IMG/VR virus record: IMGVR_UViG_3300028988_000038
DNA length: 14,054 nucleotides
Reading direction: 5' to 3' (one strand)
DNA from: a virus
Lineage: Duplodnaviria; Heunggongvirae; Uroviricota; Caudoviricetes
In this document: positions 1 through 14,054 of the stretch, piece by piece
How the letters are laid out: every line of letters begins with the position of its first letter
Position numbering within the stretch: position 1 is the first letter of the stretch
The notes under the pieces: generated by a model
Told to the model about the DNA's origin: nothing
Database searches by the model: none
Seen by the model: the letters and a program-made list of their open reading frames with translations, nothing else
Translations under genes and position numbers: made by a program

Positions 1-64
1 GCACGAATATAATGGTGGGTTACCACCAAACGAATCGGAAAATCGATACTGGAAAAAACTCTAA
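1..64 (+). CDS. IS3-family transposase OrfB, C-terminal fragment (5' partial)
   Basis: Frame starting at base 2 reads [20 protein letters not shown] then TAA at 62-64, identical to the C-terminus of the 272-aa OrfB ORF at 12835-13653. Confidence 0.8.
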   Translation, partial: HEYNGGLPPNESENRYWKKL

Positions 65-94
65 CTCGGTGGCCAGTTTTTGTTGACCACTTCA
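1..94 (+). mobile_element. IS3-family insertion sequence (IS911-like), right-end fragment; the rest lies upstream of the window
   Basis: Bases 1-94 are the exact reverse complement of 12805-12898 in the complete copy (checked by eye over 1-64). The element terminus ends ...GGCCAGTTTTTGTTGACCACTTCA at 94. Confidence 0.85.
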
Positions 95-541
95 CAGATA
101 GATGTGTTCAACGATTGGCTGCGGTGCAATGCTGGCTACCAGCAGCCCGGCCAGATCATCCGCTTCTGCATCTTTTGCAATGAGTTGGGTAACTCCAAGC
201 GCGGTCATCATTTTGAGGATGTATGGCTTCTGGATAGCAAAGCCTTCCTTCATCTTTTTCATATCAGGATCGTCGTCGCGATTTGCTTTGTAGTCCGGGT
301 AAAAGTCGCGACGCTTGTCACTAAATCCATCCCAAAGAATCATAGGTCGGGCATGGAGGATGGAGGCATAACGACGGACGTTCTTAACAAAGCCGAAAGC
401 AGCCTGTACTTCCATTTCGCCGTTGTGCAATTTGTCAGATTGTTGGTGGTAATAACCCAGGCTATTGCCATCTACGAAGAGATAATTCACCGGTACATTC
501 CTTCCAAAAAGTAAGGCGTCCGTAGACGCCTTACTGGTCAC
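92..541 (-). pseudogene. 5'-3' exonuclease / flap endonuclease (T4 RNase H - Pol I 5'-nuclease family), 3'-truncated by the IS insertion
   Basis: Translation carries FEN-type motifs: NYLFVDGNSLGYY, RRDFYPDYKANR and AEADDLAGLLV. The ORF stops about 17 residues after the EADD motif, and the stop codon (92-94) is supplied by the IS terminus, so the C-terminal half of the protein is missing. The true start is probably the GTG at 488-490 (SD GGAAGG at about 499-504) rather than the GTG at 539-541. Confidence 0.65.
506..535 (-). terminator. Intrinsic-terminator-like hairpin downstream of the gp32-like gene
   Basis: Perfect 11-bp inverted repeat, AGTAAGGCGTC (510-520) and GACGCCTTACT (525-535), with a 4-nt loop. 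On the minus strand it is followed by UUUUU (510-506). It lies 16 nt after the gp32-like stop codon. Confidence 0.5.
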
Positions 542-550
542 GTAATGGGA

Positions 551-1579
551 TTACAGAGAGTCCAGCTCTCTCAGTAGGTCATCCAGACCTTCATCTTCCG
601 TCGCAGATGCGGCTGCTACAGATGTCGCTGCGACTGCTTCAGACTCTTTGACTGATACTGCAACGGCAGCGGGACTTGCTTCTGGTTTAAATTCAGTTTC
701 AACGGCACGGAGGATTTCTTCATCAACCAGACTGGTTGGTTCAGAAGCTGGGGTATGAGCGGTAGCTACAGCAGTCGCACCCTCCGTATGACCAGTGACA
801 GAGCCAAATCCAGGTAGTGCCGCAGCCGATGTTTTCGCGGTTGAGGAAATTGCTGGTGCAGATGCTGCGGCAGTTGGTGCAGCGATGCCAATCAGACGAC
901 CCATAGTGCGAACTGTCGACAGAAGACGAGTTTCATCAGCCTGATTTGCGTATGCGATCAGATCATGCTGGGTGTTCCAGAATTTATCTTCGATATCGCC
1001 TTTGTAGACTTTACGCTTAGGCGAGACGTCATATTTGGTATCGCGACCAGAGCCAGTACGTTTAATCAGGAATGCGTAGCCTTCCTCTTTGCTCAGTGGA
1101 TTGCCGATATCATCAGCGATGTCTTCGGTGATTGCTTTGCAGATATCATCGAATACAGTAGACGGCAGCTCGATTAACTGGCATTTCTCAGCATCTGCGA
1201 AATCCTCACGAGCAGAAAGAATGCCGTTGACCAGGTAGCGAGGAGTGGCACGCATTTGACCGATGCGTTCTTCCATTGCTTTGTTACCCTTGTGACGAGC
1301 GCGACCTTCCATCACCATTTCGCATAGCTGACAAGCGCGACCGTGAGTATGTTGCTCACAAATATAAGCGTTGGTTGCTTCTTTACCTTCCTCGTTCTGA
1401 TACTTAACGTAGTGCATACCGAAAGTCTGGAAGAACTTACCGTTTGGGTCGTCTTTATTCGGGAAGATGCGGATATAGTTGACGCCGTCTTTTAAGCGAG
1501 TCAGATCAACGTTGTTACCACGTTTGGCGGCAATGTCTTCACGAGTTTTGTTAAGCAAATCAAGTAATGTCTTAGACAT
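551..1579 (-). CDS. Phage T4 gp32-like single-stranded DNA-binding protein
   Basis: YIRIFPNKDDPNGKFF resembles the T4 gp32 segment I recall as IRFLPSKNDEQAPFA. A Cys-x3-His-x5-Cys-x2-Cys zinc-site pattern (CEQHTHGRACQLC) is encoded at 1322-1360. An Ala/Ser/Thr-rich linker is followed by an acidic C-terminal tail (DEGLDDLLRELDSL) typical of SSBs. Strong SD AAGGAG precedes the ATG. Confidence 0.6.
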   Translation of the reverse strand: MSKTLLDLLNKTREDIAAKRGNNVDLTRLKDGVNYIRIFPNKDDPNGKFFQTFGMHYVKYQNEEGKEATNAYICEQHTHGRACQLCEMVMEGRARHKGNKAMEERIGQMRATPRYLVNGILSAREDFADAEKCQLIELPSTVFDDICKAITEDIADDIGNPLSKEEGYAFLIKRTGSGRDTKYDVSPKRKVYKGDIEDKFWNTQHDLIAYANQADETRLLSTVRTMGRLIGIAAPTAAASAPAISSTAKTSAAALPGFGSVTGHTEGATAVATAHTPASEPTSLVDEEILRAVETEFKPEASPAAVAVSVKESEAVAATSVAAASATEDEGLDDLLRELDSL

Positions 1580-1696
1580 GTGTTTCTCCTTGTTGTGATT
1601 TGGCCGATGGCGCTATGCGCGTTGGGCTTTCGTTCATTCGTGGCTCTTTCGAGCTGTTAAATGATAGATCAGTACTTACTTATTATCTATCAAAAA

Positions 1697-2152
1697 TCAA
1701 CGGGGAGTAATAAAGCGTTCAGAGCCTAATCGCTCTAATTCAACGATGGCCATCTTTGACGCCTGAACGATCATGTCTCGGCGATGCGAAAAGGCGGCGA
1801 CAGCATGTTTGTATATGTCTGCGATGTGCCGTGCTTCATCCAACTTCTGCCTTTTAGACAGATACTGTGGGTTTGTTTTAACCTTAGCGTCCAGTACAGA
1901 TTCGTTGAACTTAATGCCGTTCATACTCAAGTTCTTACGCTCTGTGTCGTATAGCTTTGCTTCAACAGCTTCAAGGTTAAGTTTTGCCTCTGCGACACTT
2001 CTTTCTGCATGAGCGAGTTTTGAGCCATACTCCATTAAAAGGCGGGGTTGTCTACGCCAGACTTCCTCCAGATTGTCTCGGTCAAACTCGAGATCAGACA
2101 TTATTTTCTCGTAAATATCGGCGATCATGCACATTTCCTTATCACTTATCAT
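1697..2152 (-). CDS. Hypothetical protein, predicted coiled-coil, in the replication operon
   Basis: 151-aa ORF co-oriented and tightly spaced between the DnaE C-fragment and the gp32-like gene. The sequence is charged and helical in character; no family is recognised with confidence. Confidence 0.45.
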   Translation of the reverse strand: MISDKEMCMIADIYEKIMSDLEFDRDNLEEVWRRQPRLLMEYGSKLAHAERSVAEAKLNLEAVEAKLYDTERKNLSMNGIKFNESVLDAKVKTNPQYLSKRQKLDEARHIADIYKHAVAAFSHRRDMIVQASKMAIVELERLGSERFITPR

Positions 2153-2254
2153 TTTGTATTGATTATATCATTGTAATGATGAGGCAATGAGCTTGAAGAT
2201 AGGGGGGGTGAGGGGATAAGGGAAAACATGGCCTTTATGGCCATGTTTATTGGA

Positions 2255-3424
2255 TCACGTCTTAATAGTTTCTGCTACGTCGGCTAATATCGCTTCTAGT
2301 CGTTCTCCCTCTTCAGGTCTGAAGTAAAGAATGTTGGGGTTAAACCCGTAAAAGACAGTAACGTCAAGGTCTGGAAGATACTCCTTCCTGCCGACCAAAT
2401 CGGATGGCTTGTTTTTGTTGTTAAACAATGAAGTTGCCCGGCTGCCACACGTCAGCACATAGGTCGGACGCACCAGATTGATCTCTTCACGCATAAAGTC
2501 GGTGAACTGGCCGATCTCGTCTTTGGTGTAGTCTTTTTCTTTGTCTTTAACCTTCTTGCAAACACCTGTGACATAGAGATCGCCCATGCGTAAATCTCCA
2601 GCCGTCAATAGCTTGGCCTTAAAGTCGTCGTATCCGTTCTCCATAAAGTAACCGGTTCGAGCATCATTGCCGTTCGCATTGTCCAGAATGATCATGATTT
2701 TCGGCTTAATACCAATGCTGGGGCGGATTAGTTCATCACCTAAGCCCATTTCAGCCGCCATCCGCGTCATGAGTACGTTAATTTCAGCCGAACGTTTGGG
2801 GTTCATCTCAAACGGACGTGAGGCTTTAACTGCGTCTATGACAAGGTTTCCCATCAATTCAGCCTGGTCGCGTAGGCGCTCTGGATCAGTTGCTGGCAGA
2901 CTGCCTGGCTCGATGGATGCAAACGCCCCTACTTTTTGCAGCGATTCGCGCACTCGACTATTACAGGCACGTTTCTCGACAGCTTCTTCGAATTGCGCCA
3001 GTGACTCGAATTTGCCGCCAACTTTTTCTCGCGCTCTCATGATGGCTTGGCAGCCATTCTCAGAACACCCCTTCACAGCAGAGAAGGGCGCATACAGCAC
3101 CTGGCTGCCATCTTCAAGCGTGCGGATCTCGATTCGGTTAGATGACACGTTAACGTCTGGTGGCAATACGCGAATGCCATAGGTCAGCGCATCTTTAACC
3201 AGCCCCTGGTGTTTATCTTCGCCAAGAATAGTGAGAGCAGCAGCGAAAAACTCTGCGGGATAATGAGTTTTCAACCACATAGATTGATAACTGATTAAGG
3301 AGTAAGCAACAGAGTGTGATTTGTTGAAGGCATACGCGCCGGATTTCTCAAACATATTCCAGATTTCTTCGGCTCGTTCGTGCGTCAGGCCATTGCTCTC
3401 TTCGACAACACCGGTAATTTTCAT
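2255..3424 (-). CDS. dnaE: DNA polymerase III alpha (DnaE family), C-terminal fragment with a degenerate UDG-like C-terminal domain
   Basis: [35 protein letters not shown] matches the DnaE motif [40 protein letters not shown] matches GLKILPPDIN. QAELMG (2849-2866) sits where the internal beta-clamp motif QADMF lies. Residues about 241-389 (2258-2704) follow a family-4 UDG pattern with altered catalytic motifs. Own SD GAGGTG (3430-3435) and ATG at 3422-3424. Confidence 0.8.
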   Translation of the reverse strand: [389 protein letters not shown]

Positions 3425-4155
3425 GCAGTCACCTCATCAATCTTCACGAACTCATACCCATTGGAGGCCAGCCAGTTCCGTTGGCGCTCCCAGCTCCATA
3501 TCTCTTCACGCATTTCACTATGCAGGCGAATGTGGGCGTCTTCTGGAAGTGCTACAAGATTCCCAGGGGCGTTATCTATCGTATCGCGGTTAATATGGTG
3601 GACATGTTCATCGTCACGTAGCTCCCGACCGAGACGTTCTTTCGCTATCAATCGATGAACGTATTCGTATTGCGAAACGCCATTGTTACCAACCAGCTGC
3701 ATCATGTAGCCGTTGGTTTTTACGATGATGCCACCTTTGTAGTTGTTCGCTTCTTCTCCGATCTTTCCGCGTTTGGCAGCCGCCAGCTTTTCCTTCGTCT
3801 CCGCGCGGATTGTTCTGCCGGTTAGCTTTTTCGAAACGGTGGCCACTCGCTCATCGATATCAGCACGCAGACCGGCATTCCACGAGGTTTTCCCATACAT
3901 AGGGTTGCCAGTGCCAGTCCGGGCTTCGGAGAGACGCTTCATACGTTCGTCATTATTTTTGTTTTTGCCACGATTCCAGGCTGGGGTAGCGGAGATCCGC
4001 GCGCTTCCGCGCCTGATCCCCCATTTGGCTAATAAGCGGTCAATATTTGCCTTGCTGCAACCAGCTTCGGCGGCAATGTCTTCTTTTCTCATCAGGTCAA
4101 CCATGTAACGCTGACGTAACCATTCTTCTGTGATTTTGTACTTCGTACTCGGCAT
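3421..4155 (-). CDS. HNH homing endonuclease with N-terminal HTH and NUMOD-like repeats
   Basis: C-terminal HNH motif EHVHHINRDTIDNAPGNLVALPEDAHIRLH. GNPMYGKTSWNAGL and basic repeats resemble the NUMOD-type DNA-binding modules of phage homing endonucleases. N-terminal HTH-like segment DIAAEAGCSKANIDRLLAKWGI. Sits between the two DnaE fragments; its stop overlaps the DnaE-C start (ATGA at 3421-3424). Confidence 0.8.
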   Translation of the reverse strand: MPSTKYKITEEWLRQRYMVDLMRKEDIAAEAGCSKANIDRLLAKWGIRRGSARISATPAWNRGKNKNNDERMKRLSEARTGTGNPMYGKTSWNAGLRADIDERVATVSKKLTGRTIRAETKEKLAAAKRGKIGEEANNYKGGIIVKTNGYMMQLVGNNGVSQYEYVHRLIAKERLGRELRDDEHVHHINRDTIDNAPGNLVALPEDAHIRLHSEMREEIWSWERQRNWLASNGYEFVKIDEVTA

Positions 4156-4203
4156 TTCTAAGACTCACTAAACAAATTGTTTTCTTATCTTATAAATTAA
4201 TTC

Positions 4204-6567
4204 TCAAATATCGAAGCTCGTTATGTCGGCATTTATTGCCATTGCTTCGGCATAAGTGCGACGCTCACCATCAGCACAAAGTAGGCGTGCTGCTTTATGG
4301 ATTTTTCTCGTAGAACCATCATCCAGTGACACTGTCACCCAGCCTTCCTCCGCTCGCTTAATGAAGTCGCCGCCAATGGATTTCATTTTCTCCATATCTT
4401 TTTTCCCGATCGCTTTCCTGACCGAGTCTGCTTCCGCCATTGAGAACCCCGCCAAGATTCGCGTAGCAGCCATGATCTGTTCCTGATAAATCAGAACTCC
4501 GTTTGTGTCGCGAGAGATGTCGTCCAGCATTGGGTGTAAGGAATGTGGGGCCATGAAGCCTTTGGCCACGGACACATAATCGTCCAACATGCCGGATTGA
4601 ATCGGGCCAGGTCGGAAGAGCGCAGTTGTAGCGACGACCGTTTTAAAGCTCATTGGCTCAATTCCACCACCTAAATCTTTAAGCAGCTTGCGCATTGGGC
4701 CTGATTCAAGCTGGAATACGCCCTGTGTATACCCTGCAGCAAAACCATCCAGCACCTTGCGATCTTCAAGAGAAATGGCATCAAGATTGATATCTTCACC
4801 TGTGTTCTCTTTTATGTAGCGTTTTGCACTATCGAGCAAATCGAGAGTTGCCAGGCCAAGCACGTCCAGCTTAATTAGGCCCATAGCCTCGCAGTAACGC
4901 TTGTCAAATGCGATACAACGCGCGTCACCACGGCGTTCAACCGGTGTACGTTCTGTCAGAGGAACACCTGCTACGATCATCCCTGCCGCATGTCTACCAA
5001 AGCCACGCATAAGGCTTTGTAACTTGCAGGCTGCATTGAATGCATCAGGATATTTTGTTGCGTATTTGTCGAGACTTGCCAGTTGTTCGCGCAGCTCTTC
5101 CAATGGAAGGCTATCATCCTCGACGTTCTTCAGTTCTTTTGATACCGCCATATCTGCGGACTCCACACCATAAATACGAGCGGTGTCACGTAGTGCAGAG
5201 GCTGCGCCCAGGTAGGTGAAGTTCGGAATGCCTGCAACGTAATCTTCGCCGTAGCGTTCATTCAGATACTCGATCACCTCATGGCGACGTGCCTGGCTGA
5301 AGTCCAAGTCCGCATCCGGCAAGTCGAGACGCTCAGGGTTGATGAAACGCTCAAACAGAAGACCGTGACGGATTGGGTCGACGTTGGTTATGCCTATGCA
5401 CCACGCCACCAGAGAACCGGCAGAGGAACCACGACCAGGCCCGACAGGAATGCCAGTTTCACGGCTGTGATTCATCAGATCGCGTACCATCAGGAAGTAA
5501 CCACAAAATCCCAGGCGAGTAAGCGTGTCCATTTCGTACTTAAGTCGCTCAACATAAACCCTGTTCTCAGAAGCAGGTGGTGTGTATCCAAACTCTTTTG
5601 TGGTAAGACGTTTACGCAGCCCTGCAACAGCCAGTTTCATCAGCGTTGCAGGTTCGTCGTCTGCCATCTTGGGCAGTGCTGGTGGCAATTCATGCCAGCG
5701 CCATGTGCAGGCATCGATAATGGAGTCCTGCGTTGTTGAGGCCATTGCAGCTGTTACCGGCACATCCATGCGAACGGAGAAGGCTTTAAGCGCCTCAAGG
5801 AGATGGCGACGACCATTGATGGCGTTATCTCGCTGGTGGGGGATACGCAGACGATGCGGCTGGTCGATTTTTATGTTGTTCGTAACCATGTGCGCAATGT
5901 CTTTAATGTCTGCATCGTCGATCGATTCGTAATAAGCGGGATAGAACGCTACTGGCTCTATTTTCAGTGCGCTGGCGACTTTCATCGCCCGGACGTTAAT
6001 CTGGTCGTAGAATGGGGTAGGGTGCGGATAAACCACACTATAGAAGTTGTCTTTTCCACCCGCTGTAATCAGTGTGCTTATGATTTTTGCAAAATCGTTG
6101 CGTTGGAACACGCTACCGATGTCGGAAGTAAGCAGGATGATGTTGCCTTTGGCATATGTAGAAACCAACTGTTCGAGCGAGAGACGCGGTACAAAGTAGA
6201 ACTGTTCTCGTGTGTTGGCCGCCGTCATTAGTTCGCAGATGTCGCGATATCCTTTCTCATTTTTAATTAGAGCGGTAAACGAGTAGTTACGTCCTCGCTC
6301 TAATGATTCCATACATCTCATAGATTCTTTAGCAAGTTTAGCCCGGTGCTCGTATGTGGGATCATCAACAATGTTTAGTTTCACACCACAAATAACCGCC
6401 ATGTCGTCACCAGCGGCACGTTGTAGTGGAATAACGCTCGCAATATTCATGCTATCTGCTGAAATTACAGCGGTGTAGCCAGCTTCTCTGGCAATCTTCA
6501 CCGCGTTTTCTGCTTTTAGAGCCGACTCCCCAAGTGAGAAGTCAGTTCGAACCATCAGTGCCTTCAT
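4204..6567 (-). CDS. dnaE: DNA polymerase III alpha (DnaE family), N-terminal fragment (PHP-like, palm/thumb and part of fingers)
   Basis: [68 protein letters not shown] matches the DnaE active-site region GYFLIV...[18 protein letters not shown]...[35 protein letters not shown] and [30 protein letters not shown] also match. The ORF ends with a 45-aa tail (4207-4341) that has no DnaE homology. Confidence 0.85.
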   Translation of the reverse strand: [787 protein letters not shown]

Positions 6568-6668
6568 GTGTTTTTACCTTTCTGGTTTTTTTGATTTTGT
6601 CATTGGGGAAGCCTACGAACTTCCCATGCATCGAAATCGCAACTTCTTTTGCTGATTGGTGACAATCG

Positions 6669-6695
6669 GGCTTGTCTGGACACACCAGACAAGCC
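6669..6695. repeat. Inverted repeat / hairpin in the CobS-DnaE intergenic region
   Basis: GGCTTGTCTGG (6669-6679) and CCAGACAAGCC (6685-6695), an 11-bp perfect stem with a 5-nt loop, inside a 180-bp spacer in an otherwise tightly packed operon. Confidence 0.5.
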
Positions 6696-6747
6696 TTACC
6701 TGTTTCAGAAGCAGCGATAAGAGAGCCGAAACATCCTTTACGCACGA

Positions 6748-7983
6748 TTAACCAAATATTTTTTGAACAACTTCACGAGCCGCTTGTGCAGAAGCTGAAG
6801 GGAGTTTGTTAATGAAAGAACGCTCAATACCTGTCACAAAGTCGCCTCGCATCATTCCAATCTTGGCTGACAACAAAAGTTCACGAGGGCCAATTGGCTG
6901 ACTAATAAGGTGTTCTTCGTATCCATCGCGAACGATACCGGCAAACTTAACCATCTTTTCAGCGTATTCATCCACGATGCCTGCATTTGTCAACATGTTG
7001 ATCTCTGCGTCTTTGCTCATGTATTTCACATTCGAAACGATGCCAAAACGCGAAAAGTTCGCGGCGTTCTGGATGTTTGTACCCTGGTACAAGCCGGTTT
7101 CATCACCAGATCCGTTCGTGTTGCCAGTGCCAATGAAAGCAAACCGTTCATGCGGAGTAATGCGACGCCATTCTGGAGTTGCCTCTTTGATGACCAACGC
7201 TTCACCTTCCAGCACTGGCTGATACACGCCAAGAATTTGTGGAAACGCAAAGTCGTATTCATCCGCGAGGTAAACCCAGCCATGCTTCATTGCGAGCGCA
7301 AGCAAGCCAGGTTCGAAATACGTAGAGCCATCACGCGCCAGAATTTGCCCCGTAACATGTGCCTCTTCCATTGATGCTGTATGTTGGGCACGGATCAACG
7401 GACGATTGAGCAAAGCACATAGCTGTGTAGGCAATGACGATTTGCCTGTTCCTGCATGACCCCACAAATAGCCAGGTATGCCAAGTTCAAGCATCATGAA
7501 AATATCTTTGATCAGTTCGAAGTCGCCATATACGTAGCCCTTCTTCACTTCTGGAACGAACTCTGGATACGGCGTATTGACGTTGACGCTAACCATGAGC
7601 GGCGTCCCACGTTTTGTTCCGAGTTCTTCCACCGTTACGTTTAGCAGTTCGTGAGCTGCGACCAGATCTGTCTTGTACTCAACTGTGCCTGTGTAGCCAG
7701 GGCTACTGGTCAAGACAGAAGATTTGGCCATTTCGCTTTTTTGCTCGGCACGTTTAGCTTGAATTGCATCAAGTGCCTTTTTCGATAGCGTTGGTTCATC
7801 TGGAAACTGCGTTGTGTACATTTTCAGTACGGTGTCAGGATCGGCATCTTTTACTGACTCAGGAATGCCCTCGCAATTACCATTGGCTACATGGGACTTA
7901 AAATAGTGAAATGATTTGCCGCACCACTTGCAAACAAGGTAATCAGAAGGATTTTTTTCATTTTGCAGTGCAGTAGTCGTCAT
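6748..7983 (-). CDS. CobS-like / MoxR-type AAA+ ATPase (AAA_5) with an N-terminal Cys/His zinc-finger-like motif
   Basis: Walker A GHAGTGKSS (about 7435-7461), Walker B VYLADEYD, and the downstream pattern RFAFIGTGNTNGSG...NFSRFGIVSNVKY typical of CobS/MoxR ATPases. N-terminal CKWCGKSFHYFKSHVANGNC. Confidence 0.7.
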   Translation of the reverse strand: MTTTALQNEKNPSDYLVCKWCGKSFHYFKSHVANGNCEGIPESVKDADPDTVLKMYTTQFPDEPTLSKKALDAIQAKRAEQKSEMAKSSVLTSSPGYTGTVEYKTDLVAAHELLNVTVEELGTKRGTPLMVSVNVNTPYPEFVPEVKKGYVYGDFELIKDIFMMLELGIPGYLWGHAGTGKSSLPTQLCALLNRPLIRAQHTASMEEAHVTGQILARDGSTYFEPGLLALAMKHGWVYLADEYDFAFPQILGVYQPVLEGEALVIKEATPEWRRITPHERFAFIGTGNTNGSGDETGLYQGTNIQNAANFSRFGIVSNVKYMSKDAEINMLTNAGIVDEYAEKMVKFAGIVRDGYEEHLISQPIGPRELLLSAKIGMMRGDFVTGIERSFINKLPSASAQAAREVVQKIFG

Positions 7984-8078
7984 GCGTTTTTCCTTTGTTC
8001 TCTAATGAGCGTTCAACTTCTTATATAAATATATCATTATATATCGTAAGTGGTTACTTATCGTTAAGGCTGTTTTGT

Positions 8079-10187
8079 TCACTTTAAAATGATACGAGAT
8101 AGTTCAGTAACTACAGATGAACCAAGACTATCAACGCTCGTTACCAGGGCATGATTTGAGTAAAATCTCTCCGGTGCGTCAGTCATGATGCCAATTGCCA
8201 TCAAATCAATATCAGTCTGCGTTTCAATTTGCTTCGCAACTGAACGCAAATGAGCGTCAAAACCTCTCCCAACAGCCCACGGCGCGCCATCACTCAGAAC
8301 AAGCATGATCTTCCTGTCCTCCATGCGACCGGAAAATAACGATGCAAGGCTGGCTATGCTTTCACCATCCACGTTATTAAGAAGTGGGAATGTGTAGCCT
8401 ACGCACCCCATACGTGAGCGAACTTCGCGAGAATTTACCTTTTCATTCCAATTTTTGATGATAGGTAGCATTAAAGATTCAAAGCGAGAGAACTCATACT
8501 TGACAGCCTTAAGTTCTCCTGCCGCCATATGACTACCAAATGTAGTGAAGCCGGTGATAATGTTGGGAACATTTATTCGATCAAGGGCATCGGCGATGGT
8601 ATATGCACTTGCAAGAGCCAGTTTAATCGTTATACCACTCATTGAACCTGATAAATCAATCACTTGTTGAACACAGGCGTTAACGGCTTTAGATTCTTCT
8701 TTTTTACGAAACACGCGAGCATCATTCATTGCTAATCTGTAGATACTAGAACCATGAATGCGCCCCCGACGCTGGCCCGGTATAAACTGAACTCTGTTTC
8801 TGCTTGCTATTGCTCGCTCCAGGTCTTTTGCCAGCGTCGACGAAACACCTGACGAAAGATGCTTTTCAATATATTTGTCGAAGAGCTGGTTGCCTTCAGG
8901 AACGATGCGATAGCGGCTGATTGGATATCCTCCCAAATCAATATCGGAGAATGTTTTAATAAGCCGTTTGATATGGGCTTCTGCCTGATCAATCGAGCCG
9001 ATGAAGTCGTATGAGCGATTGTATGGCCTGTATTCGCTTTTCGAGCTTTCTGTTAACTCGCTTTTAATCGTTTCGGATAGAGCATCTTCTGTCATGCCTC
9101 CGACTTCATCTTCTATGCTATCCAGCTCCTCTAAAGCCTCTTCCAGACTCATTTTTGACGGAGTTGGGATATCTGAAGAGCCATCTTCTGTCGTTTTTCT
9201 TTTTTCGTGGTCAGCGGTTAATGATTCTGACGCCGCGTTATCAGAAGCATCAGAATCTGATACCTCTTTATCATTTTCTGTATCATCGAATATTGTTTCT
9301 GATGATTCAGAATTATCTGAATCATCACTGTCGCTATTATCATGTTTGTACTTACTATGTGATTCTGATTTGATAGATTTGTGATTATCTAACACTGAGG
9401 GTGTCTCATGATCTTCGTTGTCTTCATTGTTTTCTCCAGAGGCATCCGTCTGGTCAGCGTCTGAAGGATCGGAAGTTTTTCCCGGAGCTGACTCCTTACC
9501 TTTGCTTTCACTTTCAGTGTCTTTGAGGATCTTAGCTATGGTCGCAGCCACCTTTACACAATCCTCGGTGCAAGACATGTTACGCACGGCCACATCGATA
9601 CCATGTTCTTTTAATAATGAAATTGGTTTCTCAATGACAGGCCAATGTTCATCCATGAAATCTACGAACGGTGCTTGGCCATCCCAGGCTCTTACAACCG
9701 GACAGAGAAAGAAGTTTAGAAAAAGCGCGCGCTGATCTTTGCCACAATAAGCAATAGCCTCTGAAGCCTTTGGTTTAAAGACTTTTTCGATTATAAGGCG
9801 CTGAGTTGCCATCAGATTACGTCTTGTTCCGTTAAAGACCTGACCCATTTTTCGCTCGATGAACACGTCTTCTAAGGCATTCCATAGCGACCAGGAAGGA
9901 ACGCGTCCTTTTTCTCTCATTTTGTTGGACACACGAATATCGGTAAACAAAATGTGAGCAACCTCATGATCGAGAAATCCGCGCACAGCATTCATCAATG
10001 CCGGTGTTGCGTTATCCGGGATTGATGGGATGTTTACGAAAATTGGCTCTCCATCATCGTTATAGCGTACATAAGCGTCGTCCCCTCGTTCTGCAACAGG
10101 GATGTTTTTACCTGAAAGGAGAGCGACTACTCGTTTTACACTGTCACGGAAGTCCTGAACCTCTTTGATGGAACGTTTTTTAGACAT
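8079..10187 (-). CDS. CobT-like protein with a C-terminal von Willebrand factor A domain
   Basis: MIDAS motif DLSGSMSG (8634-8657) and LVLSDGAP in the C-terminal vWA-type domain. Long Ser/Asp/Glu-rich acidic linker (about 9048-9515). N-terminal domain contains HEVAH (9954-9968). Sits immediately upstream of the CobS-like ATPase, as in CobS/CobT pairs. Confidence 0.7.
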   Translation of the reverse strand: MSKKRSIKEVQDFRDSVKRVVALLSGKNIPVAERGDDAYVRYNDDGEPIFVNIPSIPDNATPALMNAVRGFLDHEVAHILFTDIRVSNKMREKGRVPSWSLWNALEDVFIERKMGQVFNGTRRNLMATQRLIIEKVFKPKASEAIAYCGKDQRALFLNFFLCPVVRAWDGQAPFVDFMDEHWPVIEKPISLLKEHGIDVAVRNMSCTEDCVKVAATIAKILKDTESESKGKESAPGKTSDPSDADQTDASGENNEDNEDHETPSVLDNHKSIKSESHSKYKHDNSDSDDSDNSESSETIFDDTENDKEVSDSDASDNAASESLTADHEKRKTTEDGSSDIPTPSKMSLEEALEELDSIEDEVGGMTEDALSETIKSELTESSKSEYRPYNRSYDFIGSIDQAEAHIKRLIKTFSDIDLGGYPISRYRIVPEGNQLFDKYIEKHLSSGVSSTLAKDLERAIASRNRVQFIPGQRRGRIHGSSIYRLAMNDARVFRKKEESKAVNACVQQVIDLSGSMSGITIKLALASAYTIADALDRINVPNIITGFTTFGSHMAAGELKAVKYEFSRFESLMLPIIKNWNEKVNSREVRSRMGCVGYTFPLLNNVDGESIASLASLFSGRMEDRKIMLVLSDGAPWAVGRGFDAHLRSVAKQIETQTDIDLMAIGIMTDAPERFYSNHALVTSVDSLGSSVVTELSRIILK

Positions 10188-10285
10188 GGCTAATCCTTTG
10201 TTATGAAAACAAATTATTTACTAGTGTGTTTAATGTAGCACTGCGCGAACAGGGAACTAAGCCATTCGCGCAGGGAGAAGAGGGG

Positions 10286-10498
10286 TTAACAGATTCTGAC
10301 GGCTAAAGACCCGGAGCCGATATTGAGAAGCGTGAAGCGTTTGTTGTTAAGTTCGAATATAAAGCCAGTTGTGTCATTCACACCAACCTGAATCTGCTCA
10401 TTCGGTAGATCGGTGAGGATGTCAGCTACACACTCATCAGCTAATTTCTGTACGTGTCCGATCTCAAGAGCGATTAGGCTGGAAATAGTGGTGTTCAT
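10286..10498 (-). CDS. Hypothetical small protein (70 aa), first ORF of the leftward operon
   Basis: ORF immediately downstream of the divergent regulatory region and co-oriented with the operon; only a weak SD; no recognisable motif. Confidence 0.35.
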   Translation of the reverse strand: MNTTISSLIALEIGHVQKLADECVADILTDLPNEQIQVGVNDTTGFIFELNNKRFTLLNIGSGSLAVRIC

Positions 10499-10681
10499 TC
10501 AATCAATCCATTCTAACTTATACTATTACTATGGTAAGGAATACTACTAAAATTTATATCAATACTGAATACATTCATATCATATGCAAGTTAATTTTCT
10601 TACCTGTTTTGGGCTAATTTTTCTCCGTGCAATGGCCTTTAACCGGTCTTTTAAGTGCCTATCGAAAAAAATGATAATAGC

Positions 10682-10709
10682 TTTACAACCCTAACCTTTG
10701 ATGTAATAT
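10682..10709 (+). promoter_or_regulatory. Candidate sigma70-type promoter for the XRE regulator gene
   Basis: -35 TTTACA (10682-10687), 16-nt spacer, -10 TAATAT (10704-10709) preceded by TG. SD AAAGG at 10743-10747 and ATG at 10756. Confidence 0.4.
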
Positions 10710-10710
10710 C

Positions 10711-10724
10711 GGTAAGCACTTACC
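10711..10724. promoter_or_regulatory. Candidate operator: 14-bp palindrome GGTAAGCACTTACC
   Basis: Perfect 6-bp inverted repeat with a 2-bp spacer directly downstream of the candidate -10, overlapping the expected transcription start. Matching half-sites GGTAAG (10533-10538) and CTTACC (10599-10604) occur in the same intergenic region. Confidence 0.4.
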
Positions 10725-10755
10725 AGAGAGAATTGAACGCGCAAAGGTTGTAACA

Positions 10756-11142
10756 ATGTCTGACAACAAGATTGAATTTATAGAAAGTCGCTATGCTGCT
10801 TTTATCGCAGGGCTGATTGAATCCTCACCTATGAGTCAGGCCCAAATAGCCAGACTTATTGGTTATAAAAATGCCAACAACCTTTCTTTAATTAAAAGTG
10901 GCAAAATTCCTTTGCCTATCGATAAGGTTCGTCCGTTGGCGCTGGCGCTGGGTATTGAGCCAAGTCGTCTTATGATGATGGTGCTGGAAGAACGCCAACC
11001 TGAACTCGCAGCATTTTTATACAAAGAAGGCACCGCTCCTCTTAACGAGGACGAAAAACAGGTTCTTGCTGCATATAACGAGCGATTCGGTAAAGAGAAA
11101 GGCGCATCACAAAAGGTTGTTGAGGCCATAAAGTCTCTATGA
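10756..11142 (+). CDS. XRE-family helix-turn-helix transcriptional regulator (phage repressor/Cro-like)
   Basis: HTH signature MSQAQIARLIGYKNANNLSLIKSGK. Divergent from the replication operon across a 257-bp AT-rich control region; its 3' end overlaps the integrase 3' end by 6 nt. Confidence 0.6.
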   Translation: MSDNKIEFIESRYAAFIAGLIESSPMSQAQIARLIGYKNANNLSLIKSGKIPLPIDKVRPLALALGIEPSRLMMMVLEERQPELAAFLYKEGTAPLNEDEKQVLAAYNERFGKEKGASQKVVEAIKSL

Positions 11143-12240
11143 AAAATTTACACGAATAAGCTCTGTTGATAGACGATCTCCCTTGAATTTGTGGTCAATT
11201 TCGTCTAAATCCGGTTGCTCTACGATTGATGCGATGTACGTCGAGAAACTTTCTAAGGCGTCTCGCATCTCGTCCATATAATCGTGCCGGTCGTAGACTC
11301 GATCTATCCCCTCAAGACTGTGGTTCATGATTTTGCGTGATACCTCCTGGCTTATGCCTAATGCTGGGAAGTAACTACGCGCAGTGCGGCGCAAGTCTCG
11401 GGGTGTAAATGGCTCAAGCTCCATCAGTTCTGGTCGTTCCAGAATACGACGTAATGCCTGGGCTATTGCCACTTTAGACATAGGAAGGTCTTTCCCGATT
11501 TTTTTATTCGAAGGCACGAGCCACTGGCTGCCTTTACCGTATTCGAACAACTCTTCAATGCATGTGCGCATTAATGAGCTTAAAGGCAGAGAATGCTCAC
11601 GGGCAGATTTGTTCCTCTTGCCTTGATTCCAAACCCCACGCTTAAGATTGAACTCACTTTTTTTAGCCCGCAGTACTTCGTCAGGTCGTCTTGCGGATAC
11701 AAGACATAGCCTGGCCGCCCATTTTGTACCAGCACACACATTGAAGTAGTCCCATATATTCCAGAACACCCATACCTCTGCGTCGGTTAGCTTCCGCTCG
11801 CGAGGTGTGGGCTTTGCGCCACCGGCAACTTTGTTAAGTGACATATCGTTTAACGGTGACACGTCGATCATCCCCTGGAAGGCGCACCAGCTGAGGAACT
11901 GCTTCATCAGAGAGAAAACGCGGCGACCCATAACAATTTTGCCATCCAGTATTAGTGGGTTGACCAGTTGGTTCACCATGAACCTATTAATATCACTTAC
12001 TTTTACATCGGCAATGTGCGGCAAAACATGTATCAAAATACAATGAACAGCGATCTCTGGCCGACGTCTTGTTATCAGCAGAGATAAGCGAGTGAATAAC
12101 ATGAATGCGTCCGAGAATCTCATGTCATTGCTGACCTGGGAGATCATAACGGCCTGCATTTGAGATGCTCTTTCGAGATACTCAATCGCCTCTTTTGAGG
12201 TGTTCTCCGCAGCGCGTGCTCTGTCAAAGCTATTTTTCAT
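11137..12240 (-). CDS. int: Tyrosine recombinase / phage integrase
   Basis: C-terminal catalytic-domain pattern: an ARRPDEVL segment aligning with the box I Arg region, PRDLRRT aligning with box II, and NHSLEGIDRVYDRHDY with the candidate catalytic Tyr. 367 aa. Confidence 0.75.
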   Translation of the reverse strand: MKNSFDRARAAENTSKEAIEYLERASQMQAVMISQVSNDMRFSDAFMLFTRLSLLITRRRPEIAVHCILIHVLPHIADVKVSDINRFMVNQLVNPLILDGKIVMGRRVFSLMKQFLSWCAFQGMIDVSPLNDMSLNKVAGGAKPTPRERKLTDAEVWVFWNIWDYFNVCAGTKWAARLCLVSARRPDEVLRAKKSEFNLKRGVWNQGKRNKSAREHSLPLSSLMRTCIEELFEYGKGSQWLVPSNKKIGKDLPMSKVAIAQALRRILERPELMELEPFTPRDLRRTARSYFPALGISQEVSRKIMNHSLEGIDRVYDRHDYMDEMRDALESFSTYIASIVEQPDLDEIDHKFKGDRLSTELIRVNFS

Positions 12241-12285
12241 ATGACAATCACCGAGTTACGCCGATGCACTGTATAAGTAAACAGT

Positions 12286-12314
12286 ATATTAGGCATAGAT
12301 TCTTATAGGATCAA
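12286..12314 (-). promoter_or_regulatory. Candidate sigma70-type promoter for the integrase gene
   Basis: On the minus strand: -35 TTGATC (12309-12314), 17-nt spacer, -10 TAATAT (12286-12291), about 45 nt upstream of the integrase ATG (12238-12240). Confidence 0.35.
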
Positions 12315-12338
12315 GAGTAAAAGTAACTCATTTTCAGT

Positions 12339-12371
12339 AATGATTCCATACATAGTAGGTATGGAATCATT
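12339..12371. repeat. 13-bp perfect palindrome (AATGATTCCATAC / GTATGGAATCATT) with a 7-nt loop
   Basis: Arms at 12339-12351 and 12359-12371, followed on the plus strand by GTAGGCC and a T6 run (12379-12384). Upstream of the integrase promoter. Confidence 0.5.
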
Positions 12372-12490
12372 GTAGGCCTTTTTTATAAAATCTGTGATTC
12401 TTCTCAGGATAAATTATCTAAACTAAAAATTGTGTTTTGTGTTGGCATCTGCTTGAATAGACGCATGTTTATTCAGATATGGAATAATCA

Positions 12491-14018
<1,528 letters not shown>

Positions 14019-14054
14019 CTCTGTTCAGGTGGCCAAATTCAGTAAACCACTTCA
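14019..14054. repeat. IS terminal inverted repeat (left end, IRL)
   Basis: Reverse complement reads TGAAGTGGTTTACTGAATTTGGCCACCTGAACAGAGG; the window ends exactly at the last base of the element. Confidence 0.8.

What the first reader, a model, noticed from the sequence alone, without database searches (positions are those of the whole stretch)
92..541. The 5'-3' exonuclease gene is cut off by the IS insertion
The FEN-type ORF stops about 17 residues after its EADD motif, and the stop codon itself (92-94) is the last three bases of the IS terminus. The helix-3-turn-helix half of the nuclease is therefore missing from this locus. Either the element has lost this function (and depends on host Pol I or RNase H), or the other half lies beyond the left IS copy. 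A domesticated or defective element is the likely implication.
Basis: seen in the sequence. Interest (0 to 1): 0.4.

Follow-up and report, generated by a model that had tools for sequence, protein, structure and literature searches.

The report
IS-disrupted phage-plasmid flap endonuclease gene
A mobile insertion sequence (ISEc52) has landed in the middle of the 5'-3' exonuclease gene of an E. coli SSU5-type phage-plasmid and turned it into a pseudogene, which is an ordinary kind of event.

Summary
Window 95-490 (- strand) holds the first 132 codons of a 314-codon FEN/5'-3' exonuclease gene. Its stop codon (92-94) is the terminal TGA of an IS3-family element, ISEc52.

The interior of the window (95-12804) is 99.8-100% identical to the SSU5-group phage-plasmid pM160133_p3 over the stretches compared. 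There, and in 214 of 217 complete E. coli plasmids that carry the gene, the gene is one uninterrupted 945-nt ORF.

The break falls inside the N-terminal nuclease domain, just before the GDSD motif. Four of the nine conserved carboxylates and the whole H3TH domain are therefore cut off.

The missing half is not deleted. A gut-metagenome contig from the same BioProject as a contig identical to the window shows the other IS end, a 3-bp CTG target duplication, and codons 133-314 with no mismatches. This is a simple, recent transposition.

No natural short form exists: 129 of the 150 best homologue representatives are at least 290 aa.

Two corrections are needed. The real start is GTG 490, not 541. 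The ORF ends 20 residues after EADD, not 17. "Domesticated element" is not shown.

The finding is real, already explained and of low interest.

The parts
95..490 (-). 5' fragment (codons 1-132) of the phage-plasmid FEN / 5'-3' exonuclease gene. It retains D7, D53, E109, D111 and D112. It lacks D136, D138, D186, D189 and the H3TH domain.
   Evidence: Pfam PF02739 positions 2-118/164. 0 mismatches in 396 nt against intact WP_001108395.1 in pM160133_p3. Alignment to T5 FEN (1UT5/1EXN/5HMM) places the break between T5 L149 and I150, before D153/D155.
92..94 (-). TGA stop codon supplied by the first three bases of the ISEc52 right terminal repeat.
   Evidence: Read directly in the sequence. The intact allele has TTA (Leu133) at this position.
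95..97 (.). One copy of the 3-bp target-site duplication: CAG on the + strand, which is CTG (codon Leu132) in gene orientation.
   Evidence: The window junction reads ...TATCTG|TGAAGTGG. The complementary junction in L013 reads ...CCACTTCA|CTGTTAACAGG. The intact gene reads ...TATCTGTTAACAGG.
1..94 (+). Last 94 nt of the left ISEc52 copy: the end of orfB (...[20 protein letters not shown]) plus the right inverted repeat.
   Evidence: Identical to the last 94 nt of the complete copy at 12805-14054.
491..541 (-). It holds the terminator-like hairpin of the gp32-like gene (about 510-533) and the GGAAGGAA ribosome-binding site for GTG 490.
   Evidence: RefSeq start. Fold of -25.3 kcal/mol, z = -3.6.
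551..1579 (-). T4 gp32-like ssDNA-binding protein gene, the upstream neighbour in the same replication/recombination gene string.
   Evidence: PF08804 at E = 1.7e-66. phrog_1192.
12805..14054 (-). Complete second ISEc52 copy (1250 bp), inverted relative to the left copy, with its right repeat facing inward. It interrupts a 178-aa hypothetical gene.
   Evidence: 100% identity to annotated ISEc52 copies. TG...CA ends, imperfect inverted repeats and an A6G frameshift motif. HTH_Tnp_1 and rve domains. Breakpoint at pM160133_p3 position 26844, inside WP_077818713.1.

Best explanation
The window comes from an E. coli SSU5-group phage-plasmid that is nearly identical to pM160133_p3. A copy of ISEc52 (IS3 family, 1250 bp) transposed into the plasmid's FEN-type 5'-3' exonuclease gene between codons 132 and 133 and duplicated the 3-bp target CTG.

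The IS terminus happens to begin with TGA in frame, so translation stops immediately and gives a 132-aa fragment with no foreign tail. The fragment keeps the first carboxylate cluster (D7, D53, E109, D111, D112). It lacks the second cluster (D136, D138, D186, D189) and the H3TH DNA-binding module, so it should have no nuclease activity (inferred).

The 3' half (codons 133-314) persists as a promoterless remnant on the far side of an IS copy. Its first usable in-frame start is TTG at codon 179. The gene is therefore a recent pseudogene.

The element presumably continues to replicate as a plasmid using its Rep protein and host functions, namely the Pol I 5' nuclease and RNase H (inferred). Lytic replication and recombination, and possibly expression of the downstream 88-aa ORF and the RecA-like recombinase, are expected to be impaired or to depend on the host (inferred, not tested).
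For: Identity of the element:
- Window 95-1600 is 100% identical to pM160133_p3, and window 10200-12805 is 99.8% identical and collinear.
- The region is 97% identical to Escherichia phages CMS-2020a and PhiR41_1 and 82.5% identical to Salmonella phage SSU5, with the same SSB-exonuclease-hypothetical-recombinase gene order.

Intact gene:
- It is 314 aa with PF02739 at residues 3-166 and PF01367 at residues 174-244.
- It is uninterrupted in 214 of 217 complete E. coli plasmids that carry it.

The IS:
- It is 100% identical to annotated ISEc52 copies.
- It has TG...CA ends, an A6G frameshift motif, and HTH_Tnp_1 and rve ORFs.

Both junctions:
- The right-repeat junction is in the window. It is also in the independently assembled gut-metagenome contig L004, which has 0 mismatches to the window over 10.5 kb.
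- The left-repeat junction is in L013, with the CTG duplication and 0 mismatches in 552 nt to the intact 3' half. L013's backbone matches pM160133_p3 with 1 mismatch and 1 gap over 4 kb.

Catalytic residues were mapped by alignment to T5 FEN structures at E = 1e-15.

No short form: 129 of the 150 best 50%-identity representatives are at least 290 aa. The short ones are near-identical fragments or scattered partials.
Against: - The two junctions were seen on separate short-read contigs from two runs of one BioProject (ERR525812 and ERR525813), not on one molecule.
- Two inverted ISEc52 copies flank the 12.7-kb segment. The 3' half could therefore lie beyond either copy (an inversion isomer), and the window itself cannot show which.
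- Loss of activity of the 132-aa fragment and polarity on downstream genes are inferred from homology, not measured.
- Three further contigs (L005-L007) come from a backbone that is 1-2% divergent in L005 and L006; L007 differs at only 2 of 941 nt. They end at or 1 nt past the break without any IS sequence. The cause of the break in those assemblies is unresolved.
Confidence: 0.93

Rival explanations
1. This is a genuine short, single-domain nuclease, that is, a natural short form that only happens to abut the IS.
For: The exact 132-aa product occurs on 11 contigs and is deposited as 'exonuclease, partial'. PHROGs holds separate families for residues 1-186 and 183-314, so the gene is annotated in two pieces in some phage records.
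Against: - The stop codon belongs to the IS. The uninterrupted allele is identical in DNA up to the junction and reads on for another 182 codons.
- The break lies inside PF02739, at profile position about 118-125 of 164, not at a domain boundary.
- 129 of the 150 best representatives are at least 290 aa.
- SSU5 itself has 314 aa.
- The split seen in PHROGs is at about residue 185, not 132.
Confidence: 0.01
2. The junction is an assembly artefact: a chimeric contig end that joins plasmid sequence to a collapsed IS repeat, while the real gene is intact.
For: The window begins and ends in IS sequence, as repeat-bounded short-read contigs do. No complete E. coli genome or PLSDB plasmid carries this junction.
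Against: - The same junction was assembled independently in other samples (L004; 3 samples plus 5 similar places).
- The reciprocal junction exists with a perfect 3-bp target duplication, the signature of IS3-family transposition. A chimera would not produce a duplication.
Confidence: 0.03
3. Loss of the FEN gene is selected. Repeated independent knock-outs convert the phage-plasmid into a plasmid-only (domesticated) element or remove a costly nuclease.
For: Independent lesions occur in the same gene elsewhere:
- an IS1203 insertion at codon 168 in L014 (6 or more samples);
- a TTA-to-TGA change at codon 133 in L003;
- nonsense mutations and indels in L010-L012, L017 and L018.

The ISEc52 allele recurs in several samples.
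Against: - 214 of 217 complete plasmids keep the gene intact.
- Several of the indel variants come from low-coverage metagenome assemblies and may be errors.
- The look-ups were by exact fragment sequence, which selects for broken alleles.
- The rest of the window shows no decay.
Confidence: 0.08

Closest known systems
Phage T5 D15 flap endonuclease (PDB 1EXN, 1UT5, 5HMM) and the 5' nuclease domains of Pol I and Taq polymerase
   Same: The intact allele aligns over residues 2-217 at E = 1e-15. It conserves the DG, EADD, (T/S)xDxD and GDxxDN carboxylate motifs and the GVxGIG H3TH motif. It has the two-domain PF02739 + PF01367 architecture.
   Different: The copy in the window stops at the equivalent of T5 residue 149. 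It lacks the equivalents of D153, D155, D201 and D204 and the H3TH. It is a fragment, not an enzyme variant.
SSU5_058 'exonuclease' of Salmonella phage SSU5, and WP_001108395.1 of E. coli SSU5-group phage-plasmids (pM160133_p3, pR9-658-1)
   Same: It is the same gene in the same gene order: gp32-like SSB, exonuclease, 88-aa ORF, RecA-like recombinase. The first 396 nt are 100% identical in DNA to the pM160133_p3 allele.
   Different: These orthologues are uninterrupted 945-nt ORFs. The window allele carries a 1250-bp ISEc52 plus a 3-bp duplication after codon 132.
ISEc52, an IS3-family element related to IS911 (relation to IS911 recalled from memory)
   Same: It is 1250 bp with TG...CA termini and imperfect terminal inverted repeats. 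It has orfA (HTH_Tnp_1) and orfB (rve) with an A6G -1 frameshift motif, and it makes a 3-bp target duplication. It is 100% identical to annotated ISEc52 copies.
   Different: Nothing unusual. The only new detail is the insertion site, which is not present in 5,426 complete E. coli genomes or in PLSDB.

Membership tests
FEN / 5'-3' exonuclease family (PF02739 + PF01367) | N-terminal PIN-like (resolvase-like) nuclease domain | tested here: met
   PF02739 at E = 1.4e-16, but only profile positions 2-118 of 164 are present in the window ORF. The intact allele covers positions 2-159.
FEN / 5'-3' exonuclease family (PF02739 + PF01367) | C-terminal helix-3-turn-helix (SAM-fold) DNA-binding domain | tested here: not met
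   The window ORF gives no PF01367 match. The domain is present at residues 174-244 of the intact allele and in the separated 136-aa remnant on L013.
FEN / 5'-3' exonuclease family (PF02739 + PF01367) | Complete set of conserved active-site carboxylates (T5 FEN D26, D68, E128, D130, D131, D153, D155, D201, D204) | tested here: not met
   In the alignment to 1UT5, D7, D53, E109, D111 and D112 are retained. D136, D138, D186 and D189 lie downstream of the break.
FEN / 5'-3' exonuclease family (PF02739 + PF01367) | Structure-specific 5' nuclease activity | not testable with these tools
   This needs a biochemical assay of the 132-aa fragment and of the intact 314-aa protein.
IS3 family insertion sequence (ISEc52) | Length of 1.2-1.5 kb, 5'-TG...CA-3' ends and imperfect terminal inverted repeats | tested here: met
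   1250 bp. TGAAGTGGTTTACTG... at one end against TGAAGTGGTCAACAA... at the other.
IS3 family insertion sequence (ISEc52) | Two overlapping ORFs (HTH OrfA and DDE/rve OrfB) joined by a programmed -1 frameshift on A6G | tested here: met
   HTH_Tnp_1 at E = 7e-14 and rve at E = 1e-31. AAAAAAG at IS position 324, near the end of orfA. The frameshifting itself was not tested.
IS3 family insertion sequence (ISEc52) | 3-4 bp direct target duplication | tested here: met
   CTG flanks both junctions, in the window and in L013. The two junctions come from different contigs.
SSU5-group phage-plasmid | Collinear nucleotide similarity to SSU5 and to SSU5-like plasmids of about 105-115 kb | tested here: met
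   82.5% identity to SSU5 over 81% of an 8-kb query. 97% identity to Escherichia phages CMS-2020a and PhiR41_1. 99.8-100% identity to the 113-kb plasmid pM160133_p3. All E. coli matches are on plasmids and none on chromosomes.
SSU5-group phage-plasmid | Presence of phage structural/lysis genes and a plasmid replication/partition module on the same replicon | not tested
   The window holds only the replication/recombination module. The source replicon beyond the IS copies is not available.

The most novel reading that the evidence does not exclude
The FEN gene of SSU5-group phage-plasmids may be a recurrent target of inactivation: ISEc52 here, IS1203 and nonsense or frameshift alleles elsewhere. 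Losing it might lock the element into the plasmid state or relieve a cost, which would be a first step of domestication. In addition, the two inverted ISEc52 copies could make the 12.7-kb replication module an invertible or mobilisable cassette.
Probability: 0.08. Interest if true: 0.4.

Novelty: already known. Interest (0 to 1): 0.1.

Why it matters
It matters little beyond annotation. The ORF should be labelled as the 5' fragment of an IS-disrupted pseudogene with its start at 490, not as a short nuclease. The element should be recognised as an SSU5-group phage-plasmid carrying two recent ISEc52 insertions.

IS gain and loss is already reported as the main difference between otherwise near-identical SSU5-group plasmids (bioRxiv 10.1101/2025.09.12.675607, legend of Fig. 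S9).

The allele could serve as a natural knockout. It would allow a test of whether the phage-encoded FEN is needed for plasmid maintenance as opposed to lytic growth.

Tried and rejected
- I searched complete E. coli genomes and PLSDB for the exact IS-FEN junction. No record covers it, so the source replicon could not be read across the IS.
It succeeded through the cluster-member id P0048.
- Natural short form: rejected.
- L003 as a collapsed-IS scaffold: rejected. It differs from the intact allele by a single T-to-G change (TTA to TGA), and no mixture of IS and intact k-mers can produce that. It is an independent nonsense allele or a sequencing error.
- Group I intron as the cause of the dnaE split: Rfam gave no match at gathering thresholds anywhere in the window.
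- The simple terminator scan did not report the hairpin at 510-533. Direct folding shows it.
- L015's apparent rearrangement looks like a palindromic contig-end artefact and was not pursued.

Full report
**What is in the window**

The window is a 12.7-kb stretch (95-12804) bounded by two copies of one insertion sequence.
- The left copy is represented only by its last 94 nt (1-94, + orientation).
- The right copy is complete (12805-14054, - orientation, 1250 bp) and ends exactly at the window end.
- The 94 nt on the left are identical to the last 94 nt of the right copy.

The IS is 100% identical to copies that RefSeq annotates as 'IS3-like element ISEc52'. It has the following IS3-family features:
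- TG...CA termini and imperfect inverted repeats;
- an HTH_Tnp_1 OrfA and an rve (DDE) OrfB;
- an A6G frameshift motif near the end of orfA.

Both copies have their right repeat facing inward.

**The host element**

The interior of the window encodes, all on the - strand unless noted:
- a gp32-like SSB;
- a UvsY-like protein;
- a DnaE-type polymerase split by an HNH endonuclease gene;
- a CobS/CobT-like AAA+/VWA pair;
- a tyrosine recombinase;
- an HTH regulator, on the + strand.

Evidence that this is an SSU5-group phage-plasmid:
- Every E. coli match is on a plasmid of about 105-115 kb and none is chromosomal.
- The best match, pM160133_p3 (NZ_CP022167.1, 113 kb), is collinear from window 95 to 12804 at 99.8-100% identity.
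- The same region is 97% identical to Escherichia phages CMS-2020a and PhiR41_1 and 82.5% identical to Salmonella phage SSU5.

**The observation**

The ORF 92-541 (-) exists. It matches PF02739 (5'-3' exonuclease N-terminal domain) at E = 1.4e-16, but only over profile positions 2-118 of 164. It has no PF01367 (H3TH) match.

In gene orientation the junction reads ...GAACACATCTATCTG|TGAAGTGGTCAAC.... The TGA stop is therefore the first three bases of the IS right repeat.

In pM160133_p3 and pR9-658-1 the gene is a single 945-nt ORF (WP_001108395.1, 314 aa). Window 95-490 has 0 mismatches to its first 396 nt. The intact protein reads on as ...EHIYL|LTGDSDWLQL....

There are two corrections.
- The annotated start is GTG at 490. 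It aligns with the N-terminus of T5 FEN and with Pfam profile position 2, and GGAAGGAA lies just upstream. GTG 541 sits before a strong terminator-like hairpin that follows the SSB gene. The fragment is 132 aa, not 149 aa.
- EADD is at residues 109-112, so 20 residues follow it, not about 17.

**What the truncation removes**

The intact protein has PF02739 at residues 3-166 and PF01367 at residues 174-244. The break lies inside the first domain, not between domains.

I mapped the catalytic residues by alignment to T5 flap endonuclease structures (1UT5, 1EXN, 5HMM; E = 1e-15).

| Residue(s) in this protein | T5 FEN equivalent | In the 132-aa fragment? |
|---|---|---|
| D7 | D26 | yes |
| D53 | D68 | yes |
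| E109, D111, D112 | E128, D130, D131 | yes |
| D136, D138 | D153, D155 | no |
| D186, D189 | D201, D204 | no |
| GVGGIG (194-199, H3TH) | H3TH motif | no |

The fragment ends at the equivalent of T5 L149. The T5 numbering comes from the full-length chain in the alignment. The role of these carboxylates in metal binding is established knowledge of the family, recalled from memory. Loss of activity is an inference.

**Where the other half is**

The exact 132-aa product occurs on 11 public contigs.
- L004, a human-gut metagenome contig from ERR525812 (PRJEB6456), has 0 mismatches to the window over 10.5 kb. It runs 126 nt into the IS at the FEN junction. Its length of 12,961 nt fits a similar IS overhang at the far end, but I did not read that end.
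- The double-IS arrangement, marked by the fusion ORF at the right junction, is on 5 contigs.

Gene callers would call a 136-aa C-terminal remnant starting at TTG, codon 179. It is on 24 contigs.
- L013, from ERR525813 in the same BioProject, begins with 126 nt identical to the ISEc52 left end. These are followed by CTG and then TTAACAGGCGATAGC....
- That is the Leu132 codon duplicated, followed by codons 133-314, with 0 mismatches in 552 nt to the intact allele.
- L013 then continues into the 88-aa ORF, the RecA-like gene and the type I R-M genes, exactly as in pM160133_p3 (1 mismatch and 1 gap over 4 kb).

The two junctions share a 3-bp CTG target duplication, the signature of a single IS3-family transposition. 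The 3' half was therefore separated from the 5' half, not deleted.

One caveat applies. The two IS copies are inverted, so homologous recombination between them could flip the 12.7-kb segment without changing any junction sequence. Short-read contigs cannot tell whether the 3' half lies beyond the left or the right copy in a given molecule.

I searched the 132-aa fragment against 1.84 billion 50%-identity representatives. There were 559 hits, and 129 of the best 150 are 290-386 aa.
- The 13 hits shorter than 200 aa are of two kinds. Eight are fragments of this same gene: seven at 85-98% identity and one at 69%, several of them matching only part of their own length. Five are scattered partials at 34-47% identity, and none is 132 aa long.
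- 214 of the 217 complete E. coli plasmids with the gene have it uninterrupted.
- The orthologue in phage SSU5 (SSU5_058) is 945 nt.

No natural short form ends at this position. PHROGs does hold separate families for residues 1-186 and 183-314, which implies a two-ORF annotation in some phage records. That split is at a different place and was not followed up.

**Mechanism and consequences**

Shown here:
- the insertion, the duplication and the premature stop;
- the loss of four conserved carboxylates and of the H3TH domain.

Inferred:
- The fragment is inactive.
- The 3' remnant is not expressed as a useful protein. An in-frame TAA in the IS left repeat lies upstream of it, and there is no start codon before codon 179.
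- Operon transcription toward the 88-aa ORF and the RecA-like gene would have to cross the IS antisense, so it may be reduced.
- Plasmid-state replication probably does not need this gene, because the allele recurs in several samples. Lytic replication may be impaired or may depend on the host Pol I 5' nuclease, by analogy with T4 rnh mutants (recalled from memory, not checked).

'Domesticated element' is not supported. Apart from the two IS hits and the HNH-split dnaE, which pM160133_p3 shares, the window is essentially identical to an intact phage-plasmid.

**Comparison with what is known, and verdict**

This is an IS-disrupted gene, a routine event. A survey of SSU5-group phage-plasmids describes elements that differ only by gain or loss of insertion sequences (bioRxiv 10.1101/2025.09.12.675607, legend of Fig. 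S9). The truncated product is already deposited as 'exonuclease, partial [Escherichia coli]' (HDT5085731.1, HDW0349922.1).

The only mildly interesting point is that other assemblies carry different lesions in the same gene:
- an IS1203 insertion at codon 168 (L014);
- a TGA nonsense codon at codon 133 (L003);
- several indels.

These were retrieved by a look-up that selects broken alleles, and some are likely assembly errors. Novelty is nil and interest is low.

Noticed in passing
window 2255-6567 (-), especially 3328-4382: The DnaE-type polymerase gene is split into a 787-aa ORF (4204-6567) and a 389-aa ORF (2255-3424) by a free-standing HNH/NUMOD3 endonuclease gene (3421-4155). pM160133_p3 has the same arrangement and annotates one piece as a pseudogene. 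pR9-658-1, L005 and SSU5 have a single ORF of 1172 aa. About 1054 nt replace 260 nt of the unsplit allele. Rfam gave no intron match. It looks like a homing-endonuclease insertion that yields a two-piece polymerase.
   Followed up: partly
window 12491-12838 (+) and 12805-14054 (-): The second, complete ISEc52 copy interrupts a 178-aa hypothetical gene (WP_077818713.1 in pM160133_p3) after about codon 104. This creates a 115-aa fusion ORF whose last residues are read from the IS repeat. That fusion protein occurs on 5 public contigs, all 10-20 kb.
   Followed up: partly
window 1-94 and 12805-14054: The two ISEc52 copies are inverted with both right repeats facing inward, so the 12.7-kb replication/recombination module is flanked like a composite or invertible segment. 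Inversion would leave all four junction sequences unchanged, so short-read assemblies cannot detect it.
   Followed up: no
L003 10396-10401: A metagenome scaffold with a backbone about 2% divergent carries TTA-to-TGA at codon 133 of the same FEN gene, with no IS. It gives exactly the same 132-aa product by a different lesion, and the rest of the gene follows directly. It may be a real nonsense allele or a sequencing error.
   Followed up: partly
L014 1-45 (Logan SRR23217322 and 5 or more other samples): A different IS3-family element is inserted in the same FEN gene at nt 502 (codon 168) in another plasmid lineage. Its terminal 29 nt are identical to IS1203 ends in O157:H7. L010-L012, L017 and L018 show nonsense or indel alleles.
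   Followed up: partly
L005, L006, L007 (contig ends): Three contigs end exactly at, or 1 nt past, the FEN break without containing any IS sequence. One is from an NCBI E. coli isolate assembly. L005 and L006 lack the HNH insertion and are 1-2% divergent from the window; L007 is only 941 nt and differs at 2 positions. The cause could be the same insertion site, allele heterogeneity or assembler behaviour. It is unresolved.
   Followed up: partly
L003 11214-13552; L014 741-3080; L015 872-3211: In some lineages the RecA-like recombinase gene two genes downstream of FEN carries an intein with a LAGLIDADG endonuclease domain. The protein is 779 aa there, against 357 aa elsewhere.
   Followed up: no
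L001 1-1815 / L013 2315-6678: In pM160133_p3 and L013 a type I restriction-modification gene set (HsdM, HsdS, DUF4268) sits where other plasmids of the group have an intact SPFH/Band_7 gene. The SPFH gene is reduced to a 63-aa remnant.
   Followed up: no
window 1697-2152 (-): A 151-aa ORF between dnaE and the SSB gene has no Pfam hit and a weak PHROG match to UvsY-like recombination mediators (E = 1e-4). Phage Cyrano lists 'UvsY recombination mediator' among the annotations in the matching region. Together with the gp32-like SSB and the RecA/UvsX-like gene, this suggests a T4-style recombination module.
   Followed up: no
intact FEN (L001 3452-4396): PHROGs v4 contains separate families that match residues 1-186 (phrog_32545) and 183-314 (phrog_30319) of this protein. 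The gene is therefore annotated as two ORFs split near residue 185 in some phage records.
   Followed up: no

What the first reader, a model, noticed from the sequence alone, without database searches (positions are those of the whole stretch)
488..553. Terminator-like hairpin between the gp32-like gene and the exonuclease; the annotated exonuclease start is probably wrong
An 11-bp perfect stem (510-520 / 525-535) followed by UUUUU on the minus strand lies 16 nt after the gp32-like stop. It falls inside the 5' extension of the 92-541 ORF, whose predicted GTG at 539-541 has no SD. An in-frame GTG at 488-490, preceded by GGAAGG, gives the typical FEN N-terminus (M-NYLFVDGNSL). The hairpin could terminate or attenuate transcription after the SSB gene, with the exonuclease expressed only by read-through, or it could be an RNA processing or stability element.
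Basis: seen in the sequence. Interest (0 to 1): 0.4.

Follow-up and report, generated by a model that had tools for sequence, protein, structure and literature searches.

The report
Conserved terminator hairpin after phage SSB gene
The hairpin is real and is an ordinary, deeply conserved terminator-type RNA stem-loop at the 3' end of a phage-plasmid's single-strand-binding-protein gene.

Summary
The window is part of an E. coli SSU5-like phage-plasmid, about 99.9% identical to phage CMS-2020a and 98.8% to Cyrano. It has an 11-bp perfect stem (535-525 / 520-510), a UACG loop and a U5 run at 510-506. The SD GGAAGG (505-500) and GTG (490-488) follow.

It is not chance: 0.03 perfect stems of 11 bp or more are expected per window. 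Relatives show compensatory stem changes, and loop changes stay within UNCG. Among 61 distinct gp32-like SSB loci, 54 carry a stable hairpin in the SSB-exonuclease spacer. Where a homing endonuclease has inserted between the two genes, the hairpin stays with the SSB gene.

The best reading is a leaky Rho-independent terminator and 3' stabiliser of the SSB message, as found after T4 gene 32.

The 490 start is confirmed. It is conserved as GTG, ATG or TTG, the upstream GTG is lost in several lineages, and frame-breaking indels lie between the two candidates. RefSeq, Cyrano and SSU5 already annotate it.

An IS911-like element interrupts the exonuclease after codon 132 and supplies its stop codon.

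The feature is ordinary and of low interest.

The parts
551..1579 (-). gp32-like SSB gene (342 aa), with TAA stop at 553-551
   Evidence: Pfam gp32 PF08804, E = 1.7e-66, covering the full model. Annotated 'SSB T4 gp32-like' in Cyrano.
536..550 (-). 15-nt spacer between the SSB stop and the hairpin
   Evidence: A stop-to-stem distance of 15-26 nt is typical across lineages.
510..535 (-). Hairpin: 5' arm 535-525, UACG tetraloop 524-521, 3' arm 520-510
   Evidence: Sequence and energies. Covariation: 4 pairs change on both sides, 91.7% of cells are paired against 32-56% in slid controls, and 0 of 500 shuffles reach the observed value. The loop varies only as UACG, UUCG or UGCG.
506..510 (-). U5 tract (T510 is shared with the stem), followed by GG
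   Evidence: Tail score is -4.57, whereas only 0.3% of random positions score -4 or lower. The run is T6 in L015, L030 and L080.
500..505 (-). Shine-Dalgarno GGAAGG for the exonuclease
   Evidence: Unchanged in 12 of the 13 sequence variants of the close SSU5-clade relatives (TGAAGG in L080); GGAG in the divergent lineages.
488..490 (-). True exonuclease start codon (GTG)
   Evidence: It matches the annotated start in Cyrano, SSU5, PhiR41_1 and RefSeq plasmids, 61 nt after the SSB stop.
539..541 (-). Upstream in-frame GTG: a longest-ORF artefact, not a start
   Evidence: No SD precedes it. It is replaced by GTA or GAG in relatives, and frame-breaking indels lie downstream of it.
95..487 (-). 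Exonuclease codons 2-132: a 5' fragment of a 314-aa FEN-type 5'-3' exonuclease
   Evidence: Pfam 5_3_exonuc_N is cut at model position 118 of 164, and the H3TH domain is absent. Full-length Cyrano carries both domains. The Cyrano sequence continues ...IYL-LTGDSD where the window reads IYL-stop.
1..94 (-). Terminal inverted-repeat end of an IS911-like (IS3-family) element. Its first three bases, TGA (94-92), form the stop codon of the truncated exonuclease ORF.
   Evidence: 97-99% identical to IS911 or transposon features in phages Sf6, SfII and SEN22. It forms an inverted repeat with 12800-12898. Homology to intact plasmids begins at 91-94.

Best explanation
The hairpin is a Rho-independent, terminator-type stem-loop belonging to the 3' end of the gp32-like SSB gene of an SSU5-like phage-plasmid.

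Proposed mechanism (inferred):
- RNA polymerase transcribing SSB forms a very stable C(UACG)G-capped 10-11-bp hairpin 16 nt after the stop codon. This is far enough for a terminating ribosome not to block folding.
- The hairpin is followed by a short U5 tract.
- Because the U tract is short and runs straight into the exonuclease SD, termination is probably partial.
- Terminated transcripts give a monocistronic SSB mRNA whose 3' end the hairpin protects from exonucleases.
- The read-through fraction carries the FEN-type exonuclease, whose SD and GTG (490-488) lie 5 and 20 nt beyond the stem.
- The net effect would be much SSB and little exonuclease from one promoter.

What is shown and what is inferred:
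- Shown: the structure, its covariation, its conservation, its linkage to the SSB gene, and the start codon.
- Inferred: termination, its efficiency, and the stabilising role.

In this particular window the downstream exonuclease is an IS-disrupted pseudogene.
For: - Anatomy and energetics. The element is not expected by chance.
- Within the SSU5 clade, four stem pairs show compensatory changes. L010 changes four pairs on both sides (A:U to G:C, A:U to C:G, U:A to A:U, G:C to A:U); L130 changes three. 91.7% of cells are paired, and 0 of 500 shuffles reach this.
- Loop substitutions stay within the UNCG class.
- All 17 lineages whose spacers were folded individually, the distant ones sharing only 35-44% exonuclease identity with a distant reference exonuclease (L110/L111, itself 37% identical to Cyrano's), carry unrelated stem sequences at the same place. 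14 of the 17 have at least 5 T in the 8-nt tail, against a null of 1.3%.
- In a wider survey of 61 unique SSB loci, 54 have a hairpin of -10 kcal/mol or stronger in a 59-87-nt spacer. Of these, 40 have at least 4 T in 8 and 32 have at least 5 T in 8. Coding-window controls gave 31, 3 and 0 of 304.
- Natural experiment: in L217 and L225 a NUMOD4/HNH homing endonuclease sits between SSB and the exonuclease. The hairpin with its T run stays directly after the SSB stop, and no terminator-type hairpin with a T run precedes the exonuclease start.
- The scan found no sigma-70-like promoter on the coding strand anywhere downstream of the one just upstream of the SSB gene, and the 20 nt between stem and start leave no room for one.
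- Published gene-level RNA-seq of the 98.8%-identical Cyrano (PMC9928086, S1 Table) gives SSB above exonuclease in 9 of 10 samples. Median FPKM is 8.6 against 1.4, Wilcoxon p = 0.004.
- T4 gene 32 has the same layout: stop, 22 nt, a 7-bp GC stem, then U6AUUUU. Predicted terminators after gene 32 are conserved in 5 of 6 T4-like genomes (PMC1524935).
Against: - No 3'-end mapping exists, so termination is not shown.
- The U tract is short: 4-5 U followed by GGAAGG. The tool's consensus scan did not flag the site.
- One clade of relatives, the L116-like group, has 15-18-bp stems without a clear U tract. The hairpin rather than termination may therefore be the conserved function.
- The Cyrano RNA-seq values are near the noise floor, come from the lysogenic state, and are gene-level only.
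- In the same data the downstream RecA-like gene is higher than the exonuclease (median 11.2). It is therefore not fed only by read-through.
Confidence: 0.68

Rival explanations
1. The hairpin is purely post-transcriptional. It would act as a 3'-exonuclease barrier or processing site that stabilises the upstream SSB segment of a polycistronic mRNA, with no transcription termination.
For: Hairpins are nearly universal at this position (54 of 61 loci), but T-rich tails are not (32-40 of 61). The L116-like clade has long stems with GNRA or UUCG loops and no U tract. UNCG-capped stems are exceptionally stable (established knowledge).
Against: In the window's own clade and in most others the T run is co-conserved with the stem, far above background: at least 5 T in 8 nt in 14 of 17 and 32 of 61 loci, against 0 of 304 controls. 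The T run lengthens to T6 in some relatives and never shortens.
Confidence: 0.2
2. The hairpin mainly regulates translation of the exonuclease. It might do so by positioning or occluding the SD, or by decoupling the exonuclease from SSB translation.
For: The stem ends only 5 nt before the SD and 20 nt before the start. The stem-to-start distance is 19-25 nt in 12 of the 17 lineages whose spacers were folded individually.
Against: The SD is not paired in the predicted folds. When a homing endonuclease is inserted, the hairpin stays with SSB and the exonuclease has none.
Confidence: 0.05
3. The upstream GTG (541-539) is the real start, and the hairpin lies inside exonuclease coding sequence.
For: The frame is open from 541. 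One Klebsiella phage record annotates the equivalent ATG. One IMG/VR contig (L041) has GAG in place of the 490-equivalent GTG.
Against: The upstream codon is GTA or GAG in several lineages. One-nucleotide indels break the frame in L015 (5 loci), L030, L050 and L080. No SD precedes it. The Pfam domain starts at residue 3 of the short form.
Confidence: 0.03
4. It is a DNA-level palindrome, such as a protein-binding or recombination site, or a chance inverted repeat.
For: The inner 6 bp, GGCGTC/GACGCC, is almost invariant in the SSU5 clade (one G:U in L010).
Against: Distant lineages keep the structure with unrelated sequences. G:U pairs occur, which work only in RNA. The T run lies on the transcribed strand only. 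The element is single-copy in each genome. Chance expectation is 0.03 per window.
Confidence: 0.03

Closest known systems
Rho-independent terminator downstream of bacteriophage T4 gene 32, conserved in T4-like phages
   Same: It follows a gp32-family SSB gene on the transcribed strand, with a GC-rich stem about 16-22 nt after the stop and then a U tract. T4 reads stop, 22 nt, GGGGACC-CUAGA-GGUCCCC, UUUUUUAUUUU. Predicted terminators after gene 32 are conserved in 5 of 6 T4-like genomes (PMC1524935).
   Different: The T4 terminator has a long U tract and is followed by about 100 nt that include the region upstream of frd.3. Here the U tract is only 5 nt and runs straight into the SD of the next gene. 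Read-through is therefore needed for downstream expression, and termination is expected to be partial. The stem sequences are unrelated.
Intra-operon attenuating terminators, for example E. coli rpsU-dnaG-rpoD T1 and the rplL-rpoB attenuator (own knowledge, not tested here)
   Same: A hairpin with U tract lies between an abundantly needed first gene and a downstream enzyme gene needed at low level, with no intervening promoter.
   Different: Those examples have measured termination efficiencies. None has been measured here.
C(UNCG)G tetraloop intercistronic hairpins of T4 mRNAs (Tuerk et al. 1988, own knowledge)
   Same: The loop is C(UACG)G. Relatives carry UUCG or UGCG, and UUCG is the commonest loop (16 of 54) across the family.
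   Different: That is a structural class rather than a functional family. Membership says nothing about termination.
REP/BIME-type intercistronic stabiliser hairpins, for example malE-malF (own knowledge)
   Same: An intercistronic stem-loop that could protect upstream mRNA from 3' exonucleases.
   Different: REP elements are dispersed repeats. This hairpin is single-copy in each genome and was not found in unrelated phages.

Membership tests
Intrinsic (Rho-independent) terminator | GC-rich stem of about 5-14 bp with a 3-8-nt loop | tested here: met
   11-bp perfect stem with 6 G:C pairs and a 4-nt UACG loop. The GC-closed hairpin is -17.4 kcal/mol.
Intrinsic (Rho-independent) terminator | U-rich tract of about 7-9 nt immediately 3' of the stem | tested here: inconclusive
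   U5 (one U shared with the stem) is followed by GGAAGG. The TransTermHP-style tail score of -4.57 is far beyond background, but the tool's criterion of at least 5 T in 8 nt after the full stem is not met.
Intrinsic (Rho-independent) terminator | Lies downstream of a stop codon on the transcribed strand, clear of the terminating ribosome | tested here: met
   The stem starts 16 nt after the TAA of the SSB gene, on the same strand. The T run is on that strand only.
Intrinsic (Rho-independent) terminator | Hairpin and U tract conserved at the orthologous position, with covariation | tested here: met
Intrinsic (Rho-independent) terminator | RNA 3' ends generated at the U tract in vivo or in vitro | not testable with these tools
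   Only gene-level RNA-seq of Cyrano is available: SSB exceeds the exonuclease in 9 of 10 samples.
FEN-type 5'-3' exonuclease (Pfam PF02739 plus PF01367) | Complete N-terminal resolvase-like domain | tested here: not met
   The window ORF matches model positions 2-118 of 164 only. Full-length Cyrano matches 2-159.
FEN-type 5'-3' exonuclease (Pfam PF02739 plus PF01367) | C-terminal H3TH/SAM-fold domain | tested here: not met
   Absent from the window ORF and present in Cyrano at residues 174-244. The window copy is a truncated pseudogene of a genuine family member.
IS3-family insertion sequence (IS911-like) | Terminal inverted repeats starting TGAAGTGG, orfA (HTH_Tnp_1) and orfB (rve), about 1250 bp | tested here: met
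   The copy at 12805-14054 has both ends (TGAAGTGGTCAAC... and ...GTAAACCACTTCA), with HTH_Tnp_1 in the 112-aa ORF and rve in the 272-aa ORF. It is 97-99% identical to annotated IS911 or transposon sequences.
IS3-family insertion sequence (IS911-like) | 3-4-bp target-site duplication flanking one copy | not testable with these tools
   The window ends at or inside the IS copies, so the outer flanks are not available.

The most novel reading that the evidence does not exclude
The hairpin could be a regulated attenuator that is part of an ancient, conserved gp32-SSB / hairpin / FEN / recombinase expression module. This module would be shared by SSU5-like phage-plasmids and a large set of environmental phages of about 100 kb. 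In the plasmid (lysogenic) state the hairpin would confine expression to SSB. On induction, a phage factor (an antiterminator or the SSB itself) would override it to turn on the exonuclease and recombinase.
Probability: 0.1. Interest if true: 0.45.

Novelty: new member of a known kind. Interest (0 to 1): 0.2.

Why it matters
The practical consequences are mostly for annotation:
- It fixes the exonuclease start at the codon RefSeq already uses.
- It flags the longer start used in a Klebsiella phage GenBank record (MK422451.1) as wrong.
- It adds an unannotated terminator feature to a widespread family of phage-plasmids (SSU5, pMT1 of Y. pestis, Cyrano).
- It shows that this window's exonuclease is an IS-disrupted pseudogene.

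Biologically, it gives a simple and testable explanation for how these elements make much SSB and little FEN nuclease from one promoter. It also shows that the terminator-after-gp32 layout known from T4 extends to a very different phage group.

Tried and rejected
- An Rfam scan of window 1-2400 at E up to 1 gave only two chance miRNA hits elsewhere and nothing at the hairpin.
- The consensus terminator scan did not list the site in the window or in Cyrano, because of its T-count rule. It did list the orthologous hairpin in the distant locus L111 as its top hit.
- The genome-contig scan returned only 4 close loci.
- A 7-sequence SSB alignment was too divergent for pattern search, so it was replaced by a 4-sequence one.
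- Literature searches for 3'-end or operon data on SSU5, pMT1 or pHCM2 found no transcript mapping.
- One possibly relevant 2026 preprint is not held.
- A search of complete E. coli genomes for the exonuclease::IS junction found none.
- I considered stop-codon read-through fusing SSB to the exonuclease, because the two share a frame here. I rejected it because spacer lengths in relatives are not multiples of three: 58, 61, 62 and 64 nt.
- I considered a dispersed repeat and rejected it, because the element is single-copy in each genome.

Full report
**Context.** The window is a segment of an E. coli SSU5-like phage-plasmid. Positions 91-1700 are 99.9% identical to Escherichia phage CMS-2020a, 99.6% to PhiR41_1, 98.8% to Cyrano and 81% to Salmonella phage SSU5. 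Positions 91-12807 are collinear with many 108-113-kb E. coli plasmids. The genes around the finding lie on the minus strand. They are a UvsY-like gene (2152-1697), a gp32-like SSB (1579-551; Pfam gp32, E = 1.7e-66) and a FEN-type 5'-3' exonuclease.

**Observation.** The minus strand reads as follows:
- TAA at 553-551, then 15 nt of spacer.
- AGTAAGGCGTC (535-525), UACG (524-521), GACGCCTTACT (520-510).
- TTTT (509-506), GGAAGG (505-500), 9 nt of spacer, GTG (490-488).

The stem is 11 perfect pairs closed by a C(UACG)G tetraloop. The run of five T begins with the last stem base.

Energies:
- -25.9 kcal/mol for the 81-nt context, z = -2.67.
- -22.2 kcal/mol for the 60-nt spacer, reached by 0 of 300 shuffles.
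- -17.4 kcal/mol for the GC-closed hairpin.

Perfect stems of 11 bp or more are expected 0.03 times per shuffled window. The tool's consensus terminator scan did not list the site, because fewer than 5 T fall in the 8 nt after the full stem.

**Start codon.** Five lines of evidence favour 490-488:
- Cyrano, SSU5, PhiR41_1 and the RefSeq plasmids from Enterobacter, Yersinia pestis (pMT), Cronobacter and Klebsiella all annotate a 314-aa exonuclease starting 61 nt after the SSB stop, which is the homologue of 490. Only Klebsiella phage ST13-OXA48phi12.3 uses the upstream codon.
- Across about 100 related loci, the 490-equivalent codon is GTG in most, ATG in L010 and L130, and TTG in L168.
- The 541-equivalent codon is GTA in the Cronobacter-type lineages, GAG in L080 and L081, and ATG in Klebsiella.
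- One-nucleotide indels between the two candidates break the frame: T5 to T6 in L015 (5 loci), L030 and L080, and a deletion in L050.
- Pfam 5_3_exonuc_N model position 2 aligns with residue 3 of the short protein and residue 20 of the long one.

The one exception is L041, which has GAG at the 490-equivalent position.

ORF 92-541 is not a whole gene. Window 1-94 is the terminal inverted-repeat end (TGAAGTGGTCAACAAAAACTGGCC...) of an IS911-like IS3-family element. It is 97-99% identical to annotated IS911 or transposon features. A full 1.25-kb copy lies inverted at 12805-14054, with HTH_Tnp_1 and rve ORFs.

Cyrano reads ...VEHIYL-LTGDSD at this point. The window reads ...VEHIYL followed by TGA, and that TGA (94-92) is the first three bases of the IS. 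The product stops after residue 132. It lacks the end of the N-domain and the whole H3TH domain. None of the 5,426 complete E. coli genomes searched carries this junction. In this copy the exonuclease is a pseudogene.

**Is the hairpin functional?** Within the SSU5 clade, the 50 nt from hairpin to start codon are almost invariant, while the flanking coding sequence diverges by about 20%. Where the stem does vary, it co-varies:
- L010 changes four pairs on both sides; L130 changes three.
- L063 and L104 show G:U replacements.
- Overall, 91.7% of cells are paired against 32-56% when partners are slid. Four pairs have double changes, and 0 of 500 shuffles reach the observed covariation score.
- Loop changes stay within UNCG: UACG, UUCG and UGCG.

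In distant relatives (35-44% exonuclease identity to the reference L110/L111) the stem sequences are unrelated, but a stable hairpin sits in the same 58-113-nt spacer in all 17 lineages whose spacers were folded individually. In 14 of them it is followed by at least 5 T in 8 nt. The background frequency of such tails is 1.3%.

A wider survey used 80 gp32-like SSB loci from IMG/VR:
- The SSB-exonuclease spacer is 59-87 nt in 70 of 76 loci.
- 54 of 61 unique loci have a hairpin of -10 kcal/mol or stronger.
- 40 of those have at least 4 T in 8, and 32 have at least 5 T in 8.
- Control coding windows gave 31, 3 and 0 of 304.
- UUCG is the commonest loop.

**Which gene owns the hairpin?** Two loci, L217 and L225, carry a NUMOD4/HNH_3 homing endonuclease inserted between SSB and the exonuclease. 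In both, the hairpin with its T run remains directly after the SSB stop. The exonuclease then follows the endonuclease without a terminator-type hairpin and T run of its own. The element therefore belongs to the 3' end of the SSB gene, not to the exonuclease leader.

**Mechanism.** The co-conservation of stem, T-rich tail, strand and distance from the stop codon is the signature of an intrinsic terminator. Three points argue that termination is partial and that downstream expression depends on read-through:
- The U tract is short and followed by GGAAGG.
- Only 20 nt separate the stem from the exonuclease start.
- The scan found no sigma-70-like promoter on the coding strand downstream of the one just upstream of the SSB gene.

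The terminated RNA would end in a UNCG-capped stem, which is a good 3'-exonuclease barrier (established knowledge). Gene-level RNA-seq of Cyrano in LF82 is consistent with this. FPKM back-calculated from log2(FPKM+5) gives SSB above the exonuclease in 9 of 10 samples, with medians of 8.6 and 1.4 (PMC9928086 S1 Table). These values are near the noise floor and come from the lysogenic state. In addition, the downstream RecA-like gene is higher than the exonuclease, so it must have another source of transcripts.

One clade of relatives has long stems without a U tract. A pure stability or processing role therefore remains a live rival.

**Comparison with known systems.** T4 gene 32 has the same architecture: stop, 22 nt, GGGGACC-CUAGA-GGUCCCC, UUUUUUAUUUU. 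Predicted terminators after gene 32 are conserved in 5 of 6 T4-like genomes (PMC1524935). The difference here is that the tract is short and abuts the next gene's SD. This resembles intra-operon attenuators such as the one between rpsU and dnaG (own knowledge). The hairpin is not a dispersed repeat: it occurs once per genome and only in SSU5-like phages. No public record annotates it. Rfam has nothing at the site.

**Verdict.** The feature is an ordinary, unannotated member of a well-known class, so interest is low. The most useful corrections are two. First, the exonuclease here is IS-truncated. Second, the hairpin is an SSB 3'-end element conserved far beyond this family.

Noticed in passing
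window 1-94 and 12805-14054: There are two inverted copies of an IS911-like IS3-family element, one partial at the left window edge and one complete ending exactly at the right edge. Both right-end inverted repeats face the 12.7-kb phage-plasmid segment. The left copy disrupts the exonuclease and the right copy disrupts a hypothetical gene that is intact in NZ_CP022167. No complete E. coli genome has the exonuclease::IS junction. This could reflect two insertions, an IS-mediated inversion, or contig ends at repeats.
   Followed up: partly
window 2258-6567 (minus strand): The DnaE-like DNA polymerase III alpha gene is split. A 787-aa ORF (PHP, NTPase and finger domains; 6567-4207) and a 389-aa ORF (HHH_6; 3424-2258) are separated by a free-standing HNH_3/NUMOD3 homing-endonuclease ORF (4155-3424). 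Cyrano and PhiR41_1 have a single gene of about 1170 aa.
   Followed up: partly
window 2224-2248, 6669-6695, 9300-9327, 12339-12371: Four more perfect hairpins of 10-13 bp occur, where 0.1 would be expected. Two sit just downstream of minus-strand genes but lack a T run. One lies inside the CobT-like ORF. One 13-bp stem lies between the integrase gene and the IS.
   Followed up: no
window 1661-1689 (minus strand): The only sigma-70-like promoter match upstream of the SSB gene (TAGATA-17-TATCAT) is embedded in an ATAGAT...ATCTAT inverted repeat, which may be an operator. In the Cyrano RNA-seq, SSB and UvsY levels do not co-vary, which suggests that SSB has its own promoter.
   Followed up: no
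L217 2381-2899 and L225 2336-2920: NUMOD4/HNH_3 homing endonuclease genes are inserted precisely between the SSB terminator hairpin and the exonuclease start in two environmental relatives. They reuse the SD position just after the T run.
   Followed up: partly
L191-L204 (IMG/VR relatives): One clade of relatives replaces the short terminator-like hairpin with 15-18-bp stems capped by GNRA or UUCG loops and with no clear U tract. These may be processing or stability elements rather than terminators.
   Followed up: no
L041 1495-1500: One IMG/VR contig has GAG instead of GTG at the exonuclease start. This may be a sequencing error, a pseudogene, or use of the upstream GTG in that genome.
   Followed up: no

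Follow-up and report, generated by a model that had tools for sequence, protein, structure and literature searches.

A family-C DNA polymerase encoded by two genes in an E. coli phage-plasmid has a probable split-intein relic at its break

The split intein of cyanobacterial DnaE was reportedly described by Wu and colleagues in 1998. In phage Aeh1, NrdA is split and requires its tails for activity, and the authors speculated that a degenerate split intein had left these tails behind (PMC3045599). 'Fractured genes', in which split intein halves lie around a free-standing homing endonuclease gene, have also been reported (Dassa et al. 2009, PMC2677866). They include three DnaE loci from marine metagenomes, and loss of the endonuclease that leaves the gene split was observed as well (PMC2677866). 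Gene 43 of the T4-related phages 25 and 44RR is split into 43A and 43B (Petrov et al. 2010, via PMC2988022). According to the summary in PMC2988022, one of these phages has a seg-type endonuclease in the gap, and its relative has an untranslated intercistronic spacer only. The relevant passages of a 2014 survey (PMC3919608) describe a PHP-Pol3-HhH polymerase family in which an archaeal-type UDG domain (PF03167) replaces the OB and C-terminal domains; in these passages, fragmented sequences are treated mostly as frameshift or assembly errors, and the intein-split cyanobacterial dnaE genes are joined.

We analysed a 14,054-nt stretch of DNA (the window), which belongs to an SSU5/pHCM2-type E. 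coli phage-plasmid. The initial annotation had described a DnaE-type polymerase whose two ORFs can be translated independently and are separated by an HNH homing-endonuclease gene. Both the ORF list and the Pfam matches agree with this description, and all three ORFs lie on the minus strand. The N-terminal polymerase fragment, dnaE-N (4204-6567), encodes 787 aa followed by a TGA stop and contains the PHP, palm and thumb domains, most of the fingers domain and a C-terminal tail of 45 aa (aa 743-787, positions 4207-4341); the Pfam matches are PHP (3.6e-13), DNA_pol3_alpha (5.8e-74) and DNA_pol3_finger (1.4e-44). An AT-rich spacer of 48 nt (4156-4203) separates its stop from the HNH start. Inside the spacer lies the palindrome AACAAATTGTT (4171-4181), found once in the 14-kb window against 0.05 copies expected. 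It is kept in the spacers of related loci L002-L005 and L011-L013, and L006 has two copies. The free-standing HNH gene (3421-4155), which we call class A, encodes 244 aa with NUMOD3 in the N-terminal DNA-binding part (27.6 bits) and a C-terminal HNH_3 domain (31.9 bits), each over the Pfam cut-off. The 3' end of this ORF includes the Shine-Dalgarno sequence GAGGTG (3430-3435) of dnaE-C. The dnaE-C ATG (3424-3422) follows 5 nt downstream and overlaps the HNH stop TGA (3423-3421) as ATGA; both elements, noted earlier, can be read directly in the sequence. The same stop/start overlap occurs in L009 and L017. The C-terminal polymerase fragment, dnaE-C (2255-3424), encodes 389 aa and consists of a short head (MKITGVVEE, 3398-3424) predicted to form a beta-strand, the remaining fingers with FNKSHS, an HhH domain (HHH_6, 5.3e-17) and a UDG-like C-terminal domain, for which the Pfam match was below threshold. 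A frameshift or sequencing artefact is excluded, since 23 complete E. coli genomes share this layout, as do plasmids of Enterobacter and Cronobacter.

To map the break, we used the unsplit 1168-aa allele of pHH107-1. DnaE-N corresponds to its residues 1-781 and DnaE-C to residues 785-1168, so by alignment the bisection is clean and without loss of polymerase sequence. DnaE-C is 96% identical to the corresponding residues, which bears out the earlier view that the downstream ORF is derived from DnaE; through an unsplit homologue it aligns with Taq Pol III alpha 789-946. The initial annotation saw no DnaE similarity in the final 45 residues of DnaE-N. This holds for cellular DnaE: in the phmmer alignment, query residues 739 and 788 are paired with the adjacent Taq residues 788 and 789, respectively. 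It does not hold for the unsplit allele of the same plasmid family, where these residues are homologous to an in-frame insert, nor for the second half of a DnaE-type split-intein IntN, to which they are also homologous. Similarly, the motif AEE(G/S)NG had been seen in both fragments. AEEG and VEESNG do flank the insertion, and both align to the single segment GAAEHSG of insert-less relatives, but we found no duplication at the DNA level and none in other lineages. The break had been placed in the same neighbourhood as the cyanobacterial DnaE inteins; it actually lies about 25 residues upstream of that site.

We compared the tail with inteins by sequence profile and by structure. A tail profile (A3) was run against 177,635 PDB sequences, and the 13 best matches were all DnaE inteins, for example 7qil (6.5e-7), Npu 4lx3 (7.6e-6) and Ssp 1zd7 (1.3e-4). 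A second tail profile (A5) gave the same outcome with a best E of 9e-6. When the tail was aligned with Npu IntN by hhalign, the probability was 95% and the score 39.8, and shuffled targets scored 9.4 on average (sd 1.9, maximum 16.4). Among the Foldseek matches, Npu DnaE inteins had the highest probabilities (0.82-0.93). The homologous region is residues ~57-100 of a DnaE-type IntN, from the block-B region up to the natural split site. The statement of the initial annotation that no intein signatures are present is correct for the Pfam scan, which found no Hint family in the tail; judged from the profile and structure comparisons, the tail derives from a DnaE-type split intein and is a relic without catalytic residues, in which the block-B TxxH reads HxxA or HxxR. 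The head of DnaE-C is too short for significance in a profile search of its own. The joined tail and head profile is colinear across the Npu split site with a probability of 78%, and almost all split C-fragments begin with MK[IV] and have FNKSH at residue 32-33. It is possible that the head is a relic of the first IntC strand (compare Npu IntC MIKIATRK), and the evidence for this is suggestive. In the AF2 model of an unsplit homologue (pLDDT 83-92 across the region), the insert has a helix (772-778) and a strand (782-789) on the two sides of the break, the strand being located at the head. By these comparisons the break is at the canonical split-intein and endonuclease-domain position within the intein. 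No relative was found to have an intact intein at this DnaE site.

We consider it likely that the decayed split intein now works as a non-covalent clasp between the polymerase halves. The replicative polymerase of the phage-plasmid itself is a family-C DnaE, here encoded by two genes, in which the UDG-like domain stands in for the OB domain and the tau-binding C-terminus. The two polymerase genes and the HNH gene between them have the same orientation and are probably transcribed together, and dnaE-C would be translated from its own strong Shine-Dalgarno sequence and the ATG overlapping the HNH stop. Neither the mRNA nor the protein would be spliced, and the halves are not expected to be rejoined because the splicing elements needed for this are absent. 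The 787-aa and 389-aa chains may instead reassemble non-covalently into one polymerase. The interface would be a small beta-rich module in which a beta-hairpin and a helix come from the DnaE-N tail and a beta-strand from the ~9 residues at the start of DnaE-C. As the profile and structure comparisons show, this module retains the second half of IntN, and possibly the first IntC strand as well; in a split intein, it is through these parts that the halves dock. Block A with Cys1, the histidine of block B, blocks F and G, the terminal Asn and the +1 nucleophile have been lost. The gap may serve as a landing pad for free-standing homing endonucleases.

Repair at the RNA level would require that the HNH ORF lies in a self-splicing intron and that one full-length DnaE is made from the spliced mRNA. 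HNH endonucleases are commonly intron-encoded in phage polymerase genes (SPO1 and SP82, as cited in the passages of PMC2988022 on this subject), but no intron is detectable here: Rfam gave no family at E<=10 on either strand of 3000-4700, and the fold predicted for the spacer RNA with its palindrome is not significant. In addition, the 806-nt insert has 735 nt of HNH ORF with 48 nt of 5' non-coding sequence and none 3', the two halves do not share a reading frame, and a separate Shine-Dalgarno sequence and ATG serve the second half. Nuclease-free split alleles retain only the stop, a spacer of 69-70 nt and the ATG, and this is below any ribozyme size. We therefore regard an intron as extremely improbable. 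Trans-splicing of the proteins by the tail and head as a still-active, extremely reduced or atypical split intein is hardly more credible. The significant homology of the tail to the DnaE split-intein IntN and the position of the break at the canonical split site are what one would expect of it. At another DnaE site, relatives such as L015 have a free-standing HNH gene between split-intein halves that Pfam detects; at a further one they show weaker, sub-threshold intein signals with an unassigned ORF. However, the minimum size of a Hint domain is ~125 aa, and the tail and head together have only ~55 aa. The first ~53 IntN residues are gone, including Cys1 and block A, HxxA or HxxR replaces the block-B TxxH, there is no block F, block G or terminal Asn, and the Pfam Hint models have no match. 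Conservation is lacking at the residue after the head (V, I, T or K), and in unsplit alleles the relic stays permanently in frame. Ligation is not expected, because every catalytic intein element is missing in the window. It could also be supposed that the nuclease insertion killed the polymerase and that the element persists through its plasmid replicon while the two ORFs decay. The RefSeq annotation of the C half is in effect this pseudogene reading. Several plasmids carry the PGAP tag 'incomplete; partial in the middle of a contig; missing N-terminus' on the C half, and a phage-plasmid with a dead lytic polymerase could indeed persist through its plasmid replicon. None of the isolated plaque-forming phages in the phage collection is split (SSU5, Cyrano, pJN2-26, nickie and BUCTxx99 are unsplit). 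Nevertheless, DnaE-N (787 aa) and DnaE-C (389 aa) are intact in all close split loci checked. Among the split alleles of the window, Buttiauxella, Enterobacter and Cronobacter, dN/dS is 0.029-0.051 for DnaE-N and 0.015-0.023 for DnaE-C, taken at dS 0.56-1.66. Lineages of 33-97% identity agree in start, stop, Shine-Dalgarno sequence and head length, and split clusters have hundreds to thousands of members. These values point to strong purifying selection on both halves, and conservation argues that both chains are needed, a possibility raised earlier, and that polymerase function is retained in the split form. A decaying pseudogene is thus quite improbable, though less so than either kind of splicing.

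The initial annotation named the present HNH gene as the splitter. One could imagine that it split an intact gene that already had a lineage-specific 48-aa insert, and that the intein likeness is mechanistically meaningless. The class-A gene is found at this site in 23 of the 245 E. coli plasmids with this dnaE, always in one copy, and at the corresponding position L007 and L009 have homologues of 40-46% identity. Its dN/dS is 0.17-0.21 at dS 0.15-0.38, which is far under the polymerase dS, and the gene appears to be still under selection. Identity was measured in 100-nt bins. Over ~1.4 kb (approximately 3270-4670, made up of the nuclease cassette and, of the adjoining dnaE, ~450 nt upstream and ~150 nt downstream), the identity of the window to the unsplit allele of E. 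coli is 61-73%, against 93-99% to the split alleles of Enterobacter and Buttiauxella. Outside this co-conversion tract, identity to the unsplit allele is mostly 99-100% with a few bins at 94-97%, and identity to the Enterobacter and Buttiauxella split alleles is just 71-97%. By this pattern the tract is of foreign origin inside an E. coli-type backbone, which is a signature of homing. Mobility of the nuclease is also indicated by its presence in some plasmids and absence from others, and by its low dS. The class-A gene, together with polymerase sequence on its flanks, would have been copied recently into an E. coli backbone whose earlier allele was unsplit and had the relic in frame. This transfer of a cassette into an unsplit, insert-bearing backbone is in favor of a split made by the nuclease, as are the unsplit alleles of E. 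coli, Shigella and Xenorhabdus that carry the insert in frame. On the other hand, all distant unsplit relatives are without the insert (their GKK-to-FNKSH distance is 43-44 aa), and all split forms have it. Across loci the termini of the gap stay the same but its contents differ: either of two unrelated HNH classes, other ORFs, or nothing at all. The split also occurs in lineages merely 35-41% identical, and the two-gene layout with constant head length recurs down to 33-41% identity. Split clusters contain more than 1000 member sequences (e.g., P0208 from K. pneumoniae). Thus, by its distribution the split appears to be old and widespread, and the present HNH gene probably did not make it. 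The junction lengths of unsplit alleles with the insert vary (-8, -4 and +1 aa) while split heads are constant, so several independent re-fusions fit better than one fission; the neighbor-joining tree is poorly resolved on the order of events. Taken together, we consider a split made by the present nuclease unlikely, although it is the least improbable of these alternatives to a decayed intein.

The locus resembles the 'genes-in-pieces' nrdA-a / mobE / nrdA-b of Aeromonas phage Aeh1 (Friedrich et al. 2007; Crona et al. 2011, PMC3045599). In both, an essential replication-related phage enzyme is bisected with a free-standing HNH gene in the gap, the nuclease ORF overlaps the downstream half, no RNA or protein splicing is involved, and each half has a unique C- or N-terminal tail that is missing from unsplit homologues. 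In contrast to Aeh1, the host gene here is a family-C DNA polymerase, and the arrangement is apparently ancient and widespread and not confined to one phage. The order of N-part with IntN, free-standing endonuclease and IntC with C-part in one operon of phage-like DnaE genes is shared with the fractured genes (PMC2677866), and L015 has this layout, with split-intein halves that Pfam detects around an HNH gene. The window, however, keeps only ~45+9 intein residues and no catalytic element, and the endonucleases at this site are HNH, while those in PMC2677866 are GIY-YIG or Vsr-like. The closest relatives of the tail in sequence and structure are the cyanobacterial DnaE split inteins (Ssp/Npu; PDB 1zd7, 4kl5, 4lx3), which share the host protein family, the fingers domain and the break position within the intein. 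They differ in that the insertion in the window is ~25 residues upstream of the CFNKSH site, the halves are adjacent and not at separate loci, and the relic is non-catalytic. A split replicative DNA polymerase is also known from phages 25 and 44RR, and its two chains co-purify (PMC2988022, in its account of these phages). The gap contents of these phages parallel those of the window on the one side and the nuclease-free spacers of Buttiauxella and Klebsiella type on the other, but their polymerase is of family B and no intein-derived tails are reported in that account. The 2014 survey covers the same protein family as the window polymerase; its passages on this family describe contiguous genes and mention neither the split form nor the insert (PMC3919608). 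For the Aeh1 tails, an origin from a split intein was speculation; for the tail described here, homology to a split intein has statistical support.

All genes between positions 92 and 10187 of the window lie on the minus strand. The initial annotation had described a DnaE-type polymerase gene in two ORFs around an HNH gene, and the ORFs, the Pfam matches and an alignment to an unsplit allele confirm this. The dnaE-N gene (6567-4204, minus strand, 787 aa; Pfam PHP, DNA_pol3_alpha at 5.8e-74 and DNA_pol3_finger) encodes the N-terminal fragment of a split family-C polymerase and ends at the TGA codon 4206-4204, which is followed by an AT-rich spacer of 48 nt. Then comes the HNH gene (4155-3421, minus strand, 244 aa). 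The dnaE-C gene for the C-terminal fragment (3424-2255, minus strand, 389 aa; Pfam HHH_6 and a sub-threshold UDG) begins with an ATG (3424-3422) that overlaps the HNH stop codon TGA (3423-3421), and its SD site, GAGGTG, is at 3435-3430. A consensus scan of the coding strand over 2100-6900 revealed no promoter-like or terminator-like site, the counts being no higher than the shuffle expectation. According to Pfam, the neighbours of dnaE encode a CobT-like VWA protein, an AAA_5 ATPase, a gp32-like single-strand-binding protein and a 5'-3' exonuclease. Over 2000-6800 the window matches E. coli plasmid pSJC33-2 with 100% identity, and all 253 matches to this segment (245 complete E. coli genomes) are on ~110-kb plasmids. 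The window is part of an SSU5/pHCM2-type phage-plasmid.

Several other features of the region were observed. A Cys-rich 67-aa ORF (CLVCPDKPDC...; 6542-6745), which has no Pfam match, overlaps the start of dnaE-N by 26 nt and is also kept in a Buttiauxella plasmid (L003, 5876-6079). Just 3' of dnaE-C, at ~2153-2254, there is a variable slot for accessory genes. In related plasmids this slot holds opposite-strand genes (L011 484-1332, L012 584-1432, L013 574-1164), and the genes found there include those for a DUF4365 protein, an HTH regulator and hypothetical proteins. The extra genes of H17-H19 were placed in this slot and are unrelated to the split. At 11137-12240 and 12835-14018, a tyrosine integrase gene (Phage_integrase, 4.2e-10) adjoins an IS3-family element with a typical orfA/orfB pair; GC rises to 0.54-0.56 over the IS, which may be IS911-like.

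To locate the break, we used the unsplit 1168-aa DnaE of plasmid pHH107-1. DnaE-N aligns with its residues 1-781, and residues 6-389 of DnaE-C are 96% identical to its residues 785-1168. Judged by this alignment, the bisection is clean, with no sequence lost or duplicated. In a phmmer search of PDB sequences, the unsplit homologue gave matches to Pol III alpha of Taq and E. coli (1e-114 to 1e-125); its residues 315-739 correspond to residues 363-788 of the Taq protein, and 788-949 to 789-946. This two-block alignment indicates that residues 740-787 (48 aa) are inserted into the fingers domain. The break is close to the C-terminal end of this insertion, ~25 residues upstream of FNKSHS. The last 45 aa of DnaE-N (743-787, the tail) had been described as lacking DnaE similarity. 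It turned out that they are indeed missing from cellular enzymes, but a diverged copy is present in the unsplit pHH107-1 allele. What the initial annotation observed was correct, and its interpretation was right in part.

Among the split alleles of the window, Buttiauxella, Enterobacter and Cronobacter, dN/dS was 0.029-0.051 for the N half and 0.015-0.023 for the C half, with dS of 0.56-1.66. The 787-aa and 389-aa ORFs are intact in all close split loci checked. These values indicate that purifying selection acts on both halves. The conservation of its ATG and SD site, together with these selection data, indicates that dnaE-C is a genuine gene.

In RefSeq, PGAP calls the C half a pseudogene ('incomplete; partial in the middle of a contig; missing N-terminus'), and this call begins 51 nt inside the true ORF. 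The C-half ORFs concerned in annotation are window 2255-3424, L002 1756-2874, L011 1511-2629, L012 1463-2581 and L013 1383-2501. Other records name the C half 'uracil-DNA glycosylase' or 'helix-hairpin-helix domain-containing protein'. Such mis-annotation in some RefSeq/NCBI records distorts the judging of clinically common phage-plasmids as intact phages. The C-terminal ~190 aa of DnaE-C (window 2255-2850) probably form a UDG-superfamily-like domain replacing the OB and tau-binding domains. In the window, the UDG (PF03167) score is 17.5 bits, under the cut-off of 24.3; in a ~107-kb relative (L015) it is 38.4 bits, and many homologues pass. A UDG-bearing DnaE architecture is already described for Y. 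pestis and S. enterica plasmids (pMT1/pHCM2-type) (PMC3919608).

Could the two halves be joined at the RNA or ribosome level? The initial annotation proposed an Rfam scan for an intron. We ran it with Rfam 15 on both strands of 3000-4700 with E<=10, and nothing matched, neither introns nor other RNA families. Only 48 of the 806 inserted nucleotides are non-coding (48 nt 5' of the HNH ORF and 0 nt 3'). A group I or group II intron was therefore rejected, since no ribozyme covariance model matches and the non-coding sequence is too short for a ribozyme core. Ribosomal bypassing of the T4 gene 60 kind was also weighed for the nuclease-free split alleles, in which 69-70 nt separate the halves; for the 806-nt gap of the window it is implausible. 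RNA folds of the window spacer and SD region were not significant (z -0.6 to -0.9). The spacer does contain a palindrome, AACAAATTGTT, after the dnaE-N stop (4171-4181). It occurs once in 14 kb versus 0.05 expected and is conserved in the spacers of all close split alleles. In a Klebsiella-type nuclease-free spacer, two copies of it pair as a 15-bp hairpin (z -2.55), a fold seen in this spacer only. The palindrome may serve as an operator or as a processing site, or may be left over from the regulation of the nuclease gene.

We then asked how the tail is distributed, using a full HMMER search with DnaE-N against 1.84 billion representatives, followed by alignment. Every distant unsplit relative (1077-1140 aa) is without the insert, and every distant split N fragment (~19 clusters) carries a tail of 44-50 aa. 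In 66 IMG/VR loci, the distance from GKK to FNKSH fell into three classes: some 40 unsplit genes have 43-44 aa, another ~10 unsplit genes, from close enterobacterial relatives, have 95-99 aa, and ~12 split loci have 97-102 aa when the two ORFs are added. The 36 distinct tails form a single conserved family with the consensus AxxG[WYF]xEVELeDGSxxxVHRxxKfxCxDGxxRTiEEA...DI.

A profile built from 34 of the 36 tails was compared with 177,635 distinct PDB sequences. The top 13 matches were all DnaE inteins: the best was the halophilic DnaE intein 7qil (E 6.5e-7), Npu DnaE structures 4lx3, 4qfq, 2keq and 4kl5 gave E 7.6e-6 to 1.3e-5, and Ssp DnaE 1zd7 and 1zde gave 1.3e-4. The match spans intein residues ~57-100, the block-B region, and ends just before the natural split site. 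A local hhalign comparison of the tail with Npu IntN, the N half of the split intein, gave a probability of 95% and a score of 39.8; for 200 shuffled targets the mean score was 9.4 (sd 1.9, maximum 16.4). The aligned segment of the Npu sequence used for hhalign is identical to that of the Npu sequence in the PDB matches. The first ~9 aa of DnaE-C (MKITGVVEE, the head) may continue this relation. In hhalign, the joined module is colinear over the break, with MKITGVV of the head facing (M)IKIATRK of IntC, the C half of the intein; the head alone is too short for significance. A profile of tail and head joined gave the same PDB list (best E 9e-6), but the match did not extend into IntC. The highest-probability Foldseek matches were again Npu DnaE inteins (0.82-0.93), with E-values that are not significant. 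An assignment of the tail to intein block A (VxLxDG) was rejected, as hhalign and hmmsearch both put the tail on the block-B half. A Pfam scan of the isolated tail found no Hint or intein family, only a spurious Myosin_N (E 0.042). Among longer N-fragments and the 66 IMG/VR loci, no relative had an intact intein at the window's site. By profile comparison, the tail is identified as a relic of a DnaE split-intein IntN, with partial homology.

The relic begins at about Npu residue 54, with host sequence before it, so that the first ~53 IntN residues, including Cys1 and block A, are missing. In place of block-B TxxH, the window has HxxA and the consensus HxxR. There are no blocks F and G and no terminal Asn, and the ~9-aa head has no HN or Asn. 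The residue after the head, at the +1 position where splicing calls for Cys, Ser or Thr, varies among V, I, T and K. Since catalytic parts are missing, the relic totals ~55 aa and there is no Pfam Hint match, protein splicing is not expected. Each of the two ORFs has translation signals of its own, and neither an intron nor a catalytic intein is present.

The DnaE-N and DnaE-C chains probably associate non-covalently via the relic. The unsplit homologue was modelled with AF2 as a single chain. In this model (pLDDT 84.6 overall, 83-92 over the insert), the insert contains a helix at 725-739, strands at 743-748 and 753-757, a helix at 772-778 and a last strand at 782-789. It is between the 772-778 helix and this strand that the gene is broken, which suggests that the DnaE-C head would supply that strand. 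IntN2 and the start of IntC are the first-contact part of split inteins in the 'capture and collapse' model.

The nuclease of the window scores 31.9 bits for HNH_3 (cut-off 24.8) and 27.6 bits for NUMOD3 (cut-off 20.4), and the HNH motif is visible in its translation (EHVHHINRD...NAPGNL...DAHIRLH). Of 5426 complete E. coli genomes, 245 have this dnaE, and 23 of these carry the nuclease gene, each in a single copy and always at this site. The gene is missing from pHH107-1 and from the Buttiauxella plasmid and is also found in Enterobacter and Cronobacter plasmids, with a dN/dS of 0.17-0.21. Outside a tract of ~1.4 kb (gene nt ~1900-3300, window ~4670-3270), most 100-nt bins of the window allele share 99-100% identity with the unsplit E. 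coli allele, and a few are at 94-97%. Inside the tract, the identity to that allele is 61-73% versus 93-99% to the Enterobacter and Buttiauxella split alleles. The mosaic of the window allele is the footprint expected of homing with co-conversion of flanks. The nuclease cassette is mobile.

In other lineages the gap holds an unrelated HNH class, other ORFs or nothing. The second HNH class (L014 3284-3979, L017 4312-5004, L023/L024; 230-231 aa, NUMOD4+HNH_3 N-terminal and HTH C-terminal) fills exactly the same gap in Klebsiella-type and distant metagenomic relatives; the nucleases of L014 and L017 are 36% identical. Thus, the window HNH gene occupies the gap and is not demonstrably its cause. 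Two homologues of the window's own class (L007 and L009) are 40-46% identical to it, and the flanking polymerase is similar in this respect (35-41%). A word-indexed homologue search found only five clusters of the HNH protein, with at least 88% identity. With phmmer, this protein had no match at E<=1 among PDB sequences, and with tblastn against 50,697 phage records it had distant matches only, all <60% identical (~27% over the full length) and none in a dnaE context.

C fragments standing alone, 385-401 aa long, occur down to 33% identity. Distant split contigs keep the order of an N fragment of 780-790 aa, an HNH gene of 230-242 aa and a C fragment of 395-401 aa, often with the same ATGA overlap, and nearly all split C fragments have an MK[IV] start and FNKSH at residue 32-33. 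Split clusters are large; for example, one of 787 aa from K. pneumoniae has 1105 members and one of 389 aa has 1459. To judge from these homologues, the two-gene layout is old. In the phage collection searched, there was no isolated phage with this split. In the word-indexed search, the 389-aa query listed nothing longer than ~670 aa, and the 96%-identical 1168-aa unsplit alleles came only with the 787-aa query, so that missing long matches there do not mean that unsplit forms are absent. Nuclease-free split alleles also occur. Buttiauxella p1WJP83 has 787-aa and 389-aa ORFs with the same termini, 69 nt apart, and the spacer keeps the HNH start codon and the last ~20 nt of the HNH gene; it looks like an internal deletion of the nuclease gene. 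A Klebsiella-type contig has an N fragment of 790 aa, a spacer of 70 nt and a C fragment of 386 aa. Separately, DnaE of L083 (IMG/VR 3300044832_000001) is split elsewhere: 244 residues precede FNKSH in the C piece, and the 42-nt gap is without a nuclease gene.

In ~90% of E. coli SSU5-like plasmids, the relic is in frame as the 48-aa fingers insert of an unsplit 1168-aa DnaE (in E. coli and Shigella, L001 1755-5261 and protein clusters P0121-P0207). The junction of the Xenorhabdus-type unsplit protein (1178 aa) is exactly tail plus head, KKVIGVV versus MKITGVV, and that of the E. coli type is 8 aa shorter. The junction length thus varies among the E. coli, Klebsiella (1172 aa) and Xenorhabdus types, which favours independent in-frame re-fusions of the split gene. 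In an NJ tree of residues 300-737, split and unsplit alleles are interleaved; its terminal branches are long and its internal ones short, so that it is poorly resolved on the order of fission and fusion.

It is possible, with a confidence that we put a little short of even, that the tail and head jointly record all five steps of a whole intein life cycle in one polymerase family. A DnaE-type intein would have entered the fingers domain and become split, with a free-standing endonuclease gene in the gap. All catalytic parts would have been lost and the intein domesticated into a non-covalent clasp of ~55 residues. What remains of it would be IntN2 and the initial strand of IntC, which form the 'capture' interface of split inteins. 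The resulting gap would have become a reusable landing pad for unrelated homing endonucleases. Finally, several lineages of Enterobacterales, among them ~90% of the SSU5-like plasmids of E. coli, would have re-fused the halves in frame, leaving a dead-intein scar in the fingers domain. If true, this would be the first sequence-supported case of a route only speculated for split phage genes by Crona et al. (2011).

When essential genes are cut by mobile DNA, their survival is usually put down to splicing (introns, inteins) or to lucky tolerance of the break. The relic suggests a natural minimal heterodimerisation module (~45 + 9 residues) derived from a split intein. The natural states are unsplit without the insert, split with the window's nuclease class, split with the second class, split without a nuclease and apparently re-fused. 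As the split is on natural E. coli and Klebsiella plasmids with all intermediates, the hypothesis can be put to a direct test in a tractable host. What is new is that the assembly tails have a measurable intein ancestry, together with the natural state series on these plasmids, and in the literature we found no paper on a split or an intein relic in SSU5/pHCM2-type DnaE.

A different arrangement was seen in L015 (metagenome contig SRR24750912_15051, 634-6650), where DnaE is in at least three pieces (481, 373 and 549 aa). Between the pieces are a 339-aa ORF, which no Pfam family matches, and an HNH gene of 247 aa. Split-intein halves flank the HNH gene: the 373-aa piece ends in an Intein_splicing match of 41.8 bits, and positions 117-155 of that model match the start of the 549-aa piece at 16.6 bits, under threshold. 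At the second break, around the 339-aa ORF, weaker sub-threshold Hint and Intein_splicing matches lie at the end of the 481-aa piece. Dassa et al. 2009 (PMC2677866) described such a layout as a 'fractured gene'; L015 has it in the same polymerase family, at sites unlike the window's. The intein halves of L015 are detectable by Pfam, whereas the window tail has no Pfam Hint match.

Genes in pieces associated with homing endonuclease genes are established for Aeh1 nrdA/mobE, T4 39/60 with mobA, and gene 43 of phages 25 and 44RR, a pair that includes a nuclease-free spacer variant (PMC2988022). In Aeh1 NrdA, short tails gained with the insertion are essential for function and have been speculated to be degenerate split-intein remnants (Crona et al. 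2011, PMC3045599). The window shares these features of the Aeh1 NrdA type: a contiguous homologue is divided over two ORFs, there is selection on both halves, and every split form has the tail and a head of constant length, which distant unsplit forms lack. The intein origin, however, is a speculation for the Aeh1 tails, whereas for the window tail there is measurable homology.

What the first reader, a model, noticed from the sequence alone, without database searches (positions are those of the whole stretch)
6748..10187. CobS-like AAA+ ATPase and CobT-like vWA protein pair embedded in the replication operon
Adjacent co-oriented genes encode a MoxR/CobS-type AAA+ ATPase (Walker A GHAGTGKSS, Walker B LADEYD, with an N-terminal Cys/His zinc-finger-like segment) and a 702-aa CobT-like protein with a C-terminal vWA domain (MIDAS DLSGSMSG). 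Genuine CobS/CobT are cobaltochelatase subunits, but here there are no cobalamin genes; the pair sits directly upstream of the polymerase inside a replication operon under XRE control. Phage CobS/CobT-like pairs are widely noted yet functionally unassigned. This context suggests a DNA-metabolism or chaperone role.
Basis: partly seen in the sequence, partly recalled or inferred. Interest (0 to 1): 0.6.

Follow-up and report, generated by a model that had tools for sequence, protein, structure and literature searches.

The report
Phage CobS/CobT-like ATPase–metallopeptidase gene pair
Two neighbouring genes on an E. coli phage-plasmid look like vitamin-B12 "cobalt chelatase" subunits but are more likely an ATP-driven protein-remodelling and cutting machine made together with the phage's DNA-copying enzymes; the pair is already widely catalogued, and what it acts on is still unknown.

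Summary

The window is an SSU5-like phage-plasmid of E. coli (99.9% identical to a known plasmid, 98.5% to phage Cyrano). Both proteins are in PHROGs and in more than 1000 plasmid records, so the pair itself is already known.

What I add:
- They fall far below NCBI's equivalog cut-offs for real CobS/CobT. The whole 113-kb element has no cob genes and carries a B12-independent class Ia RNR.
- The CobT-like N-domain keeps an invariant HExxH...E zinc-peptidase signature (127 of 128 diverse relatives). Three genuine CobTs lack it.
- The order CobT, CobS, small Cys4 protein, DnaE-UDG, gp32, exonuclease, RecA holds in all 11 distant loci examined (29-37% CobT-like, 35-45% CobS-like identity). The pair also sits beside replication genes in T4-like cyanophages and ICP2-like phages.
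- In the Cyrano lysogen the genes are near the detection floor while the adjacent repressor is expressed.

Best reading: a MoxR-type motor plus a vWA-metallopeptidase acting on a protein client during lytic replication, not cobalt insertion. The client is unknown. Interest is moderate.

The parts
8079..10187 (-). CobT-like protein, 702 aa: N-terminal zincin-like domain, acidic disordered linker, helical region, C-terminal vWA/MIDAS domain
   Evidence: Pfam CobT_C 3e-82 and CobT 1e-26. PHROG 1576, E 1.9e-300. Solved CobT 9uka_G, E 7e-17 with the single sequence and 6.7e-62 with a profile. TIGR01651 scores 65.7 bits against a cut-off of 759.
9513..10187 (-). Zincin-like N-domain (aa 1-225), with HEVAH at 9954-9968 and NALEDVFIER at 9852-9881
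9033..9512 (-). Acidic, serine-rich low-complexity linker (aa 226-385)
   Evidence: 31% Asp+Glu and 20% Ser. Its length varies among homologues.
8079..8720 (-). vWA domain with a complete MIDAS (DLSGSMSG at 8634-8657; LSDGAP at 8280-8297)
   Evidence: D511, S513, G514, S515, D633 and G634 are invariant across phage lineages. 128 of 128 representatives keep DxSxS.
6748..7983 (-). CobS-like MoxR-type AAA+ ATPase, 411 aa
   Evidence: AAA_5 2e-15. PHROG 249, E 1.7e-106. Solved CobS, E 1e-25. TIGR01650 scores 86.6 bits against a cut-off of 558. AF2 model pLDDT 82. Foldseek: NorQ and CbbQ hexamer subunits, TM 0.86-0.89 normalised to the target.
7891..7932 (-). CCHH zinc-knuckle-like motif, CKWCGKSFHYFKSH (aa 18-31), of the CobS-like N-extension
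   Evidence: C18 is invariant; C21, H26 and H31 are at least 90% conserved in 17 homologues. The model shows a beta-hairpin followed by a helix. The motif is absent from cyanophage, ICP2-like and genuine CobS.
7438..7461 (-). Walker A, GHAGTGKS
7252..7269 (-). Walker B, LADEYD
7078..7122 (-). CobS-type conserved loop, NTNGSGDETGLYQGT
   Evidence: Shared with genuine CobS (NTVGLGDTTGLYHGT). Low pLDDT in the model.
6542..6745 (-). 67-aa Cys4 protein. It starts 2 nt after the CobS stop and overlaps the dnaE start.
   Evidence: PHROG 6337. It corresponds to the N-terminal module (C5, C19, C22, C28 invariant) of a 165-205-aa protein that always lies directly upstream of dnaE in the wider lineage.
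10286..10498 (-). 70-aa first gene of the leftward unit
   Evidence: PHROG 2627. Conserved in position in SSU5-like contigs. Its Cyrano homologue is expressed in lysogens far above cobT.
10241..10273 (-). GC-rich RNA hairpin between the 70-aa gene and cobT; a candidate attenuator
   Evidence: MFE -24.3 kcal/mol for the 103-nt intergenic stretch containing it, z -2.97. Expression drops across this point in Cyrano.
10499..10755 (.). Divergent promoter/operator region
   Evidence: Promoter-like sites at 10537-10510 (-) and 10682-10709 (+). Palindrome GGTAAGCACTTACC at 10711-10724 and a GGTAAG half-site at 10533-10538. Not tested.
10756..11142 (+). XRE-type HTH regulator; the likely lysogeny repressor
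   Evidence: Its Cyrano homologue CYRAN_45 is annotated 'putative repressor' and listed in the paper's table of genes expressed in lysogeny and is expressed about 10-fold above cobT/cobS/dnaE. A divergent HTH gene occupies the same place in distant relatives.
2255..6567 (-). Downstream replicative polymerase: DnaE N-piece (4204-6567), HNH endonuclease insert (3421-4155), DnaE C-piece fused to a UDG-like domain (2255-3424)

Best explanation
The pair is a two-protein machine of the MoxR-AAA+/vWA type, not a cobalt chelatase.

Proposed mechanism:
- The CobS-like protein forms an ATP-hydrolysing hexameric ring.
- The CobT-like protein docks on that ring through its C-terminal region. Its vWA/MIDAS site captures an acidic residue or peptide of a client protein.
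- A zinc-metallopeptidase-like N-domain is tethered to the vWA domain by a long acidic linker and can cleave, or at least grip, the client while the motor remodels it.

When and where: the genes stay silent in the plasmid (lysogenic) state and are made with the phage's own replisome genes when the repressor is lifted. The client is therefore most probably a protein that has to be remodelled or cut for lytic DNA replication or host take-over to start.

Shown here:
- domain identities and intact catalytic and binding motifs;
- distance from true CobS/CobT;
- absence of cob genes on the element;
- conserved gene order;
- lysogenic silence in a close relative.

Inferred:
- complex formation (by analogy with the solved CobS-CobT and NorQ-NorD complexes);
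- peptidase activity;
- a protein client;
- the link to replication.
For: Identity of the motor and partner:
- The AAA+ module is CobS-type, and Walker A/B, Asn288 and Arg312/Arg367 are invariant.
- Its closest folds are the NorQ and CbbQ hexamers, which work with vWA partners.
- The vWA domain has a complete, invariant MIDAS.
- A profile of the phage family matches solved CobT over both domains, E 6.7e-62.

The peptidase signature:
- HExxH plus the downstream Glu residues are invariant in 61 sequences and present in 127 of 128 representatives.
- They are also kept in ICP2-like, roseophage and cyanophage versions.
- Three genuine CobTs lack the motif.

Not a chelatase:
- TIGR01650 and TIGR01651 score 86.6 and 65.7 bits against cut-offs of 558 and 759.
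- There is no cobN, cob or cbi gene on the 113-kb element, and its RNR is class Ia.

Context:
- CobT, CobS, Cys4 protein, DnaE-UDG, gp32, exonuclease, RecA is the order in 11 of 11 loci at 29-37% CobT-like (35-45% CobS-like) identity to the window proteins (loci) and in about 75 SSU5-like contigs.
- The pair lies between gp46/47 and gp45/44/62 in cyanophage S-TIM4, and upstream of the helicase and PolA in an ICP2-like phage.
- cobS, the Cys4 gene and dnaE are tightly packed or overlapping.
- In LF82/Cyrano, cobT, cobS and dnaE give 7.8, 6.7 and 10.1 normalised reads, against 96 for the repressor.

Prior art: Iyer et al. 2021 independently described a phage MoxR plus metallopeptidase-vWA pair (PMC7824862).
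Against: - No experiment on any phage CobS/CobT pair turned up in the library.
- The link to replication is positional only. Within the DnaE lineage the synteny could simply be inherited.
- In roseophage CRP-810 the pair is not next to a polymerase.
- Pseudomonas phage ZY21 and one representative (P0390) have lost HExxH yet keep the gene. Peptidase chemistry is therefore not always needed, and the N-domain may act mainly as a binding module, as in genuine CobT.
- No client was identified.
Confidence: 0.5

Rival explanations
1. Host take-over or counter-defence protease. The same machine targets a host protein (for example a replisome, nucleoid or defence component) for MIDAS-guided, ATP-driven unfolding and cleavage. 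It has no direct role in the phage replisome.
Against: Counter-defence genes are usually variable, whereas this pair is fixed in position across relatives down to 29-37% CobT-like (35-45% CobS-like) identity and is reported in all complete cyanomyovirus genomes then sequenced (PMC2984593). PADLOC gave no meaningful hit.
Confidence: 0.18
2. Virion-assembly chaperone and protease, as proposed by Iyer et al. 2021 for the MoxR plus metallopeptidase-vWA pair of T4-like jumbo phages, and by analogy with the MoxR-vWA pair needed for tail development in Acidianus two-tailed virus.
For: PMC7824862 makes this proposal for the same architecture.
Against: Here, and in every relative examined, the pair lies in the replication block and far from the structural genes. 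I found no virion-proteomics support.
Confidence: 0.13
3. Metal-centre maturation factor. Like NorQ/NorD, CoxD/E or the chelatases, the pair inserts or exchanges a metal in a phage metalloenzyme, such as the PHP domain of DnaE, the class Ia NrdB, or the Mre11-like metallophosphoesterase.
For: The closest folds are NorQ and CbbQ. The element encodes several metalloenzymes.
Against: This does not explain the conserved HExxH. Phage lineages with PolB or PolA rather than DnaE carry the pair too.
Confidence: 0.1
4. Genuine auxiliary cobaltochelatase subunits that couple to a host CobN and raise cobalamin supply. This is the usual annotation (Liu et al. 2021, PMC8651126).
For: Homology to CobS and CobT over the AAA+ and vWA modules, and weakly over the N-domain. 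The hypothesis is stated in the literature.
Against: - Equivalog scores are 6- to 12-fold below the cut-offs.
- The element has no cobN or other cob gene, and its RNR is B12-independent.
- E. coli has no CobN-type aerobic pathway. This is established knowledge and was not testable here.
- The phage N-domain keeps a peptidase signature that real CobT has lost.
Confidence: 0.04

Closest known systems
Phage 'cobST' gene cluster (cyanomyovirus cobS plus the adjacent 'peptidase', Vibrio phage ICP2 ORF41/42, haloarchaeal tailed viruses, SSU5/pHCM2-type phage-plasmids; PHROG 249 and PHROG 1576)
   Same: Same two families, adjacent and co-oriented. The window proteins hit PHROG 249 at E 1.7e-106 and PHROG 1576 at E 1.9e-300. 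Identical or near-identical genes occur in Cyrano, CMS-2020a, PhiR41_1 and more than 1000 plasmid records.
   Different: Nothing substantive: this is a member. Gene order is CobT then CobS here, in ICP2-like phages and in cyanophages, but CobS then CobT in roseophage CRP-810. The CCHH N-extension of CobS is confined to the DnaE-carrying lineage.
Aerobic cobaltochelatase motor CobS/CobT (PDB 9ujv, 9uka; TIGR01650/TIGR01651)
   Same: AAA+ module with the CobS-type NTxGxGDxTGLYxGT loop. vWA/MIDAS domain, acidic linker, and an N-domain recognisably homologous to the CobT N-domain.
   Different: - Scores are far below the equivalog cut-offs.
- No CobN partner is encoded on the element.
- The phage N-domain keeps HExxH...E, which genuine CobT lacks.
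- There is an extra 140-aa N-extension on CobS.
- Cellular gene order is cobS then cobT.
MoxR AAA+ / vWA chaperone pairs (NorQ-NorD, CbbQ-CbbO, RavA-ViaA)
   Same: The best structural matches of the CobS-like model are NorQ and CbbQ, TM 0.86-0.89. The shared logic is a hexameric motor plus a MIDAS adaptor that grips a client.
   Different: Those partners have no peptidase domain, and their clients are metalloenzymes or Rubisco. Sequence similarity is much lower than to CobS.
MoxR plus metallopeptidase-vWA pair of T4-like ('group 2.2') jumbo phages (Iyer et al. 2021, PMC7824862)
   Same: Same architecture as described there: a MoxR ATPase and a vWA co-chaperone fused to an N-terminal metallopeptidase. 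The cyanophage 'peptidase' aligns with the window protein at HExxH and MIDAS.
   Different: I did not retrieve the example proteins of that paper, so identity of the families is inferred. The authors proposed virion assembly, whereas the context here points to the replication block.
FtsH-type AAA+ zinc proteases (functional analogy only)
   Same: An AAA+ motor combined with an HExxH zinc peptidase.
   Different: In FtsH both activities are in one polypeptide, the AAA+ clade is different, and there is no vWA adaptor. No homology is claimed.

Membership tests
Cobaltochelatase subunit CobS (TIGR01650 equivalog) | Whole-protein score at or above the curated equivalog cut-off | tested here: not met
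   86.6 bits against a cut-off of 558.55
Cobaltochelatase subunit CobS | AAA+ module with Walker A/B and the CobS-type NTxGxGDxTGLYxGT loop | tested here: met
Cobaltochelatase subunit CobT (TIGR01651 equivalog) | Whole-protein score at or above the curated equivalog cut-off | tested here: not met
   65.7 bits against a cut-off of 759.05
Pfam CobT (PF06213) and CobT_C (PF11775) domain families | Score above the Pfam gathering thresholds | tested here: met
   94.5 bits (cut-off 26.1) and 275.9 bits (cut-off 21)
Cobaltochelatase CobNST system | A CobN large subunit and other corrin-pathway genes available in the element | tested here: not met
   None among the 130 annotated features of the 99.9%-identical plasmid pM160133_p3
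Cobaltochelatase CobNST system | A CobN large subunit in the host (E. coli) | not testable with these tools
By established knowledge E. coli lacks de novo corrin synthesis.
Cobaltochelatase CobNST system | Cobalt insertion activity | not testable with these tools
   Needs biochemistry
MoxR-clade AAA+ ATPase | AAA_5 domain and a MoxR-type fold | tested here: met
   AAA_5, E 2e-15. Foldseek to NorQ and CbbQ, E about 1e-14, TM 0.86-0.89.
vWA/MIDAS adaptor | DxSxS ... T ... D metal-ion-dependent adhesion site | tested here: met
   D511, S513, S515 and D633 are invariant
Zincin (gluzincin-type) metallopeptidase | HExxH plus a downstream Glu ligand, conserved in the family | tested here: met
   H74, E75, H78, E106 and E111 are invariant in 61 sequences. 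127 of 128 representatives keep HExxH.
Zincin (gluzincin-type) metallopeptidase | Zincin fold | tested here: inconclusive
Zincin (gluzincin-type) metallopeptidase | Zinc binding and peptide-bond hydrolysis | not testable with these tools
   Needs biochemistry
Phage cobST cluster (PHROG 249 + PHROG 1576) | Both families present, adjacent and co-oriented in a phage genome | tested here: met

The most novel reading that the evidence does not exclude
Phage CobS/CobT pairs are ATP-driven, MIDAS-targeted metalloproteases that a large class of phages (carrying DnaE-, PolB- or PolA-type polymerases) need in order to start their own DNA replication. The client would be a specific phage or host replisome protein that is cut or stripped away. 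The cellular cobaltochelatase motor CobST would then be a derivative of such a system in which the peptidase site decayed. The decades-old 'cobalamin auxiliary metabolic gene' label for cobS in marine phages would be wrong.
Probability: 0.15. Interest if true: 0.75.

Novelty: already known. Interest (0 to 1): 0.42.

Why it matters
cobS is among the most abundant "auxiliary metabolic genes" reported in marine viromes, and it is routinely read as boosting vitamin B12 supply. If the phage pair is really a protein-remodelling protease tied to replication, that ecological reading is wrong.

The E. coli phage-plasmids that carry it (Cyrano in LF82; PhiR41_1 on K-12) would make a good test system. 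They are genetically tractable, and the host is CobN-free by established knowledge, so a question open since 2005 could be settled there. These phage-plasmids are also common in clinical Enterobacteriaceae and carry resistance genes, so knowing what controls their lytic replication has practical value.

Tried and rejected
Searches that found nothing useful:
- Foldseek of the N-domain model against the PDB gave nothing significant.
- PADLOC gave only a marginal DrmE hit (E 1e-3) lying across the acidic linker. I dismissed it as a compositional match.
- Single-sequence searches of the two N-terminal regions against PDB sequences returned only chance hits.
- Six literature searches found no experiment on the function of phage CobS/CobT.

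Tools or data not available:
- The afdb50 fold library was not available.
I rebuilt it from representative-search proteins.
- A 2026 preprint on a phage-plasmid and heteroresistance is not held in the library.

Leads dropped:
- I tested whether the 67-aa ORF is a remnant of the sigma-70-like gene found after cobS in relatives. It shows no similarity to that gene and instead matches the next gene, a Cys4 protein.
- The first scan of viral contigs returned only close SSU5-like relatives. The distant neighbourhoods came from look-ups of individual homologues.
- I dropped a Burkholderia 'CobT-like' locus because the reading frames were ambiguous in high-GC DNA.
- I set aside the Xanthomonas phage JGB6 record as fragmented.
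- I did not scan genome or metagenome collections, and I did not use the third homologue search.
Full report
**What the window is.** All the genes concerned lie on the minus strand. In order of transcription they are:
- an IS3-family element (12835-14018);
- a tyrosine recombinase (11137-12240);
- a divergently transcribed XRE-type regulator (10756-11142, + strand);
- a 70-aa ORF (10286-10498);
- the CobT-like gene (8079-10187);
- the CobS-like gene (6748-7983);
- a 67-aa Cys-rich ORF (6542-6745);
- dnaE, split by an HNH endonuclease gene (4204-6567, 3421-4155, 2255-3424);
- a UvsY-like gene, a gp32-like SSB gene and a 5'-3' exonuclease gene.

The DNA is 99.9% identical to E. coli plasmid pM160133_p3. 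It is 97-99% identical to Escherichia phages CMS-2020a, Cyrano and PhiR41_1, and 75% identical to Salmonella phage SSU5. The element is therefore an SSU5-like phage-plasmid. The sister plasmid carries its own RepB initiator and ParB-family partition genes, a full set of siphovirus structural genes, class Ia NrdAB, thymidylate synthase and DfrA51. It has no cob or cbi gene.

**Check of the observation.**
- CobS-like: AAA_5 (E 2e-15), Walker A GHAGTGKS (aa 175-182), Walker B LADEYD (aa 239-244), and an N-terminal C-x2-C-x4-H-x4-H motif (aa 18-31) conserved in 17 homologues down to 44% identity.
- CobT-like: Pfam CobT (E 1e-26) and CobT_C (E 3e-82), with MIDAS DLSGSMSG at aa 511-518.
- Both match the recently solved CobS and CobT chains: 9ujv_A at E 1e-25 and 9uka_G at E 7e-17. 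With a family profile the CobT match reaches 6.7e-62 and extends into the N-domain.

**Relatives of CobS/CobT, not equivalents.** NCBI's equivalog models score the two proteins at 86.6 and 65.7 bits, against cut-offs of 558 and 759. The CobS-like protein has a 140-residue N-extension that real CobS lacks. The cellular gene order is cobS then cobT, whereas here it is cobT then cobS. The element encodes no CobN, and its ribonucleotide reductase is the B12-independent class Ia type. That removes the usual rationale for a phage "cobalamin" gene. By established knowledge E. coli has no CobN-dependent pathway; I could not test this with the tools provided.

**The main new point: a peptidase signature.** The N-terminal domain of the CobT-like protein contains HEVAH (aa 74-78), followed about 25 residues later by NALEDVFIER.
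- In an alignment of 61 family members at 29-65% identity, D73, H74, E75, H78, E106, D107 and E111 are invariant.
- A full HMMER scan of 1.8 billion representatives found 1144 clusters with this domain. Of the 128 full-length proteins among the top 150 (each under 50% identical to the others), 127 keep HExxH and all 128 keep the MIDAS serines.
- The motif is also present in the ICP2-like, roseophage and T4-like cyanophage versions.
- Genuine CobT from Sinorhizobium, Cereibacter and Pandoraea has SMALR, AFALR and AAALQ at the same aligned position.
- The AlphaFold model of the domain is confident (pLDDT 92.9, pTM 0.88). It has a helix, a three-stranded sheet, the HExxH helix and a helix carrying the Glu residues.
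- These scores are modest, Foldseek found nothing, and no Pfam peptidase model hits. I therefore rate the fold evidence as inconclusive and rest the claim on the invariant motif.

Cyanophage annotators called this gene a "peptidase". Liu et al. 2021 called that a mistake. Iyer et al. 2021 independently described a MoxR plus metallopeptidase-vWA pair in T4-like jumbo phages. The idea is therefore not new, although its application to "phage CobT" in general does not seem to be widely made.

**The motor.** The CobS-like model (pLDDT 82) superposes best on NorQ, including NorQ in complex with the NorD vWA domain, and on CbbQ. Both are MoxR hexamers that work through vWA partners. The catalytic residues are invariant. 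The conserved loop NTNGSGDETGLYQGT is shared with real CobS. The CCHH knuckle occurs only in the lineage that carries DnaE.

**Gene context.**
- In about 75 SSU5-like viral contigs the order integrase, XRE (divergent), orf70, CobT, CobS, orf67, DnaE is fixed.
- Eleven more distant loci keep the order CobT, CobS, (sigma-70-like gene), Cys4 protein, DnaE-UDG fusion, gp32, 5'-3' exonuclease, RecA. They share only 29-37% CobT-like and 35-45% CobS-like identity with the window proteins.
- These loci are uncultured Caudovirales, an Ectothiorhodospira prophage, Pseudomonas phage ZY21, Rhizobium phage RHph_N1_10 and metagenomic contigs.
- Several of them have a divergent HTH gene and an integrase upstream.
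- In lineages with other polymerases the pair again sits among replication genes. In cyanophage S-TIM4 it lies between gp47/gp46 and gp45/gp44/gp62. In the ICP2-like phage JSF27 it lies upstream of the helicase and PolA.
- In roseophage CRP-810 it is followed by denV rather than a polymerase.
- In the window, cobS, orf67 and dnaE are separated by 2 nt and then overlap by 26 nt, and both large genes have Shine-Dalgarno sequences.

**Expression.** For Cyrano (98.5% identical) the published LF82 RNA-seq table gives normalised counts of 96 for the repressor homologue, 20 for orf70, and 7.8, 6.7 and 10.1 for cobT, cobS and dnaE. The last three are near the detection floor.
- Inside macrophages orf70 rises to log2 10.8, while cobT and cobS reach only 5-6 and dnaE stays near 4.5.
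- The pair therefore belongs to a unit that is silent in lysogeny, as expected of lytic replication genes.
- Transcription from the orf70 promoter evidently does not run freely into cobT.
- A stable GC-rich hairpin lies exactly between them (10241-10273; the 103-nt intergenic stretch containing it folds at -24.3 kcal/mol, z -2.97). It lacks a U-tract.
- SSU5 itself lacks the XRE, integrase and orf70 genes.

**Mechanism.** Putting this together, I read the pair as a MoxR-type AAA+ hexamer with a vWA/MIDAS adaptor that carries a tethered zinc-peptidase domain. It would be made only in the lytic programme, together with the phage replisome, and it would act on a protein client. The most likely purpose is to remodel or cut something so that phage replication or host take-over can proceed.

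The steps that are shown and the steps that are inferred are listed under the best explanation. The weak points are:
- the absence of any experiment;
- the purely positional link to replication;
- the modest fold scores;
- two family members that have lost HExxH.

The rivals are a host-directed take-over protease, a virion-assembly chaperone (Iyer et al.), a metal-centre maturation factor, and a true chelatase motor. I rate the last as very unlikely for this element.

**Novelty and interest.** The genes, their pairing and their presence in SSU5/pHCM2-type elements are all on record. The window proteins are near-identical to database clusters with thousands of members, so the feature is already known. 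What remains open is the function. The value of this locus is that it offers a tractable system, in a host that by established knowledge has no CobN, for a question usually posed in marine phages. Interest is moderate.

Noticed in passing
window 2255-6567 (-): dnaE is split cleanly by a free-standing HNH/NUMOD3 endonuclease gene (3421-4155). The N-piece covers aa 1-781 and the C-piece aa 785-1166 of the intact 1168-aa Cyrano DnaE. Both pieces are intact ORFs. The insertion is present in only 8 of about 75 SSU5-like viral contigs.
   Followed up: partly
window 6542-6745 (-): The 67-aa ORF between cobS and dnaE is the N-terminal Cys4 module (C5, C19, C22, C28 invariant) of a 165-205-aa protein. 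That protein always lies directly upstream of dnaE in the wider phage lineage. In enterobacterial SSU5-like elements it is truncated to the module alone. PGAP does not annotate it in the sister plasmid.
   Followed up: partly
window 10241-10273 (-): A GC-rich hairpin without a U-tract lies between the 70-aa gene and cobT (z -2.97). In published RNA-seq of the related phage Cyrano, expression drops roughly 30-fold across this point. This suggests attenuation or a need for antitermination.
   Followed up: partly
window 10499-10755: The divergent promoter region contains the palindrome GGTAAGCACTTACC (10711-10724) and a further GGTAAG half-site (10533-10538) near the leftward promoter-like site. 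These are candidate operators of the XRE-type repressor.
   Followed up: no
L001 (Escherichia phage Cyrano, OV696614), 12249-15688: The Cyrano record names the CobS-like gene 'cobalamin synthetase' and the CobT-like gene 'dimethylbenzimidazole phosphoribosyltransferase'. Those are the unrelated Salmonella enzymes that happen to share the names CobS and CobT, so this is an annotation error by name transfer.
   Followed up: yes
window 12835-14018 (-): An IS3-family insertion sequence (two ORFs, 112 and 272 aa) sits at the right end of the window. The closest plasmid matches only up to position 12807, so the IS is a strain-specific insertion.
   Followed up: no
L083, L087, L089, L096 (gene directly after cobS): Many distant relatives carry a 207-227-aa sigma-70 region-2-like gene between cobS and the Cys4 gene. 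The enterobacterial SSU5-like elements lack it.
   Followed up: no
L094, L095 (Sinorhizobium, Cereibacter): Cellular cobS and cobT sit next to a DnaJ-domain gene (and, in Sinorhizobium, a bolA gene), not next to other cob genes.
   Followed up: no
L090 (Xanthomonas phage JGB6, OQ436456): The replication region of this record is broken into many short ORFs, and the CobS-like match falls under a CDS annotated as DNA polymerase III alpha. It is probably a frameshift-rich assembly.
   Followed up: no
L087 18375-20435: The RecA gene of the Ectothiorhodospira prophage relative carries an intein (Pfam Intein_splicing between two RecA_N hits).
   Followed up: no

What the first reader, a model, noticed from the sequence alone, without database searches (positions are those of the whole stretch)
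10499..10755. Divergent control region with a palindromic operator candidate and short direct repeats
The 257-bp AT-rich region between the leftward operon and the XRE gene contains a 14-bp perfect palindrome GGTAAGCACTTACC (10711-10724) just downstream of the candidate XRE promoter -10, plus isolated half-sites GGTAAG (10533-10538) and CTTACC (10599-10604). It also has repeated TACTAT/AATACT motifs (10521-10532, 10540-10545, 10561-10566), the two AATACT copies 21 bp apart. This layout is what one expects for a repressor-controlled switch between the regulator and the replication operon. The repeats could alternatively be iteron-like origin elements.
Basis: seen in the sequence. Interest (0 to 1): 0.4.

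Follow-up and report, generated by a model that had tools for sequence, protein, structure and literature searches.

The report
Repressor-gene operator of SSU5-type phage-plasmids
The near-palindrome sits across the start of a small repressor gene in an SSU5/pHCM2-type phage-plasmid and is the local copy of about 35 similar 22-bp palindromes spread between the phage's genes, which points to one regulator silencing the whole phage; the short direct repeats are what chance gives.

Summary
The window is a piece of an SSU5/pHCM2/pMT1-type phage-plasmid. GGTAAGCACTTACC is a 6+2+6 inverted repeat, not a perfect 14-mer palindrome. The TACTAT/AATACT repeats occur at chance level. The two isolated half-sites are already lost in a 90%-identical relative.

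What holds up is the promoter of the XRE gene (TTTACA-16-TAATAT). Its -10 is invariant in nine lineages that otherwise share only 41-78% of the spacer. The inverted repeat lies directly after it, across the predicted transcription start, and 12 of its 14 columns are invariant.

This repeat is the core of a dispersed 22-bp palindrome, GATAAGTAAGT|ACTTACTTATC. A complete relative has 39 copies, 35 of them intergenic. 25 of 28 mappable copies recur at the same place in a Klebsiella relative.

My best reading (confidence 0.55) is that the 128-aa XRE protein autoregulates here and silences the phage through the dispersed sites, as P1 C1 and mycobacteriophage L5 repressors do. Binding was not tested.

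No conserved leftward promoter or shared operator was found, and the iteron reading is rejected. A conserved LexA-boxed promoter upstream of the convergent integrase gene probably supplies the SOS input.

The parts
10682..10687 (+). -35 hexamer TTTACA of the XRE-gene promoter (P_xre)
   Evidence: Consensus scan, 9/12 with the -10. The same promoter is found at the same position in pHCM2, K. pneumoniae and E. coli JH51 orthologues. CTTTACAA is invariant in alignment A1.
10704..10709 (+). -10 hexamer TAATAT of P_xre (16-bp spacer)
   Evidence: All 6 columns are invariant in 9 lineages. The start site is inferred at about 10716; it has not been mapped.
10711..10724 (.). Operator core O1, GGTAAG-CA-CTTACC (6+2+6 inverted repeat), spanning about -5 to +9 of P_xre; the 22-bp family register is 10707-10728
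   Evidence: 12 of 14 columns are invariant in 9 lineages. It is a perfect palindrome in Klebsiella, where it equals the central 14 bp of the best dispersed sites. The 12-bp core matches the family consensus at 11 of 12 positions, but the outer arms are missing, so it scores only 3.0 bits on the 22-bp matrix.
10669..10690 (.). Degenerate second site over the -35 (AAATGATAATAGCTTTACAACC)
   Evidence: In pHCM2, pMT1, Enterobacter and Citrobacter the same place reads AATAGATAAGTCTTTACAACCC or GATAGATAAGTCTTTACAACCC, which is a complete family left arm (8.6-8.8 bits). It is degraded in the window lineage (-0.5 bits).
10655..10668 (.). Semi-conserved GTGCCTATCGAAA block upstream of P_xre; function unknown
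   Evidence: TGCCT is kept in most lineages. The repeat finder paired it loosely with O1 (I1, 79%).
10540..10586 (.). Conserved left block (invariant TATC at 10578-10581; ATATCA at 10556 and 10577, 21 bp apart); candidate leftward promoter or regulatory site, unexplained
   Evidence: 34% invariant columns against 0% in the middle of the spacer. It holds no family site, no LexA box and no conserved canonical promoter.
10533..10538 (+). Isolated GGTAAG half-site; lineage-specific, probably not functional
   Evidence: It reads GGTAGG in Shigella and is unrelated in the other lineages. It overlaps a minus-strand promoter-like match (TTACCA-16-TAGAAT) found only in this lineage.
10599..10604 (-). 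Isolated CTTACC half-site; lineage-specific
   Evidence: It reads GTTACA in Shigella and lies in the unalignable middle of the spacer.
10521..10532 (+). TACTAT tandem duplication; chance or slippage, not conserved
   Evidence: 6-bp indel in Shigella. The count of repeated 6-mers equals that of shuffles.
10756..11142 (+). xre: 128-aa XRE/Cro-C1-type HTH protein, the candidate prophage repressor
   Evidence: HTH_19 and HTH_37 below cut-off. phrog_8 transcriptional regulator, E 7e-12. The AF2 model aligns to C.AhdI, 434 Cro and P22 c2 at 1.5-1.9 A over 61-63 residues. It equals CYRAN_45, which is expressed 10x above prophage background in lysogens. The recognition helix is nearly invariant.
10286..10498 (-). 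70-aa gene of unknown function, divergent from xre
   Evidence: phrog_2627. Orthologues occur in all lineages at 26-83% identity. Its RNA rises about 90-fold in macrophages at 6 h, in parallel with int. The AF2 model is unusable (pLDDT 42).
10241..10273 (-). Strong hairpin after the 70-aa gene, separating it from the CobT-like gene
   Evidence: Fold z-score -2.8. In Cyrano the RNA falls from log2 10.8 to 5.9 across this gap. The hairpin position is kept in SSU5.
1663..1684 (.). Family palindrome GATAGATCAGTACTTACTTATT upstream of the gp32-like SSB gene
   Evidence: 24.9 bits. An orthologous site is present in Klebsiella.
8041..8062 (.). Family palindrome in the CobT/CobS gap, directly followed on the minus strand by TATAAT (8041..8036)
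   Evidence: 14.0 bits. Sequence context. A site also lies in the same gap in Klebsiella (13966) and in the distant lineage L017 (7065).
9372..9393 (.). Family palindrome inside the CobT-like gene
   Evidence: 15.9 bits. Klebsiella has a 26.3-bit site at the projected position, and SSU5 also has one inside CobT.
12269..12314 (-). P_int (-35 TTGATC 12314..12309, -10 TAATAT 12291..12286) with a LexA box CTGTATAAGTAAACAG (12269-12284), 29 nt upstream of the integrase ATG; the probable SOS input
   Evidence: The promoter and a CTG-N10-CAG box are present in all 9 lineages. int converges on xre and their 3' ends overlap by 6 bp.

Best explanation
The 257-bp spacer carries the sigma-70 promoter of the xre gene (-35 at 10682-10687, -10 at 10704-10709). 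Across the predicted start site lies an operator, GGTAAG-CA-CTTACC (10711-10724). This operator is a core-only member of a family of about 35 dispersed 22-bp palindromes (GATAAGTAAGT|ACTTACTTATC) that sit in the intergenic gaps of SSU5/pHCM2/pMT1/pKpn-type phage-plasmids.

Most likely the 128-aa XRE-type helix-turn-helix protein binds these palindromes as a dimer. At its own promoter the site is weak: the outer arms are replaced by the -10 on one side and by CAGAG on the other. Binding there would give negative autoregulation when the protein is abundant. At the dispersed, stronger sites it would shut promoters and block read-through, keeping the replication, nucleotide-metabolism, head and tail genes silent while the element lives as a plasmid.

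The protein has no self-cleavage domain. The SOS signal probably enters through the LexA-boxed promoter of the convergent integrase gene, whose transcripts must run antisense through xre.

Shown: motif positions, conservation, the dispersed family and its intergenic bias, positional orthology, the HTH fold, and expression of xre in lysogens.
Inferred: the transcription start, which protein binds, the direction of regulation, and the SOS route.
For: - The window is an SSU5-type phage-plasmid.
- P_xre and the operator form a phylogenetic footprint. The -10 is 100% invariant and the core 86% invariant, against 0% in the middle of the spacer and 23-30% in the flanking coding DNA. Overall spacer identity is only 41-78%.
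- The family was seen independently of the finding. GATAAGTA (11 intergenic, 1 coding) and GATAGGTA (8 intergenic, 4 coding) are among the most intergenic-enriched 8-mers, although intergenic DNA is only 12.4% of the plasmid.
- The iterated matrix finds 39 sites, 35 of them intergenic, against 7.7 (2.9 intergenic) for column-permuted controls. It finds 35 sites in a Klebsiella relative.
- 25 of 28 mappable sites have a Klebsiella site at the projected position, where chance would give 11.6%.
- In Klebsiella the P_xre site has the same 14-bp core as the best dispersed sites.
- In the complete relative, 8 of the 10 matches to GTAAGNNCTTAC with at most one mismatch are intergenic.
- The two arms deviate independently: 106 one-sided changes and 12 compensatory, against 15.4 compensatory expected. 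This fits half-site recognition by a protein dimer.
- XRE has a Cro/C1-type HTH fold and a nearly invariant recognition helix. Its homologues are confined to these elements.
- It is expressed 10x above prophage background in LF82(Cyrano) lysogens, whereas the ParB-like genes are silent there.
- SSU5 lacks xre but keeps the palindromes, as a repressor-deleted derivative would.
- Genes behind stronger palindromes are less induced in macrophages at 6 h (Spearman -0.46, p 0.027, n 23; exploratory).
- Cyrano is induced 39-fold by ciprofloxacin, and a LexA box is conserved at P_int.
Against: - No binding data exist. The identity of the binding protein rests on association only.
- In the window lineage the operator scores only 3.0 bits on the 22-bp family matrix, because it lacks the best-conserved outer GATA/TATC positions.
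- In the most distant lineage examined (L017) there is no palindrome at +1 of P_xre. Family-like sites sit elsewhere in the spacer, and the family consensus is unchanged although four residues of the recognition-helix region differ.
- A 6-bp-arm inverted repeat is not statistically unusual in this AT-rich region.
- Genes behind palindromes are not significantly more silent in lysogens than other phage genes (p 0.13), because nearly everything is silent.
- Strandedness of the RNA-seq is not stated in the passages I searched, and the macrophage condition differs from LB in much more than SOS.
- No operator was found for the leftward 70-aa gene.
Confidence: 0.55

Rival explanations
1. The palindromes, including the one at P_xre, are bound by a different phage-plasmid protein made in the lytic phase, such as a late or middle activator or a Cro-like global regulator. 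At P_xre that factor would switch the repressor gene off. Elsewhere it would switch lytic promoters on or modulate them. XRE would then act at other, unidentified sites.
For: - Several palindromes sit roughly at -35 to -12 of promoter-like -10 elements, for example window 8062..8041 followed by TATAAT. From my own knowledge, P1 late promoters are described as carrying a palindrome centred near -22 that is used by the activator Lpa.
- In Cyrano, RNA steps up directly behind three palindromes in macrophages at 6 h (CYRAN_12, 56, 60).
- SSU5 grows without xre and still keeps the sites.
- The family consensus stays the same in a lineage whose XRE recognition-helix region differs.
- Small candidate DNA-binding genes exist (CYRAN_37, 62, 123).
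Against: - The correlation between site strength and induction is negative, not positive.
- Many sites lie 1-17 bp from the next start codon, or inside a gene, leaving no room for a promoter.
- The sites precede early and late genes alike.
- No -10 element lies at a fixed distance on the gene side only.
- The one regulator known to be expressed in the lysogen and encoded next to a conserved core site is XRE.
Confidence: 0.22
2. One reading: a lambda-like bidirectional switch. XRE binds the palindrome together with the GGTAAG/CTTACC half-sites and the AATACT/TACTAT repeats, and so sets the balance between its own promoter and a divergent promoter for the leftward replication operon.
For: - xre and the 70-aa gene are divergent and 257 bp apart.
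- Half-sites are enriched in this spacer.
- A minus-strand promoter-like match overlaps the half-site at 10533.
- A conserved block exists on the left side.
Against: - The half-sites and that promoter match are absent from the 90%-identical lineage and from all others.
- The direct repeats are at chance level.
- The operator is 213 bp from the leftward start codon, and the DNA in between is unalignable.
- A hairpin and a roughly 30-fold RNA drop separate the 70-aa gene from the replication genes.
- XRE has no S24 domain.
Confidence: 0.08
3. The palindromes act as RNA hairpins in the 5' leader of xre and between cistrons, for example as processing, stability or translational-control elements, rather than as DNA sites.
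For: - The consensus can fold into a 9-bp stem with a GUAC loop.
- Many copies lie just upstream of ribosome-binding sites.
Against: - The arms vary independently. Compensatory changes are no more frequent than chance (12 against 15.4 expected, and 10 against 9.3), whereas one-sided changes are common (106 and 66).
- The sequence itself, not just the pairing, is conserved across about 35 copies.
- Nothing in the window reaches the Rfam gathering scores.
Confidence: 0.05
4. The repeats in the spacer are iterons of a replication origin.
For: The region is AT-rich and next to replication genes. Two pairs of hexamers lie 21 bp apart.
Against: - Repeated 6-mers are at chance level.
- No repeat unit of iteron length was found.
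- The RepB-family initiator gene is 24 kb away in the complete relative.
- The repeats are not conserved as repeats.
- SSU5 lacks the whole region.
Confidence: 0.02

Closest known systems
Autoregulated Cro/C1 (XRE)-type phage repressors and R-M controller proteins (lambda/434/P22 CI at OR3; C.AhdI, C.BclI)
   Same: - A small HTH protein of the same fold. The best structural matches are C.AhdI, C.BclI, 434 Cro and P22 c2.
- A two-fold symmetric site lies on the protein's own promoter, placed so as to block RNA polymerase.
   Different: - No C-terminal S24 self-cleavage domain.
- One core site plus a degenerate one, rather than a tripartite operator.
- No back-to-back lytic promoter shares the site.
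- Most of the sites are scattered across 100 kb.
Phage-plasmid P1 C1 repressor with many dispersed operators (from my own knowledge of the P1 literature; not checked here)
   Same: - A plasmid prophage whose lytic functions sit in many separate operons.
- Each operon is guarded by a copy of one operator motif spread around the genome.
   Different: - As I recall, P1 operators are asymmetric 17-mers and C1 is an unrelated 283-aa protein.
- The sites here are 22-bp palindromes and the candidate binder is a 128-aa XRE protein.
Mycobacteriophage L5/cluster A repressor with 'stoperators' (PMC9283540)
   Same: - More than 20 sites, found both at promoters and in short intergenic gaps inside operons.
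- The xre-less phage SSU5 that keeps its sites parallels, from my own knowledge, D29 relative to L5.
   Different: - L5 sites are 13-bp, asymmetric and orientation-dependent, and are bound by a monomer with two DNA-binding domains.
- The sites here are symmetric, with no domain beyond the HTH plus helices.
- A block to elongation has not been shown.
LexA-controlled induction modules of repressors that are not cleaved (coliphage 186 Tum, N15 anti-repressor, Salmonella SPC32H Rep/Ant, GIL01)
   Same: - A repressor without a peptidase domain, an SOS-inducible prophage, and a LexA box near the immunity region.
- N15 and GIL01 are cited as phage-plasmid examples in PMC11652158. The SPC32H repressor structure 5d4z is among the fold hits.
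   Different: - The LexA-boxed promoter here drives the tyrosine-recombinase gene, which converges on the repressor gene.
- No anti-repressor has been identified. The 70-aa gene is only a candidate.
22-bp intergenic repeats of T1-like phages (Stevie, T1; PMC4319613)
   Same: About 16-20 copies of a 22-bp, mainly intergenic repeat in an enterobacterial siphovirus, of unknown role.
   Different: Those repeats are asymmetric, co-oriented with transcription, have a different sequence, and occur in strictly lytic phages.
RK2 KorB (ParB family) global operators (from my own knowledge)
   Same: A palindromic operator present in a dozen dispersed copies that coordinates plasmid gene expression. ParB-like genes are present in these phage-plasmids.
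   Different: The ParB-like genes are silent in the lysogen, and the motif is unrelated to known parS or OB sites.

Membership tests
XRE/Cro-C1 HTH repressor with an autoregulatory operator | The protein has the five-helix Cro/C1-type HTH domain | tested here: met
   Pfam HTH_19 and HTH_37 match only below the curated cut-offs. phrog_8 matches at E 7e-12. The AF2 model (pLDDT 85-88 over residues 11-80) superposes on C.AhdI, 434 Cro and P22 c2 at 1.5-1.9 A, TM 0.78-0.80 normalised to the target.
XRE/Cro-C1 HTH repressor with an autoregulatory operator | A two-fold symmetric site overlaps the protein's own promoter or start site | tested here: met
   The 6+2+6 inverted repeat begins 2 bp after the invariant -10 and is conserved in 9 lineages. 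The start site is inferred, not mapped.
XRE/Cro-C1 HTH repressor with an autoregulatory operator | The protein binds that site and lowers transcription | not testable with these tools
   This needs EMSA or footprinting and reporter assays.
Lambda-type bidirectional immunity switch | Divergent lysogenic and lytic promoters share a set of adjacent operators | tested here: not met
   Only P_xre is conserved. The operator is 213 bp from the leftward start codon, and the leftward half-sites are not conserved.
Lambda-type bidirectional immunity switch | The repressor carries a RecA-stimulated S24 self-cleavage domain | tested here: not met
   The protein is 128 aa, has no Peptidase_S24 hit, and its C-terminal half is helical.
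Dispersed-operator or 'stoperator' prophage silencing (P1 C1, L5 gp71) | More than 15-20 copies of one motif spread over the genome, concentrated in intergenic DNA | tested here: met
   39 sites, 35 of them intergenic, in pM160133_p3, where intergenic DNA is 12.4%. 35 sites in the Klebsiella relative. 25 of 28 are positionally conserved.
Dispersed-operator or 'stoperator' prophage silencing (P1 C1, L5 gp71) | An asymmetric site whose orientation follows the direction of transcription | tested here: not met
   The consensus is a 22-bp palindrome. TAnnnT-like ends occur equally on both sides.
Dispersed-operator or 'stoperator' prophage silencing (P1 C1, L5 gp71) | The prophage repressor occupies the sites and blocks initiation or elongation | not testable with these tools
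   Only indirect support is available: xre is expressed in lysogens, the ParB-like genes are silent, and site strength correlates negatively with induction.
Iteron-type plasmid origin | Three or more direct repeats of about 17-22 bp in helical register, next to the initiator gene | tested here: not met
   There are no such repeats. Hexamer repeats are at chance level. repB is 24 kb away.
LexA (SOS) regulon promoter | A CTGT-N8-ACAG box overlaps the -10/+1 of a promoter and is conserved among relatives | tested here: met
   CTGTATAAGTAAACAG lies at 12269-12284, directly after TAATAT. A CTG-N10-CAG box occupies the same place in all 9 lineages. LexA binding itself was not tested.

The most novel reading that the evidence does not exclude
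SSU5-family phage-plasmids, a large group that includes pHCM2 of S. Typhi, pMT1 of Y. pestis and carbapenemase-carrying Klebsiella elements, are held in the plasmid state by one small XRE repressor. It acts through about 35 dispersed palindromic sites that serve both as operators and as roadblocks. Induction does not work by repressor cleavage. Instead, a LexA-controlled promoter fires through the recombinase gene, runs antisense across the repressor gene, and continues into a 70-aa gene that may encode an anti-repressor.
Probability: 0.25. Interest if true: 0.7.

Novelty: new variant of a known kind. Interest (0 to 1): 0.5.

Why it matters
The review of phage-plasmid regulation I read (PMC11652158) gives switch mechanisms for VP882, the arbitrium elements, GIL01 and N15, but none for the SSU5 group. 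My full-text searches found no description of an SSU5 operator or of this motif. These elements are common in E. coli, Klebsiella, Salmonella, Enterobacter and Yersinia: 793 plasmid records matched here. Some carry resistance genes.

This analysis yields a concrete and cheap-to-test map:
- a candidate master repressor;
- its autoregulatory site;
- about 35 candidate targets;
- a conserved SOS-controlled promoter facing the repressor gene.

If confirmed, it would explain how antibiotics such as ciprofloxacin trigger the spread of these elements. It would also provide an enterobacterial counterpart, with symmetric sites, to the P1 and mycobacteriophage L5 style of genome-wide silencing. Taken alone, the finding as first written (a palindrome after a repressor-gene promoter) is ordinary.

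Tried and rejected
- Iteron/origin reading. Rejected: hexamer repeats are at chance level, there are no long direct repeats, and repB is 24 kb away.
- Half-sites 10533 and 10599 as auxiliary operators. Rejected as conserved features.
- The minus-strand promoter TTACCA-16-TAGAAT. It is lineage-specific.
- A LexA box inside the spacer. None was found.
- RNA-hairpin reading of the palindromes. Rejected because the arms vary independently. Nothing in the window reached the Rfam gathering scores.
- ParB-like proteins as the binder in the lysogen. Unlikely, because the genes are silent in the lysogen.
- The second GGTAAG cluster at 13150-13403. It lies inside an IS3-family transposase gene and is unrelated to the phage.
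- PDB sequence search with XRE. No hit.
- Word-based homologue search. It returned only SSU5-type orthologues. The profile search shows a large family of about 130-aa proteins but carries no annotation.
- AF2 model of the 70-aa protein. Unusable (pLDDT 42), so no fold search was run.
- Covariation test in a distant lineage (L017). Uninformative: the motif is unchanged and the layout of P_xre differs.
- Test of whether genes behind palindromes are more silent in lysogens. Not significant, because nearly all phage genes are silent.
- The SSU5 genome and biocontrol papers. They are not held in the library, so SSU5's lifestyle is taken only from its record (its annotated host) and from how PMC7969092 describes it.
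- The terminator-like hairpin inside xre on the minus strand (10900-10916). Looked at briefly and not resolved.
Full report
**What the window is.** The 1-kb stretch around the finding matches 218 complete E. coli genomes at 90-99% identity, always on plasmids of about 105-120 kb. It also matches the phages Cyrano, CMS-2020a and PhiR41_1 and 793 plasmid records from Klebsiella, Escherichia, Enterobacter, Yersinia (pMT1), Salmonella (pHCM2), Citrobacter and Cronobacter. The window is therefore part of an SSU5-type phage-plasmid.

The gene order, right to left on the minus strand, is:
- tyrosine recombinase 'int', 12240..11137;
- xre on the plus strand, 10756-11142;
- a 70-aa ORF, 10498..10286;
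- a CobT-like gene;
- an AAA_5 (CobS-like) gene;
- a DnaE gene interrupted by an HNH endonuclease gene;
- a UvsY-like gene;
- a gp32-like SSB gene.

The order CobT - 70 aa - spacer - xre - int is kept in every lineage I fetched.

**Checking the observation.** The 14-mer GGTAAGCACTTACC is a 6+2+6 inverted repeat. Its centre CA is not self-complementary, and only the Klebsiella orthologues have the perfect GGTAAGTACTTACC. Within the 257-bp, 33% G+C spacer such a repeat is not unusual: 39% of dinucleotide shuffles contain one. Repeated hexamers number 14 against 13.0 +/- 3.7 in shuffles, so the TACTAT/AATACT repeats are what chance gives. The TACTAT duplication also carries a 6-bp indel in a close relative. 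The hexamer GGTAAG/CTTACC is enriched: 4 in 257 bp against 0.15-0.22 expected, and 12 in the window against 3.6. But the two isolated copies read GGTAGG and GTTACA in the 90%-identical Shigella lineage and are unrecognisable elsewhere. Four further window copies lie inside an IS3-family transposase gene.

**What is conserved.** I aligned nine orthologous spacers whose overall identity to the window ranges from 78% down to 41%. The alignment gives a sharp footprint:
- the -10 hexamer TAATAT (10704-10709) is invariant;
- 12 of the 14 columns of the inverted repeat are invariant;
- CTTTACAA, which includes the -35 TTTACA, is invariant;
- the middle of the spacer (10587-10654) has no invariant column and many indels;
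- the flanking coding DNA has 23-30% invariant columns.

The same TTTACA-16-TAATAT promoter is found at the same position in pHCM2, K. pneumoniae and E. coli JH51. With the -10 at 10704-10709, the start site should be near 10716. The repeat would then cover about -5 to +9, a position from which a bound protein blocks the promoter. This placement is inferred; no start site has been mapped.

A second conserved block lies on the left side (10540-10586, 34% invariant columns, invariant TATC at 10578-10581). It contains no recognisable operator, LexA box or conserved canonical promoter, and it remains unexplained.

**The repeat belongs to a dispersed family.**
- Eight of the ten matches to GTAAGNNCTTAC with at most one mismatch fall in intergenic DNA, which is only 12.4% of the plasmid.
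- Independently of that seed, GATAAGTA (11 intergenic, 1 coding) and GATAGGTA (8 intergenic, 4 coding) are among the most intergenic-enriched 8-mers.
- Aligning the sites gives a 22-bp palindrome, GATAAGTAAGT|ACTTACTTATC.
- An iterated matrix finds 39 sites, 35 of them intergenic, against 7.7 (2.9 intergenic) for column-permuted controls.
- A K. pneumoniae relative has 35 sites, many of them near-perfect, such as AATAGGTAAGTACTTACCTATT. There the P_xre site, TATCGGTAAGTACTTACCATAC, has exactly the 14-bp core of the best dispersed sites.
- 25 of 28 mappable E. coli sites have a Klebsiella site at the projected orthologous position, usually within a few bp, although the flanks are only 66-94% identical. 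Chance would give 11.6%.

The sites precede replication, recombination, nucleotide-metabolism, lysis, head and tail genes alike. Three lie in the window: 1663-1684, 8041-8062 and 9372-9393.

The two arms deviate from consensus independently. There are 106 one-sided changes and 12 compensatory ones where 15.4 are expected, and 66 and 10 (9.3 expected) in Klebsiella. This fits half-site recognition by a protein dimer and argues against selection for an RNA hairpin.

The site at P_xre has the family core (11 of 12 positions). Its outer arms are replaced by the -10 on one side and by CAGAG on the other, so in this lineage it scores only 3.0 bits (10-12 bits in JH51 and Klebsiella). It would therefore be a weak site. 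In the pHCM2, pMT1, Enterobacter and Citrobacter lineages a full family left arm (AATAGATAAGT) also overlaps the -35. In the window this arm is degraded.

**Which protein binds.** This is not shown. I favour XRE for five reasons.
- It has the Cro/C1 HTH fold that typically reads such dyads. The model superposes on C.AhdI, 434 Cro and P22 c2 at 1.5-1.9 A. Its recognition helix is nearly invariant across lineages, as is the motif.
- Its homologues are confined to these elements.
- Its Cyrano orthologue CYRAN_45, annotated 'putative repressor', is expressed 10-fold above the prophage background in lysogens. The ParB-like genes that could otherwise be suspected are at background there.
- Phage SSU5 itself has no xre. 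Its homology to pHCM2 stops in the CobT/70-aa gap, so the 70-aa gene, the spacer, xre and int are all missing, yet the palindromes remain. That is what a repressor-deleted derivative would look like.
- In the published LF82 transcriptomes, genes behind stronger palindromes are less induced in macrophages at 6 h (Spearman -0.46, p 0.027, n 23). A repressor predicts that direction and an activator does not.

That last test is post hoc and weak. I found no statement of the libraries' strandedness, and the conditions differ in many ways.

Against XRE as the binder: in a more distant lineage (L017) there is no palindrome at +1 of P_xre, and family-like sites lie elsewhere in the spacer. The family consensus there is unchanged although four residues of the recognition-helix region differ. 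A lytic-phase factor that uses the palindromes, in the way P1 Lpa is said to use a palindrome near -22, is not excluded. Three palindromes do coincide with points where RNA steps up in macrophages.

**The 'switch'.**
- The divergent gene is a conserved 70-aa ORF of unknown function.
- It is followed by a strong hairpin at 10241-10273 (z -2.8).
- In Cyrano, RNA falls from log2 10.8 to 5.9 between this gene and the CobT-like gene.
- The module of 70-aa gene, xre and int is absent from SSU5, so it is dispensable for building a phage.

The likely induction input lies on the other side of xre. Twenty-nine nucleotides upstream of the int start codon there is a canonical LexA box, CTGTATAAGTAAACAG (12269-12284). 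It directly follows a TTGATC-17-TAATAT promoter, and both are conserved in all nine lineages. int and xre converge and their 3' ends overlap by 6 bp. Transcripts from this promoter must therefore run antisense through xre. Whether they continue into the spacer and the 70-aa gene is not known.

The expression data are consistent with this. Cyrano is induced 39-fold by ciprofloxacin. In macrophages, where SOS becomes manifest only at 6 h (PMC6855411), the changes between 1 h and 6 h are: int log2 8.9 to 10.3, the 70-aa gene 8.7 to 10.8, and xre 10.3 to 9.9. This is correlation only.

**Comparison with known systems.** The local feature is an ordinary member of a well-known kind: an XRE-type regulator with a dyad operator on its own promoter. 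The wider arrangement resembles three known systems:
- the dispersed operators of the phage-plasmid P1 (from my own knowledge);
- the operators and 'stoperators' of mycobacteriophage L5, which has more than 20 asymmetric, orientation-dependent 13-mers bound by a two-domain monomer (PMC9283540);
- the unexplained 22-bp intergenic repeats of T1-like phages (PMC4319613).

It differs from all three in that the sites are symmetric 22-mers and the candidate binder is a small XRE protein. It does not pass the tests for a lambda-type bidirectional switch, because there are no shared operators and no S24 domain. It does not pass the tests for an iteron origin either. I found no paper in the held library that describes the motif or an SSU5 operator. 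The library is limited, so this is not proof of novelty.

**Verdict.** The palindrome is a real, strongly conserved control site on the repressor-gene promoter. The half-sites and direct repeats are noise. The iteron alternative is wrong. The main addition is the genome-wide palindrome family and the LexA-boxed convergent promoter. Together they give a testable model for how SSU5-type phage-plasmids stay silent and how they are induced. Confidence in the full model, with XRE as the binder, is about 0.55.

Noticed in passing
window 12269-12314 (minus strand): A canonical LexA box, CTGTATAAGTAAACAG, directly follows a TTGATC-17-TAATAT promoter 29 nt upstream of the integrase start codon. Both are conserved in all 9 lineages. 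The gene converges on xre with a 6-bp overlap of the 3' ends.
   Followed up: partly
window 12338-12372: A lox-like recombinase core site upstream of int. The 13-bp inverted arms AATGATTCCATAC/GTATGGAATCATT are invariant in 10 lineages. The central spacer (7 bp in most lineages) differs between lineages (atagtag, ctaaaga, ttaatag, cttacaa...). This suggests a Cre/lox-type dimer-resolution site.
   Followed up: partly
L021 (Salmonella phage SSU5, NC_018843.1 42525-42761): The type phage SSU5 lacks the 70-aa gene, the spacer, xre, int and neighbouring genes. tRNA-Asn is followed after 165 bp by the CobT-like gene, and homology to pHCM2 ends in the CobT/70-aa gap. SSU5 still carries the family palindromes.
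   Followed up: yes
window 12835-13653 (minus strand): An IS3-family transposase ORF (phrog_157, E 2e-119) lies in a block of 55-57% G+C. It holds the second cluster of GGTAAG hexamers (13150-13403), which is therefore unrelated to the phage motif.
   Followed up: partly
window 10241-10273 (minus strand): A strong GC-rich hairpin without a U-run lies just after the 70-aa gene. In Cyrano, RNA drops about 30-fold between this gene and the CobT-like gene. The hairpin position is kept in SSU5.
   Followed up: partly
window 2255-6567 (minus strand): The DnaE (Pol III alpha) gene is split into two ORFs (4204-6567 and 2255-3424) by a free-standing HNH/NUMOD3 homing-endonuclease gene (3421-4155). In Cyrano the polymerase is annotated as one 3.5-kb gene.
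   Followed up: no
L010 about 39090-39150; L011 about 23240-23300 and 47400-47460 (pM160133_p3 39110, 73260, 97422): Three copies of a longer inverted repeat of about 55 bp, CCTGCTTCTGTATATA...TATATACGGAAGCAGG, surround a family-like core. Copies also lie at the orthologous places in the Klebsiella relative. Function unknown.
   Followed up: no
L011 28912-29436 (pM160133_p3 78912-79436): The phage-plasmid encodes a FljA-like 'repressor of phase-1 flagellin' (PF03614, E 1.5e-84). This is a probable lysogenic-conversion gene.
   Followed up: no
window 10900-10916 (minus strand, inside xre): A terminator-like hairpin plus T-run lies on the strand antisense to xre, within the codons for the conserved SGKIPLP motif. 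Other lineages can form a different small hairpin at the same place. It could limit read-through from int.
   Followed up: partly
Cyrano CYRAN_43 (orthologue of the ORF near window 12491-12838, plus strand): The gene just beyond the int promoter region is by far the most highly expressed Cyrano gene in lysogens, 723x above background. It has no Pfam or PHROG match here.
   Followed up: no
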